Below are positions 1 to 64,000 of a stretch of 64,000 bases of DNA, piece by piece (position 1 is the first letter of the stretch; each line of letters opens with the position of its first letter). The stretch comes from Squalus acanthias (lineage: Eukaryota): contig CM059432.1 in NCBI GenBank assembly GCA_030390025.1, positions 56,918,001 through 56,982,000 on the forward strand, given 5' to 3'. A program made the position numbers and the translations under genes. Under the pieces are notes generated by a model. The model was not told where the DNA came from, did not search any database, and was given only the letters and a program-made list of their open reading frames with translations.

Positions 1-2199
1 ACAGGGAACTATGATGGTATGAGGCGCGAGTTGGCTAGGATGGATTGGGGAGCGTTACTTAAAGGGTTGATGGTGGATAGGCAATGGCAAACATTTAAAG
101 ATCGCATGGATGAACTACAGAATTTGTTCATCCCTGTTTGGCATAAAAATGAAACAAAAAAGCTGACTCGACCGTGGCTAACAAGGGAAATTAGGGATAG
201 CATAAGATCCAAGGAGAGGACATATAAATTGGCCAGAAAAAGCAGCAAACCTGAGGATTGGGAGCAGTTTAGGATTCAGCAAAGGAGGACAAAGGGATTA
301 ATTAAGAGGGGGGAAATAGAATATGAGAGTAAGCTTTCAGGGAACATAAAAACTGACTATAAAAGCTTCTATAGATATGTGTAGAGAAAAAGATTGGTGA
401 AGTCAAGCGTAGGTCCCTTGCAGTCAGAATCAGGGGAATTTATAATGGGGAATAAAGAAATGGCAGGCCAATTAAATACATACTTTGTTGTGTCTTCACA
501 AAGGAGGAGACAAATAACCTCCCAGAGATGTTGGGGAACATAGGGTCTAATGAGAGGGAGGAATTGAATGAAATCAGTATTTGTAGGGAAATGGTGTTAG
601 GGAAATTGACGGGATTGAAGGCCGATAAATCCCCAGGGCTTGATAATCTACATCCTAGGGTACTTAAGGAAGTGGCCCTAGAAATAGTAGATGCATTGCT
701 GGTCATCTTCCAAAGTCTATAGACTCTGGAACAGTTCCCATGGATTGGAGGGTAGCTAATGTAACCCCACTATTCAAAAAAGGTGGTAGAGAGAAAACGG
801 GGAATTATAGCCTGACATCGATAGTGGGGAAAATGCTAGAGTCCATTATAAAAGATGCAATAGCAGAGCACTTGGAAAACAGTGACAGGATCGGACAAAG
901 TCAACATGGATTTACAAAAGGTAAATCATGCTTGACTAATCTACTGGAATTTTTTGAGGATGTAACTGGTAGAATAGGTAAGGGAGAAACAGTGGATGTG
1001 GTGTATTTGGACTTTCAGAAGGCTTTCGATAAGGTCCCGCATAAGAGATTAGCGTGCAAAGTTAAAGCACATGGAATTGGGGGTAAGGTACTGACTTGGA
1101 TAGAGAACTGGTTGGCAGACAGGAAGCAAAGAGTTGGAATAAATGGGTCTTTTTCCGAGTGGCAGGCAGTGACTAGTGGGGTACCGCAGGGATCGGTGCT
1201 AGGGACCCCAGCTATTCACAATATATATTAATGATCTAGACGAGGGAACTAGATGTAATATCTCCAAGTTTGCAGACAACACAAAGCTGGGTGGGCGTGT
1301 GTGCTGAGAGGAGGATGCAGAGAAACTCCAGTATGATTTGGACAGGTTGGGTGATTGGGCAGATGCATGGCAGATGCAGTATAATGTAGATAAATGCGAG
1401 GTTATCCACTTTGGTGGCAAAAACAGGAAGACAGATTATTATCTGAACGGCAATAGATTGGGAAAAGGGGAAGTGCAACGAGACCTGGGTGTCTTGTGCA
1501 CCAGTCGCTGAAGGTAAGTATGCAGGTGCAACAGGCGGTTAAGAAGGCAAATGGTATGTTAGCCTTCATAGCGAGAGGATTCGAGTACAGGAGCAAGGAT
1601 GTCTTGCTGCAGTTGTACAGGGCCTTGGTGAGACCACACCTTGAGTATTGTGTGCAGTTTTGGTCGCCTTATCTGAGAAAGTATATTCTTGCCATGAGGG
1701 AGTGCAGCGAAGATTCACCAGACTGATACCTGGGATGGCAGGAATGACGTATGAAGAGAGATTGGGTCGATTAGGCTTATATTCGCAAGAGTTTAGAAGA
1801 ATGAGAGGGGATCTCATTGAAACTTATAAAATTCTAACAGGACTAGACAGACTAGATGCAGGAAGGATGTTCCTGATGGCGGAGGAGTCCAGAACCAGAG
1901 GTCACAGTCTAAGGATAAGGGGTAAGCCATTTAGGACTGAGATGAGGAGGAATTTCTTCACCCAGAGAGTGGTGAACCTGTGGAATTCTCTACCATAGAA
2001 GGCAGTTGAGGCCTATTCATTAAATATATTCAAGAAGGAGATAGATATATTTCTTAAGGCTAAAGGGATGAAGGGATCTGGGGAGAAAGCAGGGACAGGG
2101 TACTGAATTTGGATGATCAGCCATGATCGCATTGAATGGCGGAGCAGGCTCGAGGGGCCGAATGGCCTACTCCTGCTCCTATCTGCTATGTTTCTATGT
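1..2199 (+). mobile_element. CR1 LINE, 3' part of ORF2 (RT) plus 3' UTR, frameshifted; starts outside the window
   Basis: ORF fragments with CR1 RT motifs ([61 protein letters not shown]); 3' end GGCCGAATGGCC..CTATGTTTCTATGT; closely similar to 36248-38541. Confidence 0.95.
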
Positions 2200-4363
2200 A
2201 AACCAGGTTAATAAATTGGAGAAAAGCTGCTTTTGAGGGGTTGAGCATAGAACTTGGGGAAAATAAAATGGGCAACAATATTGGCAAACAACGATGTAGA
2301 ACAGCAATGGGAAACATTTAAAACGGTGTTCAACAGAGTGCAGGAACCATATATTCCGCTAAAAGGAAAGAACAAACTAAACACTAATGAGACTCCATTG
2401 ATGAATAAAGCCATAAGGGAACAATTGAGGGTAAGGAAAAAGGCATACATTAAGTACATAGACAGCAGGGGAGTGCATGATAAGGGAGCATATGAAGAGA
2501 TTAGGAGAGAAGTCAAAAAAAACAATTAGGAAGGCAAAGAGGAACTATGAAATTAAATTATCAAGGAACGTAAAACAAAATAGTGAAATTTTTTACAGGC
2601 ACATCAATAAAAAAGGAAGGTTGGGATGGGAATAGGGCCATTAAGGGGTAGACAGGATAATACCACAGGCAACAATAGAGATATGGCAGAAATATTAAAT
2701 GTTATTTTGCGTCAGTATTTACCAGGGAGATAGAACAGGTGAACATGACATTGGATGATGAGATAAGTGCATTTAAAATAAGAAAAGGGAATATATCAAA
2801 TAAACTAATCAAACTCAAAGAGGATAAAACCCTTGGTCTGGATGGATTGCATCCACGCATTTTAAAAGAATCTAGGAAAAAGATAGCAGAGGCATTACTG
2901 CACATATTTAATAATTCGTTAGAAAAAGGTGTAGTGCCAGGAGACTGGCGGAGAGTTAACGTAATACCTATATTCAAGAAGGGGGATAGAACATGTCCAG
3001 GGAATTATAGACCAGTCAGCTTAACATCGGTTGTTGGAAAAATATTGGAACCCCTACTAAAGGAGAAAATAGAACAACATCTAGAAACCAAAAATATAAT
3101 AATGAATAGTCAGCATGAATTTCAAAAGGGAAAGTCTTGCTTGACCAACCTCATTGAATTTTTTTGAAGAGGTAACAGAGAGAGTAGACAATGGTAATGC
3201 AGTAGATGTAATTTATCTATATTTTCAAAAGGCCTTTGATAAGGTACCCCATAATAGACTGATGAACAAGGTCAGAGAATACGGAGTCAGGGGGCAAGTA
3301 GCAGAATGGATAGTTAGCTGGCTTCAAGACAGAAAGCAGAGAGTAGGGGTAAAGGGTAGCTATTCAGAGTAGCAGAAGGTGGGTAGTGGTGACCACTGTT
3401 GTTCACAATTTACAACGATTTAGACTTTGGAATCAAAAACACAATTTCTAAATTTGTGGATGACATCAAATTGCCGGGGGGGATAGTCAATACTGAGGAG
3501 GACTGCAACAAATTACAGGAGGACATTAATAAACTTGCAGAATGGGCATATAATTGGCAAATGAAGTTCAACACAGATAAATGTGAGGCATTAGATTTTG
3601 GTCGGAAGAATAGGGAGGTCACTTATTACTTGGAGGGTGCGAGTCTAGGTGGGGTCGAGGGACAAAGGGATCTCGGAGTGCAAATACACAAATCACTAAA
3701 AGTTGTGACACAGGTTAGCAAGGCCATAAAAAAAGCAAACCAAGCACTAGGGTTTATTTCTAGCGGGATAGAATTGAAAAGTAGGGAAGTTATGTTAAAC
3801 CTGTATCGAACCTTGGTTAGACCACACTTAGAGTACTGCGTGCAGTTCTGGACGCCATATTATAGGAGGGAGGTGGAGGCACTGGAGAGGGTGCAGCGAA
3901 GATTTACAAGGATGATACCAGAAATGCAAGGATATACATATTAGGAAAGGATGAACAGACTGGGTCTCTTTTCTCTTGAAAAAAGAAGGCTGAGGGGTGA
4001 CCGAATAGAGATCTTTAAAATTATGAAAGGGTTTGATAGAGTGGATACAGAGAGAATGTTTCCACTTGTGGGGAAGAGCATATCTAGAGGCCATCAATAT
4101 AAGATAGTCACCAAGAAATCCAATAGGGAATTGAGAAGAAACTTCTTTACCCAAAGAGTGGTGAGAATGTGGAACTCGCTACCACAGGGAGTGGTTGAAG
4201 CGAACAGTATAGATGCATTTAAGGGGAGGCTACACAAGCATATGAGGGAGAAAGGAATAGAGGGTTATGCTGATAGATTTAGATGAGGAAAGACGGGAGC
4301 AGAAACGCCGGCATGGACTGGTTGGGCCGAATGGCCTGTTTCTGTGCCGTATATCCTATGTAA
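2200..4363 (+). mobile_element. CR1 LINE of a second subfamily, decayed ORF2 plus 3' tail
   Basis: ORFs 2739-3167, 3154-3372, 3399-3944 and 3951-4286 carry RT motifs ([28 protein letters not shown]); tail GGCCGAATGGCC..ATCCTATGTAAT. Confidence 0.93.
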
Positions 4364-4610
4364 TGGATGTCTCTTTTTGGTTCATTTGTTTAGAATTCTG
4401 ACCCATGTTTTTGTGCCAGTGATGGGACACTTCATACATGCAAATCCTCATGCACGTGATTTTATTTATCGCTATCTTGACCCTGGTTAAATTCAGAGTT
4501 CAACTAATATAGTGCCAAAGCAAAATGCTGCAGATGCTGGAAATCTGAAATACAAACATAAAGTGGATAATACTCAGCAGGTCAGGCAGCATCTGTGGAG
4601 AGAGAAACAG

Positions 4611-4647
4611 AATTAACGTTTCAGGTCGATGACCTTTCATCAGAACT
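4611..4647 (-). ncRNA. minimal hammerhead ribozyme motif (PLE family A), intact core
   Basis: Minus strand AGUU-CUGAUGA-A-AGGUC-AUC-GACCU-GAAA-CGUU-AAUU. Confidence 0.75.
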
Positions 4648-4900
4648 GGAAAAAGTTAGAGGTGTAACGGGTTTTAAGCAAGTACAGGGGCAGGGAAAGG
4701 GAGGTGCGGGGGATGAAAGAACAAAAGGGAAGGTCTGTGATAGGGTGGAAGACAGGAGGGATTAAATGACAAATGACCTTAATCTCTCCTGCTTTCCACG
4801 CTATCACAGACCTTCCTTTTTGTTCTTTCCTCCCCGCACCACCCCCCTTTCCCTGCCTCTGTGCTTGCTTAAAACCCGTTACATCTCTAACTTTTTGCCT

Positions 4901-4935
4901 GTTCTGACAAAAGGTTATCGACCTGAAACGTTAAC
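4901..4935 (+). ncRNA. minimal hammerhead motif with mutated core (CUGACAA)
   Basis: GUU-CUGACAA-A-AGGUU-AUC-GACCU-GAAA-CGUU-AAC; G8 lost, consistent with CpG decay. Confidence 0.6.
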
Positions 4936-5199
4936 TTTCTTTCTCTCTCCACAGATGCTGCCTGACCTACTGAGTATTTCCAGCATTTTCTGTTTTTATT
5001 TAGTATTATAGTGCTGTGGAGAAACGGTAACGTGCGCCTGAAATTTCTCCAAGCTGTTTTTGTTACACTTTTAACTCCTTCAGAACTACAAGAGCATTAT
5101 TGTACCAAATGTGAAGAAAAATTCCTAGATTGAGGTAGAAATGCTGAATGCCGACATCAGCACTCCTCTTCAATGTGGATTTAAGATGAAATGATTGGG

Positions 5200-5530
5200 T
5201 CTTGCTGAGTGCTTCAGCTGACAAGTTCACCATCCAGTGTGGAGCTGTACCATGCAAATTGGAACGTCACAGGTGTATGCTGAGTTCATTGATGTCATCC
5301 AGGGTGGTGATAGAAGATCTGCAATTAATCTCGGAGATCCTGGGCTAAAGGTGACATAATTCAGCTGCAATGATAATTTGTGTGAGATGACCTTGGGTAA
5401 GGCCCAGATTCATTTCAGTTGGTAAATAGCCTACTGATCAAATAACCTATCAACACTTGAATGAGGTACTGGAGGAACTGTTCCTGAGTATTGTCAGTCC
5501 CTTATGGGCAGGAGGGAAAAATTGGAGGAG
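5200..5530 (+). mobile_element. old degenerate tRNA-derived SINE
   Basis: Resembles by recall a shark SINE body (..GCTGAGTT..GATnTCA.CCAGGG..CCTGGGCTA..GGAGGGAAAAATTGG); weakly similar to the reverse complement of 56680-56990. Confidence 0.4.
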
Positions 5531-7451
5531 TTTTTTTTTAATGTTATTGAAAGCGATATACCACCTTCCCAGTAGCTCTTTTATTGTTTTGATAAGATGA
5601 AAAGTTTGAATTATTCCCTATTCATCACACCTTACAATACATTATTTTCAGTCAGTGCTGAATTCAGGTGATTGCTGGACTTAGTGCCTTAGAAATTCCA
5701 TATCACTGCTTATTTTTTCACTGTCATAGCACTCTTAAAATGAACACATGAAACATTTAGTAGCCAGATTTGTAGTATTTCTGAAGTCATTGATCAGAGG
5801 GTTGAAAAAAAATGAAATAACTTGCGGAACTTTAAATTGAATATTCCATTGTAGAAATTGTCATATACTAGGGAAAATCTTATTAATAATGTTAATGGTG
5901 TGTTCAGTGAATTTTCCTAATTGTATTCATGAACTCAGATTAATTAATCTAAATAGTTCTTAACGAAAAATCACTCCAGATTCTCCTTATAGCTTGTCAT
6001 CCAATAGAAAATATTAATGGATAGCCCAAGGGTTAATGAATCCAACATACCATAGCATGGATGACTGTTTGCACCTGCATTAAGCTGCACAGTGATTTAC
6101 TATTTATCTCCTTGTTGTCAGGATAGGCATTTCCCCAGGGAGAGAAAGGAGGTACCAAGTCATCTCACTCCTGATCACAAACTAGGCAAAGGGCACAGGC
6201 TTGAAAAAAGGATTCCTGGCTGCTGTTTTGATTGGTAATAGGTAGTGATATAGAATTACTGACTCACTCGCTGATTTTTTTTTTGTCCCTTCCTCGCTGT
6301 AGAAAAACACATCATTTGTGCCTGGTACCTACCCTAGATAGTGAAGCCACAATCCGGGACTCCTAATACAAGCACCCTTTCCATTAACTTCCACATTGGC
6401 ACACCAATGCACTGAGCCACTGAACAAACAATTTTATTTCATTATTTCAACAGAAGGACATTCACGCATCCTGTCGTCATTTTTAGGGTAAGTCCCGTCA
6501 GCTGTGTGCAGTAGAATGATGGCTGCACTTGACACTGAACATTGCATTAGACAAGGGTGCTCTTTGGCACAAGTCTGTTGCACCATGGAGCTATGTAAAC
6601 TATATGGAGATTAGGTCACCACTGTGGATGAAATGTGGTATTAGCTAAGATGGAAAGGCTGAGAAAGGTGTGATACAGTTTCGTTCTCTAGGACTTTGTG
6701 CAAAATGTTGAAAACTTACCACGTATCGATGTTCCCCCTCATCTGAATAATTTTTTGCTATTTATGAATGTTCACGTATGAATAAATGTATTATTTAAAG
6801 CTCTCACAATGAGCAAGTTTATTGTGTCCTTTATATTTTACGAAGGAAAATTTGTTTACCATAGTGTTTGGTAATGGTTTTCTAAGTAGGAAATAATGCC
6901 AAGAAAAATTTGCAAGAAGTATCTGTGAAGGTGGGTACATTGCTAGAAGCAGATCTAAGTCCAGAGGCTAAGTTAACCCATGGTGCTCCTGATAACTAGT
7001 TTGTGTGGTTTGATCACAGATGACCGATTTAACTTATTGGAAGAGAATGTTTTGGAGGAAGGAAGGCCTTACCTAATGAAACCAAGTTACTTGGCAGAAT
7101 GGAGGTGCAGATGCTGATTTCAAAAAAGGCAATAGCAGGAAATTAGCATTTGAAGTATAAACACACTACTTTCTGTGATCCGTAAAAATAAATCCACATT
7201 CTTATTCCCCTTTAAATGTTGAATTTGCTTTTCAGTTTTTATTTTTGACTTGGTCCTTAAAGGCTGGACTTTGTGCTATATCAGCTGAGGAGAACAGGAC
7301 TATTATTATAAACAGGCATCTGTGTTTGTAGCTCAGATGTAATTCCCCTTTTTGTTTGATTTCCGTTGACTTCATTTTGTGTCTATTAGCCTTTCCTTTC
7401 ATGGAACAGAATATAGATTTAAAGAGGAAACCTCCAAGCTGGTATTAACTA

Positions 7452-7615
7452 TGATGCAGAGATGCCGGTGTTGGACTGGGGTGGACAAAAATGAGAAGTC
7501 GCACAACACCAGGTTATAGTCCAACAGATTTATTTAAAATTACTTTTAATTAATTAAAATTAATTTTAAATAAATCTGTTGGACTATAACCTGGTGTTGT
7601 GCGACTTCTCATTTT
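7452..7615. mobile_element. Penelope-like family B miniature: near-perfect 130-bp palindrome of the pLTR end
   Basis: Arms 7487-7542 and 7561-7616 are exact reverse complements and the centre is also palindromic; 12-bp TSD TGGTATTAACTA at 7440-7451 and 7616-7627; matches 14125-14160 and 51875-51955. Confidence 0.9.
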
Positions 7616-8569
7616 TGGTATTAACTACACATGCATATCCAATTCCAAGCATGGTGCTGATGCCAGCAAATTGCATGTAACCTAACTAGACTTTCACCAT
7701 TGTGCTTTCCCATGATAAAGTATTACAGGAAGTTCCACTTGGAAGTTTTTCCTGTACAGGAGATGATCTGTGGATTATTTTTTCTATTTTAAAATTGCTT
7801 TACATGCATAAATTGAAAACAAACTCATTTAAGGTAGGAGGAGGTAAGATGGAGAGCAATTGCAGCAAGTACCAAATTGTCACAGGAGATGCTTACGGTA
7901 GGCATCTTCATGTCTCCAGCTACACCCATTATGTCCAATTTCATGTTCCCAATGTTCTTTATGTCCAGCCTCATCATCTGGTGTATTTTTTTTCTACAAC
8001 GAAAACAATGGGGAAAACTATTGTATTTCAATAGGTGATCAGATCAGAGGTAGGTCCCAAGCATGCTTAGGATTATAATTCCAAAGTGGTTTCACTATGG
8101 GGCCTACAAGGGAACACATTTGTTCTGTGATATGTAACGCGACGTTCCTCAGGCCTTAAAAGAGTTAACATAATCCAAAAGTTTGAAGACATATCATGGT
8201 TGCTAGTATTGCAGATTCTCATGTAAAAAGATTGATTTCTTCAGAAATGCTATTAATAGAAATGCATTCCACATTTTTCATTAATCATTATTTGTTCTAT
8301 ACAGTATTTCTTTTCATAATTTTCTGCTGGAAATGTGCTTTTATTTGCAGCCAATTGTCTCACCTAAGTCACTTCTCAAATGATTTGGAGGAATAATTAT
8401 CACCAGGTCCAGTGCTGTGGTACTTGAGCTATCAGTACATCTACAGTTGTCATTTTAGTTACATAATTAGATGTAACTAGCTAAGACTGACTAGCTGATC
8501 ACCATGCGATTAAATGGAGGAAGTAGCAGCAAGTTGACACTAACTCTGGCTCATTTGGTTGCTTAACTA

Positions 8570-9370
8570 GGTTAGTACCTCATTCTTAGATATGCCTAGT
8601 GTTGCTCCTCGCATGCCCTTCTATACTCCTTGTGGAACAAGGGTTGGTCTCCTGTCTTGATGGTGATCAAACAGTGACAGATGTGCTATCTATGCAGTTA
8701 CAGATTATGGTGGTATACAATTCTGTTACTGATAATGGCCTATAGTACCAGATGGATAGTTAGGCTCCTAGATCTGTTCTTAGTCTGTCCCATTTAGCAT
8801 GGTGGTAGAGCTACGTTGCACAATGGAGGATGCCTTCATGGTGGAGACAAGAATTTGTCTTCACGGGGCCTATGCAGTGGTCACTTCTATCAATGTTATC
8901 ATGGTCAGATGCGTCTGCAACAGTTAGGTTGCTGAGGACGAAATCAAATGGGTTACTTCCTCAAGTTGACTCCCTCAGCAGCTGATGTTGGCCCAATCTG
9001 GCAGCTATGCCCTTTACAATTCGGCCAGCTCAGTCAGTGGTGGCATTATAGAGCCGCTCTTGGTGGTAGACGTTGAAGTTATCCACCCAGATTACATTCT
9101 GCGTGCTTGCTTCCCTCAGAACTTTCTCTAAGTGATATTAAGCATGGAGAAACACTGATTTGTCAGTTGAGGGGCAAGGTACGGGGTGATCAGCAGGAGG
9201 TTTCTTTCACCTTGTCTGACCTTGAAACCATGAGACTTCAAAGTCCATAGACAATGCTGAGGACTCGCAAGTCCTCTATCACTGTGCCCCCATCTAGGTG
9301 GGTCTGTTCAGCTAGTGGGACAGGATATACCGAGAATGGTGATGGAGCAGTCTGGGATGTTGGCTGATTG
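8570..9370 (-). mobile_element. older diverged fragment (EN region) of the tRNA-headed LINE family
   Basis: Reverse complement aligns by eye with 9960-10760, e.g. GGGACAGGATATACC..ATGGTGATGGAG and CAGCAGGAGGTTTC. Confidence 0.8.
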
Positions 9371-9446
9371 GTTATATTGCTTTCGACCAATTGAATTTCG
9401 TAATTTTGTTTTTCTTCCCCAAAAAAGCAAAATGTTTCACGATACC

Positions 9447-9535
9447 GGGAACAGTAGCATAGTGGTTATGTTACTGGGCTAGTAATCCAGAAGCCTGGAC
9501 TAATGATCCAGAGACGTGAGTTCAAATCCCACCAT
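9447..9535 (+). promoter_or_regulatory. tRNA-derived Pol III type-2 internal promoter at the LINE 5' end
   Basis: A box TAGCATAGTGG 9455-9465; B box GAGTTCAAATCC 9518-9529; duplicated anticodon-arm-like segment between them (CTGGGCTAGTAATCCAG / CTGGACTAATGATCCAG). Confidence 0.8.
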
Positions 9536-12500
9536 GGCAGCTGGGGAATTTAAATTCAGTTAATTAAATAAATCTGGAATAAAAAGCTGGTATCAGTAAT
9601 GGTGACCATGAAACTGTTGGATTGTCATAAAAAACCCATCTGGTTTGCTAATGCCCTTTAGGGAAGGAAATCCGCCATCCTTACCTGGTCTGGCCTATTT
9701 GATTCTTAACTGCCCTCCGAAATGGCCTAGCAAGCCACTCAGTTGTAACAAACCGCTACGAGAAACAATAATAAGAATAAAACCGGACGGACCACCCAGC
9801 ATCAACCTAGTCACCGGCTTCGGACAAGACACACCCAGCCCAGTCGACCCTGCAAAGTCCTCCTCACTAACATCTGGGGATTGTGCCAAAATTGGGAGAG
9901 TTGTCCCACAGACTAGTCAAGTAACAGCCTGACATAGTCATACTCACAGAATCATACCCTTCAGCCAATGTCCCAGACTCCTTCATCACCATCCCTGGAT
10001 AAGTCCTGTCCCACCAGCAGGACAGACCCACCAGAAGTGGCAGCACAGTGGCATACAGTCGGGGGGAAGTGGCCCTGGGAGTCATCAACATTGACTCCGG
10101 ACGCCATGAAGTCTCATGGCTTCAGGTCAAGCATGGGCAAGGAAACGTCCTGCTGATTACCACCTACAACCCTCCCTCAGCTGATGAATCAGTACTCCTC
10201 CATGCTGAACACCACTTGGAAGAAGCACTGAGGGTAGCAAGGGCACAGAATGTACTCTGGGTGGGGGACTTCAATGTCCATCACCAAGAGTGGCTTGGTA
10301 GCACCACTACTGACCGAGCTGGCCGAGTCCTGAAGGACATAGCTGCCAGACTGGGCCTACGACACGAGGGAAAAACCTACTTGACCTCGTCCTCACCAAT
10401 TTACCTGTCGCAGATGCATCTGTCAATACAGCATTGGTAGCAGTGACCACCGCACAGTCCTTGTGAAGACCAAGTCCCATCTTCACACTGAGGACATGCT
10501 CCATTGTGTTGTGTGGCACTATCACCGTGCTAAATGGGGTAGATTCAGAACAGATCTCGCAGCTTAAAACTGGGCATCCATGAGGCGCTATGGGCCATCA
10601 GCAGCAGCAGAATTGTATTCCACCACAATCTGTAACCTCATGGCCCGGCATATCCCTCACTCTGCCATTACCATCAAGCCAGGGGACCAACCCTGGTTCA
10701 ATGAGGAGTACAGAAGAGGATGCCAGGAGCAGCACCAGACGTACCTAAAATGAGGTGCCAACCTGGGGAAGCTGCAACACAGCACTACATGCACGCTAAA
10801 CAGTGGAAGCAGCATGCTATAGACAGAGCTAAGCGATCCCACAATCAACGGATCAGACCAAAGCTCTGCAGTCCTGCCATATCCAGTCGTGAATAGTGGT
10901 GGAGAATTAAGCAGCTAACGGGAGGAGGAGGTTCCATGAAAATTCCCATCCTCAATAATGGCGGGGCCCAGCACGTGAGTGCAAAACACAAGGCTGAAGC
11001 GTTTGCAACCACCTTCAGTCAGAAGTGCCGAGTGGATGAGTGGAGGTTCTCCTGAGATCCCCACCATCACAAAAGCCAGTCTTCAGCAAATTCGATTCAC
11101 TTCACGTGATATCAAGAAACAGCTGAGTGCACTGGATACAGCAAAGGCCAGGTGTCGTGCTGAATACTTGTGCTCCAGAACTAGTCGCGCCTCTAGCCAA
11201 GCTGTTCAGTCTAGCTACAACACTGGCATCTACCCGACAATGTGGAAAACTGCCCAGGTATGTCCTGTCCACAAAAAGGAGGACAAATCCAATCTGGCCA
11301 ATTACCGCCCATTGGTCTACTCTCAATCATCACCAAAGTGATGGATGGTATCATCGACAGTGCTATCAAGCGGCACTTACTCACCAATAATCTGCTCACC
11401 GATGCTCAGTTTGGGTTCCGCCAGGACCACACGGCTCCAGACCCCATTACAGCCTTGGTCCAGACCTCATTATAGCCTTGGTCCAAACATGGACAAAAGA
11501 GCTGAATTCCAGAGGTGAGGTGAGAGTGACTGCCCTTGACATCAAAGCAGCATTTAACCGAGTGTGGCATCAAGGAGCTCTAGTAAAATTGAAGTCAATA
11601 GAAATCAGGGGAAAACTCTCCACTGGCTGGAGTCATACCTAGCACAAAGGAAGATGGTTGCGGTTGTTGGAGGTCAATCATCTCAGCCCCAGGACATCAC
11701 TGCAGGAGTTCCTCAGGGCAGTGTCCTAGGCACAACAATCTGCAGCTGCTTCATCAATGGTCTTCCCTCCATCATATGGTCAGAAGTGGGGATGTTCGCT
11801 GATGATTGCAGAGTGTTCAATTCTATTCGCAACTCCTCAGAAAATGAAGCAGTCCATTCCCGCATGCAGCAAGATCTGGGCGACATTTAGGCTTTATTCG
11901 TGCCACACAAGTGCCAGGCAATATCTATCTCCAACAAGCGAGTGTCTAATCACCTCCCCTTGACATTCAACGGCATTACCATCGCCGAATCCCCCATCAT
12001 CAACATCCTGGGGGTCACCATTGACCAGAAACATAACTGGACCAGCCACATAAATACTGTGGCAACAAGAGCCGGTCAGAGGCTGGGTATTCTGCGGCGA
12101 GTGACTCACCACCTGACTCCCCAAAGCCTTTCCACCATCTACAAGGCACAAGTCAGGAGTGTGATGGAATACTCCCCACTTGCCTGGATGAGTGCAGCTC
12201 CAACAACACGCAAGAAGCTCGATACCATCCAACACAAAGCAGCCCGCTTGATTGGCACCCCATCCACCACCTTAAGCATTCACTATCTCCACCACCGGCG
12301 CACCGTGGCTGCAGTATGTACCATCTGCAAGATGCACTGCAGCAACTTGCCAAGGCTTCTTCGGCAGCACCTCCCAAACCCGTGACCTCTACCACCTAGA
12401 AGGACAAGGGCAGCAGGCGCATGGGAAGACAATCACCTGCAAGTGCCCCTCCAAGTCACACACCATCCTAACTTAGAAATGTATCGACGTTCCTTCATCG

Positions 12501-12680
12501 TCACCGGGTCAAAATCCTGGAACTCCCTCTCTAACAGCACTGTGGGAGTACCTTCACCACAAGGACTGCAGCGGTTCAAGAAGGCAGCTCACGACCGCCT
12601 TCTCGAGGGCAATTAGGAATGTGCAATAAATGCTGGCCTTGCCAGCGATGCCCACAACCTGGAGAAATTTAAAAAAATAA
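9447..12680 (+). mobile_element. near full-length CR1-group (Zenon-like) LINE with a tRNA-like 5' head and a single decayed EN+RT ORF
   Basis: APE start KVLLTNIWG..PDIVILTESYL from 9854; [56 protein letters not shown]; tail ..AATAAATGCTGGCCTTGCCAGCGATGCCCACA plus A-rich end. Confidence 0.9.
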
Positions 12681-13663
12681 TTAAATGTAGGTATTTCCTA
12701 TAATTTCATATGTAAGTTGAATTGTTGAAACGTTAAGTAAAAATTAAGCAGTATGCCACGATTGAGTCTTCCTCCACCACCTTTTTCTAAATATTTCGGT
12801 CATCTAAACTCCACTACCTTTTTGTAGGCTTGGTTTCTTTTTGCCTTCATCTTTTGAGGCCTGTTTATTTACTCGCTGTTTTTCTAACGGTCTGGTCTGT
12901 ATTGCAGAGGAAGCTTTCCCCTCCACTGTTGTACTGATACATCAGTAAAAAGGTTCCAGCCATAAAATGTATTAATTAATGAGCATAGTTAGAATCATAG
13001 AATGGTGACAGCACAGAATAGGCCATTCGGCCCGTCGAGCCTGTGCCGGCTCTCTGCAAGAGCACTTCAGCAAGTCCCACTCACTCGCCCTTTCCCTGTT
13101 GCCTTTTTTTTCCTTCATGTACTTATCCAATTCTCTTTTGAAAGCCACGATTGAGTCTGCCTCCACCACCCTTTCAGGCAGTGCATTCCAGATCCTAACC
13201 ACTCGCTGCGTAAAAAAGTTTTTCCTCATGTCGCCTTTGGTTCTTTTGCCAATCACCTTAAATCTGTGCCCTCTTGTTCTCGACCCTTTCGCCAATGGGA
13301 ACAGTTTCTCTCTATCTACTCTGTCTGGACCCCTCATGATTTTGAACACCTCTATCGGATCTCCTCTCAACCTTCTCTGCTCCATGGAGAACAACCCCAG
13401 CTTCTCTAGTCTATCCACGTAACTGAAGTCCCTCATCCCTGGAACCATTCTAGTAAATCTTTTCTGCACCCTCTCTAAGGCCTTCACATCCTTCCTAAAG
13501 TGCGGTGCCCAGAATTGGACACAATACTCCAGTTGAGGCCAAATCAGTGTTTTATAAAGGTGGTTCATAACTTTCCGGCATGGACTCGATGGGCCAAATG
13601 GCCTCCTTCTGTGCCGTTATGACTCGATGACTCCTTGCTTTTGTACTCTATGCCTCTATTTAT

Positions 13664-14163
13664 CGAGCAGAAACTGATAGCCAAGTTCCGCACTCATGAA
13701 GACGGTCTCAATCGGGATCTTGGGTTTATGTCACGATACATGACGTGATCCGGACTCGAGTCGTCGTTAGCTTGTTCACAGATGTGATTCCCAGTAAAAA
13801 AGTAAAAATTTTCCCAGTAAAAAAGTAAATTTTTTTTAAAGCTTTTCGTTTTACATACAGACGGCAGCTTTTGACACGTTGGAACCCCTGCGACTACACC
13901 TCATTGTCTCAGTTGTATCTTGCTATGTCTTTTGATGTGGTACCTTCCTGGCTGACTTAATTAACTTTATCACACCTCGGCAGATAGTCAGGATGATTTA
14001 ATTTATTGGTCTGCAATTGTAAAGTACACATGCTTTTTTTTCCATCTATATATGCTCTGGCGATTCTGTATCCAATTTACTTCACCTGAGGAAGGAGCGA
14101 TAGCTCCGAAAGCTTGTGATTTCAAATAAAACTGTTGGACTATAACCTGGTGTTGTGCGACCT
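13664..14163 (+). mobile_element. Penelope-like family B fragment (GIY-YIG C-terminus plus pLTR) nested in CR1
   Basis: Encodes IEQKLIAKFRTHEDGLNRDLGFMSRYMT*; TSD CTCTATTTAT at 13654-13663 and 14164-14173. Confidence 0.85.
14082..14119 (+). ncRNA. minimal hammerhead ribozyme motif (PLE family B), intact core
   Basis: UCAC-CUGAGGA-A-GGAGC-GAUA-GCUCC-GAAA-GCUU-GUGA; stems I and II pair perfectly; palindromic AAGCUU stem III. Confidence 0.8.
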
Positions 14164-15937
14164 CTCTATTTATGAAGCCCAGGGTCCCGTATGCTTTTTT
14201 AACCACTTTCTCAACCTGCCCTGCCACCTTCAACAATTTGTGCACATATATCCCCAGGTCTCTCTGTTCATGCACCTTTTTTAGAATCGTACCCTTTAGT
14301 TTATATTGTCTCTTCTCGTTCTTCCTACCAAAATGTATCTCTTCACACTTTTCTGCATTAAATTTCATCTGCCACGTGTCCACCCATTTCGCCAACCTGT
14401 CTATGTCTTCTTGAAGTCTGTCACTATCCTCCTCACTGTTCACTATACTTCCAAGTTATAGAATCATATAATGGTTACATCACGGAAGAAGGCCATTCTT
14501 TTTGTGTCAACTGCAAATTTTGAAATTATGCCCTGTACACCCAAGTCCAAGTCATTAATATATATGTATTAATATATATCAAGAAAAGCAGTGGTCCTAG
14601 TACCGACCCCTGGGGAACACCACTGTATACCTTCCTCCAGTCCGTAAAACAACCATTCTCCACTACTCTTTGTTTCCTGTCACTTAGCCAATTCGTATCC
14701 ATGCTGCCACTGTCCCTTTTATTCCATGGGCTTCAAATTTGCTGACAAGCCTATTATGTGGCACTTTATCAAACAGCTTTTGGAATTCCACGTACATCAC
14801 ATCAACCGTATTCCCCTCATCAACCCTTTCTGTTACCTCATCAAAAAACTTGACCAAGTTAGTTAAACACGATTTGCCTTTAACAAATCTGTGCTGGCTT
14901 TCCTTAATTAATCCACACTTGTCCAAGACATCGTTAATTTTGTCCCTGATTATTGTTTCTAAAAGCTTCCCCACTACCGAGGTTAAACTGACTGGCCTGT
15001 ATTTGCTGGGTGTTTCCTTGCATCCTTTTTTGAACAAGGATGTAACATTTGCAATTCTCCACCACTCCTGTGTCTAAGGAGGATTGGAAGATTATGGCCA
15101 GTACCTCTGCAATTTCCACCTTTACTTCCCTCAGCATCCTAGGATGCATCCCATCTGGTCCTGGTGACTCATCTACATTAAGTACAGCCAGCCTTTCCAG
15201 TACCTCCTCTTTATCAATTTTTATCCCATCCAGTATCTCCACTACCTCCTCTTTCACTATGACTTTGGCAGCATCTTCTTCCTTGGTGAAGACAGATGCA
15301 AAGTACTGATTTAGTACCTCAGCCATGCCCTCTGCCTCTATGCGTAGGTCTCCTTTTTGATCCCTAATCGGCCCCTATTATAAAATAATGGGACAAAATT
15401 ATGTAACAACCCAGGTGCTTTGGCTAATGTCTCCAAATTAGAGCCTTTTAACGAATGTACTAGCAACAACAGTCAAGGATAAAAGCTTTTAAAAGTATTA
15501 ATAGAGAATGAAAGTGTAATGACTTAGATGAAGGGACCGAGTATAATGTTTCGAAGTTTGCTGACGATATAAAGCTAGGTGGGAAAGTAAGCTGTGAGGA
15601 GTACATAAAGAGCCTGCAAAGGAACATCGACAGGTTAAGTGAGTAGGCAACAAGGTGGCAGATGGAGTATAATGTGGGGAAATGCGAGGTTATTCACTTT
15701 GGTAGGAAGAATAGGAAAACAGAATATTTTTTAAATGGTGAGAAACTATTAAATGTTGGTATTTAGAGAGATTTAGGTGTCCTCGTACTGGAAACACAGA
15801 GGGGTAGCATGCAGATACAGCAAGCAATTAGGAAGGCAAATGGCATGTTGGCCTTTATTGCAAAGGGGTTGGAGTACAAGGGTAAGGAAGCCTTGCTACA
15901 ATTGTACAGGGCTTTGGTGAGACCACACCTGGAATAC

Positions 15938-16706
15938 GTTTTCTGTTGTTATTTCGGATTTCCAGCATCCACAGTATTTTGCTATCGTATTGGTGTTTGG
16001 TCCACTGCCACCTCTCTTCTAGGAATGCCTACCTTGAAGAAGTTCTGCTCTTCTCTTCGACGGAACTTCCGTTTGTCTCTTCAACCTTGTTCATCTTCAC
16101 TGCTTTCAGTTTCCCTTCTCGTGTTTGATCAAGTATCTGCCAAGACTCGGTTTCACAGCCACATTACTTTCCTCAGCAACTGTCTCCGGTTCCGTCTTAT
16201 TCCACGTGGATTCCAACTAAACTTTCACCCTTCGTGTTTCGGATCCACCCAGGATTACAAATATCTCGTTTAGGCACGCTACAGCCCTCTGGACTCAACA
16301 TCGAGTTCAACAATTTTAGATCATAACCTCAGCCCCTATCACATTTATATTTTATTTTTTCATCCACCCTTTTGTTTGGCCCCCCCCCTTTTTTTTCCTC
16401 CCAGAAGCTGGCAGCTGTCCTTCATTCTGCCAGTGCATTTCACACTTAATTTAGCCTCAACCTGTTGCATCAACACCTCCTCTTGCCTTGATTATCTGTT
16501 AATGTCTCTCAATGTTTCTTAATCTCTCCTTTTGTTCTTTCATCCCCTCCCCCTTTTCCCAGCTTTATACTTGCTTTAAATCTATTTAATTTCCTGCTTT
16601 TTTCCAGTTCTGACGAAGGGTCTTCGACCTGAAACGTTAACTCTGTTTCTCTCTCCACGGATGCTGCCTGGCCTGCTGAGTTTTCCCAGTGTTTTCTGTT
16701 GTTATT
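15938..16706 (+). mobile_element. Penelope-like family A, internally deleted unit (ORF N-terminus fused to GIY-YIG C-terminus plus pLTR)
   Basis: TSD CCTGGAATAC at 15928-15937 and 16707-16716; 16-bp terminal direct repeat GTTTTCTGTTGTTATT; MPTLKKF..CLRFRLIPRGFQL at 16025-16273; RLGTLQPSGLNIEFNNFRS* at 16267-16326. Confidence 0.85.
16606..16642 (+). ncRNA. minimal hammerhead ribozyme motif (PLE family A), intact core
   Basis: AGUU-CUGACGA-A-GGGUC-UUC-GACCU-GAAA-CGUU-AACU. Confidence 0.8.
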
Positions 16707-17295
16707 CCTGGAATACTGTGCACAGTTTTGGTCTCCTTAGCTGAGAAATGACATACATGCCTTAGAGATGGTGCAATGAATGTTCACTAGATTGATTCCT
16801 GGGATGAGAGGGTTGTCCTATGAGGAGAGATTGAGTAGATTGGGCCTATACTCTCTGGCGTTTAGGAGAATGAGAGGTGATCTCATTGAAACATATAGGA
16901 TTCTGAGGAGGATTGGCAGGGTAGTTGCTGAGAGATTGTTTCCCCTGGCTGGAGAGTCTAGAGCTAGGAGATATAGCCTCAGGATAAGGCGTCAGACTAT
17001 TAAGACTGAGATAAGGAGGAATTTCTTCACTCAGAGGGTTGTGAATATTTGGAATTCTCTGCCCCAAAGGATGCTGAGTCATTGAGTATATTCAAGGCTG
17101 AGATCGATAGATTTTTGGACTCCAGTTGAATCAAGGGATATGGGGATTGGGCGGGAAAGTGGAGTTGAGGTCGAGATCTTATTGAATAGTGGAGCAGGCC
17201 CGAGGGACCATATGGCCTACTCCTGCTCCTAACTCTCATGTTCTTATGTTATTAATAGAAAATTTATGAAGTAAAAAGATGTTAAATGCATAATT

Positions 17296-17548
17296 TGGGG
17301 TGACCATATTTTCTAAACTGAATCTCCAGGGACAAACAAAAGATGGAAGGAGGCTCGAGTGGAGCATAAACGCCGGCATGGACTGGTTGGGCCGAATGGC
17401 CTATTTCTGTGCTGTATATCCTATGTAATATGTAAAAAAATGGTGGGAGCATAGCAAAGTAGCCAGGACGGGAAATGTAGGTTGCGCAGCGTAGCACGGC
17501 AACATTTTTTAGCAGCCTATATATTAACAGTTGTACATAAAACATGCT

Positions 17549-17592
<44 letters not shown>

Positions 17593-18089
17593 CGTCGCGC
17601 TATTGAAGCACATTAAGACACCTGCCACCCCCCACCCCCACCACCCCCCCAGCCCCGTGACCGAGTGTCTAGGTTTAGCCCGCCCCCCTTTCCCCCGGTG
17701 ACTATGACCGGCCCTCCCGCATGGCCTCTCCCTCAACCGCTCCAGTTGCTGTTTTCTCATGCACTTCGGGCGCCGACAATCCAGTAGCACGAGCCCGTCC
17801 GGAAACTCAAGCAACAACCGGCACATGTGCAGAAAGATCACCCATTTGTGCATGCTCAGTGAGTCACTCGGACCATTGCACAAGTAGTTGTTTAATTTCG
17901 CCTTGGAGCCGCAAACTCACAGCTCAGTGGGGGTACACTCACTGCCCAGGGGTTACACTCGCTGCCCAAGGGTAAACTTCGGGGATGAGTTTTGTGAACT
18001 GGGGTCTCTTCCGGGGACATTGTTTGCTCGGGGACACAGTTCCTCATCCGGGGACTGTCCCTGGAAAACGGGGACATATGGTCACCCTA
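17296..18089. mobile_element. non-autonomous hAT (Blackjack-like) DNA transposon containing a ~90-bp CR1 tail (~17340-17430)
   Basis: TIRs TGGGGTGACCATAT / ATATGGTCACCCTA; 8-bp TSD GCATAATT / GTATAATT; subterminal GGGACA motifs. Confidence 0.85.
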
Positions 18090-18142
18090 GTATAATTAGA
18101 TCTAAAACCAATAACTGGAGCAAAAATACTTGGTGAAATAAT

Positions 18143-18813
18143 AAAATGGTGGCAGGACAAGTTGAGGAGGTTGTTAAAAAGCATATGAGATCCTTTTCTT
18201 TATAAATAGAAGCATAGAGTACAAAAACAAGAAGTTACGCTGACCCTTTATAAATCACTGGTTAGGCTTCAGCTGGCATATTGTGTCCAAATCTAGGCAT
18301 CACAGTTTAGGTAGGAAGTCGACCTTGAAGAGGGTGCAGAGGAGATTTTCCGGTATTATACCAATGATGAGGGACTTCAGTTATGTGGAGAGACTGGAGA
18401 ATCTGGGGTTGTTCTCATTGGAGCAGAGACGGTTAAGGGGAGATGTAATAGAGGTATTCAAAATCATGAAGCATTTTGATGGAGTAAATAAGGAGAAACT
18501 GTTTCCACTGGCAGGAGAATCAGTATCCAGAGGGGACAGATTGAAGATAATTGGCAAAAGACCAAATGGGAGATGAGGAGAATTGTTTTTATGCGCGAGA
18601 TTTTATGACCTGAAATGCACTGCCTGAATCGGTGGTGGAAGCAGATTCAATAGTATCTTTCAGAAGGTAATTGGATATATGTTTGAAAAGGAAATTTTTG
18701 CAAGGCTATGGGGAAAGAGCAGGGGAGTGGGACTAATTCGATAGCTCTTTCAAAGAGCTGGCACAGACACGATGGGCTGAATGGCCTCCATCTGTGCTGT
18801 ACAATTCTATGAC
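18143..18813 (+). mobile_element. CR1 LINE 3' fragment
   Basis: RVQRRF..LGLFSLEQRRLRGD; tail GGCTGAATGGCC..TTCTATGA. Confidence 0.9.
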
Positions 18814-21800
18814 AACTAAAGTATCTCAGAGGCAACAAATGTACGGTAAAAGATTGCTTTTTGACACATTAAAATATAGTTGTAATTATGTAAAATATTT
18901 AAATGGTTTTTTAAAAAATATTATTGTAATTTTTTTTTAAAGTGATAGTGACTATGTTATGGATTAAAATTCTGTGTGAAGTTGTATAGATTAACGCCAA
19001 AGCTAAATTACCTAGGGCACAATTATGTCATTTTTTCTACAATACAATGCAGGAACGGCATGAAAGAAACATACCTTTTTATAGTAAATTTTAGCAATGT
19101 GTTTATGTACTCTTCACCCTGCCCCCACCATCACCAGCATCTGCTGGATCTGTTTTGCGATTGCCAGAAACTTAGAGGCAAAGAGGGAGGTCAGCAGTGA
19201 GAGTACACAAACCATCCATCAATCTGTTGCTAAAGGTAAAATATTTTCCCAACAGATGGTGAGAGTAGTATAGTTTTTTTTTAATTTTAGAGCTGGATTC
19301 TTCACTTCCTCTTCTACATAGAGGAAATATTATTAGGCACTGCCACTTTAATAAAAGATATGGCAACACTAAGTGATTCCAAAAGAAACTTGTCAAATCC
19401 AAAGCCTATTTTCACCTCTGCACAAAGCAAGATTGCATCAATTTATTTCTTTGCATTTTACTGAAAGGCAGTTGAAACAAGAAATAACTGGAAGACTATG
19501 GACTTTCACCACTTGTGTTATAGCTTCAGTCTGGAGAAAAAAATTTACCAACAAGGCCGACTGAACATCCAGCATGTAAAGGATTCTATTTAAATATCAA
19601 ATTAATTAGATTGGTATAGACAACTGGACAATGCATGTTTGATCTATCCAGTTTATTTTTGTCTCTTGTCTTTTTTTCTTGATCATCCCTTCCTGCAAAG
19701 GTTTCTAAACTAAGCAACACTCCTTAAAACAAATATAGCACTTTTACCACAATACAAAGGTTTCCATGATCCAATGATACCTCAAAACTACTTTGCAGAA
19801 ATAAAAATTACAAATATTTGTAAGTTACTGACATGTCCTTTTATATAGCTGTCAATGTGCTAATGTTCTCATTTTTTAAATATTGGATAATAATACATGT
19901 GTATGCTATGAGAACTAGGACTGAAAGGGTTACAGAGAACTGCGAAGGTGTTGTAACAGAGGAGTCTAAAATTAGCTCGGAAAGCTTTTAACATATTCAT
20001 GACGAGAAGTAGTTGCAGAACATGGCAAAGTGTTTGCTGTCATTTGCACCTTAAAATTTTCCCTGCCATGACAAGAATCAAAAATTCTAATTGATAAGAT
20101 AACTATTGTGTGTTTTGAAAAAAAAGCCTTCAGAAATTGAATCAAAGATTTTGTTTTCTAAAGGATTAGTAGAAGAAATTGAGCATAATATTTCAACTGC
20201 AGAAAAGCAATCTTTCTAATCATTATACAATTTAAAATGGTAATTTTCAGCATGGCTTAATAAATTTATCCTTTTTCTCTAATTCTGCCCCTCAGCTTAA
20301 TCTTTATGTAATACTGCACAAGGTAATTCTTATTCTGACTGAATTTCTCTGCACCTTGATGAAATTATCTTTGATGTCAGGCTGTGTGACAGTTAATGAT
20401 TCTGACAAGCTGGGCTATTTTTGGAAAACATTCCTTATTCTCTCCCCGTTGGAAAAGGAAAAGCAACTTGTCGTTAAAAATTAATCCATCTGGAAAGAGG
20501 AAGACTGTGCAGTGAAAGTGCCAGGAGGCACTTGCTGCTTTGCCTGCCACCATTATCACCCTGTGCTTAGCAGTTCCATATTATTTGTTCTACTTACTTC
20601 AGGCTGGCAGGGAAGCAGCTTTGCATACTGAGTGTTGCTGGCATTGTTTATACTAAGGAACCCTGAGCAAACCTTCTCCATTTTAGCCACAAAGATCTTT
20701 CTGCATGTTTCTTTCTTTTTTAAAAACATTTTAAATGTTCAAAACCTCAAAATCCCCATTTTGAAAATCATTTTTGTGGTATTCGTTCAAATATTGACTC
20801 CCTAAACAGAAATAAAATTGCAATTTATCTTTAAAGATTTTTGATATAGTTAAACATAACCATGTTTTATTTCTGGCTCAGTTTCTCTTGCTTAACTTGG
20901 CTGAATACAAGAAAGTCCAGATTTTTAAAATCAATGTGACCATATCGAGTGTGGATTCAGAAGGTGAAAGTGTGTATATGATCAAGGGCTATTTTTCAGC
21001 ATGTAAACACTCCTACTTTTAAATGAGTCCCATTATCTATCTGTTTTGTGCAAAGTAATGCTTTCTTGCATCCAGCTAGAATGGGGACAATATCAGCCAA
21101 TCTATAAATAAAACATTTCTTAAAAACTAAAAGTAATTCCTTTATAGTATTTTTTCAAGTAGTAGCTAATTAAGGGGTAGTAAAGACTAAAAGCTACATT
21201 AACAAAATCTATAAACTCTAGGTCAATGTTCCATTTTCTCAATTGGCCGGTCGGTAAACTTTATGTATGGGAAGTTACCTGACAGCAGGAACATTACTAA
21301 ATAGATTTTTTAAAGTTATTTGTTACCTACTGCTATAAATAAAAGCTGCATAAAATAATTTTGAATTGAAATCTTATTTGCCTTAAAAGTATCTACAGTA
21401 AACCTGCATTTAGTCCATTATTTTTATAAATTAGAAATCTGTTTTTCTTCTGGTCTTGAAATTTTAATAACAGTTTAATCATGAAGAGATTAAATGTGCC
21501 TATAAAATAATAATCTCCATACACGAGTAGTGTTGCTAAAACAATCATTAGCTGAGGAAAAGCGCAACATTTTCACGAGTCAATCATGAATATGGAGCTG
21601 TGTGTCGAACAGTAGACTATATTTCTTGCTGTAGGCATAAGCAGTCTCAGTCTAACACTGCTGGTTTGTCTCATACTCCCAGCTGCGGACTTCATTCGCT
21701 GCTGTTTTCATACTGATATCTCGATTGTTCAGTAAACATTAGGAACTTTCACAGTAATGATACACTTATCAGAATTTATAAAATTACATAGTGTCTGTGT

Positions 21801-21945
21801 AGGCTTTTAAGCAATTAACCTATGTTGTTCAATTAACCTGTGCTGACCATAGTACATAAAGATGGTCAACCAAAGGTTCATTTCATCTGGAAAGAGATGA
21901 TCAACTAAAGCCTCTGCTAGCAAGCTGGTCAACACACACAGTATT

Positions 21946-22335
21946 TACATAGGATATATGGCACAGAAACAGGCCATTCGGCCCAACCAGCCTATGCCGG
22001 TGTTTATGCTCCACACGAGCCTCCTCCTATCTTTCCTCATCTAAATCTATCAGCATAACCCTCTGTCCTCTTTTCCCTCATATACTTGTCTAGCCTCCCC
22101 TTAAATGCATCTATACTATTCACTTCAACCACTCCCTGTGGTAGCAAATTCCACATTCTCACCACTCTTTGGGTAAAGAAGTTTCTTCTGAATTCCCTAT
22201 TGGATTTCTTGGTGACTATCTTATACTGATGGCCTCTAGTTATGCTCTTCCCCACAAGTGGAAACATTCTCTCTCTATCCACTCATAATTTTAATGACCT
22301 CTATTAGGTCACCCCTCAGCCTTCTTTTTTCAAGA
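21946..22335 (-). mobile_element. CR1 LINE 3' fragment, same subfamily as 2200-4363
   Basis: ORF 22037-22282 is nearly identical to the end of ORF 3951-4286. Confidence 0.9.
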
Positions 22336-22909
22336 ATATTTCTGTGCCTAATTGTTTTATTATAATATATTGTCACACATGTCACAGTTTCCATATACGC
22401 TTCTGTGTAACTGTGTCTTGCCTTTCATTCCATCCTGAATTCTTGCTAGCTTGTACCACTGTCTGTTTCAGCATCCTGTGTCAAATGACTGTATTTTTTT
22501 TAAAGCAGCAACATCTTCTTGAAAACGTGTTTGCTGGACCTCTGTTGTACTTATACATATGAACAGTGTTATAAATCATGTGGCAATGTGGCATCACATT
22601 ATTTGCATACAATGTCATCATAAAAATTATGCCTTTTTTTTTCTCCCAAAACAAATAACAAAGTTTGCCAAATGTCTTTTCATGAAGACAGTAGACCTTA
22701 GGAATTTAATGTCAGCCTCAAGACAGTGTCTTTTTAAAGCATCTTTTTTAATATCTTTTGGGATCAATAGAAAAGAGAGCAAGTTCTGCTGATCACTTAT
22801 ATCTCTGACGTACCTCTCTTTGTTATAAGGAGAAATAGACTGGGAGGCGTGGTAACATTTCCCACAATAAAGTTAGCTAAGGATTTTTATTTTTATATGT
22901 TTTAAAGTT

Positions 22910-24235
22910 TTTATTTGGTGAACCTTTGCCCTCATCAATATGAGGCATGTCAATACAAGGGAACATAACGGCCCGGAATTTACGGTTGTAATGATGGCAA
23001 AACTGTCAGTATTCACCATCATTACAACTGTGAAACTGACAGCAACTTCTGGAGTACACATATGTGCAGTTAAACGCGGAAATCCAGAAGTTGCTGTCAG
23101 TCATTCCCTGCTCCTTCTCAGGGCACGCTGTTGAACTCTCCACAGCCGGCAAACAATTGAAATCACTGAAATGATGAGAAGTTGCGCTTTTACACTGGAA
23201 TATCGCTCTTTAAAACCCCCTAAAAGGTTGAGCCTTGTTGAATGAGGTATAACTGGGTTTTTAATGGCGTACTGAGTCATAACTGCTGAACAAACGTTCT
23301 GGCCCTGAAAAAATAATTTTATATTTGTGAATGTCAAATTTTTCCATTATGATAAAAATTCCATTTTTTATAATAGTTTTTTTTAAAGTTTGTTTATGAT
23401 ATTTCGGCTTCTACCTTAATCCCATGTGTGTGTGCCAATCTTTATTTTGCACTCTGTAAAATGATTAAATAGTGATGGAAAATCAGTGCATTTTACTTCC
23501 TGGTTTGCTGTCTATGAGAATTCTTCAATATGATTGGCTGCTTAGCCAGCTAGATGACATCACTGTTGCTGGACGCTGGAGATCCCCTACACTTGGCGTC
23601 AGATTCAAATTGCATCAGGAGAGCTGAAATCGACACCACAGAGATTGCTAGATCTTTGTGGGCAGCTTTATTCGGGGTCAGCGGCAAGCGCCATCACTTC
23701 ACCGCTGACCGTAAAATCCGGGCCAACACTTTGCTAGATTTATCAACCAGTTCCAGCATCAAGCACTGTTGGGTCTAATACAGCACCACCAGATGCAGGT
23801 CATCCCTCTCCTTTCCCTATAATACCTGAGGCTGAACCTCAGAATAGCACACTGGAATATACTAGTACTGGGGATGGCCAATGACATGAACAATATAATT
23901 TTGTTCAAAAAAACTATTCTATTTCTAGAGAATGGATTGAGGGTTATGGTGAATAGGTGGGATTTGTCTATGAAGAAGGTATATGCTTATTAGACGGTGG
24001 CCATTTCCAGTCCCTAAAAAATCTTATGTTTTCATGTTCTTATTGTTTGGCCTCTCTGAGTGTGGTGTCTGGTGTGGTGGACTTACATACATTAGGAACT
24101 AGGTTGAGACTGCCTAAACTCATAGGAACCTTGCATAGGCAGTTGAGACGATATTTCAATCCAATAAGATTTCAATTGCGTGAACCCAGTTTCCAGAGGT
24201 GAAAAGACAGTGTGTTGATTCACTGTCCCATCGCT
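22910..24235 (-). mobile_element. LF-SINE-like old tRNA SINE interrupted by a MITE
   Basis: Minus strand CTTTTCACCTCTGGAAACTGGGTTCA (tRNA head) ..ATGAGTTTAGGCAGTCTCAACCTAGTTCCTA..CAGAGAGGCCAA..GATGAGGGCAAAGGTTCAC resembles the recalled LF-SINE consensus. Confidence 0.5.
22970..23724. mobile_element. PIF/Harbinger-type MITE
   Basis: TIR GGCCCGGA(A/T)TTTACGGT with 16/17 match; 3-bp TSD AAC. Confidence 0.85.
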
Positions 24236-26097
24236 AAGCTTTTTTTTTTGGTTGAGGTCAGTGTTGTAAATATATTTTCCATCACAGAATATTCTGATAG
24301 AATTATGGAAGGTTGGATGTGAGTAATAAGGTTGTAATTTAGTTTAGATTGTATCATTAATTCATGAAAGCAAAGCAAGAGTACTTTATGGATGCTCTCT
24401 GAACATTAAAATTATAGCTTTATACTCTCGCATCTCTCAATATCTTTTCCAGAATATATACACATTCATGCCTATTACATACCATGGTTTCAATTAAATA
24501 AAAACAGTACTAATAATTAAAATGCTAGCTGGAATTGCATCAATTGAAAACAGAGGCTCTTGTGATATCATCACTACAGAACAATCACATAATTCACATG
24601 GTTCAATAAGGGAATTATTTTGCAGTTTCTCAGCAGAGCTGTGGGAATTAAGAGCCTTGCATATATTATAACTATATTCCCTCATGCTTACAGGCATGGA
24701 AGATTTTTTATATTACGTGTGATGTTTAAACTGCATAAAAAAGTAATAAAAAGAGTCACCAAAATGTTTAGTTCAAGGGAAGATCATGATGAAGCCACTT
24801 ATGGTTCCAGTATCTCAATGTCTAATGTGCTTTGAAGACCCGATTTTAAAATCTGAAGCCTAAGAAATATGTTGCCTGTTAATGTAATTTCTTTAGTTTT
24901 CTTGACTGCTCATTTTTCTTTTAAACATTTCATTAAAAGGGGATGTCTGCAGTAATCATTTCTCAATGCTTCAACATCTTAAAAAAAAACCTGATGCACA
25001 TAAATTACCATTGGATGGTGATTCTGAATTTATGACATGGGTCTGAAACTAAGCAGATTGTTTGAAAAGGGATATTGCAGCATCAGCATCAAAGCAGCTC
25101 TCAAATCAGGCAGGACCTTGGAGTGAGAATTCAACTTGTTCCATTCAAAATAATGTTGGAACACAGAAAAGAGTAATGGATACTAACTTAGTAAAAAATC
25201 TTAACTTGCTACTTACTATTACAATGGTACTTCTTTCAGAGAAATTAATTTTGAATTATATCTGCTGTCTTCAACAGCCTTTAGGCAGGGGTAGACCATG
25301 ACTTTTGACTCTTCAAAGGATTTGATTCCAACACAGTTCCAATGGGAAGAGAACAGTTGGTCAGCAGTACTGTGATACCTGGTATATAGTTAAAAAACAA
25401 GTGCAGGACTTTTAATTGTCGGGTGAATATTCACTTACACTCATTGGGGTTTTGTGGGCTTAGGATTCTCTTATTTTAAAGTAGATCTAGAAGCAAATAC
25501 AACATTTGTGAGTGAAAATTTTATGCGTGCTCCGTTTTTAAGGAGTAACTCAGCTGACTTTATTCCGTTGCTCTAGCAAAGTAATATTACATTGAGAATG
25601 TCCAGGAGCCATAATGAAAATTTAATTTTTGGCTGATTTCATAAGCAAACAAATTTCTGTGTTTTCCTTGTGCCATATTAATTTTTAATTTGTTGATCAT
25701 TTTCATGTTTTAACTTTATTAAAGTTTTATTTTTCCAGAAAGAAGGCAAAGGGAGGCCTCCCATTGATAATGTAAACAAATCATTACTATTTAATGTCTG
25801 TAGACATCTGTTTTATTATATACAATCCTCACTACTTACACCATCCTCGCTTATCCCAGATAGCCGCCGATATCGGGAAAATGGGGTTATCCATTTGCCA
25901 TCACCATAGGCGTCAATTACAAAGATGCCGCTTAAAATGTAATAAGTGCGCCGGCTATTTGGTTCCATTCAGTACCTACCGATTCTTTGTAAAAGCTGAT
26001 TTATTTTTTAAATGGCTGCACGTAATCAACATTTCACTTTGCAACATAAACAGAGCCATGAGCAGAACCGTGGAGACATAAATAGAACCAAGACATT

Positions 26098-27017
26098 GGG
26101 CCGGATCTTGCGGTCAGCGGCGGTTCGTTACACTTGCACTTGCCCACAGACTTTTCTATGGGATTTTGCACTGGAAGTTCCTCTCAGCCAACTGTCAAAA
26201 GAGCACAGCACCCTCTAAAGGGGATCTGGGACCTGTGTAAAGAGGGCAAGCAACTGTGTATCTCCTTAACCAATCAGATTGAAGAATCGTTAATTAGCAG
26301 CGCAGAGTCTGAACCAGGAAGTGCCAGTTAGAATATTTAATTCAATATCAAATCAGCTATAGAAAGCAAAATAAAGAGAGGGAAAGAAAAGTTGGATTAA
26401 AAGAGACGGAAAGAAAAAGTTAAAAAAAATAAAACAATTATTTCAATTTTTATTTTGTTTTAAATCTCCAACAATAATTGAAATCTGAAAGAATGAGACT
26501 CCACACTTGTTAATGTTAATTTTCAGTGCCAGATAGGTGGTTTGGCAGTAATTAAGACTATTAAAAGGGTACTTACACTGGAATGGACAAGCCCTACCTT
26601 TTCCGGCGAGGTTAGTGGGTATATATCAGGTAAGCAATGCTCCCTATAAGGCGTGCGGCCACGCACCCCTTTGCCGGTCCCGTGCAGCCCAGGACCAGAT
26701 TTTTCAATGTAAAGTTTTGCGCATTGTGAATGGGCCGCACAGCCCCTTAAAGGGGCCATGCACCCAAAAAAAATATGAGGGAACATTGCAGGCAAGTACA
26801 GCAACTTCACACCGTTCCATGTGTTTCAATGCCAAGTCTCTCAGCGAGCTACCAGTATAGCGAAGCTTCTGGAGGAGTCGGACATCTCGGACAGCAACTT
26901 CCTGATTTATGCATTTAACTGCACCTGCGTGGTTGCTGGAAATTGCTGTCCGATTTACACATTACTAACGGTGAGCCCTGTTAGCCTCACGATTATTTTT
27001 ACCATAAAATCCAGCTC
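26098..27017. mobile_element. PIF/Harbinger-type MITE, diverged inverted relative of 22970-23724
   Basis: Decayed TIRs GGGCCGGATCTTGCGGT / ACCATAAAATCCAGCTC; TSD ATT; subterminal similarity to the reverse complement of 22970-23724. Confidence 0.75.
26635..26788. mobile_element. 154-bp hAT-type MITE nested in a Harbinger MITE
   Basis: TIRs CAATGCTCCCT / AGGGAACATTG; 8-bp TSD CAGGTAAG / CAGGCAAG. Confidence 0.8.
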
Positions 27018-27738
27018 ATTGTAGCAGAGGTTGACCTGATCCCACTTTAAACGCATCAGCTGATTGAAGCTGCCAGATGTCTCCACTGCCTCTCGTAGAC
27101 GTTAACATTGTGAATAACCGATGAAGACTTTGTGCACTGTTGCTGTTCGCACTGTTAACTACAGGAAGCAGTCGGAAAGTGCAGTCCTGCCACCTTCAGT
27201 CGCCCCCCCACCCCCGCCGTGACCTCTCAAACTCCTGCGAGCTCTTCTTGCCAGCCTGTTGAACCTCACATTTGTAAAGAATTCCTTTTAGAAATCTTTG
27301 CTTACACTAGCCACCGCATGTAGCAGGCCAATCACATTGACACCAACGCGTTGCTATAAGCAATGGGGACTGTATGTGATGCAGTAGAAAATTTGGTTTG
27401 TTCCAAGTGCTAAATTATAGTTGTCAAATAGTTGGTCATTTCATGTGAAATTCAAATGGTGCTTCAAAGCTGACAGAAAAAAAGCTATGGTTTAGAAACT
27501 TTACATTGGTAGTGCCACTTAGATTGGTGAAATATAAATAATGTCAATTAATTATTACTTAGCCTATATAGTTTGTTTGGTGGAAGAATCCATTTTTAAA
27601 TCATAATCGATTGCGTAAATATATATAGGAAACCCACTACTACTTGGAAGTCGAATTGATAATATAAATTGTGTTAAGGATGTAGAACTGGAGAGGTTAC
27701 CCACCCTGATGGAAATTCTCAAACAAGCATTAATATGA

Positions 27739-28609
27739 GTTCTGATGAAGGGTCATCAACCTGAAACGTTGGCCCGAAAATTAAACCTAATACGCGAGAG
27801 TATGCACTGTGTACTCTCGCGTATTAGATCCCGAATTGCCGGTTTCCTGCATGCACTGCGCATGCGCAGGAAACCGGCACTTCGTGAATTGCAAAGGGGG
27901 CGGTTCCTAAGTGAACCACGTGCGCGCTACAGGTTGTGCGCACGCAGTGCACTTAGTTTTTTTTTCACCTTTGAACGCGCAGGTAAGTGGTGAAGATTTT
28001 ACACATAAAGAAAGCAGGCGTAGGACCCCCTTTTAACAAGGTAAGTAGTTAATTAAGTGTTATTTTAAATTTTTTTCAACAGGTTTATCTTTTTTAGAGA
28101 CTTTAAAGAAAGGTAAGTTTATTTTTATAACTTTTTAAAAGATTTTAAATTTTATCAAATATTTTATTTTTTGTTTAAAGTGGTTAATTTATTTAACTAT
28201 ACTTATTTTATTAATGTGATGGCTTTTTTTTAAATTTAATTGAGGTTTAGCTGTTCTTTTGGGGGTTTGTAGTATTCATAGCTTTGACAGCTCTTGCTGT
28301 CAAAACTATGAATGAAAGATGGTGTGCTGCCATTGGCTCTAACTGAATCACGTGATCCCAGAGCTCGCACGAACTAATTGCGCCTCTGGGATACGCACAC
28401 ACTGCGTGGTTGCAACAAGAAGAGGCTCTGAAACTAAAGTTCGTGTGGGCCCCAAACAAAAAGGTAGGCGCGGAGTGCGATATCGTGGGGAATCCTTACC
28501 CCCGCGGGAACCATCGATGTTTAATTTCTGGGCCGTTAACTCTGTTTCTCTCGCCACAGATACTGCCTCACCTGCTGAATATTTCCAGCATTTTCTGTTT
28601 TTATTTATA
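27739..28609 (+). mobile_element. ~100-bp Penelope family A pLTR fragment beginning at its hammerhead, split by a MITE
   Basis: GTTCTGATGAAGGGTCATCAACCTGAAACGTT | AACTCTGTTTCTCTC..CAGCATTTTCTGTTTTTATTT; TSD ATTAATATGA at 27729-27738 and 28610-28619. Confidence 0.85.
27771..28534. mobile_element. PIF/Harbinger-type MITE
   Basis: TIRs GGCCCGAAAATTAAAC / GTTTAATTTCTGGGCC; TSD GTT; inverted homologue at 50022-50762. Confidence 0.88.
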
Positions 28610-28650
28610 ATTAATATGACAAGGGCGTTTTCAGCACTTTGTTACTAACC

Positions 28651-31324
28651 TTTTTATTTGTCCTTGGGATGCGTGTGTTGCTGGCAAGGCCAGCATTTAT
28701 TGCCCATCCTTAATTGCCCTTGAGAGGGTGGTGGTGAGCTGCCTTCTTTAACCGCTGCAGTCTGTGTGGTGAAGGTACTCCCACAGTGCTGTTAGGGAGG
28801 GAATTCCAGGATTTTAACCCAGCAATGATGAAGGAATAGCGATATATTTCCAAGTCAGGATGGTGTGCAACTTGGAGGGGCACTTGCAGGTGATGGTGTT
28901 CCCATGCACCTGCTGCCCTTGTCCTTCTAGGTGGTAGAGGTTGCGGGTTTGGGAGGTGCTGTCGAAGAAGCCTTGACGAGTTGCTGGAGTGCATCTTGTA
29001 GATGGTACACACTGCAGCCACGGTGCGCCGGTGGTGGAGGGAGTGAATGTTTAAGGTGGTGGATGGGGTGCCAATCAAGCGAGCTGCTTTGTCCTGGATG
29101 GTGTCGAGCTTCTTGAGTGCTGTTGGAGCTGCACTCATCCAGGCAAGTGGAGAGTATTCCATCACACTCCTGACTTGTGCCGTGTAGATGATGGAAAGGC
29201 TTTGGAGAGTCAGGAGGTGAGACACTCACTGCAGAATACCCAGCATCTGACCCGCTCTTGTGGCCACATTATTTATGTGGCTGCTCCAGTTATGTTTCTG
29301 GTCAATGGTGACCCCCAGGATGTTGATGTTGGGGTTCAGTGATGGTAATGCCGTTGAATGTCAAGGGGCGGTGGTTAGTCTCTCGCTTTTTGGAGATAGT
29401 CATTGCCTGGCACTTGTGTGGCGCAAATGTTACTTGCCACTTATCAGCCCAAGCCTGAATGTCGTCCAGGTCAGGCTGCATGCGGGCATGGACTGCTTCA
29501 TTTACTGACGATTTGCGAATGGAACTGAACACTCTGCAATCATCAACGAACATCCCCCCTTCTGACCTTATGATGGAGGGAAGGTCATTGATGAAACAGC
29601 TAAAGATGGTTGGGCCTAGGATACTGCCCTAAGGAACTCCTGCAGCGATGTCCTGAGGCTGAGATGATTGACCTCGAACAACCACAACCATCTTCCTTTG
29701 TGCTAGGCATGACTCCAGCCAGTGGAGAGTTCCCCACCCCCCCCCCCCCCCCCCCCCCGATTCCCATTGACTTCAGTTCTACTAGGGCTCCTTGATGCCA
29801 TACTTGGTCAAATGCTGCCTTGATGTCAAGGGCAGTCACTCTTACCTCACCTCTGGAATTCAGCTCTTTTGTCCATGTTTGGACCAAGGCTGTAATGCGG
29901 TGTGGAGCCGAGCGGTCCTGGTGGAACCCAAACTGAGAATCAGTGAGCAGGTTATTGGTGAGTTAGTGCTGTTTGATAGCACTGTCGACGACACCTTCCA
30001 TCATTTTGCTGATGATTGAGAGTAGACTGATGGGGCAGTAATTGGCCGGATTGGATTTGTCCTGCTTTTTGTGGACAGGACATACCTGGGCAGTTTTCCA
30101 CATTGTCAGGTGGATGCCAGTGTTATAGCTGTACTGGAACAGCTTGGTTAGAGGCGCGGCTAGTTCTGGAACACAAATCTTCAGCACGACAGCTGGGATG
30201 TTGTCAGGGCCCATAGCCTTTGATGTATCCAGTGCGGTCAGTCGTTTCTTGCTATCACATGAAGAAAATCAAGTTGGCTAAAGACTGGCTTCTGTGATGG
30301 TGAGGACCTCGGGAGGAGGCCGATATGGATCATCCACTAGGCACTTCTGGCTGAAGAAGGTTGTAAACGCTTCAACCTTGTCATTTGCACTAACGTACTG
30401 GGCTCCGCGATCATTGAGGATGGGGATGTTCATGCAGCCGCCTCCTCCCATTAGTTGTTTAATTGTTCACCACCATTCATGACTGGATATGGCAGGATTA
30501 CAGAGCTTTGATCTGGTCCGTTGATTATGGGATCGCTTTGCTCTGTCTATAGCATGCTGCTTCTGCTGTTTAGCATGCATGTAGTCTTGTGTTGCAGCTT
30601 CCCAGGTTGGCACCTCATTTTTAGGTATGTCTGATGCTGCTGCTGGCATGCTCTTCTGCACTCCTCATTGAACCAGGGTTGGTCCCCTGGCTTGATGGTA
30701 ATGGTAGAGTGAGGGATATGCCTGGCCAAGAGGTTGCAGATTGTGGTGGCCCACAGCGGCTCATGGATGCCCAGTTTTGAACTGCTAGATCTGTTCTGAA
30801 TCTAACCCAATTAGCACGATGGTAGTGCCACACAACACGATGGAGGGTGTCCTCAGTGTGAAGATGGGATTTCGTCTCCACAAGGACTGTGCGGTGGTCA
30901 CTGCTACCAATGCTGTCATGGACAGATGCATCTGCGACAGGTAGATTGGTGAGGACGAGGTCAAGTAGGTTTTTCCCCTCGTGTTGGTTCTCTCAACACC
31001 TGCTGCACGCCCAGTCTGGCAGCTATGTCCTTCAGGACTTGGCCAGCTTGGTCAGTAGTGGTGCTACCGAGCCACTCTTGGTGATGGACATTGAAATCCC
31101 CCACCAGAGTGCCCTTGCTACCCTCAGTGCTTCTTCCAAGTGGTGTTCAACATGGAGGAATACTGACTCATCAGCTGAGGGAAGGCGGTAGGTGGTAATC
31201 AGCAGGAGGTTTCCTTGCCCATGCTTGACCTGAAGCCATGAGACTCCCAGGACCACTCCCTCCCGACTGTTCAACAGTGCCACCACCTCTGGTGGGTCTG
31301 TCCTGCTGGTGGGACAGGACATAC
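28651..31324 (-). mobile_element. second copy of the tRNA-headed Zenon-like LINE, 3' part; continues at 40218-40746
   Basis: Minus ORFs with VMEYSPLAW, FVDDC, DIKAAFD, NYCPISLLS; reverse complement of ~10000-12680. Confidence 0.92.
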
Positions 31325-31699
31325 TTTGTGTCTGTCTTTACGGAAGAAGACGCAAAAAAACTTCTTGGAAATAGTGGCGAACCAAGGCTCTTGCGAGAAT
31401 GAGGAACTGAAAGAAATTAGTATTGGTAAAAAAAAGTACTGGAGAAATTAATGGGACTGAAAGCCAATAAATCCCCTGGACCTGATGGCCTACATCCTAG
31501 GGTTTTGAAAGAGGCGGCTATAGAGATAGTGGACGCATTGGTTGTCATTTTCCAAAATTCCATAGATTCAGGAATGGTTTCCCCAGATTGGAAGGTAGCA
31601 AATGTAACCCCACTATTTAAGAAAGGAGGGAGAGAGAAAACGGGGAACTACAGACCAGTTAGCCTGACATCAGTAGTAGGGAAAATGCTAGTATCTAGA
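31325..31699 (+). mobile_element. CR1 LINE 'A', left part; continues at 38879-40217
   Basis: KSPGPDGLHPRVLKE..NYRPVSLTSVVGKML; whole insertion bounded by GACATAC at 31318-31324 and 40218-40224. Confidence 0.88.
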
Positions 31700-31705
31700 C
31701 TCATA

Positions 31706-32546
31706 GGGCTCGAATTTCCAAGCCCCGTGGAGGCGGGTTTGGAAGCGGGAGTGGTGGGAAAATTGCAGATTTGGGGGCACGTACCCATCCCACCCCCAAC
31801 CCATCTCCATGCCAATGTCCCAGTAGACGGGTACCCGACCTGTGCTGGGAGCCGCCTCCCCGAGGCGGGAAGGGGATTAGTGCCAATTAACTGCCTGTTA
31901 ACAGGTAGTTAACAGGCAGTTTTGTGGCTAATCCCTATTTTTAGCCCTGAAGTGTGGGCTGCCCGACGGCTCCAAACCACGCCAAGTTACCGAGGCGGAC
32001 CGTCGGTCTGCAGGGCTTGGAGGGGTCGATATGTCCGGTGTACAGGTGAGTGATGGGTGCATGAGTTCAGAGGTAAGTGTGTTTGGTGTGTGTAAATGGT
32101 TTAATAGTTTTACTTACCTTTACTTTCTCCTCCAGGCTTCCTCCCTTCAGTTCTCGGGAGTCCCTCAGCTCACCGGCACAGAAAGCAGAATGGCCGCTGA
32201 GCTGTCAAAAGCTGTAGCCTCTGCTTTCTGGTCTGGAGAGCTCTCTAACTGAGTCTGAGTAGAAGGACTCAAGTTAGAAGACAGATTGTCAGTGTTTGAC
32301 AGCTTCACAGAGCTGTCAAACGCTGATATTTCATCTGTCAAAAGCTCTTGACAGATGAAATGTCAATCGCTGACGTCACCAGTATCCAGGTGTCCCTTAA
32401 TTGGCTTGCTGAGCCCGCTGGGCGGGCTTAACAAGGTCAATCAAGGGAAAGTAGCGTGGGTTGGCCACAAATCGATGGAGGCGGGACTACAACCCAAAAA
32501 GTGGGAGTCCCGCCTCCATCATGTCCCCATTGACAAAATCGAGCCC
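31706..32546. mobile_element. PIF/Harbinger-type MITE inserted in a CR1 tail
   Basis: TIR GGGCTCGA(A/T)TTT; TSD ATA; left end related to the right end of 59287-60122. Confidence 0.85.
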
Positions 32547-33472
32547 ATAGAGTCATAACGGCACAGAAGGAGGCCATTCGGCCCATCGAGTCCTTGCCAG
32601 CTCTCTGTAGAACAATCCGGTCAGTCCCATTCCCCTGCTCTATCCCCGTAGCCCTGCAAATTTATTTCCCTCAAGTGCCTATCCAGTCTCCCCTTGAAAA
32701 CATTGAGTGTCTCCGCTTCCACCACTTCCGACGGCAGCAAGTTCCAGGTCCTCAGCACTCGCTACATAAAAAAGATTTTCCTCACATACCCCCTGTATCT
32801 CTTGCCCAAAATCTTAAATCTGTGTCCCCTAGTCCTTGTACCATCAACTAGTGTGAACAGCCTTTCCCCGTCTAGCCTATCCAAACCCGTCATAATCTTG
32901 TACACCTCTATCAAATCATCCCTCAACCTCCTTTGCTCTAATGAAAACAAATCCAGCTTCTCCAACCTGTCCTTGTAGCTAAGATCCCCCCATCCCTGGA
33001 ACCATTCCGGCAAATCTCCTCTGCATCCTCTCAAGGGCCTTCACATCCTTCCTAAAGTGTGGTGACCAGAACTGGACGCAATACTCCAGTTCTGGCCTAA
33101 CCAGCGCTTTATAAAGGTTCAGCATAACTTCTCTACTTTTGTACTCAATACCTCTATTTATGAAGCCCAAGATCCCATATGCTTTACTGACCACTCTCTC
33201 AATATGTCCCGACACCTTCAGGGACCTATGCACATTAACTCCCAGGTCCCTCTGTCCCTGCATACTCTTTAAATCTGTGCCATTAAGTGTATATTGCCTC
33301 TCCCTGTTCCTTCTGCCAAAATGCATCACCTCATACTTCTCTCTATTAAATTCCATCTGCCACTTGTCTACCCATTCTGCTAGCCTTTCGATGTCCTGTT
33401 GCAGTCGATTGGTATCATCCTCACTGTTTGCCACACCACCAAGTTTGATGTCATCGACAAATTTCGAAATTC
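32547..33472 (-). mobile_element. CR1 LINE 'B' 3' fragment, same subfamily as 52296-54696; followed by another ~100-bp CR1 piece to 33573
   Basis: ORFs 32762-33034 and 32979-33434 are near-identical to ORF 52381-53184. Confidence 0.92.
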
Positions 33473-33573
33473 TACCTCTGCTTTACATCCACCCTATCAA
33501 ACCTCTGCATAAATTTAAAGATTTCTATCACGTCTCCACAAAGCCCTCTCTTTTCTAGAGAAAAGAGCCCCAG

Positions 33574-36247
33574 CATAAGAACATAAGACCATAAGAAACA
33601 TGAGCAGGAGTAGGCCAATCGGCCCCTCGAGCCTGCTCCGCCATTCAGTAAGATCATGGTGATCCAATCTTGGCCTCAACTCCACTTTCCCGCTCTCTCC
33701 CCATACCCTTGACTCCCTTGTAGTTCAAATGTCTGTCAATCTCCGCCTTGAACATATTCAATGACTCCGCCAACACAGCTCTCCAGGGTAGAGAATTCCA
33801 AAGATTCACGACCCTCTGAGAGAAGAAATTCCTCCTCATCTCCGTCTTAAATGGGCGACCCCTTATTCTGAAACTATGCCCCCTAGTTCTAGATACCCCC
33901 ACTAGGGGAAACATCCTTTCAGCATCCACTCTGTCAATCCCCCTCAGAATCTTATATGTTTCAATAAGATCCCCTCTCATTCTTCTGAACTCCAATGAGT
34001 GTAGGCCCAACCTGCTCGACCTTTCATCATACGTCAACCCCTTCATCCCAGGAATCAACCTAGTGAACCTTCTCTGCACTGCCTCCAATGCAAGTATATT
34101 GTTCCTTAAATATGGAGACCAAAACTGTACACGGTACTCCAGGTGCGGTCTCTCCTGCGCCCTGTAAAGTTGCATCAAAACTTCCCTACTTTTATACTCT
34201 ATCCCCCTTGCAATAAAGGCCAACATTTCATTAGCCTTCCTAATTACTTGCTGTACCTACATGCTAACTTTTTGTGTTTCATGTACGAGGACCCCCAGAT
34301 CCCTTTGTACCGCAGCATTTTGTAGTCTCACTGCATTTAAATAATAATTTGCTTTTTTATTCTTCCAAAGTGGATAACCTCACATTTTCCCACATTATAC
34401 TCCATCTGCCAAATGTTTGCCCACTCACTTAGCCTGTCTATATCCCTTTTGCAGGCTCTTTGTGTCCTCCTCACAACTTGCTTACCCACCTATCTTTGTA
34501 TCATCAGCAAATTTGGCTACAGTACTCTCGGTCCCTTCATCCAAGTCATTAATATAGATTGTAAATAGTTGAGGCCCCAGCAGTGATCCCTGTGGCACCC
34601 CAGTAGTTACTGATTGCCAACCGGAAAATGACCCATTTATCCCGACTCTCTGTTTTCTGTTAGTTAGCCAATCCCCTATCCATGCCAATATATTACCCCC
34701 AACCCTGTGCGCGCTTATCTTGTGCCGTAACCTTTTATGTGGCACCTTATCGAATGCCTTCTAGAAATCCAAATACACTGCATCTACTGCTTCCCCTTTA
34801 TCCACCCTGTTTGTTACATCTTCAAAAAAAGCTCTAGTAAATTTGTCAAACACGATTTCCCTTTCATAAAACCATGTTGACTCTGCTTGATGGTCTTATG
34901 ATTTTCTAAATGTCCTGCTATTACCTCCTTAATAATGGATTCCAGCATTTTCCCAAATACAGATGTTGGGCTAATTGGCCTATAGTTTCCTGCTTTCTGT
35001 CTTCCTCCTTTCTTGAATAGTGGCGTTACATTTGCGGTTTTTCAATCCGCTGGGACCTCTCCAGAATCCAGGGAATTTTGGTAGATTACAACCAACGCAT
35101 CTACTATCTCTGCAGCCACTTCTTTTAAGACCCTAGGATGCAGGCCATCAGGTCCAGGGGACTTGTCGGCCTTTAGCCCTATTAGTTTGCCTAGTACTTT
35201 TTCTCTAGTGATAGAGATTGTTTTAAGTTCCTCCCTCCCTATAGCCCCTTGATTATCTATTATTATTGGGATGTTTTTAGTGTCTTCTACTGTGAAGACC
35301 GATCCAAAATAATTGTCTCTGCCATTTCTCTATTTCCCATTATTAATTCCCCAGTCTCATCCTCTAAGGGATCAACGTTTACTTTAGCTACTCTCTTCCT
35401 TTTTATATACCTGTAGAAGCTCTTACTGTCTGTTTTTATATTATTTGCTAGTTTACTCTCATACTCTATCTTCTCCCTCTTTATAATTTTTTTAGTCATC
35501 CTTTGCTGGTTTTTAAAAATTTCCCAATCCTCTGGCCTACCACTAATCTTCGCAACATTGTATGCCTTTTCTTTCAATTTGATACCATCCTTCACTTCCT
35601 GAGTTAGCCACGGATGGTGCATCCTTCTCATAGAGCCTTTCTTTCTCACTGGAATATACCTTTGCTGAGATTTATGAAATATCTCCTTAAATTTCTGCCA
35701 CTGCTGATCTACCGTCTTACCCTTTAATCTATTTTCCCAGTCCACTTTAGCCAACTCTGTCCTCATACCCTTGTAATTGCCTTTATTTAAGTTTAGGACA
35801 CCAGTTTCAGACCCAAGTTTCTCACCCTCAAACTGAATTTGAAATTCTATCATGCTATGACCACTCTTTCCGAGGGGATCCTTTACTATGAGATCATTAA
35901 TTAATCCTGTCTCATTACACAGTACCAGATCTAAAATAGCCTGCTCCCTGGTTGGTTCCTCAACGTATTGCTTGAAAAAACCACCCCAAATACACTCTAT
36001 GAACTCGTCCTCAAGGTTACCCTTGCCAATTTGATTTGTCCAATCTATATGATGATTAAAATCACCCATGATTATTGCAGTACCTTTCTTACAAGCCCCC
36101 ATTATTTCTTGATTTATAATCTGTCCTACAGTATAGCTACTGTTAGGGGGCCTATCTGCTACTCCCACCAGTGACTTCTTACCCTTACTATTTCTTATCT
36201 CTACCCAAACTGATTCTACATCTTGATCTTCTGAGCCAATATCATTC
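33574..36247 (-). mobile_element. CR1 LINE 'C' (EN through RT plus tail); 5' part continues at 38542-38878
   Basis: IIMGDFN and EEPTREQAILDLV (APE); RT ORFs 33654-34226 and 34482-34745; tail CATAAGAACATAAGA. Confidence 0.93.
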
Positions 36248-38541
36248 CTTGGGTCGGAGCGATCATAATATGATAGAATTCTTCATTAAGATTGAGAGTG
36301 AAGTGGTTGACTCAGAGACTAGGGTCCTGAATTTAAATAAAGGAAACTACGATGGTATGAGGTGCGAGTTGGGTAGGATTGATTGGGGAATGTCACTCAA
36401 AGGGTTGACAGTGGATAAGCAATGGCAAACATTCATGGACGAACTACAGAATTTGTTCATCCCAGTTTGGCATAAGAATAAAACAAAAAGGGTGACTCAA
36501 CCATGGCTAACAAGGAAAATTAGGGATAGCATAAGATCCAAGGAGCGGGCATATAAATTGGCCAGAAAAAGCAGTAACCCTGTGGATTGGGAGCAGTTTA
36601 AGATTCAACAAAGGAGGACAAAGGGATTAATTAAGAAGGGGAAAATAGAATACGAGAGTAAGCTTGCAGGGAACATAAAAACTGACTGTAAAAGCTTTTA
36701 TAGATATGTGAAGAGAAAAAGATTAGTGAAATCAAGCATAGGTCCCTTGCAGTCAGAATCAGGGGAACTTATAATGGGGAACAAAGAAATGTCAGGCCAA
36801 TTAAATACATATTTTGGTTCTGTCTTCACAAAGGAGGACACAAATAACCTCCCAGAGATGTTGGGGAACATAGGGTCTGATGAAAGGGGGGAACTGAAAG
36901 AAATCAGTATTTGTAGGGAAATGGTGTTGGGGAAATTGAGGGGATTGAAGGCCGATAAATCCCCAGGGCCTGATAATCTACATCCTAGGGTACTTAAGGA
37001 AGTGGCCCTAGAAATAGTAGATGCATTGCTGATCATCTTCCAACATTCGATGGAATCTGGAACAGTACCCATGGATTGGAGGGTAGCTAATGTTACCCCA
37101 CTATTCAAAAAGGGTGGTAGAGAGAAAACGGGGAATTACAACCAGTAAGCCTGACATCGGTAGTGGGGAAAATGCTAGAGTCCATTATAAAAGATGTAAT
37201 AGCTGAGCACTTGAAAAACAGTGACAGGATCGGACAAAGTCAACATGGATTTACAAAAGGTAAATCATGCTTGACTAATCTACTGGAATTTTTTGAGGAT
37301 GTAACTGGTAAAATAGTTAAGGGAGAACCAGTGGATGTGGTGTATTTGGACTTCCAAAAGGCTTTTGATAAGGTCCCGCATAAGAGACTAGTGTGTAAAG
37401 TTAAGGCACATGGGATTGGGGGCAAGGTATTGACTTGGATAGAGAACTGGTTGGCAGACAGAAAGCAAAGAGTTGCAATAAACGGGTCTTTTTCCGAGTG
37501 GCAGGCAGTGACTTGTGGGGTACCGCAGGGATCGGTCCTTGGACCCCAGCTATTCACAATATATATTAATGATCCAGACAAGGGAACTAGATGTAATATC
37601 TCCAAGTTTGCAGACGACACAAAACTGGGTGGGCGTGTGTGCTGCGAGGAGGATGCCGAGAAACTGCAGGATGATTTGGACAGGTTGGGTGATTGGGCAG
37701 AAGTGTGGCAGATGCAATATAACGTGGATAAATGCGAGGTTATCCACTTTGGTGTCAAAAACAGAAAGGCAGATTATTATCTGAATGGCAATAGATTGGG
37801 AGAAGGGGAAGTGCAACGAGACCTGGGTGTCCTTGTGCACCAGTCGCTGAAGGTAAGCATGCAGGTGCAGCAGGCGGTTAAGAAGGCAAATGGTATGTTG
37901 GCCTTCATAGCGAGAGGGTTCGAGTACAGGAACAAGGATGTCTTGCTGCAGTTGTACAGGGCCTTGGTGAGACCACACCTTGAGTACTGTGTGCAGCTTT
38001 GGTCGCCTTATCTGAAGAAGGATGTTCTTGCCATGGAAGGAGTTCAGCGAAGATTCACAAGGCTGATACCTGGGATGGCAGGAATGACGTATGAAGAGAG
38101 ATTGGGTCGATTGGGCTTATACTCGCTGGAGTTTAGAAGAATGAGAGGGGATCTCATTGAAACTTATAAAATTCTGACAGGACAGGACAAACTAGATGCA
38201 GGAAAGATGTTCCCGATGGTTGGGGAGTCCAGAACCAAGGGTCACAGTCTAAGGATAAGGGGTAAGCCATTTAGGATAGAAATGAGGAGGAATTTCTTCA
38301 CCCAGAGAGTGGTGAACCTGTGGAATTCTCTGCCACAGAAGGCAGTAGAGGCCAATTCATTAAATAGATTCAAGAAGGAGTTGGATATATTTCTTAAGGC
38401 TAAAGGGATCAAGGGATATGGGGAGAAAGCAGGGACAGGGTACTGAATTTGGATGATCAGCCATGATCGCATTGAATGGCGGAGCAGGCTAGAGGGGCCG
38501 AATGGCCTACTCCTGCTCCTATCTTCTATGATTCTATGATT
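36248..38541 (+). mobile_element. young CR1 LINE 'D', 5'-truncated, nested in CR1 'C'
   Basis: Starts at LGRSDHN (end of APE); two long ORFs split by one frameshift near 37140; tail TTCTATGATTCTATGATT. Confidence 0.95.
37163..38446 (+). pseudogene. uninterrupted 427-codon CR1 reverse-transcriptase and C-terminal frame (fragment of ORF2)
   Basis: [43 protein letters not shown] motifs; the element lacks ORF1 and most of APE. Confidence 0.9.
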
Positions 38542-38878
38542 CTCACCACTGCAGTAATCCCATCCTTTATTAACAGAGTTACCCCACCTCCTTTTCCTTT
38601 CTGCCTATCCTTCTGAAATGTCAAATATCCCTGAATATTCAGTTACCAGCCTTGGTCACTTTGCAACCACGTCTCTGTAATGGCTACCAGATCATACTCA
38701 TTTATTTCTATTTGTGCCATCAACTCATCTATCTTGTTACGAATGCTGCGTGCATTCAGATAAAGAGCCTTTAATTTTATCTGATCATTTTTCCTTACTC
38801 TGACTCTATTTTCTGGTTCACTCTTATGCTTGTACGCTCTTCCCCTTCCTGATACATTCTGGTTATCGTTACCCCTGT
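38542..38878 (-). mobile_element. 5' continuation of CR1 'C'
   Basis: Minus strand carries the APE N-terminus (NARSIRNKIDEL..VAITETWL) and rejoins 36247. Confidence 0.8.
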
Positions 38879-40217
38879 CTATTATTAAGGTTGTGGTAAC
38901 AGGGCACTTGGAAAAAAAATAATAGGATTGGGCAGAATCAACACGGATTTATGAAAGGGAAATCGTGTTTGACAAATCTGTTTTTTGAGGTTGTAACTAG
39001 CAGAATAGATAAGGGGGAACCACTGGATGTGGTGTATTTGGGTTTTCGGAAGGCTTTCGATAAGGTGCCACACAAGAGGTTATTAAACAAAATTAGGGCT
39101 CAAGGGATGGGGGGAATATACTAGCATGGATTGAGGATTGGTTAACGGACAGAAAACAGGGAGTAGGAATAAACGAGTCATTTTCGGGTTGGCAGGCTGT
39201 AACTAGTGGGGTACCGCAAGGATCAGTGCTTGGGCCTCAGCTATTCACAATCTATATCAATGATTTGGATGAGGGGACCAAATGTAATATATCCAAGTTT
39301 GCTGATGATACAAAGCTGGGTGGGAATGTAAGTTGTGAGGAGGATGCAAGGAGGCTTCAAGGGGATATAGACAAGCTAATGAGTGGGAAAGAACATGGCA
39401 AATGGAATATAATGTGGAGAAATGTGAAGTTATCCACTTTGGTAGGAAAATTAGAAAAGCAGAGTATTTTTTAAATGATGAAAGGTTGGAAAATGTTGGT
39501 GTTCACAGGGACCTGGATGTCCTTGTACACAAATCACTGAAATTAAACATGCAGGTACAGCAAGCAATTAGGAAAGCAAATGGTATGTTGGCCTTTATTA
39601 CAAGAGGATTTGAGTATAAAAGTAAAGACATCTGACTGCAATGATATAGGGCACTGGTGAGACCACACCTGGAGTATTGTGTACAGTTTGGTCTCCTTAC
39701 CTCAGGAAGGATATAGTTACCTTAGAGGGAGTGCAACGAAGGTTCACCAGACTGGTTCCTGGGATGGAGGGGGATTGTCCTAGGAGGACAGATTGAGTAG
39801 ACTAGGCCTATATACTGTAGAGTTTAGAAGAATGAGAGGTGATCTCATTGAAACATACAAAATTCTTACAGGGCTTGACAGGGTAGATGCAGGGAGGATG
39901 TTTCCCCTGGCTGGGGAGTCTAGAACCAGGGGTCACAGTCTCAGAATAAGGGGTCGGCCATTTAGGACTGAGATGAGGAGACATTTCTTCACTCAGAGGG
40001 TGGTGAATCTTTGGAATTCTCTACCCCAGAGGGCTGTGGAGGCTCAGTCGTTGAGTATATTCAAGACAGAGATCGATAGATTTTTGAATATTGAGGGAAT
40101 CAAGGGATATGGGGATAGTGCAGGAAAGTTCAGATGAGGTAGAAGATCTTGTTGAATGGTGGAGCAGGCTCGAAGATCCAATTTTCCTACTCCTGCTCCT
40201 ATTTCTTATGTTCTTAT
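38879..40217 (+). mobile_element. CR1 LINE 'A', right part
   Basis: Resumes TCTATTATTAAGG where 31699 breaks off; RT motifs; tail TTCTTATGTTCTTATG. Confidence 0.9.
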
Positions 40218-40746
40218 GACATACCCAGGGATGGTGATGGAGGAGTCTGGGACATTGGCTGAAAGGTATGATTCTGTGAGTATGACTGTGTCAGGCTGTT
40301 GCTTGACTAGTCTGTGGGACAGCTCTCCCAATTTTGGCACAAGTCCCCAGATGTTAGTGAGGAGGACTTTGCAGGATCGACTGGGCTGGGTGTGCTGTTG
40401 TTATGTCCGAAGCCGAGGTCGATGCCAGGGTGGTCCGTCCGATTTTATTCTTCTTATTGCTTTTCGTAGCGGTTTGTGACAACTGAGTGGCTTGCTAGGC
40501 CATTTCAGACGGCAGTTAAGAGTCAACCACATTGCTGTGGGTCTGTGGTCACATATAGGCCAGACCAGGTAAGGACGGCAGATTTTCTTCCCTAAAGGAC
40601 ATTAATGAACCAGATGGATTTTTACGACATTCTGATAGTTTCATGGTCACCATTATTGATACTAGCTTTTTAATACAGAAGTGAATTTAAATTCCCCAGC
40701 TGCCGTGGTGGGATTTAAACTCACGTCTCTGGATCATTAGTCCAGG
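40218..40746 (-). mobile_element. 5' part of the second tRNA-headed LINE copy (EN start, 5' UTR, B box; truncated before the A box)
   Basis: Reverse complement of ~9495-10005; B box GAGTTTAAATCCC near 40710-40722. Confidence 0.9.
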
Positions 40747-41306
40747 ACCGCCAGTTAGCCAGCACAACTCTTCTCAGTACAAGCATGAAAAATGCCAAAT
40801 ACATCACATCTTAAAACAATAATCTGATAGATGAGTTTCCGTGACAACAAATTATGAGAGCACAGCTTGAATGATTTATGTTGATCATAAAAGATCTTGA
40901 GGCATTACTGCCTTAAATTCAGTTGGGAGAAAACAGAATTTTCTTGGAAAGTACAATTTGTTACTTTTGATAATGTATGATGTTTTTCTATTGCAGCAAA
41001 AAGAATCTGCAATGCGATTATACTTTTACTAGTTTTCATGCCACTGATGTGCCATGTGTTGTGTGATAAGAAATACCAGTTTTGTAACTTGGGACCTACA
41101 TTATTTTTATAGGTTTTGTTTTGTATAAGTCGCTCATATGTAATAAGTTTCATAGGACATATCAACTTGCTCTCATTGCATCTTCTAGCTGAAGACAATC
41201 TACACAGACTTTCCCTGCTGAGGTTCTGCTTTCGAGCAACATCTTGTTGCCGTGATATCTGAGATGCATGGAAATATTTCAATGATGTACTAACACTGTG
41301 TGTGAA

Positions 41307-41404
41307 AAAAATGAGAAGTCGCACAACACCAGGTTATAGTCCAACAGTTTTATTTGAAATTACAAGCTTTCGGAGCTCTGCTCCTTCTTCAGGTACAGGT
41401 ACAA
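41307..41404 (-). mobile_element. ~95-bp Penelope family B pLTR fragment with an intact hammerhead (41361-41395)
   Basis: Minus strand UAC-CUGAAGA-A-GGAGC-AGA-GCUCC-GAAA-GCUU-GUA; TSD TGTGTGAA at 41299-41306 and 41405-41412. Confidence 0.82.
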
Positions 41405-42009
41405 TGTGTGAAGTATGTGGATGTGTATTTCCTGATTTTAATTAGCTGATTTAACAGACTGTTCTACTGTAGAGCGAACACAATCAATTTAGAAGTAAAG
41501 TCCAGGTGTCCTATGCATGTAAAATGTGTCATGTGTCAGATATGAGTAACTGCTGTCGTCTTTTGAGTTTCAAAATACTGTGCAGAACTCCTTGAAACAA
41601 ATGGTTTAATGTTTCATGAAACCTCACTTAATGTCAATCTTTTTCTAACAAAACCTTCTGATGCAAGTGAGATCAAAGAACAATGTAATAAATATGTACT
41701 GGAAAAATCTTTATGATGCACACAGATAAAATGAGATGAGACCATATGTTTTGTTTCCAGCATAGTTAGGTACATTAAATGAAATTATCTACTTCATTTT
41801 TTTATGAACTGTTTCTCTTGAGAAGTAACAGAACCATTCTTTCAGAATTTAGACATCTTCTTGAATTCATAAGTTTAAAATACACATTTGAGTCAAAAGG
41901 AAGCAAGGATTCAAGATTAGTTTCCACTATATCACATGCAAAATTCTACTTCAGGCAAATGGGAATGAGTGACCATGATTGAAGAGATTTTTTAGGTTCA
42001 GTTTTGCAT

Positions 42010-42315
42010 TGTTCTTCTGTTTATTTGTTTTCGAGATGTGGAGAACGCTGGCAAGGCCTTCTAAGGAGACAATGCTTGTGAGCCTTCTGTTTTGTATGGA
42101 TTGTACAACTGAGTGGTTCAGTCGGCCACTTTGGGCGGGATTTAGGGTCAACCATGGAATCGTTAGGGGTGGCAAGTTCCCTTTGCCAAATTACGTTAGT
42201 GAACCTTTGGGTTTGTATGATAATCGAATTTTTCTAGTGCTAGTCCGCAAATTAACAGATTAATTGAAATTAGCTTTGCAATTCGCCATGGTGGAACTTG
42301 AACTCTCGGCGTGCC
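42010..42315 (-). mobile_element. old SINE-like element sharing both 5' head/UTR and 3' tail with the tRNA-headed LINE
   Basis: Minus strand GAGTTCAAGTTCCACCATGGC..CCACTCAGTTGTA..GGCCTTGCCAGCG matches LINE 9518-9747 and 12635-12655. Confidence 0.7.
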
Positions 42316-42403
42316 CTAACCTTTATACTGCTGTACATGTGATTTCTGAAAGTTGTACTGGGTACAATCTGATATGAAATGAAATGGTATTGAAAATTGG
42401 AAT

Positions 42404-42497
42404 TAAAAAACAGAAAATATTAGAAATACACAACGAGATCATCAGCATCTGAAGGATAGGTTAACATTTTACGCTGAGACGCTTTGTCAGAAAGGGA
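42404..42497 (-). mobile_element. highly decayed Penelope family A pLTR fragment
   Basis: AAAACAGAAAAT..GAAATACACAAC..CAGCATCTG..GTTAACATTT..TGTCAGAA parallels 4548-4645. Confidence 0.5.
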
Positions 42498-44063
42498 AAA
42501 AAACAAGACAGCAGAGTTTCTTTGTAGGGCTAACCAAAAAAAAGAGAAGGAAGAACAGCGAGTAATTAAATATTAGTAGGAAGAAGCAGCAGGGAGGTTT
42601 AATAGCATGTAAATATATTTTCTTTTAAAAGCTGGAAAGAGGTAAAAAAAATGTTCAGTGATATACAGAGGTCATCTTATTGAAAGGTAACATTTCCTTG
42701 CAAATTAAGATTTAGTTTGGTATATAGCTTCAGAAATGGCACACAAAGAAAGTGATTGCAATTCAAATCTGAAACATACAAATTACCATCAATCATTAAA
42801 AATCTTGTGTATGCACGCACAGCTTCTCCACAAACCTTAATTCCCGTTGTCACGATTTTTGGTAACGCTTTTATGTTAACCGTTTATGTATAAACTGTGT
42901 AAACATTTTGTAATGTCATTTCCTTATGGAAAGAGTTATTTGTCACTGTTTATGGATGAACTAATCAAATCATTCAAAATGCTTTTTGAAAAATTCGGCA
43001 TCTCCCATTTTTTTCTCAGCAACTGAAGTTTCTAACATCTACAGCAAGGTTTTAAATAAAATCAAAAAATTACATATTGCACAAACATGATTACATTTAC
43101 CCATTAAGTTATTTGTGCTTTTTAGTACTTTCCTTAAACTTTTTACTTTAAGGCCTCTATCTGTTTCAAATCATTGGGCTTCAATTGGATATTTTTAGTT
43201 CAGGACAAACAGAGCTTCTGGTAACATTTGTGTATTCTAAGCATGCACAATTTCCTGAATTTTTCAGCATATAATTTGTGCATTCTGAGCATCTACAGTT
43301 TGCAGAACTTCTTAGCATGAGTTGATGAAAGTGTCGCCTCTCATCCTGTGAATATTTAAGTGTGTCTTTGCTTTTTCCAAAAGACTTTCCAACCGACTGC
43401 AGATTGAATTCTCAAAGCTTTATTTCAGGGAAATTATGACATTTATTAATTATTGTCGCTTTTCTCTTCGGAACCGCTCTAAAACGGACAACACCTGTGG
43501 TCAGCAGCAACTGTGATTGTAGTTTCTTTAAAAGGTTGTTCATCAAGAATAGATTTTTTTAGTCACTTGTCTCTTTTATTTCTATAGAAAATTCAGTTTA
43601 AAAAAAAATCTTCTGAACCATTTTTGAGGCTTACAAAATTTTTTATATAAAACCTTAGAAATGGTGCAAATGTTGAACATTTCAGCATTTTATGAGCTAA
43701 CGTTTGCTTGTTTATGGAATGTAAATTCACTGGAAGAGCAATAAAAGGTCAATTTTCCAGTTTGGTTCTCCCAGCCCAGGCCAGGAAATAATATTCAGAA
43801 ATTGGACACTCCCATCACATGACTTTTCACCCATTTGGATGGAAAATCACGAACTGAGTGCGCACAATTTCCCAAAAGTAGAGGCAGGAAATTTGCCTGT
43901 AAATTGTTTCAGGCAGGAGTGTAATTACAAGAATGCTGACTAGCAAGGGAGGTGGTGGTTTTGGTGGGGAGGGGGGTGTACATGAGGGCACCAAAAGGGC
44001 TACACATGGGTCAGCAGTGGATGTGGATGGACAGGAACAATGGGGTAGTGGTTACAGCACCTG

Positions 44064-44223
44064 TTGGTTTTGTGTGTAGAGAGAGAGAGAATGAAGTATA
44101 TTTCAAGTAATTCACCATTAAGTTAAACTGGAATTATATTACAAATTGGTTTTGTATCTAGAGAGAATGAAGTATATTTCAAGTAATTCATCATTAACTT
44201 AAAAACTGGAATTATAGTACAAA
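44064..44223. repeat. local tandem duplication, two units of ~80 bp
   Basis: TTGGTTTTGT..AGAGAGAATGAAGTATATTTCAAGTAATTCA..ACTGGAATTATA.TACAAA occurs at 44064 and 44146. Confidence 0.9.
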
Positions 44224-44434
44224 ACCTATAATAATACCTATCAGGCCCTGCTTCAACATTATTCTTATTGTATCTGTGTCACACTGCTTCTTCCACACTG
44301 AATACCATACCTCTTAATCCACAATCTTGAAAATCAGGAATGTAGATTTATAAATTAGGGACAAATGGATCAAATCAAGGGCATTTATTTTACTATGCGT
44401 AATTTAAGCCTCATGACACTTTCGTAGAATCATA

Positions 44435-45334
44435 GGCTTGAATTTTAATCGGGAGGCGGGTTGGGAACGGGGGGCTCGGAAGTGGTCAGGAAACCCAGGC
44501 GAATTTAACGACAGGGCCTGATTTGCATGGGAAACCTCTGTTTCCCCACCCACAGCCAGCCAGATTGAGAGGCTGGCTGGCTGTGGGCGGGTAGGCTGTG
44601 GCGCTAGGCTGCAGAGAGGAGGGAGGGAGGGATCGCATGGAGGCCGGAGGAGCAAGAGGAGCAGGGTCAGAACCGTTCGGAGTGGGGTGGCGGGAACAAT
44701 CGGAGGGGGTGGTGGGGGGGCAGTTGGGAACAATTGGTGTGCCGGAGGAGCCGGGGAGGGAACAGGGGGGGGTGGGTGATCATCAGAGGGCCGGAGGATC
44801 ACGTGGGGGCCAGTGGTGATCATCGGAGGGCCGGAGGTTGATGAACGGGGGGGCCGGGAGTGATCATCGAAGGATCACTTGGGGGCCGGGGGTGATCATC
44901 GGGAGGGCCAGAGGATTGCATGGGGCCAGTGGTGCTCATCGGAGGGCCGGAGGTACGTGTGGTGGCCGGCGGGTGATGAACGGGGGGGCCCTGGGGAGGA
45001 CCGTATGGGGGCCGGGGGTGATCATCGGAGGATCACATGGAGGCCGGGGTGATCATTGGAGGATCGCATGGGGGCCGGGGGTGATGATCGGGGAACCGGA
45101 TGAGCAGTGGGAGGGCTGGGGGGGAGGGGGGGTGATAATCGGGGGGGCCAGGAGCAGCACAGGATCGGGGGGTCGGAGCAGCATGATCGGGTGCTGGAGG
45201 AGCATGGTTGGGAGGGGGGGAAATCGGAGGCCTCGTGGGGGCGGGGGGTGGTCTCCGATCGTGGGGGTTGGGTTAGGCAGGGACTTTGGAACCAGTAGTT
45301 CTCGCCTTACTTTAGCTGGGTTAAAACTACCTCC
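44435..45334. mobile_element. Harbinger-type MITE with an internal G-rich minisatellite
   Basis: TSD ATA inside the CR1 tail; weak TIRs GGCTTGAATTTTAA / TTAAAACTACCTCC; left end resembles the 31706 element. Confidence 0.65.
44770..45150. repeat. degenerate G-rich minisatellite, ~32-45-bp units
   Basis: Repeats of GGGGCCGGGGGTGATCATCGGAGGATCAC/GC. Confidence 0.85.
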
Positions 45335-45452
45335 ATAGAAACTTACAACACTGGAGGAGACCATTTGGCCCGTCATGCCTGTGCTGGCTCTTTGAAACAG
45401 CTGTCCAATTTAGTCCCGAACCGCAGCTTTTTCCCCATAATCTTGCAAATTA

Positions 45453-46530
45453 GTCATAGGAACAGGAGTAGGCCATTCAGCCCCTCGAGTCTGTTCCGCC
45501 ATTCGATGAGATCATGGCTGATCTGTGATCTAACTCCATATACCTGCCTTTGGCCCATATCCCTCAATACCTTTGGTTAACAAAAAGCTATCAATCTCCG
45601 ATTTAAAATTAGCAATTGATCTAACATCAATTGCCGTTTGCGGAAAAGAGTTCCAAGCTTCTACCACCCTTTGTGTGTGGAAGTGTTTCCTAATTTCACT
45701 CCTGAAAGGTCTGGCTCTAATTTTTAGACTATGCCCCCTAGTCCTAGAATCCCCAACCAGCGGAAATAGTTTCTCTCCATCTACCCTATCTGTTCCCCTT
45801 AATATTCTGAAAACTTCGATCAGATCACCCCTTAACCTTCTAAATGCTAGGGAATACAACCCTAATTTGTGTAATCTCTCCTCGTAACTTAACCCTTGAA
45901 GTCCGTGTATCATTCTGGTAAACCTACGCTGCACTCCCTCCAAGACCAATATATCCTTCCTAAGGTTTGGTGCCTAGAACTGCTCACAGTACTCCAGGTG
46001 TGGTCCAACCAGGGTTTTGTTTAGCTGCAGCATAACTTCTGCCCCTTGTACTCTAGTCTTCTAGATATAAAGGCCAGCATTCCATTAGCCTTTTTGATTA
46101 TTTTCTGTACCTGTTCATGACATTTTAATGGTCTATGTACCTGAACCCCCAAGTCTCTTTGGACATCTACTGTTTTTTAGCTTTTCACCATTTAGAAAGT
46201 ACCCTGTTCTATCCTTTTTAGGTCCAAAGTGGATGACCTCACATTTGCTTACATTGAAATCCATTTGCCACAGTTTTGCCCATTCACTTAATCTATCAAT
46301 ATTCCCTTGTAATTTTATGCTTTCATCTACATTGCCTACAATGCTGCCTATCTTTGTGACATCGTCAAATTTGGATATATGACTTTCTATGCCATCATCT
46401 AAGTCGTTAATAAATATTGTGAATAGTTGAGGCCCCACCACTAGTCACATCCTGCCAATTTGAGTACCTACCCATTACCCCTACTCTCTGTCTCCTGCCG
46501 CTCAGCCAATTTCCTAACCAGGTCAATAAT
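45453..46530 (-). mobile_element. CR1 LINE 3' fragment (nested)
   Basis: ORFs 45530-45949 and 46133-46441 (GPQLFTIFINDL, CEVIHFG). Confidence 0.9.
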
Positions 46531-46957
46531 TTGCCCTCTTCAAAGTCCAATTGCTTTTTGAAAGTTCCTATCGAATCTGCTTCCACCACCCTTTCAGATA
46601 TTGCATTCCAGATCTTAACAACCCTCTGTGTGGAAAAACATTCTCCTTATTTCCCCTCTAGTTCTTTTACAAATTATTTTAAATCTATAACCTCTGGTTA
46701 CCGACCCACTTGCGAGAGGAAACTTTTTCTCCGTATTTGCTACATCAAAACCCCTCATAATTTTGAATAACCTCTATTGGGTCTCCCCTTAACCTTCTCT
46801 GTTCTAAGGAGAACAATCCTACCTTCTCCAATCTCTCAACATAACTGAAGTCCCTCATCCCTGGTATCATCCTGGTAAACCTCCTCTGTACCCTCTCCTA
46901 GCCTGTGATATTCTCCCTAAAGTGTAGTGCCCAGAATTGTATACATTACTTCAATTG

Positions 46958-48443
46958 ATACTGTCAACAGCTTCCTCTCCTCAGGTACTGTCCCCCTCCC
47001 CTTTAAATTTTCCATCATCATCCCTCTCCTCAAAAACCCACCTTGGACCCCTCTGTCCTTCCAAACTACCGCCCCATCTCCCTTTCTTCTCAAGTTCTTG
47101 AATGTGTTGTCGCCTCCCAAATCCGTGCCCATCTTTCCCGCAACTCCATGTTTAAATCCCTCCAATTAGGTTTCCGCCCCGCCACAGTACTGAAATGGCC
47201 CTTATCAAAGTCACAAATGACACCCTATATGACTGTGACCGTGGTAAACTATCCCATCTCATAATTTTCGAATGCAGCCTTTGACATGGTTGACCACACC
47301 ATCCTCCTCCAACACCTCTTCTCCGGCGTCCAGCTGGGTGGGACTGCCCTTGCCTGGTTCCATTCTTATTTATCCAGTCGTAGTCAGGGAATTACCTGCA
47401 TTGGCTTCTCTTCCCACTCCCGCACTGTTACCTCTGGAGTCCCCCACATTTCTATACTTGGCCCCCTCTTACATGCTGCCCCTCAGCGACATCATTCAAA
47501 AACACACTATCACATTCCACATGTACGCTGAGGATACCCAGCTCTATCTCACCACCTTCTCTCTCAACCCCTCCACTGTCTGATTTGTCACATTGCTTGT
47601 CTGATATCCAGTGCTGGATGTGCAGAAGTTTCCTCCAACTAAATATTGGGAAGACTGAAGCTATTGACTTCAGTCCCTGCCTCAAACTCTGTTCCTTAGC
47701 CACCAAATCCATCCCTCTGCCTGGCAACTGTCTGAGGCTGAACCAGACCGTTTGCAACCTTGGTGTCGTATTTGACCCTGAGATGAGCTTCCGACCACAT
47801 ATACACTCCATCACCAAGACCGCCTACTTCCACCTCTGTAACATGGCCCGACTCTGCCCCTGCCTCAGCTCATCTGCTGCTGAAACCCTCATCCATGCCT
47901 CTGTTACCTTTAGACTTGACTATTCCAATGCTCTCCTGGCTGGCATCCCATCTTCCACCATACATAAACTTGATCTCATCCAAAACTCGTGTCCTAACTC
48001 GTACCAAGTCCTGTTCACCCATCACCCGTGTGCTCGCTGACCTACATTGGCTCCCGGTCTGGTAACACCTCAACTTTAAAACTCTCATCCTTGTTTTCAA
48101 ATCTCTCCATGGCCTCACAACTCCCTATCTCTGTAACCTCCAGCCATACAACCCTCCGAGATCTCTGCGCTCCTCCAATTCTGGCCTCTTGCGCATCCCC
48201 AATTTTTATCGCTCAACCTTTGGCAGTTGTGCCTTTAGCTGCCCAGGCCCTAAGCTCTGGAATTTTCTCCCTAAACATCTCTGCCTCTCTTCCTCTCTCT
48301 CCTCCTTTAAGATGCTCCCTAAAACCTACCTCTTTTCATCTGTCCTAATATCTCATGTGTCAAATTTTGTTTGATAACACTCCTGTGAAACACCTTGGGA
48401 CGTTTTACTACATTAAAGGCACAAGTTGCTGTTGTTGTTGTTG
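46958..48443 (+). mobile_element. L2 LINE 3' portion (RT plus tail)
   Basis: LDPSVLPNYRPIS, HMYAEDTQLY, LQLNIGKTE, NLGVVFD, RLDYSNALLAG; L2 tail GGGACGTTTTACTACATTAAAGGC..(TTG)n. Confidence 0.9.
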
Positions 48444-50021
48444 CCTAACCAGTGATTTGTAAAGGTTTAGCATGACTTCCCTGTTTTTGTATTCAATGCC
48501 TCTATTTATGAAGCCAAGTATCCCATATGCTTTCTTAGCCACCTTATCAACTTGCCCTGCCACCTTCAAGATTTGTGAATATGCACCCTTCGGTACCTCT
48601 GCTCTTGCACTCAAAATAGTACAATTTAAATTATACAGCCTCTCCATGTTGTTCCTCCCAAAGTGTATCACTTCACACTTCATGCCCTTTAAACTGTACA
48701 TCATCAAAATATAATAGTGATTGAGAAGTGTGAAAAATTAAATTACGGATTTCAGACTTGCTGTACGCCCTAACTCCTGTAACAGTTTAGCCACTCTTAT
48801 ACTGCCGCTAGTTTAGGCCCAATTCCACGATGACTGCATTTGTGAGCTGGCAACTACCATTTTACTAAATCCAGCTCCTTTATTCCAGGGGTAGAATTGA
48901 AGACACAATATAAAAGCAGTTTAAAATAAGTCTTGGGAACGATAATTTTATACTTGGAGAACATTTTACAATTCAGAAATGCTACTCTGAAGTTGAGGAC
49001 AGTGGAACAGGATTAAAATTCACACACAAATTTGAGATATTTTAATTAAATTGGGATAGTTGAATGGCACGTTTTCTTAGAGAAAAATTAAATTTTTGTA
49101 CTGAAATAAATGTTAGACTGCATAACATACAACAAATGTCTCACAGTGAGTTTACAGCAATAATTCAATCTCCCTGTTCTGTTAACGTTCATCAATCATT
49201 TGAGCTTCACTTTCCTGGTTTATGGTTCATCAAATGAATTACTGCCTTATATCTCACTGCCAACCATTTATTATAATGTGCGTGGCTATATGAATGAAAA
49301 ATGCCCAATTGAGACATTTAGACAAGCTCGTCCCTTTCTAAAAACAAAAAAAATGATATCACTCTATTCATACGGTGTTGATATACAGTATGTGTTTCAT
49401 CTTTCATAGTCCAATGGCAAGATGGTATGCAGACTCATTGTAATGATGTATCTGTCTCGTCCATGAAGCTTAGTGAGGAAGGAGATACATGGGCTAATAA
49501 TGGAAATATCCTTATATCCGAGAATACGTTGTTCAGCTCATGAAATAATACCAATGCATTTTTAAACGCACTAAATATTTACAGGAAGTTGAAATGTGCT
49601 AAAAAAAAATAATTAAAAACAGCCTCATCTTAAGTCAGTTCTCTGACGACAATAATCATTCTCATGGCTCTTCTATATCCTGCTTCCAGAGGTTAAATGT
49701 TTCCCTTGCGTCTTGGTGACTAGCACTGGATGCAATACCCACGATCTAATCTGACCAGAGCATTGCACAGTTTAAACATGACTACATCAAACTTCAGGTT
49801 TTTTTTGCTGCAGAATACAGCATTCTATTTTCTTTGTTGATTACCATTCTGCAGGAATTGGATATGCCAAATGTCAAGCTATTTCAACACCATTAATGGA
49901 CTACTTACAATTACATTTTTTGGGCTTGACTAAATATTTCCCTCATGCTCAGTGTGAAAGACCACTTCTGTTAGTGAGACCTCACTCTCTTTAAACTGGA
50001 ATGTAACTTTGTGTACACAAT

Positions 50022-50762
50022 GGCCGAGAAATTCGAGTGGCCGGCTTGCCGCGGGGGTAAGGATCGCGCGCACTCTTACCCACCGCGCCTGCCGTTGTGT
50101 TTTGGGCCCACAGGAACTTCGGGTCCCAGGCCTCTCCCAAGAGCCGGCGCGCAGTGCTTGCGTGTTCCAGGGGCGCAGTTAGTGCGATGCGACCCCTGGG
50201 ATCACGTGGGCCATGGAGAGCCAATGGCAGCAGACCATCTTTCATTCATAGATTTGACAGGAGACCTGTCAAATCTGTGAATTGAAATCGGCCCCAAAAG
50301 AACAGCTAAACCTCAAATAAATTTTTTTAAAAACCATCACATTAATAAAATAACTATAGTTAAATAAATTAACCACTTTAAACAAAAATTTTAATTTTTG
50401 AAAAAATTAAAATACTTTTTAAAAGTTATAAAAATAAACTTACCTTTCTTTAAAGTCTCTGAAAAAGATAAACCTGTTGAAAAAAATTTAAAATTATACT
50501 TAATTAACTACTTACCTTGTTCAAAAGGGGTCTTACGCCTCCTTTTTACTTGCGTAGAATCTTCCATACTTACCCTCGAGTTGAAACCTGAAAAAAAACC
50601 TAAGTGTGCTGCGTGCGCGCAGCCTCTAGTGCGCACGCGGTTCACCTAGGAACCGCCCCCTTCGCCATACCGGAAGTGTCGGTTTCCCGCGCATGCGCAG
50701 TGCATGCAGGAAACCGGCACTTCGGGAATGAATACGAGTGAATACGGCCGAATTTTTGGGCC
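50022..50762. mobile_element. PIF/Harbinger-type MITE, inverted relative of 27771-28534
   Basis: TIRs GGCCGAGAAATTCG / CGAATTTTTGGGCC; TSD AAT. Confidence 0.88.
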
Positions 50763-51428
50763 AATAATGTAACAATGCCTTGAGATTAAACAGAAACCTT
50801 TGTTACTGTTTGTTAATGTATATTAACACATTGAAATTGGTACAGGCCCACTCATATTCTTTGAACAGCAGAAAAATAAACACTCCAAAAATCCATACGA
50901 CTTGGGTTATACACTATAATTAAGGATTATTAAAAATAGGTAGTAATGGAACATAGCATATTAAACTTGAACATAGAACCTCTACAAGATGTGAGAATTC
51001 CATAATTTCCTTAGTAATATTAAATATTGACCAGCATCTATGATATAACTTCTATGTGAGGATTCAATCCACTAACATGGAGTCCCCGACTCCTTAGTCT
51101 CTATCTCAATGGGCTCAAAAAAGCTGATGAACTGGGAGAAAGCTGTTACGTTTATCCTCAGAATCAATTGCTCCTGGCTATATATCTGCCCTTCACATTG
51201 CAAAGGATCAGGATTCTCTCCCCTCACGAAGCAATCTCAAGTCTTTCATCTCGTCCCAGTTCAAAGCCAAGCTGTGAAAGGCTTGCTAGCAGGTACCTTG
51301 TTAAGACAAACCTGATTTAGCTATGCCTCCTGTAGTCAGGTAAACAAGATTAAGTCGTCTTTTCACCTATGATCTTGACCAATAATCCTCATTCAATTGT
51401 CTATCTAAAAGCAGTGATCATATACCTT

Positions 51429-51955
51429 CATCGAGCAGAAACTGATAGCCAAGTTCCGCACCCATGAGGACGGCCTCAACCGGGATCTTGGGTTCATGTC
51501 ACGCTACATGACGTAGAGTCTTCCAGACTCGAGTCGTCATTGGCTTGTTCACAGATGTGATTTCCAGTAAAAAAAAGTAAAAAGTTTAAAGTTTATGGTT
51601 TTCCATACAGACTGCAGCATTTGACACATTAGACCCCCTGTGACCCCACCTCGTTGTCTTAGTTGTATTTTGCTATGTCTTTGATATAATGCCTTCCTGA
51701 CTGACCTGATTGTTTCTCTGCTGAGGTGTGATAAAAGGCAGTCAGAAAGATTAACTGTAGTCGTCTGACATTGTACGCTGCACAGGCATTGTTCTCTGTC
51801 TATATATGCATTGCCGATTCGTATTCCTTCACTTCACCAGACGAAGGAGCAGCAGCTCTGAAAGCTTGTGATTTCAAATAAAACTGTTGGACTATAACCT
51901 GGTGTTGTGCAACTTCTCACTTTTGTCCACCCCAGTCCAACACCTGCATCTCCGC
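51429..51955 (+). mobile_element. Penelope family B fragment (GIY-YIG C-terminus plus pLTR) with a mutated hammerhead (CAGACGA, 51834-51871)
   Basis: IEQKLIAKFRTHEDGLNRDLGFMSRYMT*; TSD ATCATATACCTT at 51417-51428 and 51956-51967. Confidence 0.87.
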
Positions 51956-52295
51956 ATCATATACCTTTGAAGCAACATTTTCCATACCAGACAGTCATCT
52001 GCACCCTTTTCCAACATAAAAGTAGAGATACCAACAGTTGGGAGATTCTTTTTCAATTAGCAATAATCAAATTTAAAGTGACCATAAATGTACATATTTC
52101 AAATCATCATAAAGTATCTATTTTAATATGACTGATCTTTCCCCTCCATACAATATCCACTTGTGTTGTACTTGTAACATTTTTGAATATTTGACTACTT
52201 TACCTAGATTGAATTTATTTATATTATGATGCTGTTAAGTTAAATTCGGCTCATGTGGGATTAAGCGCACAAAACTTCTGGGATTGGAGATCAGG

Positions 52296-54696
52296 TCATA
52301 GAGTCATAATGGCTCAGAAGGAGGCCATTCGGCCCATCGAATCCGTGCCGGCTCTCTGGAGAGCAGTCCAGTCAGTCCCATTACCCCGTGCTATACCCGT
52401 AGACCTGCAAGTTTATTTCCCTCAAGTGCCTATCCAGTCTCCCCTTGAAAACATTGAGTGTCTTCGCTTCCACCACTTCCGTCGGCAGCGAATTCCAGGT
52501 CATCACCACTCGCTGCGTAAAAAAGTTTTCCCTCACTTCCCCCCTGTATCTCTTGCCCAAAACCTTAAATCTGTGTCCCCTAGTCCTTGTACCATCAACT
52601 AGTGGGAACAGCCTTTCCCCGTCTAGCCTATCCAAACCCGTCATAATCTTGTACACCTCTATCAAATCATCCCTCAACCTCCTTTGCTCTAATGAAAACA
52701 AATCCAGCTTCTGCAACCTGTCCTTGTAGCTAAGATCCCCCATCCCCAGAACCATTCTGGTAAATCTCCTCTGCATCCTCTCAAGGGCCTTCAGATCCTT
52801 CCTAAAGTGCGGTGACCAGAACTGGACGCAATACTCCAGTTGTGGCCTAACCAGCGCTTTATAAAGGTTCAGCATAACTTCTCTACTTTTGTACTCAATA
52901 CCTCTATTTATGAAGCCCAAGATCCCATATGCTTTGTTAACCACTCTCTCAATATGTCCTGCCACCTTCAGGGACCTATGCACATTAACTCCCAGGTCCC
53001 TCTGTCCCTGCACACTCTTTAGAACTGTGCCATTAAGTGTATATTGCCTCTCCCTGTTCCTTCTGCCAAAATGCATCACCTCACACTTCTCTGTATTAAA
53101 TTCCATCTGCCACTTGTCTGCCCATTCTGCTAGCCTTTCTACGTCCTGTTGCAGTCGATTGATATCATCCTCAGTGTTTGCCACACCCCCAGGTTTGGTG
53201 TCATAGGCAAATTTAGAAATTCTACTCTGTATTCCAGTATCCAGGTCATTTATATATCTATCAAAAAAAGCAGTGGCCCCAGCACTGACCCTTGGGGAAC
53301 ATCACTGTTTACCATCCTCCAGTCTGAAAAACAGCCATTTACCACAACTCGCTGTTTTCTGTCCTTAAGCCAATTCCTTATACATGCTGCCACTGACCCA
53401 CTTATTCCATGAGCCTCAATTTTGTTAACCAGCCTTCTATGTGGAACTTTGTCAAATGCCTTCCGAAAATCCATGTACACAACATCCATTGCATTCCCCA
53501 ATCATCTCTGTTACTTCATCAAAAAATTCAATTAGATTAGTCAAACATAATCTGCCTTTTACAAACTCGTGTTGGCTCCTTACTTAGCTTAAACCTCTCC
53601 AAGTGCCTGTTAATTTTTTTCTTGATTATTGTTTCTAAAACTTTACCCACCACTGATGTTAAACTGACCGGCCTGTAGTTACTAGGATTATCCTTACACC
53701 CTTTCTTGAACAATCGTGTCACATTTGTCACTTTCCAGTCCTCAGGCACCTCCCTCGCATCTAGGGAAGATTGGAAAATTATGGCATGCTCTTTGCTATC
53801 TCCTCCCCCAATTCCCTTAGCAACCTGGGATGAAAGCCATCTGGACCAGGCGACTTGTCACTCTAAGCATATCCAGCCTTTCTAGTACATCCTGTCTATC
53901 AATTTTCACCCCTTCCATTGCTTCTACCTCTTCCACTTCTACCGATATTTTGTCAGCATCCACCTCCTTAGTAAACACCGATACAAAGTGCTCATTGAGT
54001 ATTCTAGCCTTGCCCTGCGCATCTAAGCATATATCACCTTCTTTGTCTCTAATAGGCCCCACCCCGCCTCTTACTACCCGCTTACTGTTTACATGCTGGT
54101 AGAAGATTTTAGGGTTCCCTTTTATGTTAATCGCCATTCTACTCTCATATTCTCTCTTTGCCAATCTCATTTTCATCTTCACCTCCCCTCTCAACTTATT
54201 GTATTTGGTCTGGTTCTCCCTTGAAGAATTCACCTGACATGCATCATACACCCTCTTTTTTTGTTTCATCATCTTCTCTATCTCCCTCGTCATCCAAGGA
54301 GCCCTTGCTTTGGTTCCCTTACCCTTCCCTCTTGTTGGAATGTACCTAGCCTGTATTTGGAACATCTCCTCCTTAAAGATCACCCATTGTTCCGTTACAG
54401 TTTTTCCTGCTAGTCTTTGGTTCCATTTTACCCTGGTTAGATCCTTTCGCATCCCATTGAAGTTAGCCCTATTCCAGTTTAGAAGTTCCACTCCTGATTG
54501 TTCCTTGCTCCTCTCCATTGCTAATCTAAATCTTATGATACGATGATCACTTGTACCCAAGTGTTCTCCCACAGACACTTGGTCGACCTGGCCCACCTTA
54601 TTCCCCAGCACCAGATCCAGCAATGCCTCCTTCCTAGTTGGGCCAAGAACATATTAATCAAGGAAATTCTCCTGAACACATTTCAGAAATTCCTCC
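52296..54696 (-). mobile_element. CR1 LINE, 5'-truncated within APE
   Basis: ORFs 52381-53184, 53250-53501, 53537-53749 and 53817-54623 ([27 protein letters not shown]). Confidence 0.95.
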
Positions 54697-56679
54697 AGAA
54701 ACGTCTGCCAGCATGATCTTCACTAATACATTCTAGCAATATTTACACTTAATATGCTGGAATGATCCATTCATTTGAGCTCAGGGAGGCGGGTGCTGTA
54801 GCTGCCAGAGGTGCCACACCTAGGAGGGCAGTAGTGAATTTGATTGACAGCTCAACTGGCCAATCCCTTACACAGCTGGGGGACGGACAGTGGTGACATT
54901 TTTGGCTTCACATGCAGCTGGATCACAAGTGAGCCTATAGAAATTTGGAATGGAAAACAGAGATTTTGCTAATCTATAAAGTGCTAATGGGCAGAATGTC
55001 ATGTTTTAATATTTTCTATGTTATGAAGAACATTATGAAATAGTTTAAAATTTATTTCAAGCATATTCTGTTCAGTTTACAGTTAAACTCATCTCACTGG
55101 AATGTTTATCAATCCGCCTTCCAGATGATAGGAAAAATTCACATGGGAGTATGTGCAAGATTACAGTATTCAAAACATACACTGAGGGGTTTTACTATTG
55201 CAATCCTCAGGTCCCGCTATTATATGACTGGATATTGGCCAGTAAAAGTAAACTCCTGATCACAGGTCTACTTACTTGAGTCCCAGGGCCACTGAGCCTG
55301 AGAGAATATGTTGTGCAGGCCTGAAATTTGTCTGTACTAGATTTTGTCTTCCACTGTTCTGTCCACTTACATATTTTGTCTTGCATATTTTGTAGTTTCT
55401 TTTTCTCCCAGATCTAAATTGGAGAATATTCCAATATAAAAGGATGTGATATTAGTTTTGAAGGTCATGATATTTCACTACAGTATTTAAGTTTAACCTT
55501 CCCAAGAAAGTGAAAGTAGTAAATGGCTGATTGGGGCACAGAAAATAATTTACGGAATTGTGTTTGAAAATCACAACTCTGAAAGCCAAAGGGCGAGCTG
55601 GTATTGTGCTCCACAATGTCATGAGTTGAATTGTCAATCATCCCATATTCCTTGAACCATGTATGAATACAATAATAAAAGTAAACTGAATTTCAAAGTT
55701 CAAAATGTAGATGACAGTTATAACCTCACAGGACTGGATCTCATTTAATATCATATCAACTTTACCTCTGGGATGCCAAATACCCAAGATGTTTGGTGTA
55801 TTGCATTCTTGATATTTATTGCATTGATTTTTTTAATAGCTTTTTTATGTAGCCCAGTATTAAAACATAAATATATTGCAAGATTTGAAGTTCAGTAACT
55901 AAATATTTACAGATTTCAACTTTTAATGTATAAATGTTTCTTTCATCAGATATGTAAATTTCAGACTATTCTTAAAGTGAACAATATATGACTTTACACA
56001 ACAAAATGTTGGTCATGTAATTGTTGTGGTATTCGAGAGGGTTAGTAATCAGGTGTGGGTTTTGTTGGCACTTGGGGATTCAATTGTTCACTTGTGGGCT
56101 TATAAATACAATGGAAAGAATTGATTTAGTTTTAGTTATTAAATGTTAGCGTCTGATTTGGCAAGTCATAAAGGAAACCAATTGATTCTTGTCTACTGAT
56201 ACACTCGTGTATGCCAAATGGTGGATTGGTGCACTGTTGGATGACATAATAAATTATTCTAATTATCTACTGACATCAAGGACAATGGATGACATGGGAT
56301 TTGGGTTGAATTAATCGATCTGTTTTCAATCCCATTTTGTTACTAGAATAAAGTTTGGATCATGCACAAAGAATTGACAACTGAATATGCAGCAATGAGC
56401 TTAAAAATATCGACTACATAAAAAGGCCACTTTGATCAATTCAATTATGAATATAGTGTTTTGTATAATTTATAGCACTAGTGCTAGATAATTAAAATTA
56501 TTTTCCACTTTGCCTCTGGCATCAATGCTGAGCAATCAACAGTTTGGAATCATTTAACTACTGGCAGTGTACACTCAGCTCAGACTAGCATGTGACAATA
56601 CACACTCGATCTCAAACACCTACTCTTCCTTCTGGTTTTTTTAATTCCCTCAAATTAAATTCATTTTTTTCTTTCAAAT

Positions 56680-57785
56680 ATTTTCCTCTTTAATTTTCCC
56701 CCTTATCATTACTGCCTTCAGCAGAGGCATTCACAGAGGGCTATGGTCCCATGGGCATCATCTCTCCCTTCCAAGTGGTATTATTCATGTTTGAGGCTGG
56801 AAAGTGAGAGTCATCATAACCAATCTTTATCCATTTCTCCATGCATTCCCCCAGCAAGGGATCACTGGAGGGAGATTAGGAATCAGATTCCTAGAAGAGA
56901 CGCATCAGTTTCCCCCACTCCCTACCCCTTCCCCCCCCGCCCCCCCCCCCCAACCCTGGCCAAGATTGGGTAACTCAATCCAGATCAAGCCTTGAGATTG
57001 GGTGCCTTTGTGCCTCCTGTTAGCACCCCCGGGGGGGCGCTAACGGGGCGCAAATGGCTTTGCGACCGGGCGCGACGCTGAAATCGACTCCCGCTATACT
57101 TGGCAGGAGTTTTACGGTGGCGCTACGACGTTGCACCCCGATCTCCTTCACCCAGAGATTGTGATGTCATTGCCGTGCGCATCGCCCCGGTAGCGGCCTG
57201 GACCCGAAATTGACTTCTGCCCCCTGCAGCAGTGCTGGTCGAAAACACCGACAGCTGCAGGAGGCATGCATTGAGCGGCCGGCCGCTTCGGGGGCGATGA
57301 TTAAAGGCGAGGTGGCCGAGGTAAGTGGGAAAAAAGACTTACTTTTCCTGTTCTAGTTTTTTTCGCAAGTTCCTGCCCGCGATCGATCAGCCCAACACTC
57401 TACTTGAGTGCTGGGCTGATCGCGCGGGATCGCGGCTGCCTTGGTGGTCCAAGTAGGTACTTTTTAGATTGCAGAGCCTACAGTGAGGGCCCTTCCCTTT
57501 AAGGGAGGAAAGGTGCCTTTGAACGTGGCAGCTCTGCACGGCCCAGTGTGCAGCGCTGCTGACGTCTCCACCCCGCTCTCTGACTTTAGCGCCCTAAGAA
57601 GGAAGTGCTCCACTTCCCTCTTGGGGGAGCTAAAACTCAATTTTGCGGTCGCCGGGCGCGAAAGTTAGCGCCCAGGCGATGCTAGCGCTCCAAAATGGTC
57701 GATACCGATTTTTTCCCCCCATAACTTTGCTGAAATATATGACTCAATGCCGTATCACATGTTATGTTTACTCCACAAGCTAATC
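56680..57785 (-). mobile_element. old tRNA SINE interrupted by a MITE
   Basis: Decayed relative of 5200-5530; head remnant at ~57730-57785. Confidence 0.35.
56990..57720. mobile_element. CpG-rich Harbinger-type MITE; left boundary uncertain
   Basis: Right end ACCGATTTTTTCCCCCC; repeated GTTAGCGCCC / GGGCGCTAAC subterminal motifs; internal palindrome GATCAGCCCAACACTC..GAGTGCTGGGCTGATC. Confidence 0.6.
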
Positions 57786-58372
57786 ACATAAGCCATTCTT
57801 CATTCATTGCTAACATCCTGAGGCATTCTATGCTATGAGCTTATGTCCTCCATACTTGGGTTGTCAATCTGTGAATTTGAACTAGACTGCTATTTATAAA
57901 AGCACTGTCATGCTGTCAACTGCATTTAACAATATTTTCCTGAGATGGACTATTGGTTTTTCTTTCCTTGGAAGCCATTTTGGTGCTTTATTTGAGCTAT
58001 TTGGTGAGCAGTCTGACTAATTTCCTTGGCAGTCTGTTGGGGAGGTGTGGGAAGGGAATAAACTCTGTCTTTTAGAGTATCTATTGTAGAATTCCTCTAT
58101 TTTACAGAAAAAATTACCTCTATATAGATACAGGAAGGAAAATAAGGAACATAATATCCAGGGAAATGTGAACAAGCTGCCCCATTAATAGCACATTAAC
58201 AGTTGCAGTTTTCAAACAAAATGCTCGTATAGGTGTTTGCTTTTGGATGTCTTTGCTATATAGCTAAATGCCACAGGGTCAAGTTCCACTTGTTTACACT
58301 AATAATAGTAGTGCAATCTGGGCAGAATCTGCCGAACCAGTGCAAACGATCGGGGGATTTTAAACGTGCGTT

Positions 58373-60657
58373 ACATAAGAACATAAGAAATAGGAGCAGG
58401 AGGCCATTTGGCCCTTCGAGCCTGCTCCGCCATTCAATAAGATAATGGCTGATCTTCTACCTCATCGCCACTTTCCTGCACTATCACCATATCCCTTGAT
58501 TCCCTTAATATTCAAAAATCTATCGATCTCTGTCTAGAATATACACAACAACTGAGCTTCCACAGCCCTCTGGGGTAGAGAATTCCAGAGATTCACCACC
58601 CTCTGAGTGAAGAAATTTCTCCTCATCTCAGTCCTAAATGGTCGACCCCTTATTCTGAGACTGTGACCCCTGGTTTTAGATTCCCCAGCCAGGGGAAACA
58701 TCCTCCCTGCATCTACCCTGTCAAGTCCTGTAAGAATTTTGTATGTTTCAATGAGATCTCCTCTCATTCTTCTACTAGAGAATATCAGCCTAGTCTACTC
58801 AATCACTCCTCATAGGACAATCCCCCCATCCTAGGAACCAGTCTGGTGAACCTTCGTTGCACTCCCTCTATGGCAAGTATATCCTTCCTGAGGTAAGGTG
58901 ACCAACAATGTACACAATTCTCCAGGTGTGGTAATGCATCCACTATCTCTATAGCCACCTCTTTCAACACCCTAGGATATAGGCCATCAGGTCCAGGGGA
59001 TTTATCGGCTTTCAGTTCCATTAATTTCTCCAGTACTATTTTTTTTACTAATACTAATTTCTTTCAGTTCCTCATTCTTGCTAGACCCTTAGTTCTCCAC
59101 TATTTCCGGGAAGTTTTTTGCGTCTTCTTCCGTGAAGACAGACACAAATTATTTGTTTAATTTCACTGCCATTTCCTTATTCTCCATTATAATTTATCCT
59201 GTCTCAGCCTGTGAGGGACCCACATTTACTTTTGCTAATCTTTTCCTTTTTACATACCTACAGAAGCTATTACACTCTGTTTCTTTGGGCTGGATTTTAC
59301 CTTTCGATGCGGTTTGGGGGCGGGACAGCTGCCTTCCGGGTTCCAATCCCGCCCCCAATGACGTCCGACGCACAGACGCTATTTTGCGTCAGTTGACCTT
59401 GTTAAGCCCGCCCGCCCAATTAAGAGAAAGTCGGTGTCAGATGACGTCAGTTGATGACGTGTCATCTGCTGGTTTTCTTAAAGGGGCCACACACCTTTTT
59501 TTGACAGGTGATTTTTCAGTGTTTGACAGCATTGAGGTGCTGCAAACACTGACAATCACTGTACAAAGGTGAGCCCTTGCATCCAGGCTCTCCAGTGACT
59601 CCCTCCTTAGGCTAGAACAGATGGCAGCTGCAGGTGAAGTTACAGAAGCGATCTGTCACTGGTGAGAAAGGTTCTCCCAATGAGGTGGAACTACACAAAC
59701 ACTTCAAAACTTGTTACCTACAGAAAAGTCTAAATGCATTAAAAATTATTTTCCCAACATTTTCTTACCTCTGAAACTCACCAGTGTACCATTGGATCCT
59801 TCACACCACTTCTGCAGCTGTCATCAATGAAGAAACATGACAGTAGATCCACAGCACACCACACTTACCCTGGCGTGGTGTCCGGATGTCGGGAAGCCCG
59901 CAGTAGACCTGTCAAAATTGGAAAAAGCCTCTTAACTGCCTGTTAACAAGCAGTTAAGTGCCTATAATCCTCTTCTCGCCATTGGGTATCGGGGACCCGA
60001 CACCTAGGAAGATTGTTTGGAGACAGCCTGACAGCGGGTTCGGGACCTGCTGTCAGTCTTTGCAATTTTGCCGCCGGTCCTGCCTCCAAACCCGCCCCCT
60101 GAGCACCGTCAAAATTCCCCCCTCTGTCTCTCGCTAGCTTACTCTCATATTCTATTTTCCGTTTCTTTATCAATTTCTTGGCCCTCCTTTGCTGAATTCT
60201 AAAATCCTCCCAATCCTCAGGCTTACTACTCTTTTTGGCAACATTATAAGCCTCTTCCATTGATCTAATACTATCTTTAACTTCTCTTGTTAGCCACGGT
60301 TGGACCACATTTCCTGTGGGGTTTTTGTGCCTTAAAGGAATGTATATTTGTTGTAAATTATGTATTCTTTAAATGCTCGCCATTGCTTGTCTACTGTCAT
60401 ACCTTTTAATGTAGTTTCCCAATCTACTGTAGCCAACTCGCCCCTCATACCTATGTAGTTTGCTTTGTTTAGATTTAAGACCCTAGTTTCGGATTTAAAT
60501 AAATCACTTTCAAACTCAATATAAAATTCTATCATATTATGGTCACTCTTCCCTAAATGCCCTTTTACTACAAGGTTATTAATTAACCCTTTCTCATTGC
60601 ACAATACTAGATCTAAAATAGCCTGTTCCCTAGTTGGTTCCTCAACATACTGATCTA
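58373..60657 (-). mobile_element. CR1 LINE with an internal deletion of the RT core (junction ~58932) and a MITE insertion
   Basis: ORF 58803-59021 fuses AIEIVDAL directly to PHLENCVHCW; APE motifs at 60332-60670; tail ACATAAGAACATAAGA. Confidence 0.9.
59287..60122. mobile_element. Harbinger deletion derivative
   Basis: TIRs GGGCTGGATTTT / AAAATTCCCCCC; TSD TTT/TCT; 59395-59605 and 59652-59688 match 62655-62880 and 63747-63782. Confidence 0.8.
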
Positions 60658-62545
60658 CGCCCAAAACCACTTGCGTTCATGTTTTCTGTGATCTTTCATT
60701 CTGGTTCAAGATTCAATTCACCCAAATCAGGCCTCGCCCACAAAACTGGCCACACTCCCCCCCCCCCCCCCCCCCCCCCCCAATCGAAATTGCGAGATTC
60801 TGCCAATTGTGCTGGTTCAGGAAGGCTCTTTAAATTACGCTTATTTTCATGGGCGCACAGGCACTAATAGGCATGTTTTAAAAGTATTTTTCATATGAAA
60901 AAATATTTTTACTAAGAAACCGATGAAACTATTAACTGGTTCGATATAGTTTATTTAATTCCTTTTCCGTGGTTTAAAACCAGGTTATTCAAAGGTGGAG
61001 GACTGGACACCCTTATTAAAAATGCTTATTTTTGCTGATACACCCATTTTCAGCTGTATTAATAAAACTGCACCAGGTTTACCTATTTATAATCTAGAGG
61101 TGTTGTTTTTATTTTAAAACTTTCCCCCTATGACACCAAAGCATTCACCTATCTGCTATTGTAAAAATTATGTAAAAGCTGTAGGATTTATTCTTACTAG
61201 TGTAAGATGATACCCATCCTTAACAAACACAACGTATGTTTTATTAATGTTTACATGGATGCAAAAATGTACAGATAATTTCACATCTGTACTGCTCTCA
61301 GTGGCACCTCAGTAATGCTGAACAGTCCATGTAGTAGTTTAGTACACCTATACTTTAATAACAATCTCTGAAGAATTCCTGATGACTTCTCTGCTCTCAT
61401 TACCTTTAAGGCTGAATTTTCAAAGCTGAAAGTGAAAAATTAGGGGCAGTTTTATACATTTTATTCTTGTCCACTGGGAGATGGACGGAGAGTGGCAGAG
61501 CTAATTCTGTTGCTGACCCTTCACCACCTTGTAGAGAAAGAGATAATGATGAGGCAACAGTTGTGAGCTTAATACAAATCTTGGTGCTTAGGGGTTTAAG
61601 GAAGTCTGAGACTCATGCCTTAGCCCACTCTAATGCTGAATATGCTTTATTCATATATCAGGTGCGAACACTTGTATAGTTTTGTTCAATTAACTACTCA
61701 GAGCCACTGGTTCTTGCCTTGCCATGAATTTACTAAATAACATTGAGAATTCTCATGTAGTCATTTGTAATGGAAAAATCTTATCTATACATGTAAGCAT
61801 GATTTGTTGATGAGCCAATTGAATAACAAAATAATTATTGTCTGCCATTTTATTCCTCAGTAACTGAAATTTCTAATATCTAAAATAAAACTTCAAACAT
61901 GATTTAAACATTAATATATTTCACAATACCATGGTCAAGTTTATCGATTAAATTGTTTTTGTGTCTTTTAATGCCTTCATTAACTTGAAGGCCTCAGCCT
62001 CTCCCAAAAGCCAGCCTCCTACTTGATATTGTTGCCCAGAGTTGTGAATCTGTTTACAGAAGGCAGGTCTCACAGTCTGAGCACATGTAATGTGCACAAT
62101 TTCCCAGGATGCATCAGTTGCATTTAAATTAACCAAATGATAAAATGCTACTCTCTCATTCCCTAACAAAACCTATTTGATTGTTTTTTTAAATTATTTG
62201 AAGAAAAGCTAGAGGACAATTGAGATTTATAACGAACTTTTTCACAAAAAAAAGAAACTGCCTGTATGCAAGTTTTTTACATGTATATGCGAGAGAGAAT
62301 AAAATATGATAGCCTGTGCTGATTACAGATCTATCGCAGCTTTAGTTGGTTATCAAATTATAACATACTGTATAAACTTTAGAATGCATATTAAGCACAC
62401 ACACACACTGCCTTTCCTTATTCTAATTTGAGTTTATTTTTTATAAGTTAAATTTTGAAAGCAAAATGAAAACTTCTATCACCTGACTATCATCTGGGTT
62501 TTGTTGATGGTGAGAAAATTTAAATATTCTCGTGACTGACACACA

Positions 62546-63900
62546 GGCACATATTTTACTTAGCTCGGCGAGTCCGTGGCAGGTGATGTCAGCAGGTCCC
62601 GACCCCGCTGCTGGCTCCATCCCGCGCTGTAAAATGATTTTATGTTGATAGGGCATGTTAAGCCCAGCCCAGTGCGTTTGCCGGGCCAATTAGAGGAAGT
62701 GGGTCTCTTGACGTCATTTCACGAAGCGTCATCAGCCAGTTTCCTTGAAGGGACCATGGCCACCTTTATTTTGACATTTGTCCTGTCAGTGTTCGACAGC
62801 ATTGAAGTGCTGCAAATACTGATAATCACTGCACAGAGATGCAGGGCTGCACCCAGGTTCTCCCATGACTCCCTCCATATGCCACAGAACACAAGGAAGT
62901 CTTCTTCCTTGGACACCAACACAGCCTGGTTGCACATTGGACAGGAGGGCACAAGCAGGGATGTCGTCAGGTGGACCTGGGTGCAGTGGCGCAAACCTTT
63001 CAATGATCTCATTAGATCATTAAACGTTAGTCCAAAGCCTTCATCCTCCTGTGCCTCTCATCACATCCCCATCACTCTGCCTTCCCTACCCTACTCCTGC
63101 ACATGCTTACTCACACCAACTTACCTTGCACCTCCACCCATCCCTCTCTCTTTATCTACATTATCACATCCCCATCTCATTAGCCACCCCTCACACTCGC
63201 CCTTGTCCTAGTGCAATCATACCAACTAACAACACACAAGGGTAGGCACTTGGGTGTTTTATCCAATATTCATGTAAAGTTTGTGTTAATGCGCTGTCAA
63301 ACATTGAAACCTTTATTTTCAACACTTTGCGTTCTTGGACAGATTTGTGTGTACCTTTTGGAAGTGGCTTAGTGAGTTTCAGTGAATGGTGAGACGTAAC
63401 GGTACCCCCCGCAATGGTGGTGAGTGTGAAAGGAATGGCTTGGACATTGTAGGGATACTTTATAGTGCCAACCTGGCGCATCATGTGGCAGCCAGGGTGT
63501 ACAGCGTCAAGTGAAGTAAATCTGGCCATGGTGAGGCCATCCCTGGCCTCTCGGGCAGCAATGTGTTCGGGTGCTGATGCCCTGTGTCCTGTGCAGTATC
63601 AGGTGATTGCGGCGAAGGTTGGTGTTGTTGGTGCTGCTGGTGTTGGGGCTGATCGTGGTCGGATTCTGAGGACCAAGGTGAGAGAGTATAAAGGACACCC
63701 ATGTTGATGGAAAAGATGGCAGGTGAAGTACAGATGACAGAAGCATTCTGTCAATGGTGAGAGAGTTCTTCCAATGAGGTGATGCTGGATGGAGAGTGGA
63801 AAGTGGAAACCCTGCAGAATCTGTGCTAGAAATGGACTTTAAACAGCTTGTGGCTGAGGAAAGTGAAGATCTGTCAGGTGGGAGCTTGTCCATTTGAAGC
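62546..63900. mobile_element. decayed PIF/Harbinger element with a Myb/SANT-like gene remnant (+) and a possible transposase C-terminus (-)
   Basis: RAAPRFSHDSL..AWLHIGQE..WTWVQWRKPFNDL at ~62840-63010; minus strand AAREARDGLTMARF at ~63518-63559; decayed TIR GGCACATATTTTAC. Confidence 0.65.
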
Positions 63901-63904
63901 TGTC

Positions 63905-64000
63905 AAGGAATCAGCTGGGGATCCAGGAGGTAGTATTGCAGGAGCCTCAGTCCCTGCACTTGTCCAAAAGATTTGAGGTTCTTGCAACCCTTGTGGACGA
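63905..64000 (+). mobile_element. probable CR1 ORF1 fragment running off the window
   Basis: QEPQSLHLSKRFEVLATLVD resembles the L-x-N-R-F-x-x-L motif of CR1 ORF1. Confidence 0.45.

Follow-up and report, generated by a model that had tools for sequence, protein, structure and literature searches.

Sharks and rays carry a protein-coding retrotransposon that probably uses a tRNA-derived internal RNA polymerase III (Pol III) promoter as its 5′ end. The case starts from a 64-kb window of Squalus acanthias (the whole stretch of DNA analysed here), in which positions 9447–12680 are a decayed copy of a 3.3-kb Zenon LINE (CR1 group) without ORF1.

The window copy lies on the + strand, as do all of its parts, and opens with a tRNA-like head (9447–9533); the 5′ ends of copies pile up at 9447. 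By sequence, the head holds both boxes of a type-2 Pol III promoter, the A box at 9455–9465 (TAGCATAGTGG) and the B box at 9518/9519–9529. A single degenerate position of the A box varies among subfamilies, and the B box has no variant common to several copies. The Rfam tRNA model matches the window at 9454–9533, scoring 24.1 bits (E 0.015) where Rfam's gathering score is 29, and ARAGORN makes no tRNA call within the 64-kb window; the tRNA likeness of the head is real but degenerate. Next comes the leader or SINE-body region (9534–9748), a body common to the leader and to short SINE forms, with a 28-nt deletion in this copy relative to the family majority sequence. Leader deletions of 20–30 nt recur at majority positions 252–286 (near 9698 in the window) in up to a quarter of copies, the window copy among them. 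A predicted hairpin at 9711–9747 (RNAalifold consensus columns 315–351, 16 copies) ends directly before the ORF. This single APE-endonuclease (EN) plus reverse transcriptase (RT) frame (9749–12616) is broken in the window copy, with EN starting at about 9857, RT at about 11290–12030 and the first in-frame Met at 10580. The triplet at 9777–9779 corresponds to an upstream, out-of-frame AUG from which an overlapping frame of 48 codons opens; it reads ATA in the older subfamily, to which the window copy belongs, and ATG in the younger. The short 3′ UTR (12617–12680) consists of an AATAAA and an A-rich tail common to the SINE forms. With 89.8% identity to the family majority, 14 gaps and many stops and frameshifts, the copy is dead. 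Its sense strand holds no run of four or more T (T4), against 18 such runs of A, nine of C and 11 of G, and the first T4 3′ of it is at 12782. A sequence-only reading of the window had described this arrangement of head, boxes, leader and ORF1-less EN/RT frame, the absence of sense T4 among frequent A-runs and the first T-run in the 3′ flank; annotation and run counts bear it out.

A second copy in the window is split. Its body and tail are at 28665–31324 (−; majority 587–3296) and its 5′ part, with B box, leader and EN start, at 40218–40746 (−; majority 48–593). The two halves overlap by 7 nt at the break and are separated by about 8.9 kb of nested CR1s. The 5′ part had been taken for an independent insertion; it is instead the same insertion as 28665–31324, 5′-truncated past the A box, which is lost. 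Its one T4, previously noted at 30265–30268, is there, and the old internal fragment of a related element at 8561–9367 (−; 74.6% to the majority) lacks T4, as had been said. Used as a query for an older headed or headless subfamily, this fragment matched only the main family. The claim that neighbouring CR1 and L2 copies have many T4 held for the CR1 stretches (five of five, with 3–11 T4 each) and failed for L2, since the 657-nt L2 frame has none; one 834-nt CR1 frame is also T4-free.

Other repeats surround these copies. Within copy 2, at least three stacked CR1 insertions fill 31325–40217 (about 8.9 kb), and 7 nt are duplicated at their outer border. The CR1 copies at 36147–38446 (+) and 3–2198 (+), which are 92% alike and have open frames of 333 and 441 codons, represent a putative young CR1 family. 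Self-complementary stretches at 4548–5001 (85% over 460 nt) and 7486–7617 (98% over 132 nt) are likely MITE-type or fold-back repeats.

The family as such is already known. According to the available parts of PMC13343379, Zenon elements occur in hagfish and coelacanth as well as in five elasmobranchs; all of them lack ORF1 and carry a poly-A tail. The majority sequence that we derived from 19 copies (18 of 20 fetched, two short ones being excluded, plus the window copy) is 3305 nt long and comprises 329 nt of head and leader, a 973-codon stop-to-stop ORF, a short 3′ UTR and an A-tail. Over its first 400 nt, compared by eye, the published SquAca_Zenon-1 (3314 nt) equals it almost letter for letter, and in the lack of ORF1 and the A-tail the elasmobranch Zenon of PMC13343379 is, on the parts available, the same family. 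The features that define Zenon are present: APE endonuclease and RT share one ORF, and the majority 3′ ends carry a poly-A tail rather than a microsatellite, a feature taken from the same partial source. Pfam PF14529 (EN) and PF00078 (RT) were matched on two genomic copies, and the family RT is only 28% identical to that of the window's CR1.

Judged by eye from the first 400 nt in the PMC13343379 supplement, all seven elasmobranch consensuses, from four shark species and one ray (SquAca_Zenon-1 to -3 and the Zenon-1 of CarCar, RhiTyp, ScyCan and HypSab), begin with a tRNA-like head. The A box is found in 7/7 and the B box in 6/7, that of the ray being one base short; the spacer is divergent, and T4 is absent from these 400 nt in 7/7. 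Two hagfish rows and one coelacanth row are headless and contain T4 in their first 400 nt, where the 5′ ends may include flank. The main text of PMC13343379 gives no match for tRNA, Pol III, polymerase, promoter or head, and its preprint none for tRNA, Pol III or promoter. The family is known as elasmobranch Zenon, and the head, the T-cluster avoidance and the missing AUG described below go unremarked in that main text. Our literature searches, with Repbase, Dfam and most subscription papers outside their scope, returned no report of a protein-coding LINE with a tRNA-like head, and the parts searched of PMC4824008, PMC11481361, PMC10468316 and the PMC5804259 supplement contained nothing bearing on the Zenon head.

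Among the metagenome loci the closest relative is L211, at 42% identity; it is an invertebrate-type Zenon that lacks the head, and an in-frame AUG stands where its EN starts. Upstream of this endonuclease, inspection by eye shows a basic open stretch together with an AUG that is out of frame (L211:690–760). A tRNA search in 13 metagenome loci and a search for similarity to the head in 80 both found none, L211 alone having a complete 5′ region, and Rfam gave no match on L211, L214 or L218.

That the head belongs to the element, and is not a chance SINE neighbour, was examined with copies sampled blind to it. Three queries without the head were used, two of which gave 30 of 40 hits as loci and the third 40 of 150; self hits, one duplicate and the falsely chained L169 were removed. 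Of the resulting 97 copies, 62 extend as far as the start of EN and 55 into the leader; the B box is present in 28, and 19 have their 5′ end no more than 9 nt from position 1. Their upstream flanks are unrelated except for four pairwise matches, including a 26-nt one at the junction. A distant invertebrate-type protein query gave 49 near-complete frames; the 40 whose match starts before residue 10 behave alike, with 26 entering the leader, 14 holding the B box and eight starting within 10 nt. No alternative common 5′ end was found among the 97 head-blind and 40 ORF-complete copies. As is usual for LINEs, the majority of copies are 5′-truncated, and the head provides the sole full-length end. 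It belongs integrally to an autonomous LINE and is old; head, leader, EN–RT ORF and A-tail replicate as a unit. On this point the sequence-only reading, which had expected full-length copies to start at the head, was right.

Of the 40 ORF-complete copies, 14 are 5′-truncated within 75 nt of one another (majority 324–397), at the leader/ORF border just 3′ of the predicted hairpin, possibly reflecting a stall in reverse transcription. A structured leader RNA was considered and dropped: the MFE z was −2.3 for one copy but the covariation term was only −0.77 for 16 copies. No clear target-site duplications were seen by eye around family copies.

The majority has a single frame above 120 codons and no ORF1. 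Its first in-frame Met is codon 287, beyond the endonuclease, and the leader, head included, contains eight AUGs, two AATAAA and no T-cluster. The upstream out-of-frame AUG is ATG in 47/111 copies and ATA in 49/111, the AUG group being the younger (3.2% from its own majority, against 4.6% for the ATA group). RTE-1 has a similar short overlapping frame. The AUG also occurs, by eye, in the first 400 nt of 6/7 published elasmobranch consensuses, and as an obligatory start we rejected it, since it is missing from about half of the copies. Read-through of a small in-frame AUG-GCC-stop in the leader was likewise set aside, its frame relative to the ORF being inconstant, by eye, among the consensuses in the parts available.

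The family ORF evolved under purifying selection. Across 204 copies, the dN/dS-like ratio is 0.23 for variants present in at least 8% of copies and 0.72 for rare ones, which shows that the parents of copies were selected for protein. The family is very numerous in genome G000 (3.7 Gb), with 294,343 first-look candidates for a C-terminal piece, a figure that is not a copy number. Contigs C2828 and C2851 of this genome (L291 and L292; about 3 kb) match the majority at 99% identity, the differences being of the indel type; they are very young copies or collapsed assemblies, and this points to recent activity. Four runs presumed to be RNA cover all 30 bins, as contigs that make neither strand nor start visible. 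Pieces 72–79% identical to the family ORF occur in the annotated shark proteins P0003 (Cetorhinus), P0007 (Heterodontus) and P0074 (Heptranchias), probably through repeat read-through in gene models.

Vertebrate Pol III stops at T-runs, and the sequence-only reading had built its argument on the absence of T4. The majority and every subfamily majority are indeed T4-free, as are 10/19 copies; dead copies gain T4 at 0.13 per kb, and the depletion is not shared by the closest headless relative, L211, with seven T4 in 2.8 kb. Against codon-shuffled controls, the comparison that reading had proposed, the direction held and the significance did not: 1.9 T4 are expected under a synonymous shuffle (P 0.11) and 1.1 under a dinucleotide shuffle (P 0.34), whilst a mononucleotide shuffle gives 3.1 (P 0.03) and codons redrawn by third-position composition give 3.6 (P 0.014). 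T4 is also absent from 3/22 T-poor control ORFs of 3.1–3.3 kb. Absence of T4 alone is therefore weak evidence, not significant under two of four nulls. A lineage test of T4-creating changes (0 of 14 transition opportunities) has no power.

Human Pol III also terminates at degenerate T-rich elements, according to the parts of PMC3141230 available, and for this reason we then counted T-clusters, a statistic selected after the T4 result, in shuffles that hold protein and codon usage fixed. Windows with four T in 5 nt number one where 9.6 are expected (P 0.004, 10,000 synonymous shuffles). The same direction is seen for four T in 6 nt (8 against 28.2; 0 of 2000 shuffles), three in 4 (32 against 54; P 0.0005), five in 8 (4 against 14.5; P 0.02) and, short of significance, five in 6 (0 against 1.9; P 0.19). 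By the same shuffles there is no depletion of A-, C- or G-clusters. The leader and 3′ UTR contain no 4-of-5 T cluster, and the natural copies L161 and L291 give the same T-cluster result as the majority.

The comparison set comprised 57 ORFs, namely the longest frame of at least 1500 nt from 52/80 metagenome loci (not individually checked) and five CR1 frames of the window. Relative to these controls, which are distant from the family (protein identity no higher than about 45%) and for the most part come from outside the vertebrates, the observed/expected (O/E) ratio is 0.10 against a minimum of 0.40 and the cluster density 0.34 per kb against a minimum of 2.33. Six controls are significantly but mildly depleted (O/E 0.4–0.8), and headless L211 has an O/E of 0.92. 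Avoidance of T-clusters on the sense strand is T-specific and extreme. As A-runs are normal, we infer that the effect is strand-specific and not an avoidance of self-insertion. Phe content is the lowest of 102 proteins, with a z of −1.1 after composition correction that is not significant.

Together, the integral head and the T-cluster avoidance favour selection for Pol III read-through, as the sequence-only reading had proposed, whereas its T4 argument as stated is statistically weak. None of the outcomes at sequence level that this reading had named as fatal to it was observed. Transcription of the Zenon family by Pol III is, we infer, the probable state of affairs. On this model TFIIIC would bind the A and B boxes of the head, and Pol III would start at the first G, read 3.3 kb and stop at the first flanking T-run. 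The uncapped 3.3-kb RNA must then be exported and translated. Given that there is no in-frame AUG and that the leader has eight AUGs, we propose a non-canonical start, perhaps through IRES-like entry or via the short frame that overlaps the ORF. The protein would bind the 3′ tail and insert the element by target-primed reverse transcription, mostly with 5′ truncation. The short SINEs, sharing both ends with the LINE, would ride on its enzyme. We would put at even chances the fullest version of this model, in which a vertebrate coding element has been transcribed by Pol III since before the shark/ray split, has had its 2.9-kb ORF recoded against terminators, is translated uncapped and without an in-frame AUG, and yields true SINEs by internal deletion, and so would amount to an autonomous SINE.

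Normally LINEs are transcribed by Pol II, and the main alternative, which we regard as unlikely, is that this one is too, from a promoter in the captured head and leader or by read-through from host genes. T-cluster avoidance would then reflect constraints on a Pol II transcript (splice acceptors, U-rich decay signals or U-rich downstream polyadenylation elements), and the boxes would persist via head exchange with Pol III-driven SINEs. Such exchange is conceivable, young SINE and LINE heads being about 90% alike, and some presumed Pol II LINE ORFs show the milder T-cluster depletion. Yet none of the 57 controls comes near an O/E of 0.10, a leader that retains two AATAAA and eight AUGs is poor for a capped, scanned mRNA, and the family starts where a type-2 promoter would start.

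The head might instead be a passive passenger, acquired by nested insertion or template switch, with T-poverty following from a C-rich, T-poor composition; this we consider very improbable. Accidental joins do occur: at L169:400–3709 a truncated Zenon lies within an older SINE at its body/tail border, with the SINE tail 3′ of the LINE A-tail, an arrangement showing that a SINE head can be gained by accident. The ORF is also only 19% T and prefers TTC 15:3. A mere passenger would not explain why the head is kept, with conserved boxes, in the ray and shark consensuses (first 400 nt), nor why depletion persists, for T only, when codon usage and protein are fixed. Scarcely credible is a processing signal, an RNase P-like cut freeing the element from a longer co-transcript much as ribozymes free R2 or RTE, for although the 5′ end is sharp at the start of the tRNA-like unit, there is by eye no acceptor stem (no pairing joins the first 7 nt to the bases that follow the T-arm), ARAGORN finds no tRNA and T-cluster avoidance is not predicted.

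Were Pol III transcription of Zenon to hold, its consequences would be considerable. The divide between LINEs and SINEs rests on Pol II coding elements as against Pol III non-coding parasites, and this distinction would not survive a coding LINE that thrives under Pol III. The element would also be a naturally occurring example, in a vertebrate, of translation from a long Pol III RNA that has no cap, and new SINEs could arise in one step, by deletion within a LINE that carries a head. At 3.3 kb, with one ORF and a promoter of its own, so compact an element would be of interest for retrotransposon delivery tools. Very young copies at 99% to the majority exist, and the Pol III reading is open to standard assays.

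Short forms made of head, leader and tail accompany the LINE, some young (about 90% to the LINE head) and some older (about 80%). Their joints vary, often retaining the opening bases of the ORF along with its final codons, and the tail is the Zenon ORF end plus 3′ UTR; contigs of related organisms contain several such joints. The LINE may have taken up a SINE, or the SINEs may have arisen from the LINE by deletion. Of the features that define a SINE2, the LINE has the tRNA-like head with A and B boxes, whilst shortness and lack of coding capacity are found only in the short forms, the LINE having its 973-codon ORF.

Several known systems invite comparison, each as described in the parts of its source available. 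Persaeus (PMC6740152) is likewise a short element composed of the 5′ and 3′ ends of an insect single-ORF Zenon; it is stated to have neither homology to tRNA nor a Pol III promoter, whereas both the long and short shark forms carry a tRNA-like head. SacSINE1 (PMC5499810) and bipartite SINEs such as Bov-tA (PMC5786205) share with the shark short forms an A/B-box head, a body and a LINE-shared tail. SacSINE1 is, however, described with an L2-type tail (PMC5499810, PMC3747384), the shark short forms having that of Zenon; a Deu-domain/SacSINE1 label was therefore dropped, the described L2-2_CM-type tail setting the two apart by description rather than by sequences. RTE-1_DAn was set aside in its source as an accidental hit, with no Pol III claim in the part available, and Cassandra, unlike the shark LINE, is a non-autonomous LTR element. 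SINEs are unable to encode protein (PMC5786205), and in the tRNA-derived ones a head has been added to pieces of a LINE, whereas in the shark case a full coding LINE carries the head.
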